Shown here: positions 1-32,683 of the stretch, in pieces
Numbering within the stretch: position 1 is the stretch's first letter
Layout: each line of letters begins with the position of its first letter
DNA from: a bacterium
GTDB lineage: Bacteria; SAR324; NAC60-12
Length of the DNA: 32,683 bases
NCBI GenBank assembly: GCA_965233585.1
Contig: CBDDTI010000389.1
Span: forward strand, 1 to 32,683
Direction: 5' to 3'
Notes under the pieces: model-generated
What the model was told of the DNA's origin: nothing
The model's input: only the letters and a program-made list of their open reading frames with translations
Databases searched by the model: none
Program-made: the position numbers and the translations under genes

Positions 1-38
1 CGATGTGCTAACAATATTTCCTGAGAAGAGGGTTGGCA

Positions 39-172
39 CCCTATGTGAAGCGGGGTTGGTGCCCCATCTAATGCTATGAATGAATGATGTACTAATGCTA
101 ATCCCTGCGTAGATGGTTGGAGCCCTATGTGAAGCGGGGTGGTGCCCCTTGTGGTGCTATGCATGAGTGATG
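39..172. repeat. Degenerate tandem repeat (period ~84 bp) upstream of the tyrosine recombinase
   Basis: ccctatgtgaagcggggt(t)ggtgcccc...tgctatg.atga.tgatg at 39 and again at 123. Confidence 0.75.
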
Positions 173-200
173 ATCTGACGATAATCCGAAAATAGGGTTA

Positions 201-1334
201 GTGCAGATGCAAGGTGGAGTTGGTACCCCTTGTAAATGTGCTGCCGCTTGTCGTGGAGTTTTGACCCGGTCAACGGTGGAATACCTGGTTCCTAAAGACC
301 TGCCTCTTGTTCTTTCTTTTTGCTCCATGGTCTCAGGTGGGGGTGCATTCTGGTCAGCATTGTCCACCATCGACCATCCACACCTCAAAGATCTTGCCGA
401 TCAACTGCGTCGCACAGTGGTCTTCGATAGGGCCCCATCTACCATCAAGGCATATCTCATCGCATTCCGCCGCTGGAGCAAGTGGGCTTCAGCGTTCCAC
501 CTGCCCAGTTTCCCAGCTCGGCCACAGGACCTAGCGCTCTACCTACTTCACCTGGCGCAGACTTCCGCATCACACTCGTCCACCTCACAGGCTTCCGCGG
601 CCCTGCACTGGCTCCACCAGAAAGCCGACACTCCTGACCCCACCCGCCATCCGGTCGTCACACAACTTCGCTTGGCATTGGTGAGACTCTACAGCCGCCC
701 AGTTCAACGTCGTAATCCCCTCACACCAGTTCAATTTCGGCAAATTATTACGTGCCTTGCCTCATCCGACGCATCCCTGGAAGACCTACAAACAGCGGCC
801 ATGTTCGTGATGGGCTTCTGTGGCTTCATGAGATGGGACGACATGAGCGGCCTGCGTAGCCAGGATTTTTCATTCAGCGAATCGCACGTCACCGTCCAGT
901 TCCTGAAACGGAAGAACTTCCAGCTCCGAGATTGCGATCAACTGGTGATTGCCCGCTCTCCAGAAGACGGCGACCTCTGTCCTGTCCGGGTTCTCGAGCG
1001 GTTCCTGGTCGCTGGCAAGCATGCCCCAGCGGACCCCATTCTCCGGCGAGTGACCACCTGTCGTCGGAAGCAAGACAACCTGCGTGGCGCCATATCCTAC
1101 CGCCGGGCCAGGAAATTGGTGTCTCAGACCCTGTCTCGGGTTGGCACTTCTCCAGAGGGATTTGGCACGCACAGCCTTCGCGCAGGTGGCGCCACCGCTG
1201 CAGCGCGCGCTCACGTCCCTGACCGCCTTATCCAACGCCACGGAGGATGGTTATGCCCCGAGTCTAAGGATAAGTATATTAATGATTCACTGAACGATGC
1301 TCTGTCCGTTTCTCGTGCGGTTCTGCGTTCCTAA
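201..1334 (+). CDS. Tyrosine recombinase of a DIRS-order (DIRS1/PAT/Ngaro-like) retrotransposon; real start probably ATG 327 or a splice acceptor at 336
   Basis: N-terminal core-binding helices (RAPSTIKAYLIAFRRW), GFCGFMRWDD (R), KRKN (K), CPV, HSLRAGGAT (HxxR), HGGW, KDKYI (Y); AATAAA at 1372-1377. Confidence 0.9.
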   Translation: MQMQGGVGTPCKCAAACRGVLTRSTVEYLVPKDLPLVLSFCSMVSGGGAFWSALSTIDHPHLKDLADQLRRTVVFDRAPSTIKAYLIAFRRWSKWASAFHLPSFPARPQDLALYLLHLAQTSASHSSTSQASAALHWLHQKADTPDPTRHPVVTQLRLALVRLYSRPVQRRNPLTPVQFRQIITCLASSDASLEDLQTAAMFVMGFCGFMRWDDMSGLRSQDFSFSESHVTVQFLKRKNFQLRDCDQLVIARSPEDGDLCPVRVLERFLVAGKHAPADPILRRVTTCRRKQDNLRGAISYRRARKLVSQTLSRVGTSPEGFGTHSLRAGGATAAARAHVPDRLIQRHGGWLCPESKDKYINDSLNDALSVSRAVLRS

Positions 1335-2334
1335 CTATGCTCTTCCGGTCGTGGTGTTTGGGCGTTGCCGCAATAAAGAACCACACTCCTCCGGTATTCT
1401 CCTGTGTCGTGTGGTTGTTGTCGGGTACGAAAAGAAACCCATTCCTCCCGACGTCCTCAACTGGTGCGGACGTCTCTTTCTTTTTCCACGAGGATTCATG
1501 CTGGTCTGCGTCCAAAACACTCTTCGCAAAATGCCCCAAATGACGATGGGAGCCATGAAAGACTGCTGCTCCAAGCCTCAGGTCGGACAAACAGTGCGAC
1601 GGCCGTCGATGAAAGTCTCGATGAGTCTGTTCGACGAGCATCACACGGCGTCGAGCTCATTGTGGAATGGGAGAGTGGGACTTGTATTTTTTCGTGCCTG
1701 GTGCTGCCTTCCCACTGATAACATCAGAAAGTCAGCAGATACTCCTCTGGCTTTGGAGAAGCAAGCAATTGTTCCCATGTTGCAGTGCAGCTGTTGGTTG
1801 TGAGCCTTGTGTGGAGCTACACTACCTGTCAGTGAATGATGCAACGGTCAGGCTGAGTGAACAAAGGCCTTTGCACATGGACCTTGGAGGCAGCCAGATG
1901 TGGCCGCTGAACGCTGTTTTGAGCAAGAGAAAGCAAAAGCGCACGCCACGAGTTAGCACAGACTTGATAAGCCGTGTTGACAGGGACCACCACAACAGCA
2001 GTGACTGAGCACTGATCTGGATGATAATGCCTTCAGCAAGACCTTCCTGATGGCATTGTTGTCTGCTCGCATATTTCCGAGTCCGGGCTACCTACAATTT
2101 GTTTGATAACGGATGAGGAAGCAGTATAGTGGTCCGTTCCAAGCAAAACTGACTTGGATGACCCCTGCTTTGCAGTTGCTGGAACTTTTGATGTCAACTT
2201 TGAAGAATGCCTGCCTCTGAAACATGCAAAACACACCCAATCTGTCCTCGCTGAACCACAATGTTCCCTCCCCCTGGCCAGCAAGCTTATCAGGCAGCAA
2301 CATGCACATTTGCACTTCCTTTCAAGTTTCCATT

Positions 2335-2381
<47 letters not shown>

Positions 2382-2615
2382 TTCGGTACAATGCAGTTTT
2401 ATCGCACGCCGAAGAATGTCCCGCCTAAAAAAAGAAACTTCGAATTCCCAACCTGAACTATGTCACAACTGGCACAAGCGAAGAACATTTTTTTTTTTTG
2501 TGAGAGTATTACCAATAATTATTACAATCTGAAATGTTCCTGTTTAGAGCGTGGTACGAATGCAACCTGAAGAACACCTAGTCTGGCTCCTGAAAATGAT
2601 TTTTTCTTTAGTCTC

Positions 2616-2800
2616 TTATCTTTCTGCAGGCCACAGATGAACTTTGTAAAAATGAATTTACGTAATTTTTATTGTAAGAAAAACATCCTTTACCTCTGTC
2701 AACAATTATCTTTCTGCAGTCCACAGATGAACTTTGTAAAAATTAATTTGCGTAATTTTTACTGTATAGAAAAACATCCTTTACCTCTGTCAACAATTAT
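2616..2800. repeat. Two-copy direct tandem repeat, period ~90 bp
   Basis: ttatctttctgcag.ccacagatgaactttgtaaaaat...catcctttacctctgtcaacaa at 2616 and 2706. Confidence 0.9.
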
Positions 2801-3729
2801 TTACAAAGGAGCCTTCTGAACTTGTTTTCTTTTACTTCCTTGTGCTTCTCTTATGTAGTGGTGAACACACTGTTCACGACCAATTCTTTTTCTGTCGTTT
2901 GCACTGCTCAATTGTTAATTTTTTGTTCCAACGTAACAGACGCAGGAATAATTGTTTCTCTACTCTGAGTTTCACGGCTCAGGGCCGATCATCAGGCGTT
3001 TTTTCCTGCGTCTGTTACGTTGTAACTCGCTCTAATTCACCTCCGGGTAGGTACTGAGCACCGTTCCCCGCGTTCATTCATTGAAAGTCATTAATTTTTT
3101 TGTTCCTTTTTTTTCAGTCTTGTGCTTCGCATTTTTCTTTTGTGTACAATTTTCACAAGCAGGGTCAGTGGTGTATGTCTGGGTGCATGTAAGTGACGAG
3201 TGTAGAACTTTGAACATTATCTGCATATATGTAGTGCGGTCAGGCAAAGCTGACGCTGTCAATGACTGCCAATTTCGTAGGAGAGAGTCAGCTGGAGAAA
3301 TGGTGACAAAGTTCACTGCAAGTCTCATGGCAGAGATAAGAATTTCTTTCCTTGACAGGCTTCTTTTCGGGGCACGAGCTTTCTGTGCCAGGGAAGTTTT
3401 CGTGGTTGCTTTCCATGCAAACATCGACGGACCACGTCCTTGTGCAGACACACCACTCGACGAGATCCTCCGCGTCGGCTATTACTGAGTTCTGCTCTCG
3501 GACTGTCGGAAATGGTCCTAGCACACCCATACGATGCTGGTGATTGCATTTCATAAAAAAAGAAAAGTAAGAAAAGAAAGAAAAGACAACCCGAGTTGCA
3601 AGCTACGAAAGTGACGTTCGTCGGTCGAAAGTGCAAGGACAAAGTTCGCAGTCCGGGGTGGCCATCCAATCCATGGATCCCAGGATTGCCGGGCGCCATT
3701 TTGAACCGGTATAGTTGCGCCGGTGTAAC

Positions 3730-3888
3730 CGCGTAGAAGTAATCCCCGCGTGGAAGTAATCCAGCTTACTTCCAAGCGCGCGTGGTTGTAATCCCCGAAG
3801 ACCTTCGTTTTGAGGGTCACCGCGTACAAGTAATCCCAGCGTAGAAGTAATCTTGTAGCGACGTACGCGCGCGTATTGATTTCTACGC
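3730..3888. repeat. Cluster of GCGTRGAAGTAATC motifs in both orientations, resembling DNA-transposon subterminal repeats
   Basis: Direct copies near 3731, 3748, 3780, 3822, 3839; inverted partial copies near 3766 and 3878. Confidence 0.65.
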
Positions 3889-4193
3889 CGTTCATTTTTC
3901 TTTTCTTTTCTCGTCTTTTTCTTTTAGACTTGAAAACAAGTTTTATTGAACACAATGCATAGCGCACATTATAACTAACAAAACAAACGAGAATGGAAAC
4001 AAAAGAAAATAGAAATTTACATGAAAAAGCACATCATCAAGCAAAAAAATGCATGTAGTCTGAAAGTTGAGTAGATGTGTTGTTTTTAGAATATTGACAA
4101 AACAATCAAACAGATAAAAAAAACAGGGGGGGGGGAGACACGTTCACTGAAACAAATAAACAAAGAAGGGACATGTCAGGAGCAAGTAACCAT

Positions 4194-5315
4194 TCAATTG
4201 AGTCGTCCTTCTGAAGCAACCAAGGACAAGCTATCCTGGCTCAAACAAGTAGTGTTGAGGCTTCTGTTGGAGCGGCTACCTCGCAAGCAGAGCAGTGACG
4301 AACGTAAGAGGGAGAAAGAGAGGCGACAGCGAAGAAAGTTCATTACTACAGAGTAGGGTTCATTCTTCTTGTCGCTGATCTGACTCGCCAGGCGCTTGAG
4401 GAAGGTTGCTGCCTCGGGTGCAGCCCCACCATTTGTCGTGAAAACAAGCGGGGTGAACGAACCTCTCTCCACCTCTCGTACACAAAATCCGTATTCCCTC
4501 CTCTTCTGATTCTGGTGTTGGCGGTAAAGCGAGGTTAGACTGGAACGCTGATAGGTAGGCGCAAAAGGGTGAAACACCCGGACGTCAAAAAAGGCGTCTT
4601 GTCCATCATTGTTCCAGAATCCCCTCGCTTTCACATCGAGGCGAGCTTCATCTTCCTTGTTTGCGGATGAGGGAAGAGCTTCACCACTCAGAGGCTGGAG
4701 GCGAGGTTCTAGAGAGACATCTGTACACACCTCAATGAGGGCACTTGCAACCAGGTTGCGAACCTCGTTGTGCCGAAGAGTGGGGTAGCCTCCTTTCCGG
4801 CAAATCATGGCATGGTCGGCGGAGAAGGGAGCGTTGCAAACGCACTTCTCGGGGACACGTAGTACAGGCCAACCATATCGGAGTGCGATGGCATCACGAA
4901 ACTCTCCTTTATGCAAGGCAAAGCCGTGCCTCTCAAGTGGAACTGCTGTTAGCCACGCTGACGTGCCCTTTTCCTGCGCAGCTGTTGCACAGCGTTGAAG
5001 AGAAGGTGGGAGAGTGGATGTTGTGAGCAGTGCTTCCGCTTGAAGAGATGCGGCTCTTTTCTTCTCCAGTTTCTGCTTGATTCCCACCTGTTCACTCAGA
5101 GCAGCGAGCACATCTCCTCCTTGGTCTATGATGAGCTTCACAAGTGGAGAGCAAATCTCACGCGAACCGCGGAACTGCTTCTCTGGAAGGTCCGTCGGGT
5201 CGATCGCTCCGATTCCTCCAAGGCGAGCAGGGAGAAGCAGCAGCTTGCGTAAATCATCTCCAGGTGATGGTTGCCCAGTCAAGGCAGGAAGAAGACGTTG
5301 CCGGATTGCAGTTTC
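4194..5315 (-). pseudogene. C-terminal part of CRE-like retrotransposon ORF: RT thumb, CCHC zinc knuckle, restriction-like endonuclease (RT core missing)
   Basis: ETAIRQRLLPALTGQ...LLLPARLGGIG; SAWLTAVP; CVCNAPFSADHAMICRKGG; RHNEVR; EPRLQPLSGE; ARLDVKARGFW; FFDVRV; ERGSFTPLVF; LLCLRGSR. Confidence 0.85.
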
Positions 5316-5491
5316 CGTGCGAGCTGGGGTTGACTGCTTCCCTTCCCGAGCCCAAGAGGTCGATCAATTGCGGGTTGGTTCACACAACGGTCTGCACGAC
5401 ATGGATAGCAATTCGTGCAATCGGTCCCACGTTTCACACAAAAGCATGACAAACAACGTCCCGTGCTTTTACACGGGCAGCACGGAGCCAT
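5279..5491 (-). pseudogene. Cys-rich N-terminus of the same retrotransposon ORF, truncated and out of frame with the C-terminal part
   Basis: MAPCCPCKSTGRCLSCFCVKRGTDCTNCYPCRADRCVN (CXC-like Cys spacing), same strand and directly upstream. Confidence 0.6.
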
Positions 5492-6342
5492 TATTTGTAG
5501 ATTTCACGCTGTGAAGACGCGGAGATAATGCATTTTATTGGTCCAAGAACGGCAAGAAGTACGGAGTCTTTTTCTTGTCTTTTTCTTGTATTTTTTTTCT
5601 TGTAGCCAGGTACGCGCGCGTAATTACGACTCGGCTCAGCTGTCTCGAGAGGACAGTTTGAAAGCAGTGGCTCGTCTTTGCTCATTGCTCATTGAAGTTT
5701 CCGATGTCCTTGTCATGTGAACTGACTACTATACGTAACAATTAAGGGGGGACAACCCCTCATTTAGTCAAAAAAATGAAATTTGGAATTTTCAACTTTT
5801 CCTTTTGGGGGCTGTTGACAAACACCCAAACTGCGTAAAAATGAAATTTGAGGGTGATCTGACCAGTATTATGGTCACTAGAGACTTTTTTAGGACAGCA
5901 ACTACCACTCGTTTTGCCCTCACTCGGCAAGGAAATGGCTGTGGTGTGGATGGCAATCATGATGTGGGTGACAGAGGCTAGGGGGTAGTGAACAAAAAAA
6001 AAAGGGGGGACGCAACGCCGATTCACTCCGTACTGCCAGGTCTGCCTCAGCAGAAATGGCGCCCAAATTTGCCGCGCCTATCCCCACACCGTCGCGCCAA
6101 AATTTCGAAGCTTCGCGCCAAACTCGAAGCTTGGCGCCAACTGAGGTTGTCAGCAGTAGTGTTAGTAAAGAATGATCTGGCTCACTCCTTATATGGTGAT
6201 ACTATATGTCCATATATGGTAATGTGTAGTACGGGGTACGAATACGATATTTTGATACGGGTACGATATGTGTAGTACGATATTTTTGTATACGAGTACG
6301 ATATTATACGATAAAACCCTAACCGTAACCCTATTTTAAACC

Positions 6343-6511
6343 AATCACCATGGTAACCCTAACCTTAGCCTTGCTTCACCGACAATTGCTCGACATTCCT
6401 CGAAATCACCATGGTAACCTTAGCCTTGCTTCACTGACAATTGCTCGACATTCCTCGAAATCACCATGGTAACCCTAACCTTAGCCTTGCTTCACCGACA
6501 ACTCCTCGACA
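6343..6511. repeat. Three-copy 55-61 bp tandem repeat containing TAACCC-like hexamers in the left terminal region
   Basis: aatcaccatggtaacc(ctaacc)ttagccttgcttcac.gacaa at 6343, 6404, 6459. Confidence 0.9.
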
Positions 6512-6739
6512 GTCCGATCTAACCTCACCTAACTTTAACCCTAACCCCAGCGCACACTGGCCTCCTAAAACAGTGGTGACGTAAACGTGATACGAACATG
6601 TGACCGTGTCCTCCAAGGTCCGCCTCGAGAATGAGGTCTCTGGATCCACCCTTTCGATCCGACTCAACGTGCATAAAAACCGACGCTTGTCTCTCTCTCG
6701 CACTCACTTTCACCTTGGTAGCATCGTCGAAGCAGAAGA

Positions 6740-7615
6740 ATGAACATGTCACCAGCAGAGTTCGAAGAAGCATCTCCATCCAAGAGGTTTTTGAAGAGAC
6801 CTCAACGGCAGGACGACGAGGAGGTGAAAACTCCGACCAAAAAGAGACGTGTTCCTTTCGTCAAGGCGGTGGAGAAGGACTTTCAGATTCTCATCGAACA
6901 TCTCGCTCGAAAGAGGGAAGAGGAGCGGAAGAAGGAGAACTACGAGCGTGAGGAGGAGCAGTGTGTGCACGAGGGGATCGAGACGGACGAAGCCTTTGTT
7001 TGTCAACATTGCGGGTTAGTTCTTGGAAGCTTGTATGGTCCTGATGTTCATTGGTTTGACCATGCTGTTATGCCTCGTGTTTACAGCGCCAGAGATCAAT
7101 TGAACGCTGTCGACAAAGCACTGTACAAGTTCATCGACCGCATCTGTCTGCAAACGGATCTTCCAATGTACACGGTCCAAGAACGTCTTCGAGCAATGAA
7201 GATCGACGCTGGCTACAAGAGCTTGAACTACGCCATTGCCCTCAGCTGCGTACTGGAGGGAGACCATGCGGCACAAGAAGAGATTCGGCCATTCCTTCCA
7301 AAGTCGAACAATGCGTGGGCTCGATCGATGCGTTTAATGTCTCCACTGCCGGTCATTTTCTTGAAGAATTGGTTGAACAACCTGATGAGAACGTCCTCGA
7401 CTTACGTCCCACCGTCGTCTTCGCGAGATCTGTCCAAACAGCAAGAGGAACGGTTTCGAGAAAATGTCCAACGGCTCGACGAGCTTGAACGTCAAGTGAT
7501 GTACGACCTCGCTGCAACGTACGACTGCGAGCTGGACGCCGAAGACTTCCTCCGTCTGCCCACCCAACTGAAGATTGCATTGTACAAATACACGATGGCA
7601 GTTCGTTTCAAATAA
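6740..7615 (+). CDS. Polinton protein with NLS-like motif and TFIIB/VLTF3-like zinc ribbon; putative transcription factor
   Basis: 291 aa; PTKKRRV; CVH...FVCQHCGLVLG; stop overlaps AATAAA (7611-7616). Confidence 0.6.
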   Translation: MNMSPAEFEEASPSKRFLKRPQRQDDEEVKTPTKKRRVPFVKAVEKDFQILIEHLARKREEERKKENYEREEEQCVHEGIETDEAFVCQHCGLVLGSLYGPDVHWFDHAVMPRVYSARDQLNAVDKALYKFIDRICLQTDLPMYTVQERLRAMKIDAGYKSLNYAIALSCVLEGDHAAQEEIRPFLPKSNNAWARSMRLMSPLPVIFLKNWLNNLMRTSSTYVPPSSSRDLSKQQEERFRENVQRLDELERQVMYDLAATYDCELDAEDFLRLPTQLKIALYKYTMAVRFK

Positions 7616-7625
7616 ACTGTTTTAT

Positions 7626-8771
7626 TCAAATTCGATAATGTGTCATGAGTTGTGCATGTATGCGTTTGATGAGCTCGGGGGATAAGCTTTTTGAGAAATG
7701 TAGTTGACAATAGAGTTTCTGAGTGGTTGCGTTAAAGAATCTTGATCCGCCGATGTAATAGTTTGCCGTGTCGATACCATGGGCTCGAGTGAAAGGTTTG
7801 TCGTTACCCGTGTGTGTAAAAATCAATATCGAGTTGAGATAGACGAAGAAATCTCCTTGCGCATCACGCGAATAGCTGAGAACGCATTTTTTTCCAACAA
7901 TGTCTTGAATTTTCGTAGCGGTCTCTCCCAGTGCAGTGGAAAGTTTACCAGCAATCGTGCTATTTTCCACCGTAATCACTTCTCTGAGAGACGTGAACGG
8001 TTGAGCTTCTAAACCATCTGGCGATGGTGTGATTCGAAGAGTCAACCCGTCACGACCAAAGTCTCCAGGAGTATCGATGTTTACGGGAGTAAACCACACG
8101 TTCGTGGTTGGAGTTGCATTCACCTCAAACACTTGAAAAACTGCAAACGCTTTGTTGAGTTGCGAAAGAGAGGTGAAGGTGTCTCTAACGACGATGGTTT
8201 TTCCTGGACCAAGAGATGCATAATAGCGATCGTTGTCCTCGTCTCTGGAAATGTCGAGGTATGAGGTCGTCAAACGTTTACCAGAAAAGTCGAAGACGGC
8301 TCTGCCTCTGAAGGTGTTTCGATCGGTTTTCTCTATCAATTCAAATCTACTCGGGTGAATGTATACGTAGTACTGAGCGTATCGTACAATGTCGGTAATC
8401 ATGTAAAAAGGATCGAACGATTCACCACGCACTCCTTGTGGGCCTCGTGGACCTGTCTCTCCGCGTAGCGTTCCGAATTCAAACCACCCTTTGTTCGTCT
8501 TTTTGTATATTTTCATAGAGGACGAATCGACGTAAAAGTCACCGAGCTTTCCTTCGTCCACCAGCGGAGGTCGTCTTTCGCTGAGCCATCCGAAACGAGC
8601 GAGAGCTCTGTCTCTTTTCAAACTTTTCAAATCGTGAAGAACCGTATTTTCCGTATCACCATTCCCCAAAACGACCCTGACGCCTGCGACGGCTTCGTTG
8701 ATCTTGTCGATGGTCTGCGACAAATCATTGTCGGCATCGCTTTTGTGAAATTGTGTCGCCCAAAAGGTCAT
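7626..8771 (-). CDS. Putative virion fibre/attachment protein: phage tail-fibre-like motif, short collagen repeat, LamG/ConA-like C-terminal domain
   Basis: GKLGDFYVDSSSMKIYKKTNKGW-GTLRG, GETGPRGPQGVRGE, C-terminal FFVYLNS...IGGS...FSKSLSPELIKRIHAQLMTHYRI; ATG at 8771 preferred over GTG 8804; minus-strand AATAAA at 7621-7626. Confidence 0.65.
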   Translation of the reverse strand: MTFWATQFHKSDADNDLSQTIDKINEAVAGVRVVLGNGDTENTVLHDLKSLKRDRALARFGWLSERRPPLVDEGKLGDFYVDSSSMKIYKKTNKGWFEFGTLRGETGPRGPQGVRGESFDPFYMITDIVRYAQYYVYIHPSRFELIEKTDRNTFRGRAVFDFSGKRLTTSYLDISRDEDNDRYYASLGPGKTIVVRDTFTSLSQLNKAFAVFQVFEVNATPTTNVWFTPVNIDTPGDFGRDGLTLRITPSPDGLEAQPFTSLREVITVENSTIAGKLSTALGETATKIQDIVGKKCVLSYSRDAQGDFFVYLNSILIFTHTGNDKPFTRAHGIDTANYYIGGSRFFNATTQKLYCQLHFSKSLSPELIKRIHAQLMTHYRI

Positions 8772-8813
8772 GGTTACACTTGTAGGTAAATTTTTTTTCT
8801 CCACATAGTAAGA

Positions 8814-9548
8814 ATGGCTAAAGTCCTGACCGTGGTTAACAACAGCGCGGCCGTGAGCCGCGGTCTGTTTTCGTCTCGCTTCACGATGAGTCTGAAGGGT
8901 CTTGATACTCGAGCTAAAACACTCAACCTCGAGTCGGCTCAGTTTGAACTACACTTTGAGAATGTGGACAGCACGAGCAATAAATTGTACGTCTTGACGA
9001 CGGTCGACGGTAAAGCTCGACAAGAAGAGATGAGTCTTTTGACGGGTACCTACAGTGACATTGAAGATCTGATCACCGTGATCAACGAAACTTTAAAATT
9101 AGCTCAACATGCAGACATTGTATTCACGTACTCGCGACGTACGAGTCGAGTTAGCATTTCTGTAGCGCGTGGGAAAGAGGTCGTATTGAAAAAGGATTCA
9201 CCGGGACTTGTGTTGGGGATTGGAGAAATCGGAACGGAGAAGAAAATTACCGGTACTTACTCATGTCCATACGCGGTCGATCTCTCGAAAGGTAGACGGT
9301 TCGTTTTGCTTTACACTGACTTGATCGGTCCTTCGGTCGAATATGAAGAAAACGAAGACTCGCGCGTGTTGAAGGCTTTTCTCATTCAAACACTTAACGG
9401 AATCAACAATTACGTGTTCAGCAAAGACGACAAACGCCTGATGCTGCCCCACGAAAACGTGTCACAGATAACCTTTTGGTTAAAATTCAACACGGGTGAA
9501 TTAATCACATCCGGGTATCCGATCAATCTGGATCTGCGAATCGAATAA
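8814..9548 (+). CDS. Minor capsid protein (penton, single jelly roll)
   Basis: 244 aa; GTYSDIEDLITVIN, GLVLGI, VDL...LLYTDLI, ITFWLKFNTGELI follow the Polinton penton pattern; directly upstream of MCP. Confidence 0.8.
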   Translation: MAKVLTVVNNSAAVSRGLFSSRFTMSLKGLDTRAKTLNLESAQFELHFENVDSTSNKLYVLTTVDGKARQEEMSLLTGTYSDIEDLITVINETLKLAQHADIVFTYSRRTSRVSISVARGKEVVLKKDSPGLVLGIGEIGTEKKITGTYSCPYAVDLSKGRRFVLLYTDLIGPSVEYEENEDSRVLKAFLIQTLNGINNYVFSKDDKRLMLPHENVSQITFWLKFNTGELITSGYPINLDLRIE

Positions 9549-9570
9549 AAAAAATCTCTCTATAGTAACA

Positions 9571-12129
<2,559 letters not shown>

Positions 12130-12162
12130 CGAAAATTCCGCTATATAGTAAAAACAGCAAGC

Positions 12163-12858
12163 ATGGACGGAGGAGATTTGCGCACGATTCACCGAGGCGG
12201 TGACCTCAAAACCATCAGCCGTCAACATGGTGGATTTCTTGGATTGCTGAAAATGTTGGGATTGGGGGAAGTGCAAAAAGAAATGTCTGATCCGATTTCA
12301 AAGCAACATGTCATGCAACGCGGTGGATTCCCTTGGGCACTGACCGGATTGAGCTTGCTTCCAGCTCTTTTGGGTAAAGGTGATGATACCATTCGTTCCC
12401 AAATGTCAATATCACGGGACCCTGTCATGCTTCGAGGAGGTCTGTCAGTTTTACCAGCACTTACAAAAAGTCTCCCGTTAGTAAAGGACATTGCTGCTCC
12501 TCTCGCTTTGGGGGCACTTGCGAGTTTGGGTGACAACGTTGTTGACAAGATTTTTGGAGAAGGTATGAAACGGCCGAAGAAAACAAAGGTTAGGCGAACT
12601 AAGAAGCTTCGCAAGCGGAGATCACCTCGCCGAAACGTTAGGAAGTTGTTAAAACAGAAGGGGAAGGCATTTGCAAGTAAAAATCTCCGTAAAGTAGGTA
12701 GACGTTTGTTCGACGAAGTGAAACGATCGAGAAAGAAATCTATTCCGAGAAAGAGACTCGAATCCATCACGCCAAGTCCCTTCACGCAGAGGTTGAAAGA
12801 TAGCATCGAGCGTGCCACCCCTTCATCATCACATATCGGCCCTTCATTCAATATATGA
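12163..12858 (+). CDS. Adenovirus pX/pVII-like core protein precursor with multiple adenain-type cleavage sites and a basic C-terminus
   Basis: HRGG, QHGGFLGLL, QRGGFPWAL, LLGKG, LRGGL, IFGEG, then a K/R-rich tract. Confidence 0.7.
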   Translation: MDGGDLRTIHRGGDLKTISRQHGGFLGLLKMLGLGEVQKEMSDPISKQHVMQRGGFPWALTGLSLLPALLGKGDDTIRSQMSISRDPVMLRGGLSVLPALTKSLPLVKDIAAPLALGALASLGDNVVDKIFGEGMKRPKKTKVRRTKKLRKRRSPRRNVRKLLKQKGKAFASKNLRKVGRRLFDEVKRSRKKSIPRKRLESITPSPFTQRLKDSIERATPSSSHIGPSFNI

Positions 12859-13559
12859 AAATGGACTTTTACAGTTTCTTTTCGGGTGAAACTCCTACAA
12901 GCAAACCTGAATTTCACATTCCAGGTTTAGAATTGAAGCTAAAGCCGAATTTCAATGAATTAATCCCCTCCTTAAGAGGATGGGGACAGAACGTGCTATT
13001 GTTGGGCCAAAGCAATGCTGGTAAATCTTACTTTATGAAAAAGCTTTTGTAAGTGATGAGACCGAAACGATTGTATGTAATCTCCAATACAAGCGCCGAA
13101 CAATATCGACAGGAAGGAACGTTGCTCAAGCATTACAGCGTCATGCCAGAATCCTTTGACGATACGAATATCGAGCCGGAATCTTACGTGATTATTGATG
13201 ACATTAGAGTTTTAGCGCTGAAATGCGGGAGTCAAAGAGAATGTCTTTACAAGTTCTTTACCATGTATAGTCATCATTCAAAATTAAATGTTTTTTTTCT
13301 GTCTCAGAGTTTTGATAACATCAAAGACATGAAGATCAACTGTAATTTTCTTTACTTGTTTCGTTTCACTGATAAGACTAATATCAGGCGATACATTAAC
13401 ACACTGTTTGGTGGAAAGTCGATAAAGGCGAATTTGATATTTAAATTATACGAAAAACTATTGGAAAAATGTCAAAGACCAATCTTGGCTATCGATTGTT
13501 CGAGAAATTTGTATTTTACTTATTGTAATGAAAAATCCTTCAAAGTAGAGTTTGAATAA
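12855..13559 (+). pseudogene. FtsK/A32-like genome packaging ATPase split by one in-frame TAA (13050-13052)
   Basis: Walker A LLGQSNAGKS, Walker B YVIIDD, SHH and FFLSQ motifs all in one frame; ATGA overlap with the upstream stop; AATAAA at 13555-13560. Confidence 0.85.
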
Positions 13560-13606
13560 ATTCAAAACCGGTGTGTGTGTGAATGATGTTTAGAGGGTCA
13601 CGACTA

Positions 13607-13693
13607 CACGAAAAACTGCACGAAAAACTGCAGGAAAAACTGCACAAAAAACTGCACGAAAAACTGCAGGAAAAACTGCACAAAAAACTGCAG
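13607..13693. repeat. 12-bp tandem repeat CA(CG/GG/CA)AAAAACTG x7 with 36-bp higher-order structure
   Basis: Direct reading. Confidence 0.95.
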
Positions 13694-13748
13694 AATTTTA
13701 CACACTTTTTACACAAATTTACAGAAAATAATTCTCCTAAAATTAAAA

Positions 13749-14825
13749 ATGGAACATAATATTATCAGAGTTTTGTTTCGAGGGTCTCTGCCTTTCCGGT
13801 TGGAAAAAGCAGATGATCGCTCTTCCTATTTTTCTATTCCGAAATCTCACCGATTAAAAACCGTTCAGTTTATGAACAGTCAACCGCAACATATTTTAAG
13901 AAAGGGGAAAAAGTCTTGGGAAGTTATCGGTACGCTTCCGTTGAAAATGAAAGGAGGACGACAAAATAATTATCGCTCGTTTTTGAGCGGGATGAAAAAA
14001 GTCTTGTCTAACATTCCAGACCCTGAATTGAGCAATCTACCTTTGGTTGAGTTGCAAAAAATTCCTCACATTAAAAGACTCTACGAACGCTATTTCAAGC
14101 ACAACCCTGAATTAATCAATGAAAGGACTTTGACCGATCTTGTAGCATCCTCGATTTTAGGGTATGATAACAATACCGGTGCCGTTCGTGAATCAATTGC
14201 TGATGTGAGAAAAAGAAGTCGCCTTCCGAAAACATCTACGACTGCACCGTCTTTGCAAACCACGAAAGAACACGAATTTGACAGGATGCTCTTACTCATT
14301 TTTCACCGCTTTCTGTCGGAAAAAGGACTACCCGAACTATTTTTGAAAAGTTCCTATTTCCTGTTGAGACCACAATTGTTACAGCTCTTTAATGAAAACC
14401 CATCGATCGACTTTCGCGTGCGCGTTGAACAAGGAGTGGGCAATATTGAAACGGAAATCTGGCGCGATTACAAAACGCTTGTCAACGAAACTAACCGAAT
14501 GTTTTTAGCACGCTATCCTTTCGACAGCATGGCTGTCTCGGTTTTGCCTTCGACTGCAGATTTTTCATCAGCAGGTGATAAGCTTCGACACATCAAACAC
14601 CATAGTCTGACTGTTCCAGGAGCTAATCAAAAGTTTACAGACTTGCAAGACTTGACCAACATTTACACTCAAACGAATGAAGCAAAGCTTATCTCAGCCC
14701 ATCATTTCGCACATGGTTTACAAGACAAAATGACGAATGACAGTAATTTTGTACAAAGTATCTTGAAAAATCGAAGCAGATCATTTCAAAAGCTCCTCAA
14801 TATTCTACAAGGAAAATCTCTCTAA
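13749..14825 (+). CDS. Hypothetical Polinton protein (358 aa) with one MKGG adenain-type motif
   Basis: Long intact ORF ending 7 bp before the next ATG; no recognisable domain. Confidence 0.7.
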   Translation: MEHNIIRVLFRGSLPFRLEKADDRSSYFSIPKSHRLKTVQFMNSQPQHILRKGKKSWEVIGTLPLKMKGGRQNNYRSFLSGMKKVLSNIPDPELSNLPLVELQKIPHIKRLYERYFKHNPELINERTLTDLVASSILGYDNNTGAVRESIADVRKRSRLPKTSTTAPSLQTTKEHEFDRMLLLIFHRFLSEKGLPELFLKSSYFLLRPQLLQLFNENPSIDFRVRVEQGVGNIETEIWRDYKTLVNETNRMFLARYPFDSMAVSVLPSTADFSSAGDKLRHIKHHSLTVPGANQKFTDLQDLTNIYTQTNEAKLISAHHFAHGLQDKMTNDSNFVQSILKNRSRSFQKLLNILQGKSL

Positions 14826-14832
14826 GGTAAAT

Positions 14833-16242
14833 ATGGACGTTCCGCTCACCAATTTGGACATTGAACGTGCACTGAAAACGACTAAAGGATATAGAGGAGT
14901 GTTTAGCTATGATCTCCTACCGAAAGTTAACCATGGAGAATTCGCGATTGTCAATACTGACAATGTATTACCGTTGTTCGACAAGCGAGAAAATGGACAC
15001 CATTGGCTGGCAGTTTGCCGTGAACATGATAACGCTCTTGTGTTTGATAGTTTTGGTCGTTCTCTTTCTCAAATGGAGATCAGTTACAGCGAGCCGAAAT
15101 TTCAGCAATACATTTTAAACGCTTTGCCGGGATGCGCGGTGTTTACAAATACGCAAGCAATACAAAACCATGCAACTGCTGTTTGTGGATGGTATGCAAT
15201 TCTGGTAGGAAAACTGTTCTCCATGTACAAATCCATCGACCATGTTCTCGATTATCTATCGATAACTTTTTCAAACGATACGTTGGCGAATGATCGACTC
15301 GTTTTGACTGGTGGACAATGGACGGACAAACTCGCTGACGAATTGCATCGACCCAAGAGAAAGCATTTTCCGAGAAGACAAGTCAAATCAAACGGAATAG
15401 ACGAAATCTGGTCTGGAGACCTCGTTGAACTTCGTGCGTTTTCAAGACACAATCGTGGTTACAAATATTTGTTGACTGTCATTGATATTTTTTCAAGATA
15501 CGCCTGGGTCATACCACTAAAAACCAAGACCGGCAAAGAGATCACGGCAGCTTTCTCGTCAATTCTGAAAAAGTCTAAACGGATACCCAAAAAGCTGTGG
15601 GTCGACAGAGGCGGGGAATTTTACAACAAGATTTTCAAAAACTATCTGAAGCAGCAAGGAATTGATATGTATAGCACACACAATGAAGGAAAAGCAGTTG
15701 TGGTGGAACGCTTTAATAAGACTATGAAAACGTGGATGTTCAAATATTTCAGTGCAAACTCAACTCGAAATTACTTGAAAATCCTACCAGCTCTCGTGCA
15801 CCGCTACAACAATAGGAGACACCGCACCATCAAGATGACACCGCATGAAGCATCGCAGAAAAAGAACGAGGAGAGAGTGAAACGCAACATCGAAAAACCA
15901 ATGAAAGCTAAACCAGCTAAATTCAAACTCGGTGACACTGTTCGTGTATCGAAACTGAAAAATATTTTCGCTAAAGGCTACACTCCTAATTGGACCGAGG
16001 AAGTGTTTGAAATCGATCAAATTCTACCAACGAACCCAATCACCTACAAGTTAAGAGATCTCATGGAAGAAGAAATTGAAGGATCGTGGTACGAGGAACA
16101 ATTGCAGAAAACTGACCAAGACAGATTTAGAGTCGAGAAAGTTTTACGCAAGAAGAATGGGAATGCACTCGTCAAATGGTCTGGCTACCCACCCAAGTTT
16201 AATTCTTGGATACCGCTGACTGATTTAGAAAGAATTTCATAA
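14833..16242 (+). CDS. Adenain-like cysteine protease fused to retroviral-like (rve) DDE integrase with C-terminal chromodomain
   Basis: Protease H57 (GHHW), D72 (FDSFG), Q111, C118 (VCGWY); linker LTGG (158-161); integrase D196, D258 (WVDRGGEF), E292 (VERFN), KGYTPNW; chromodomain VEKVL...LVKWSGYPPKFNSWIP. Confidence 0.92.
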   Translation: MDVPLTNLDIERALKTTKGYRGVFSYDLLPKVNHGEFAIVNTDNVLPLFDKRENGHHWLAVCREHDNALVFDSFGRSLSQMEISYSEPKFQQYILNALPGCAVFTNTQAIQNHATAVCGWYAILVGKLFSMYKSIDHVLDYLSITFSNDTLANDRLVLTGGQWTDKLADELHRPKRKHFPRRQVKSNGIDEIWSGDLVELRAFSRHNRGYKYLLTVIDIFSRYAWVIPLKTKTGKEITAAFSSILKKSKRIPKKLWVDRGGEFYNKIFKNYLKQQGIDMYSTHNEGKAVVVERFNKTMKTWMFKYFSANSTRNYLKILPALVHRYNNRRHRTIKMTPHEASQKKNEERVKRNIEKPMKAKPAKFKLGDTVRVSKLKNIFAKGYTPNWTEEVFEIDQILPTNPITYKLRDLMEEEIEGSWYEEQLQKTDQDRFRVEKVLRKKNGNALVKWSGYPPKFNSWIPLTDLERIS

Positions 16243-16729
16243 CTTACATGCAAGTAAACAGACAGTTTCTAGATTTCAATGTATGATTCTGACGAGGAGA
16301 GAGATAAGGTTATAACACAATAGAAAATAGAGATTGTGTGTCGTATGATGTGTCAAAGATATATAAAACAACTGAAGAATGGATGTGTGTGTAAAGAATG
16401 GATGGGTATGTGCAAAAATTAAGTGTAAAACGTAATGGCTATGTACAAAACCAAATATAGAATGGATAACTATGTACAGAATGAACGTGTGTGTGTGTGT
16501 GTTTGCGTCATTTGTTTGTTTTCTGATTTCTTTTTCCTTATTTCTGGTTTCTGAATTCGTTGTTGTCCAATTATATGTTTTCCGTTTGTACAATCTAGAT
16601 TTTCAGAAATGAAAATCCTGTTGGTTTATTTCTATAAACTAAAATCTAAAATGCTCTCAGAGATAGTACCGATTTCTGATTTCTGATTTCCGAAATCGGA
16701 TTGGCCGCAAATCTAGCTGATCGGCTATA

Positions 16730-17007
16730 CAGCTGTTTCGACAAAGGTTGTCCCACAAAAGCGTTACAGCGTACGCCACAATGCCGAATGGTCTTATGGG
16801 TACAAAGAGTTTGGCGTTGATTGATTGAGGTTTACGATGTTTACCAACAAGAAAAGAGAAGGCATAAATAGATTTGTTTGTGATGCTTCCCTCTATGTCG
16901 CTAAAACACCTAAAGCCTCAATCAAATACCATAAACCCCCTTTACCCATAATACCTTGCGGCATTGTCGCGTACGGTTTTGTTGGACAACCTTTCTCGAA
17001 ACAGCTG
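16730..17007. mobile_element. Tc1/mariner-type MITE
   Basis: TIRs cagctgtttcga.aaaggttgtcc.acaaaa at both ends, flanked by TA(TA). Confidence 0.85.
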
Positions 17008-17097
17008 TATATACTGAAGCAAAGTGTCTTAGCTTCAGTGTATTCCCCTAAGAAGGTTAGTCCTGTCTAGCCGAAATATTGCAATTGGGCATTGATT

Positions 17098-17180
17098 TGG
17101 CCAAACGGAGTCGCAAGTAGACCCAAATTGAAAACTTGGGTCCACTTGCAACTACTTGCCGGTCGGTTTGACCAGGGCTT
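17098..17180. repeat. Short palindromic MITE remnant
   Basis: tggccaaacggagtcgcaagtagacccaa vs ttgggtccacttgcaact...cggtttgacca. Confidence 0.55.
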
Positions 17181-17223
17181 TAAGCTACATTTCATCCATA
17201 CTAAACACATACTAAACACATGT

Positions 17224-17335
17224 AGGCAGAGTACATAGGGCTTTTAGTCCTATTTTCTGCACGACGACTATGTCATGCTGATGAGGCCTCGTGTGATACT
17301 GGCTAGACCGTGGGTTGATGCTCGAGTGTGACATC
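17224..17335 (+). repeat. Truncated copy of the hammerhead-bearing repeat (keeps CTGATGA, lacks the GAAAC half)
   Basis: 17224-17288 is a near reverse complement of 18569-18631. Confidence 0.75.
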
Positions 17336-17985
17336 TTTTATATCAACAATATTTTTCCGTGAAACGAGAAATAAATGTTTAATTCGCCGTGAACCGTGAT
17401 TTTCATTATGTCTTTGTTACTTACATTGCGTGACCGTGACGTCATGGTTGATCCCTGTTATGCTGCGACAACGTGGTTGGTCTGGTTTTCGGTGACCTTT
17501 GGAAGGCCATCATTTTCATCCTCTGTTTCGTCTATTTCGACCATAATGGCGGAAGCGCATCAAGTGCGTCAGACAAGAAACCACCAAGTATAAGGCTGGT
17601 ACACTTCCTCTGAACATGTATCAGACTGCTGTCCACCGGGGAGAATGGAAGTTTGCACCAGTTGAAAGAGTAGAACAACCTGAAGTTTAAAAGGAAGAGG
17701 GAAGAGATGGCACGTCTACATCGAGGGACCCAGGAGGACGGGGGTGAATAGGTTTTCGGATCGACGGATTTGGCCTTAAAAAGCGCACGAATTGTGGATT
17801 TGTGCGATAAATCACGCGGATTCGCGAATTTTGAAAACACAGTGGATCGTGGATCAGTTGTAATTTTTGACGCGGATTGTGCCTCTTAAACGAAATTTGG
17901 ATCACAAATCTTTCTTCAGCCTTGATCGGTATGTTAATGAGTTCATCCAAATTATTTCTTTTTTCGAAAGAAGTTCATTTAAACT

Positions 17986-18326
17986 CAAATGGTGGAAGAG
18001 AGAATTAACTCTGAAGTGTAAATTAAAGTGCTATGTGAAGCCCATGAAAAACCCACTGGGCGTTAGCCCTAGTAGAGAGAATCAGGGAACCACACGAGGT
18101 AAAGAAAAAATTCTTTTGACCTCAGTGGGAGTGGCAGAGTAACGGTAGATCTAATCTGGAGGTCGTGGGTTCGATTCCCACCAAGGTCAAAAAAATTTTT
18201 TCTTTACCTCGTGTGGTTCCCTGATTCCCATTACTAGGGCTAACGCCCAGTGGGTCTTTCATGGGCTTCACATAGTCGTAGCACTTTAATTTACACTTCA
18301 GAGTTAATTCTCTGTTCTACCATTTG
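17986..18326. repeat. Inverted pair of tRNA-derived SINE segments forming a long palindrome
   Basis: Arms ~17986-18130 and ~18176-18326 are reverse complements; B-box GGTTCGATTCC at the centre. Confidence 0.8.
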
Positions 18327-18540
18327 TGTTCATAGTGCTACGCGGCACAATATTCATATGTACCCTCATTTAAACTCAGGTGTGAGACTGTTATTGGAAT
18401 TGTATCGTGTTGTTGTCATCAAGCATGTAGCCTTCGTTACTATTTGGATGAAATTAACAATGCCATTCACATGTAACAACGACAAAAGCAAGTGACAGTA
18501 CCTTACACATGCGCACAGCCATATCACCTGGGCAGTGGCA

Positions 18541-18585
18541 GCCATGGACAACTGTTTCGGCCTTGATAGGCCTCATCAGCATGGC
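18541..18585 (-). ncRNA. Minimal type I hammerhead ribozyme in a retrozyme/Penelope-like repeat
   Basis: Minus strand reads GCCAUG CUGAUGA GGCCU-AUCA-AGGCC GAAAC AGUU GUC CAUGGC: stem I, full catalytic core, stem II, minimal stem III, GUC cleavage triplet. Confidence 0.85.
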
Positions 18586-18899
18586 ATAGCCGTCAGGCAG
18601 AAATAGGACTAAAAGCCCTATGAAGTCTGCCCTTTACTGCCCTCCAGGAGACGATCACCCCCTCCAAGAGACGATCAGCTCTTCGAATATGATGACGACT
18701 CCGAAAACGACTCTGATGGTTTTGTAGTGGAGGAAGATGGTGCCATTCGTCATATGCAGAGCGAGGAACTCGGTTTCCTCTTAGCATCGCGCAGAACACG
18801 AAGTGGACGGAAAGTGACAAGAACTAGGAAGGTTTTGCTTTGGACGTAATTTTTCAAAATGTAACGGTATATAACTTTTGGTTAAAGAAAAACGTTTTT

Positions 18900-19005
18900 A
18901 TTTTTTTCCGTGAAGCGTGGAATGCCTATTTTATTTTTCGTGAATCGTGAAAGGACCATTTTATTTTCCGTGAAACGTGATCTAGATCCCCCATTTACCA
19001 CCCTC
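18900..19005. repeat. DNA-transposon end with CCGTGAAACGTGA subterminal repeats; related motifs at ~17355-17450
   Basis: Repeated ttttccgtga(a/c) motifs in both regions. Confidence 0.55.
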
Positions 19006-20761
19006 AATACATAGTTTTACATGACGATCGAACAAAACATACACAAAGGAATAAAAGTCAACCGAAACGGTTGGACAAGGAAATAAATGATTGAACGTAC
19101 TGAACAAAACGTAACATTAGTGTCAAAATCATCGCGAGAAATACCATTTAAGAACCAATCAATTTTTTTTCTTATCGGAAGCACAATGCCATTCATTTCC
19201 GAGTATTTAACGCTTCGATAAAAAATTATCGGAAACATTTTCCGTGTATTATGTTTCAACAGCTTTTGGCAAATAAACATCACCGGTTGCGTGAATCAAT
19301 GTCTGGCCGAATGGAAGTTTGGGTTTGGTCACCGACAAAACTAAAAATAATAGTAAAAAAATTAATAAAACAAATAAACTCATACAGAACAAGAACCGCG
19401 CCCAGCGCGGTTGAAAAATCAACAAGTGCGCTCAGCCCATGGCCTCGCGGTTAAAAAGATCTAGAACGAGACCGATACATTTGCCCAGCAACCATTATGT
19501 GCTTATTCCGCTCGAACATTCACTCTGCTCTCGCGTAATTTTAAACGCTCGTAGAATAAAACACGATATCAGGTTTTAATCTGGTCCCACGGGTCTGGTT
19601 GTCCAAACTGGCCGTAATCCATGATTGTCAATTTAAAAAATAACAATAATGTTACGTGGTGCGTAATAATTCGTTGTTGTGACTAAAGATGACAAAGAGA
19701 TCAATCGTGTCTCCACGTGGTCTGTCAGAATGGATTTATTAGATTTCAAGGTTTATTTCAAGATTTTTTTGACATCAACTTGATGGGGGCATGCAAACCA
19801 TACTTAACTTCTGGGTTTGTTGTTATTTCGTTTAATATTTCATCACGTTAATGCCTTATACGTGGCACTTACTGAAAGCTGCCAGCAAAGCAAATAGATA
19901 AGACCAGGAACTTTGAGAAAGATAAGAACTGATGAAAATTCAAAAGCAAATAAAATTTTCAGAAGCAAAGGAAAAGTTTACAGAGCCAGGATCCCGACGG
20001 AGCGAAGATTGCATGGTATCAAAATGGCTTCCTGAGTGATGTACTAAAAATAAAATCGTGCAATTTGAGCTAATTTGATTCCGGCCGGCTGTTGGCTGAA
20101 TGTGAATGGATCTTCAGGCCTGATCGATCGATAATCTTTGAACCAAAATCCACAAATTACTGATCCAGCATTAAATTGGTTGAAAAAGAGGCGACAAGAA
20201 CAGGTATAACGATATCTTTGTTCGCTGTTGTGCCCGGAGTGAAAAAGGCATACTAAGATGATTTCTAGCCTCACTTCCGGTTTCTCGCACTGCTTCTGCT
20301 CACTTGGTAGGTCAGAAGACAGAAAGTGTCTGACCCATCCATTCTATATTTCATTCATTTGGGAACTAAAAGATTTTTCCAAATAGAATCAACGATGTGA
20401 TGATGTACAATTTTTGCAAAACTTTTTTTTTAGTGTTTTAAGTGCCATTGTTATTTGAGATGAACACATGATGGCATTTTGTGGACGTGAGGTTCAAGCT
20501 CTTATAACTTCCGTTTTGCCTAAATGGAGCTTTCCAGTTCCCTGTTATGCTATAGGTCTTGTTTACTCTCCTCTTGCTAAACCTTATTCTGTTCGGAAAA
20601 GAAACTGATTGTGTTTTTCATGGACTTTGCATTTAAAACTGTTTGTTCAGCCATTTTCACTGTAGACAATAGGTCGCGAAGAGGTTAAGCCATACCCCCT
20701 GCAGTGCCTCGGTCTCACTCATCAGTGTTGTGATTGTCGTTGGATCTCTCTCGCACTCGAG

Positions 20762-21019
20762 ATGGCGGCGTCTCCGAGATGGAGTTGTTTTCTTTTCCTT
20801 GTTGCTTTATTACCAACGTTTGGTGGCTGCATTCGCCCATTTGCAGTTCCAAAGAATCTTTTCGTGCACGGCACCTCTCTGAATACCCTGCCAGAGGGAG
20901 TTCGTGTAATTCGGCGGGAAGCTCACGATGAAGTTGATCTGGAAACTCCACAAGAATTCCTTGAAGACCTTCACGGGCGTTTTCGTCGTGATGCAAGCCC
21001 CAAACCAGAGGTTTTTCTT
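20762..21019 (+). CDS. SORL1: SORL1-like receptor exon 1 (signal peptide, propeptide, furin-type site RFRR)
   Basis: MAASPRWSCFLFLVALL..., HGRFRRD; donor GTGAGT at 21020, phase 0. Confidence 0.8.
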
Positions 21020-21195
21020 GTGAGTTTTGAGTCAAAGTTTGTAATTCGTTCTGAGTTGTAATAAGTTACGTCTTTTATAAGCTTACAGGGTGATAAGTAG
21101 AGGTTGTTGAATGATGAAAAACTACGTAGCATGCATATTTAACCTCCACTGATCTTTTGTGTATTATTATTATTATTATTTTTATTTCCTTTCAG

Positions 21196-21423
21196 TTCTC
21201 TCTTGGATACTACGACACATATTTTATGTACTGGCCTCGGAATGATTTCAGCGAAAACTATGTGTTCTTGCTAGGAAAAAACACTACACGCATTAAGTCT
21301 AGCAATGTTTTCGTGTCGACAAACTACGGAAAGAGTTTTACAAGCCTGAACTTAACAAGTTCGAGCGCTCCATCCACCACATTGATTGACCAGATATACT
21401 ACGGAAAAGCTGATCCTAAACTG
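21196..21423 (+). CDS. SORL1: SORL1-like exon 2 (VPS10 domain, BNR/Asp-box)
   Basis: tttcag acceptor; VFVSTNYGKSF; donor GTAAGG. Confidence 0.85.
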
Positions 21424-23107
21424 GTAAGGCAAATTATTGTTCGTGCTGCTTTAATATCTTGTGTTTTGTTCTTGGTATGATAGCGTTGTTACATAACTTG
21501 TTGTGGTCGGCCCACGTGTACGCTTTTACTAGAACTTCTCTGACAATGGAAGAAGCTTCAGCGCGCTCGCTGGTTTTGCTTGTCCTTCTGCTATTAGCTA
21601 GTTAACGACACTTTTCATTCATTACAACGTAGAATCTGTCTGTTTATCAAGTCGAGTGTATATGTCGAGGTCGGTCGAGGAATGGTTAAATTCAAGTAGA
21701 AGGTCGAATATAAGAGTAAGTGCCGAATATACACACGGTGATAAGACATCGAACATAACTTACGTTGCGAAAAATTTAATTTTTACTAGGCGTCAAAACT
21801 TTTTTAAATTCAGCCTCGTGCTGTGTGTGATGATAAGCTTAATCGTTGATCGTGATGTAGAACTGTTTTAGTAATTGATTTATGCGTATTTATTTCGTCA
21901 CCAAATTGCTATATAGTTTTGTACAACGGACGCGTAGAAGTTGTTGGCACGATAAACAACTCAAGCGTTGTACTCTGCCTCAGAAAAGGAAAGCATATCA
22001 AAGTACTTTCTGTTTGTGGTGATTTTTGAAGGCGTAGGCGTCTGAATACACCACAATTATTCCTTTTAATTGGTATTCCTAGGCAATTACATCTCGTGAC
22101 TTGGGAAGTGTGTATCGATTGGCCAAAATAGAAGTACAAAGTGAAAGCCATTTTGGCAAGATTTCCGTATAACCCCATACATTTATAATGCATACAGTTC
22201 TTTGTTTAACTAAACAATAGCCAAGACAATGGAACTCCTGTGAGACTTTATCCACTTTGAATAACTTGAAATTTTGCCCTTTTTTACGTGTCGCATACTT
22301 TTACAGATCTAAAAAATATCCATTGACCATATTTTTAAATTGAGGGCAGGCTTGAAACTGCTTAAAATAATGGCAATTTTGGCATATGCACTTGTTTTAA
22401 AATGCGTAGAAAAAGTGATTTAGGCCACAGCAAAGGCTGCTTGTGCTAAGCTTTGAAATGTTGCTCAGGTTAGCGACTTACTATACTTATTGCACTAATT
22501 TAAAGAAATTGTCAATGATGTATTCAGACGCCAACGCCTTCAAAAATGGTACTGCGATGATCATTCTTCACTTTCATCTTCAACTGCAGTGCAAATATGA
22601 ATTATTTCATATAGGGGAATCCTTGTTTACACTATTTGCCTCATTAACATAGGCATTTCAGTTTCTGATGGGGCTACAAATAAATCAGTTCTGAATATTG
22701 AAAGGCCATATTTAGTATGATCAACTCTGTCAATGAATATGAGCCTGATGGATTGAGTACTTTTTGCGCAATGCGGGTTTAAAAACTTAAAATTTTACAA
22801 AGAATGTATGAGCTCATTAGCGCTTTAGCCACCCAGAAATTTTGCAGTTTTTGAAAGACAATTTCTCCTTCAATATTATGCACAAAGAACAAAGAATTTC
22901 AGAATGTATAAAGTTTTACTAGCTCTTAAGCTGCCTGGAGTCAATTCATATCAAACATGTTTATTTCTGTAAGCAAAGCCGGATGCAAATGAGCAAAAAT
23001 ATAAACAATGACATCAGCATGAATCCCCCTATATACTTCACATTATTAAATTTTCACTGCTCATGTGAAGATATGAATTCAATAAACTGACCTCACTCCC
23101 AATGTGT

Positions 23108-23300
23108 GGCTTCATAGCTCAGTTGGTAGAGCATTGCACCGGTATTCACGGAGGTCACAGGTTCGAATTCCGTTGAAGCCCTGATTCTTTCAGGCTTCTC
23201 TTTCCAATTGCTTAAATTGGAAAATTCACGGCAATGATCATTCTTTATTTTCATCTACAACTGCAGTTCAAACATGAATTATTTCATATATTCTTCACAA
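23108..23300 (+). mobile_element. tRNA-derived SINE in intron 2; a tail fragment also at ~22550-22612
   Basis: Stem GGCTTCA/TGAAGCC, A-box TAGCTCAGTTGG, B-box GGTTCGAATTCC, repeated tail. Confidence 0.75.
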
Positions 23301-23711
23301 GAGAGAGAGAGAAGTGAAATTTTTTAAAGACACTGTAGAATTGCTGTCCAAACATCAATTTTAGTATTTTTAAGCCAAAACAAACATGACTTTCTCATTT
23401 TGAGAATAATACATATGTACCTGATCATGTTCTACCAGTGAATGAACAACAGTGTTGGTTTCCCTATTTGTTATGTACAAGGTTGTTTTTCTATATCTCA
23501 TTGTTATTGAATTGATTGTGCCATGTAATTACGATGTTCTGGGTAGTGCCGATAAAGAGATTAGAAGAGAGGAAGACAAGGCAAATTTCTACCTGTTAAT
23601 TTATTTTTGATCTGCAACAATGTTGGCAAAAATACTACACTAACAAAGCATGTTCATATATAGAGCTCAATAATATTCATTAATTAATGTTGTGTTTTCA
23701 TTTCCCATCAG

Positions 23712-23864
23712 TGCATCCTTGCCGATGTAGAGAACAAGGTGCTTTATAGAACAGATGATCTGGTCAAGTTTGAAGCCCAAAAAGTTTTGTGGGTGCCATC
23801 ATATCTCACGTTCCATCCTTGGGATAGAAACTTTGTCTTGGGATATGACAAGCTAGCTGAAAAG
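23712..23864 (+). CDS. SORL1: SORL1-like exon 3
   Basis: CILADVENKVLYRTDD...LTFHPWDRNFVLGYDK; AG/GT bounded, 51 codons. Confidence 0.8.
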
Positions 23865-24168
23865 GTACTATAACATTACATTCAAACCAAGTGAAGTGTA
23901 CCCCTCAAGATTGCATTAATGAACTGATTATTTGAAACTTGAGCCTGCTAGTTTCAAGAATGCAATAATGAATTGATTATTCAAATATTGAACTCTCTCG
24001 TTCAATCCAAGTATAGGGCTAACGAGTTCTGTTTTCGAAAAATCAATTCACCATTGCATTCTAGAAAAGACTAGTTGGTTTGAAGCCTGCTAGTCACAAC
24101 AGAGAATTGATTTTTTTTTTTACGCTTCACCTGGTTTAACTGTAATTTTAGCAAATGAAAACTAATTA

Positions 24169-24320
24169 CAGTGGAACTCTGTTATCTGCTTACCATTAGG
24201 CCACAAAAATCTGGGGCTATTAAAGGGGTTCTTTAAATAAGAAAATGACTTGCTGAGCTTTCATTTGGGCAAGAATAAAGTGGTCGTGATAACAGGGCGG
24301 CCATGAGCCAGGCTTTCACT
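24169..24320. repeat. Degenerate MITE; related copy at ~30389-30540
   Basis: Both start cagtggaa and share tattaaagggg...aaataagaaaatgact. Confidence 0.55.
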
Positions 24321-25729
24321 TTCACATATGAGGTGAGGTCGGTTACACTGGTCTGAGTTTACAGTCTGTTATACAAAAAAAGACAGATCTCTGCCTGTAC
24401 CTTTCTGTTTTTTGGTCCATCATCTGGTTTTGTTGTTTCACTCTAGCTTTAATTTCTTGCTGCTTGTGTTTCTGATTCGTTTTGAAGAGGACTGATTAAA
24501 GAGAGTTTTACATCAATCTGTAAAACGCAGTTAATGGAACATGACGCCTTTTGCCTTGTGGGGCTTTGTTTGTATTGTACTTTGAACTCGGTGCTTGGTA
24601 CTGTAATGCACCATTGTATTCTTTGTCTAGACATTTATCTGTAGTCCTATCTTGGTATGTCGCGATTCCATCTGGATACTAGTTATTTGGCCCTTTCTGT
24701 ATGGTTAAATCTTCTAAATACCCCATTCATGTCTCTAGCACGTACATAGCACAAGCCTGGTAATTAGCTCAGGCATTGAACACTGTCCAGGTATAAAACA
24801 CTGCGTAAAAGGTTTTAACTTACTTTTCTAATGCAATTGTTAGCTCGCTGTTAAGCTGTGTAAATTTTTCCCTCCCTCCCCCCCTTTGGAGGCCATGTTG
24901 TTAATAAACAAGGGACACCAATCGTTGGTTGCACTTTGGTTAAGTCTGCGTAGCGACCTCCTCAGGCTAAGTTCTCTAGTATCATTTTTTCCGTGTTTTA
25001 ATTGTATTGACCTGCCAATATTCCAGTCTGACCCAGCAGCGCTGGTGAGATAGGTGAGGCACAAGAGGTCATTTCAGTTACTCTAGTTTTGGGACCTGCC
25101 AATACTCTTCTCGGAGTGGCACTGCTGGCCTAGCTGTGCTGCTGTTGCAGCGCATTGTTGTGTTTTGTTGTTGTTGGCCTAGGTGCAGCTGGAAGTGCCA
25201 GAGAAGTGAGGCCTCAAAATGGTCATGCAATAGAAGTCACCTCTCATGCAATCACCAAGCGGTGTTTCCCCCTTATTTACACCAATATGTCTGTTGTCAT
25301 TACTTTAGTTAATTCCATAGTTGGGTAGAGTTCCATGTAGTTCAAATCTTAACTGGTACAGTGACATTAAACTTAATACTTGTAAGTGTTACATGTACAT
25401 GTAATTTTGTCTGTGGCATCAGGTTCTCTGTTCAGTACTTCTTGAAAGTGGAAACTGGCACAGAAGTTCAATTTTCTGATAATTTATTTATCACATTTAT
25501 TTCTTTGTTCTTTGTGTCCTATATAGTGACAAAAAATGCCTGTCATGCATATCTGTGTCGATTTTTATATGAATTAAACTGTTATCATGCCACCACTACT
25601 TGTGTAATATCTGTAACAATGCTTATATTACCACTTTTGCAATAGTTTTGTTCTTTTTATCTCTTTACCTTGTAACAGAAAGCTGTTTGTTCAGAAGCCA
25701 GTATTGATTGTGTATAATATTTTTTACAG

Positions 25730-25797
25730 CTCTACTTGTCAAAAGACTCCGGAAAAAAATTTAATCCAGTGCAGGGTGAAGTGAAGTCATTTAATTG
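25730..25797 (+). CDS. SORL1: SORL1-like exon 4
   Basis: LYLSKDSGKKF (Asp-box)...VKSFNW; donor GTGAGT, phase 2. Confidence 0.85.
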
Positions 25798-27169
25798 GTG
25801 AGTGTTGCTTGTAGTGTTGGTCATTAAAGAAACAGTGCAGAGACAATTCCTCTTTCACCTATAGTTGTATTATTGCGTTCGTCAAAGAACGCTCTCATAA
25901 TGCAGTCAAAATCGACATTCTTGGAATTTTTGAGGTGTATTCATTGTTACAAATTTGGTCCCCCCTGAAAAACTTTTCAGGGGCGAAATTATTGAGTGCG
26001 AATGACGTAATTTCCATCGAGCACGTGCTTTGTTCCCAGCAGGAGTCGACTTTTTTTGCCTTGCGTCTTGGTGTGCTTCGTTGTCGAGTTTGACCTTCTC
26101 TTCGTGTTTAGTGTGCTTTCTTGTCGAATTCTGGACTGTGCTTCCTTGTTTATTTATGTTCACGAACACGATTGCCTATGCTTTCCGATGTTAACCGTGG
26201 AAACAGCTTTATTTGATTGCATTTGTTGACTTAGTTCCAGTCGCGATAGAAAAGGTCAGTCTTATCCGGTCGAATACTGTTTGGAATCAGTGGAAGAGTA
26301 CTCAGAGTGCACGATCCATAAGGGTGAACCTGAACCACGGAAAGGAAATGTAAATACTGTCTACTTTATTAATCAGGCCAGGGCAAATACTCGTCAGACG
26401 CACGGAGTTTATTTACGATGAAGGCATGGGATTGCAAATGGTTACTTATATTTGAGCTTCCTGCGTAGAATAATGTTCGTAAAAATATACTTTTACAGAT
26501 TAGCTTGTACGCTTAAACATTACAAGTTAAAGTGAGAATATTTAGCACGAAATTTGTAGGCTGATGTAAATATCTTAGTCGTGAGTCTACGGAAACTGGT
26601 GCCGTCATGCAACGTAGTTTGTACCGTGACCTCTTCAATCAGAATAGCATGGACTTCGTCACTGAATATCTTGTGTAAAAACCCGGTTGCTGATGAAAAC
26701 TTTTTGATTTTAGTAATAGACAGAGGTTGAAAGTCAGACAGGTAAATCATTTAAGGTATCTGTATTAAAGTTACAGCGTCGAACTCACTCTCATAATCTT
26801 TGATTACTACTAGTTAATTAGTATACATCTACTTGCATTCTATCATGATTGCATTCTCTGATTGGCTACACTACTCACTATGTACATTTGTATTCTGTGA
26901 TAGTTAGTGAGTAGCATAGCAGTGTGCCCTTGTTAACAAAATGGTGGCCGCTTCTTGGTGTTTTTGAAGTGTCTGTGAGGAGTATTTTGATAATTGAAAG
27001 TTTCGCATATTTATACTAAAAGAATGAGATTATCTAAATGTACTCTTCAATGATTTCAATGCATGATAGTTGACTTGGGCTATGCCCTTGTCAGCTATCA
27101 CTCAATAGAAATCTCGAGCTTGTATTCTAATTGTTAAATAGAAACTTTGTGTTGTGTTTTGTTTTCTAG

Positions 27170-27240
27170 GGGCTTTCAAGGCCTTGATTCATCAGACGTA
27201 TTTTTTGTTGAGATTTATCAAAAGCCTCTTCAACAACGAC
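27170..27240 (+). CDS. SORL1: SORL1-like exon 5
   Basis: (W)GFQGLDSSDVFFVE; phase 2 in, phase 1 out; GTGAGT donor. Confidence 0.8.
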
Positions 27241-27459
27241 GTGAGTATATTTAGGACAACTTTTAATAAGAATTGAGTGGCATAGTGCTATACCTCAGAG
27301 CTTGAACTATTCGTTTGTATAGATATATGACTGTGCATGGGAAAACGTACCTTAACACTTATCTGGTAAACTGTCACTAACAGATGAAAAGCTAATGGAT
27401 AGTTAACGGGCTTTGCATCATTCTAACATTTTGTCCCAACATTCTAACAGTTACATGTG

Positions 27460-27795
27460 CTGTAAAAACCCACGACTAAGAACCTAAAAATTAAGAACTT
27501 CTTAGCCTAAAATTGGTCATTTATACCCCCTATAAACAAGAACCTACTTAGCCTAAGAAATTTAAAACAAGTTCTTTATTTTTGTTTAAAAATGTTTTTT
27601 AAAGAAAAATGAGTGCAAGATATGCAGATTTACAAAGCATACTAATGATGACCAACTTGAACTGTGTTTTAATTGTTTCTTTTTTTCTCCAGGATTAAGA
27701 ACCCATTTTAAGAACCTAAATAGCCTAAAATTTTGTTAACTACCATTTATGTAAGAAACTGTTTAGGCTAACACCAAAAAATATAGGTTTTTACT
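27460..27795. mobile_element. MITE with short TIRs and internal aagaacct/tagcctaa repeats
   Basis: ctgtaaaaacc ... ggtttttactg(ta). Confidence 0.6.
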
Positions 27796-28359
27796 GTATC
27801 TGATTGTGCCTAACAAATGATCAAAGCATTCTAACGCCTTCTCCTAATGTTCTAACAGCTAACTGAGTATGCCTAACGGCTGACTGAAGCTGTTTAATGG
27901 TTGTCTAACAGTTTACATCTGAAGACTTTAATGAATGATTAGCATAGCTTTCAGTCTAATGTTGTAAATACATATGAACTACATGTACGCATACACACAT
28001 ATAATATTATGTGCATATTCTGCTATACACACGTGTGCAAGTTGTTTGCAAAATATTTATTGTCTTCATTACTCCCTACTGAATCTTTGTCAAAACTGGA
28101 ATGATATCTACATTTTTTGGGACAAATTGTTCATTCTAGCGGTTACACTCTAGAGTTTTTATCACAGTTTCCATGACACACAGCGTCCAATAATTATTGA
28201 AGACCTTCCTGCAAGAAGGGTGCATATTGCTTTTTGGGTCGATTTTGTTTTTTTGTAGGATCAAGCTAATTTTTGGCAGACTGACTTGTTTTTGACCTGA
28301 AAAGCTTTGTTCCACAATTGTTTTTGTTTAGCAGGCCAATATGCCAATTGAAAGCTTAT

Positions 28360-28597
28360 CCCAGTTTTCTAGGAGTGTTACGACTCCCCCCTCCACCCGG
28401 ATGGGATGCTTGTCCATCACAGGGTTACCACCCAGCATTAAATTCACAGGCACCAATTAATACACCTGGTTGGGGAGAGGCACTGTGAGGGTAAAGTGGC
28501 TTGCCCAAGAACACAACACAATGTCCCAGGCCAGGGCTAGAACCCAGGCTGCTCAATCTAGGGTCGAGAGGCCTAACCATGAGGCCACCTGGCCTCC
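28360..28597 (-). mobile_element. tRNA-derived SINE
   Basis: Minus strand ggaggccaggtggcctcatggttagg...gggttctagccctggcc (A/B boxes), then ttcttgggcaag body. Confidence 0.7.
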
Positions 28598-28824
28598 TGG
28601 CCTCCTCCCTTAGTTTAGGGCCTTGGATAAAATAAGCTCATAGCTGGTTTAGTTACACTTGTACTACACAAAAACTGATACCAATAAATTGTAGAAAAAC
28701 AAGACAAAAATAAGGCACAATGACTAATAATTGGACAATTTTCCTGGCATTCTTTGCTACAAATTGCATTGAAACTCAAATTTGTTCCAGTATGCCTTAA
28801 TCCATTGTCGCTTTTTACTTGTAG

Positions 28825-28946
28825 TTAAAACCCGAGATAGCAGAACTAAAGTAATCAAGGTGGATAGCAAAGGAAACAAAACACTTGCAACTAATGTGGA
28901 GGAATTTGAAATGATGAAAAACTACATGTTCATTACTACAAGAATG
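28825..28946 (+). CDS. SORL1: SORL1-like exon 6
   Basis: NVEEFEMMKNYMFIT; phase-consistent AG/GT sites. Confidence 0.8.
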
Positions 28947-29014
28947 GTTAGTGGAGAGTGTCTGATGGTTTGTCGGGAACAGTTAGAAATTTATGTTCGT
29001 CTTTGTTGTGGCCA

Positions 29015-29160
29015 TTTATTAAATCAAAGTGAGGAGGACAAGCCACCCCTAGTGAATCAGCAATGCATAGTGTATTGTTTTAAATGTGACCTGTGTGATG
29101 CAGGTTATGTCATGTATACTTGTTGCCACCTTAACCAACCAATTAAAGAACACAAAGGAT
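29015..29160 (+). pseudogene. Penelope-like element GIY-YIG endonuclease remnant in intron 6
   Basis: KPPLVNQQCIVYCFKCDLCDAGYVMYTCCHLNQPIKEH (VY..C..C...YVG.T...L..R..EH pattern, degenerate). Confidence 0.7.
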
Positions 29161-29546
29161 GAAAAAACATCTGGAAACTAAATTGAGCGTCCAACCTCCT
29201 CCTCTCCCTCCCCCCCGCCCCCTCCCTTGCCTTAAGTAGAGTAATGCAAAAGTTCTGACGGTTTGAGCATGAGATTTCATTGTTTTGTACTGGACATTTG
29301 ATTGGCTGGATTTGAAAATGTTGAAATCTACAGTTTCAGTTCTGCTATCTGATTTTCAATGTTCTATTTAAAGATCTAAAAACAGTATTAATCTAGATCA
29401 GTTCTTTAAGCTTAGTAGTAGTAGTATTGTATTTTGATTTAATCCGGCAGAAACATATTTGTGCTAATTTCATATATTGTTTACTCAAAGTGGTTGAAAC
29501 ATAACAATTTTCTATCCATAGTTTTTATTGCAAAATCGATGTCTAA

Positions 29547-29804
29547 AGGCCGGGACACACGATGTGATAAATAGCTGCGACACGTCGCCGCGACATGTTG
29601 TTGCTACAAATCGCCTCATGTGACATGTGAAAATGATTGTGGCTGCGACAGAATTTTGTCGCTGCGATCTGTTGCACAAATTCAAACTGGTTTAAATTCG
29701 TGCAATATATCGCAGCGACAAACTAAGTACAAGCGACTTGTCGCAGCAGCAGTGCAGACAAGGCGACTTGTCGCCGCGATTTGTCGCATCATGTGTCTCG
29801 GCCT
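29547..29804. mobile_element. PIF/Harbinger-type MITE
   Basis: ~40 bp TIRs aggccg.gacaca.gatg.ga.aaat.gc.gcgaca.gtcgcc; TAA on both sides. Confidence 0.8.
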
Positions 29805-29871
29805 TAAGAAATTAGTTATCAAAATTTTATTGAGTATGCACTTCTCAAGTTTACGTCTTGTTTCTCCATAG

Positions 29872-29964
29872 GACCCTAAGGCCAAAAACCCTATCTTGCA
29901 AATTGTAAAAGATCGCAATTATCCCTTCAAGAATACGTCATTTCCATCAAATGAAGAAAGCAGA
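29872..29964 (+). CDS. SORL1: SORL1-like exon 7
   Basis: DPKAKNPILQIVKDRNYPFKNTSFPSNEESR; GTAAGT donor. Confidence 0.8.
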
Positions 29965-30628
29965 GTAAGTGAAATACTGCCCATATAACTTTGTAAAACA
30001 ACTGCTCTACCCCACAAATAAGGAGAGCAAGGGGTTTTCAAAAACAAATAGGTGATGTTTTCAAGGAAGTAAGTTAGGTACAACACGTTTTTACCTAGTT
30101 TACACAGGGACCCAACTCTCCTCAACCACTTCCTTGCCTCAAGACTAATTAATTGATTGATATTGATTGATTAATTAATTTATTTAACATTAAGTTGACA
30201 TGTTATTGCCTTAGACCTTAGTACCCCCAAACCACTCCAATAGGACACTTGGCACTAATACACTTTTGATCAGATTTTCAGACAATGAACTTGCACTTGA
30301 GGTTTGAACATTTTATGCCATCTGTGATCAATATGAGAGTGTTTATAGACCATAAAGAAAGTGCTGTCAATTTGTAAGTAATCTTCTGCAGTGGAATCCT
30401 GTTGATCCAGTCACCAGTGGGCTGCAAAATCTGGCCAAATTTACAGGGTGGTGTATTAAAGGGGATTGTAAAATAAGAAAATGACTGGCTGAGGTTAAGC
30501 CAGAACAAAGTGGCTGGTACAAATGAGGTGGCTGTAAGGTGGAAAAATAATGTTCTGTGATAAAGTTCATTATAATTTCGCCATCTTTTCTTCCACCACA
30601 ACATAATTTCTTTGATCTCGTTCTACAG

Positions 30629-30798
30629 GACTTTTTCGTGTTTGATGTGGTCGAAGATCATGTTTTTGTGGTCATCAACCACTTGAGGAATCTGTCAAAT
30701 ATGTATGTGTCAGACATGAGTGGCCTCAAATACCAACTGTCCTTACCAAGAGTTTTATATCATAATCCATTCACAAATGTTTCATCTCCTTGGCTCAG
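30629..30798 (+). CDS. SORL1: SORL1-like exon 8
   Basis: DFFVFDVVEDHVFVVINH...NMYVSDMSGLKYQLSLPRVLY resembles the SorLA VPS10 segment. Confidence 0.9.
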
Positions 30799-32126
30799 GT
30801 ATGGAAGTTACAAATTAATTTTTTAAAATCAAATACAATTTCTTGTTTATTCCAGAGAAGTTGATCATACCTACTTTCATTTTAATGCACACTTTCGTAG
30901 CAAATATGAGATACATTTGTAAGGCCAATGAGGGAAGTTTGCTTCCTAGACTTGCTGTAAAAATGAGCTTTTATTTGAGCATTGCTGTTCTCAATTCTTT
31001 CAAAGGGATGCTGATAGTTTTCTAGTGCTGACCAAAACTGTACCAGCAAAGCTACTTGTTAGAGTCAAAATTTTATTGAACAAAGTATCCCATTACACTG
31101 GAATAACAAATGAAATCTATGATAAAGTTAAAATGGTCATTATGTCACAAGCATGGGACAGAGGAAAAATCTGAGTACCTAACAGTTGTCAAACCCAACA
31201 CCTGACAGATGCTGCTCAGGTGGTCTAATCTCTGAACTTCTGAGAGACTGTTGATTGTAATGAACAGTGGTACTTCAGGACTATGAGAACAGAGATCCAC
31301 ATTGTACCCGGATGCTTATCTTGTTGCATACATAATGGAACTTGGATCTTGTTTTTCAAAGCTGTGTTTATCCGAATCCATCGTGCTCTTTAAACAAGAA
31401 TATTGCAATGGTGATTAATGCCGTTTTTTAGATTCATCATTGATCCTTCTACATGTACCTGCGTGTCCCTCGTCTAAGACGTATAAATTTCCGAAAAGAT
31501 GCACAAATTTAGTCAATGCAGTTGGACGCAAAAGATTATGATTACGGCTTATGGCTTTTCCTCTCTTAACAGGGCATCTGACAGTATGCGGCGATATGGA
31601 TCCGCATAATTTGCTAATATCCGCATCCGCATGATCAGAGCTTTTTCTTATAAAACAGAACAAATGTGCCATATAGCAATAAAGCAGCTTCCTTACAACC
31701 CCAAAAGCAAAACTTCCAAAGAGATTGGTTGTTTTGAAGAAGTTTTTCTCCCGAAACAGCAACAAAAACACACCAGTTCATTTGTGACGAATCTTTAACC
31801 TCCAGGCCTTTGACTGGAGAGCCTTGAAACTAGTTTAGGACGTTCCGCAAACGCAGCCACGCATTCTGCACAGGAAATGAGGTAAAATGTTGTACAGGAC
31901 TCAATCTTTTGTCTGAGGGACTCACAGGATTTTGGCTGTGTGAGTCCCTAGACTCACTACTACCTACTTCTAGATGGATCACTGCTATGTGACATGCATC
32001 CTGTATACTACAGCAAGGAAACTGTGAAATGTACAATGGAGTCTAAATTGCACATTCTAATCGTTAAGGTTATACAAACACTGTAATTCATCGTAAGTTC
32101 AATGAAATTATTTTTTTCTCTTGTAG

Positions 32127-32325
32127 AAGCGTGATACCTTATGCATTTGTTGACGTGGACAGAATCAAATCCATGCGTGGTATTTACATCGCTACCCAGT
32201 TGACGCCTGGTCCAGTGGGCAAGAGACATTTGCTAACGCTTATCACTTACAACAGAGGTGGAAAATGGCAACGGGTTCGTTCTCCAACTGTGGATAATCG
32301 TGGTGTCAGAATTAACTGTTATTTG
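32127..32325 (+). CDS. SORL1: SORL1-like exon 9 (gene continues beyond window)
   Basis: FVDVDRIKSMRGIYIATQ...LITYNRGGKWQRVRSP...RINC; phase 2 in. Confidence 0.9.
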
Positions 32326-32683
32326 GTGGGTATTGCTGTGTTAATAACATACTTATCAGTACTGTTGACAAGAAAGATAGGTGCAATGTGCAGTTGATGT
32401 AGCAGCACTGTTATTGCATGTTGGAATTTTTAAGCCTTGTTGTTAGAGCAATAGAGCACTCTTGCCACATTTACGTAGCCTCATCTAAACAGGAGGTAGG
32501 TCTGGAGAATTCCAGAGAGATACACAGACCCGAGATGCAGTTGAGAAAGTGTTGTGTCTGAGGTTAAACAAAGTCAAGTAATCCAGTTGGCTGGAGCTTG
32601 TCATAGTTGCTTTAGTTTAACGAATTGGAATATTTCTACTCCCCTGTGGATGCTACAGTGATCTATTGCATGTTCTTCACAGC

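Follow-up and report, generated by a model that had tools for sequence, protein, structure and literature searches.

A conserved protease–integrase fusion in a Polinton-like (MELD) element, with a predicted adenain-type cleavage site at the domain boundary

One reading frame in the window, by which we mean the whole 32,683-nucleotide stretch analysed (contig CBDDTI010000389.1 of assembly GCA_965233585.1), joins an adenain-type cysteine protease to a DDE integrase. Both active sites are conserved, and the boundary between the two domains coincides exactly with a conserved adenain-type site. We interpret the fusion as real, conserved and, judging from comparative sequence analysis, probably self-processed. 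We consider it likely that the product is a precursor of two enzymes from a Polinton-like (MELD) virus that became endogenous in an animal genome; this precursor would be packaged as one protein and cut by its own protease activity.

The fusion ORF (14833–16242, plus strand) is a single stop-free frame of 469 aa (54.8 kDa). The protease domain (14833–15303, plus strand) is of the adenain type (C5, clan CE), as indicated by Pfam PF00770, comparison with 1avp, a structural match and its relatives, and the rve DDE integrase with its C-terminal chromodomain (about 16147–16233) occupies 15316–16239 of the same strand. Pfam placed Peptidase_C5 at residues 33–135 (E 1.3e-4, above the cut-off), rve at 191–280 (E 2.5e-12) and Chromo at 439–467 (E 4.2e-5, just under the cut-off). 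The protease-domain profile lined up with adenovirus adenain 1avp at the His, acidic, Gln and Cys motifs (E 0.002), and the clan CE hallmark, a His-Asp/Glu-Cys triad with an oxyanion Gln, is present in the protein (plus-strand codons for H57 at 15001, D72 at 15046, Q111 at 15163 and C118 at 15184). The integrase residues D196, D258 and E292 are encoded at 15418, 15604 and 15706 (plus strand). The N-terminal half matched the Terrapene adintovirus adenain structurally (E 8.6e-9), and the integrase fold matched foamy virus IN (E 1e-16); overall, the N-terminal half resembles adintovirus and adenovirus proteases, and the integrase half resembles foamy-virus, mavirus and MELD integrases. Frame, Pfam matches and residue positions thus bear out the initial annotation, which had described an uninterrupted ORF with a complete protease and a complete integrase-chromodomain. 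Its placement of the junction was likewise correct, as L158-T-G-G161 is encoded by nt 15304–15315, giving a predicted cleavage site LTGG↓Q (15304–15318, plus strand) that is identified by sequence motif. LTGG is the sole (M/I/L)xGG or xGxG site in the 469-aa protein. Also as claimed, the integrase has no start codon of its own, since the first Met past the junction, M279, lies downstream of D196 and D258. The predicted mature integrase has 308 aa, a mass of 36.7 kDa and a pI of 10. A structure model contained two folded regions separated by residues 160–177 (pLDDT < 50), with a helix at 150–159 that takes in P4 and P3 of the site.

The fusion is neither an assembly error nor a single-copy accident. 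Read support over the junction, a check proposed in the initial annotation, came from bridging contigs of two studies: one in run X1 (14637–15371, 0 differences), which may be the source sample, and one in run X5 from another study (13663–15473, 9 differences). Listed pieces from run X4 fall 31 bases short of bridging the junction, and run X7 has no cover there. Of the 14 further members listed for the window's 90% cluster, 13 have the same junction. The window does sit in a prokaryote-labelled assembly with many animal-like contigs, as an assembly error might suggest, but bridging in two studies and the existence of dozens of fused clusters, some with more than 200 members, make it extremely improbable that misassembly or a copy-specific deletion created the fusion.

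Relatives of the protein retained the fused arrangement across a wide range of divergence. Thirty-four of the 120 listed homologues span at least 94% of the query at 41%–98% identity, and the frame across the junction stays open over this range. Searching with profiles of each half, we found protease followed by integrase in one chain in 48 of the best 270 matches, query included; the match lists were ranked by similarity, so this fraction is no frequency. Across these 48 fused proteins, the protease H/D/Q/C were retained in 46, 48, 47 and 48, respectively, and the integrase D/D/E in 48, 46 and 46. The initial annotation named two separate ORFs in the closest relatives, divided at the junction by a stop and an ATG, as evidence against the fusion; the closest relatives are fused. 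The protease-only search, which needs shared words and detects close relatives only, returned 25 shorter relatives of the protease half, 11 of them near full-length and the remainder fragments. All 11 extend into the linker or the beginning of the integrase, or into apparent shifted frames of these, and they read like truncated or frameshifted fusion copies. Five broken clusters of the window's own lineage, hereafter group 1 (P0371, P0372, P0374, P0375 and P0377), have an apparent frameshift in or near the linker Gly codons that leaves a near-complete protease, which we attribute, as the probable cause, to decay or to sequencing errors within G runs. One group-1 cluster includes a member assigned by name to the calcareous sponge Sycon ciliatum. 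Among 92 loci, 37 had a protease, fused in 4 of them. Protease-alignment and 358-aa-protein scans of the genome and viral contig collections found no group-1 locus, with one distant match (L093), and the phage collection gave no match; the one metagenome scan was made with integrase motifs.

The composition of the linker suggests that it behaves like a selected adenain site. Adenain cuts (M/I/L/N/Q)xGG↓x and xGx↓G, and the mavirus protease cuts GG↓X and GX↓G (Born et al., PMC6048507, available text). The strict form with M, I or L at P4 was present in 31 of 35 anchored group-1 linkers, compared with expectations of 0.8 from the rest of the proteins and 3.0 by shuffling. Shuffling with glycines fixed gave a mean of 8.6 and a maximum of 19 of 35 in 1000 shuffles, and among group-1 proteins with less than 70% identity the strict site occurred in 13 of 16 (4.0 expected, maximum 9); these shuffle controls ignore the relatedness of the proteins. 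The cleavage motif that the initial annotation saw at this one junction thus recurs in most linkers of the lineage. We note that P0053, which carries MGGG, could not be anchored and was left out of the linker counts. The strict sites comprise 19 of the xGG↓x and 12 of the xGx↓G form (for example, LTGA↓G, IVGS↓G, MEGK↓G, LEGA↓G and MNGR↓G), with Gly at P1' wherever P1 is not Gly. P4 lies 4, 5, 6, 7 or 10 residues past the ND motif of the last protease helix; because this spacing varies, P4 tracks the glycines, with the caveat that at offsets 4–5 the hydrophobic residue might belong to the protease's last helix and is confounded with packing. The four group-1 linkers without M, I or L at P4 have V (twice), T and S (once each). 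GG/GxG was present in 7/7 linkers of group 2 (strict form in 3/7) and in 5/5 of group 3 (strict form in 0/5), and linkers range from about 13 to 53 residues.

The predicted cut also appears to fall where stand-alone integrases start. The predicted product, Q-W-T-D-K-L-A-D, starts 8 residues ahead of the ELH motif, and 29 short-leader integrase matches begin with a Met 3–12 residues ahead of ELH; predicted stand-alone integrases begin M-R-W-T-D-K-L-A-D, like the predicted cut product. The core-like and 358-aa proteins encoded nearby in the element bear the same adenain-type sites.

Genes around the fusion are of a viral kind. A Zn-ribbon (CxxC) protein (6740–7615, plus strand) is common to the group-2 fused element L015 (L015:9435–10004; 30% identity over 124 aa, E 8e-14). 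It is followed by a gene with a short collagen-like stretch (7626–8771, minus strand), which we take from its sequence to be fibre-like and which has a homologue on contig C273 of the same assembly, and by a gene that we presume from position only to encode the penton, or minor capsid protein (8814–9548, plus strand; no significant Pfam match). The DJR major capsid gene (9571–11130, plus strand) had an ESM Atlas feature score of 0.97–0.98 to Preplasmiviricota/DJR clusters, a lead without an alignment. Its 3' end is interrupted by an insertion (11130–12125, minus strand) that has a TTA tail and carries an ORF of 257 aa (11337–12110; no Pfam match), presumably a truncated LINE. Next come a basic 231-aa precursor (12163–12858, plus strand) that we assume to be a core protein, in which 7 of 8 GG/GxG motifs match the adenain consensus, and a probable packaging ATPase (12855–13559, plus strand) with the Walker-A-like GQSNAGKS and an in-frame stop at 13050–13052; the ATPase has no Pfam match, so its label rests on motif and position. 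With its capsid gene interrupted and its ATPase stopped, this copy is defective, and the fusion is intact. A 12-nt tandem repeat (7.5 copies, 13603–13692) lies between the ATPase and 358-aa genes, and repeats of this type recur near 13760–14179 and 16599–17063 in the related element L094 on contig C273. L094 (10881–17063) is a rearranged, decayed relative with 67%–69% nucleotide identity, in which a deletion has brought the beginning of the protease up against the fibre gene, and in which the 358-aa gene is duplicated.

The gene for the conserved 358-aa protein (13749–14825, plus strand; 44 homologues) lies directly upstream of the fusion ORF. Its M-K-G-G at residues 67–70 (about 13947–13958) falls in a disordered loop of the structure model, and the site fits (M/I/L/N/Q)xGG in 23 of 24 aligned relatives. 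No family was found for this protein (Atlas top score 0.78, no Foldseek match under E 0.001, best VIA Z 5.3), and these absent matches do not make its fold new. Homologues of this protein and of the fusion lie on contigs of matching length, which suggests that this lineage-specific gene stays next to the fusion gene in relatives. The fusion gene is preceded by the motif AAAATCTCTCT...TAA (14813–14832, plus strand), common to the major capsid gene and present in looser form before the genes at 8814 and 12163. In these four plus-strand genes, an A/T run, CTC-rich sequence and AG-TAA lie 7–16 nt before the ATG (8795–8813, 9551–9570, 12135–12162 and 14813–14832), and the motif could be a shared late promoter or splice acceptor.

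The initial annotation called the element a Polinton, a label that part of its gene content fits. The C5 protease, the rve integrase with chromodomain and the DJR capsid agree with it, but PolB is missing from the contig (21 matches to PF03175 in the assembly, none on the window's contig or on C273; the window copy may be truncated), and no inverted match beyond chance joined 4801–6800 to 16201–17400, where terminal inverted repeats were sought. There is no long ORF at 4800–6740 or 16242–19000, no replicase was found in the window, and the group-2 contig L015 (10 kb, cut off) has no ORF long enough for PolB. Because no PolB or terminal repeats were found and the sole virus-named match among the 120 listed homologues is a MELD virus with separate genes, Polinton status is not established; the element is Polinton-like (MELD) and works like a Polinton module. 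Repeats of 55–61 nt with telomere-like CCCTAA units at 6310–6520, just left of the first viral gene, are a possible element end. Farther out, a tyrosine-recombinase ORF (207–1334, PF00589) probably belongs, we assume, to a DIRS-type retroelement, and a flanking exon weakly resembles a sortilin-related receptor (E 0.04). The assembly is 92% complete, prokaryote-labelled and 12 Mb in size, with many animal-like contigs bearing Polinton integrases and PolB pieces, which we regard as host contamination of the bin.

As we envisage it, the precursor would be made along with the structural genes and enter the assembling capsid undivided. LTGG↓Q would then be cut by the protease of that molecule or, more probably, of a second precursor molecule, as would the sites in the core-like and 358-aa proteins. 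This would leave an 18-kDa protease and a 37-kDa integrase with an N-terminus like that of stand-alone integrases. Once the next cell is reached, the released integrase could insert the genome. Fusion would set a 1:1 ratio, with one packaging signal serving both enzymes. Linker and motif comparisons make it likely that the element's own protease cleaves the linker. That cleavage occurs in maturing particles after joint packaging is reasonably probable by analogy, because mavirus virions contain both the protease MV16 and the integrase MV02 (PMC6048507, available text). Particle formation by this lineage is assumed, given the broken capsid and ATPase genes and the absence of a replicase among the genes found.

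Other readings of the linker and the long frame account for parts of these data. A permanent two-domain protein, with the Gly motif as an uncut flexible hinge, would suit a linker that is modelled at low confidence and varies so widely in length, and groups 2 and 3 mostly lack M, I or L at P4. However, a hinge gives no reason to expect either a hydrophobic P4 that keeps step with the glycines or the alternation of xGG↓x and xGx↓G, and an active protease whose neighbouring proteins carry like sites should also cleave an exposed one here, so we regard this reading as unlikely. We give a similarly low probability to a regulatory cut, in which one enzyme stays inactive or confined until the precursor is cut in the cell, and the products may be packaged apart or not at all. 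Adenain activation requires DNA and a peptide of the pVIc type (PMC8537868, available text), the basic integrase half could tether the protease to DNA, and integrases of this family often have removable-looking N-terminal modules (GG/GxG before the core in 18 of 29 long-leader integrases); the position of the gene among virion genes and the upstream motif common to the capsid gene fit a virion role instead.

It is very unlikely that an internal start or a spliced RNA yields a separate integrase and that the long ORF is incidental. Many relatives do have a Met at P4 (MVGG, MEGG, MEGKG) that is a possible start, but the window's protein and nine other fused proteins (P0030 unscored) have no Met from the protease core to the first catalytic Asp. 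The window also has no AG dinucleotide at 15209–15355, and thus no splice acceptor able to open the integrase at the linker, and the frame stays open in relatives as noted above. No slippery heptamer was found at 15151–15420.

Co-packaging followed by self-cleavage, the reading we prefer, probably concerns an arrangement that is recurrent across related virus lineages, to judge from phylogenetic placement. In a quick tree, fused proteases formed three groups (SH-aLRT 99, 95 and a 97 clade mixed with unfused proteases). The data did not reject a single clade of all fused proteases (59 of 83 rows after removal of near-copies, AU p=0.068). For the integrases, a single clade was rejected (AU p=1.5e-7), and groups 1 and 3 as one clade were weakly rejected (p=0.02; both from 67 of 129 rows hand-picked after FastTree, LG+G4, unrooted). 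Group 3 appears to be the clearest case of separate origin, as it nests among elements with a protease followed by a PLA2-integrase: its proteases group with those of L048, L063 and L092, and its integrases fall beside the long-leader ones of L048, L055 and L092. PLA2 was confirmed by Pfam in L048, L063 and L092 and not in L055, and in those loci the protease gene overlaps the start of the PLA2-integrase gene. If the PLA2 domain were lost, the protease would become fused at an existing GxG site, and P4 of that site is usually Lys both in group 3 and in PLA2-integrase elements. The module swap with PLA2 that the initial annotation raised thus gains support from trees and gene order for group 3, a fused lineage other than the window's. 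P0033 combines a group-2 protease with an integrase near group 1, and a single fusion followed by fissions or integrase exchange may instead account for the pattern. The group-3 fusion P0125 is extended at its N-terminus by about 190 aa that include a C2H2 finger, and in many unfused elements the order is reversed, with the protease directly after the integrase (L016, L017, L021, L023, L024, L036 and L057). A broader picture, which we hold tentatively and at slightly below even chance, is that a protease was joined at least three times independently to integrases whose Gly-based N-terminal site takes PLA2 or protease, that the self-releasing precursor couples capsid maturation to integrase activation, and that the lineage is perhaps replicase-free and helper-dependent.

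Among known systems, the Trichoplax MELD virus (TPA BK012064) is the only virus-named match among the 120 listed homologues, and its integrase is 55% identical over 311 aa to that of the fusion. The available text of Starrett et al. 2021 (PMC8502044) describes it as having no PolB and encoding an SF1 helicase. Unlike in the window, its protease and integrase are separate proteins, and its integrase leader has I-T-G-F-G ahead of the core. Its listing in the available part of the PMC11071296 supplement gives Integrase, Adenain, GasderminX, Hexon and Penton in sequence, an order that mirrors, by eye, the fused element L015. Polintons/Mavericks (adintoviruses) share with the window the C5 protease, rve integrase with chromodomain and DJR capsid, and, to judge from motif and position, probably the ATPase and penton; their PRO and INT are separate genes in the source text available, and the window is without detected pPolB or terminal inverted repeats. 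Adintovirus PLA2-integrases are already annotated (e.g., Adinto15303_PLA2-Integrase, PMC11071296 supplement, available part) and attach an N-terminal module to the same integrase by way of a GxG motif, but the module is a phospholipase, not a protease, and P4 is mostly Lys (KLGLG); the strict adenain site occurs in 1 of 29 long-leader integrases. Mavirus MV16 is a clan CE protease that cuts at GG↓X and GX↓G, like the predicted site here, but MV16 and MV02 are separate genes, with no fusion or integrase processing reported in the available text of PMC6048507. In retroviral and LTR-retrotransposon Pol, a protease likewise frees a DDE integrase from a shared precursor. The fusion differs in having a cysteine rather than an aspartic protease, no RT or Gag, and only C5, rve and chromo in 469 aa; the likeness is an analogy rather than a sign of shared descent. 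This virus group has further protease fusions, namely vOTU within pPolB (PMC11161782, available text) and Hexain and Cahain (PMC11071296, available text); these involve a different protease (vOTU) or partner, and none involves an integrase.

We found no description of a protease–integrase fusion in the open literature searched, including the available text of PMC8502044, PMC11161782, PMC11071296, PMC6048507, PMC3671162, PMC11131425, PMC8537868, 10.64898/2026.10.13.758929 and 10.1101/2023.08.22.554363; an earlier annotation of the fusion may exist. In the available PMC11071296 supplement proteins, 27 ELHKP and 8 ELHRP places, seen in short contexts, included none labelled or visibly protease-integrase and two labelled PLA2-integrase. 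The same literature, as far as its text was available, described no animal Polinton protease substrate or virion integrase. One protein here holds an enzyme together with its predicted substrate, making Polinton-type maturation testable with one small gene. Recurrence of the fusion suggests that protease-gated integrase delivery is a general rule in these viruses. It would offer a clear-cut example of convergence with the processing of retroviral polyproteins and, if true, a DNA-virus parallel to retroviral Pol built on an unrelated protease.
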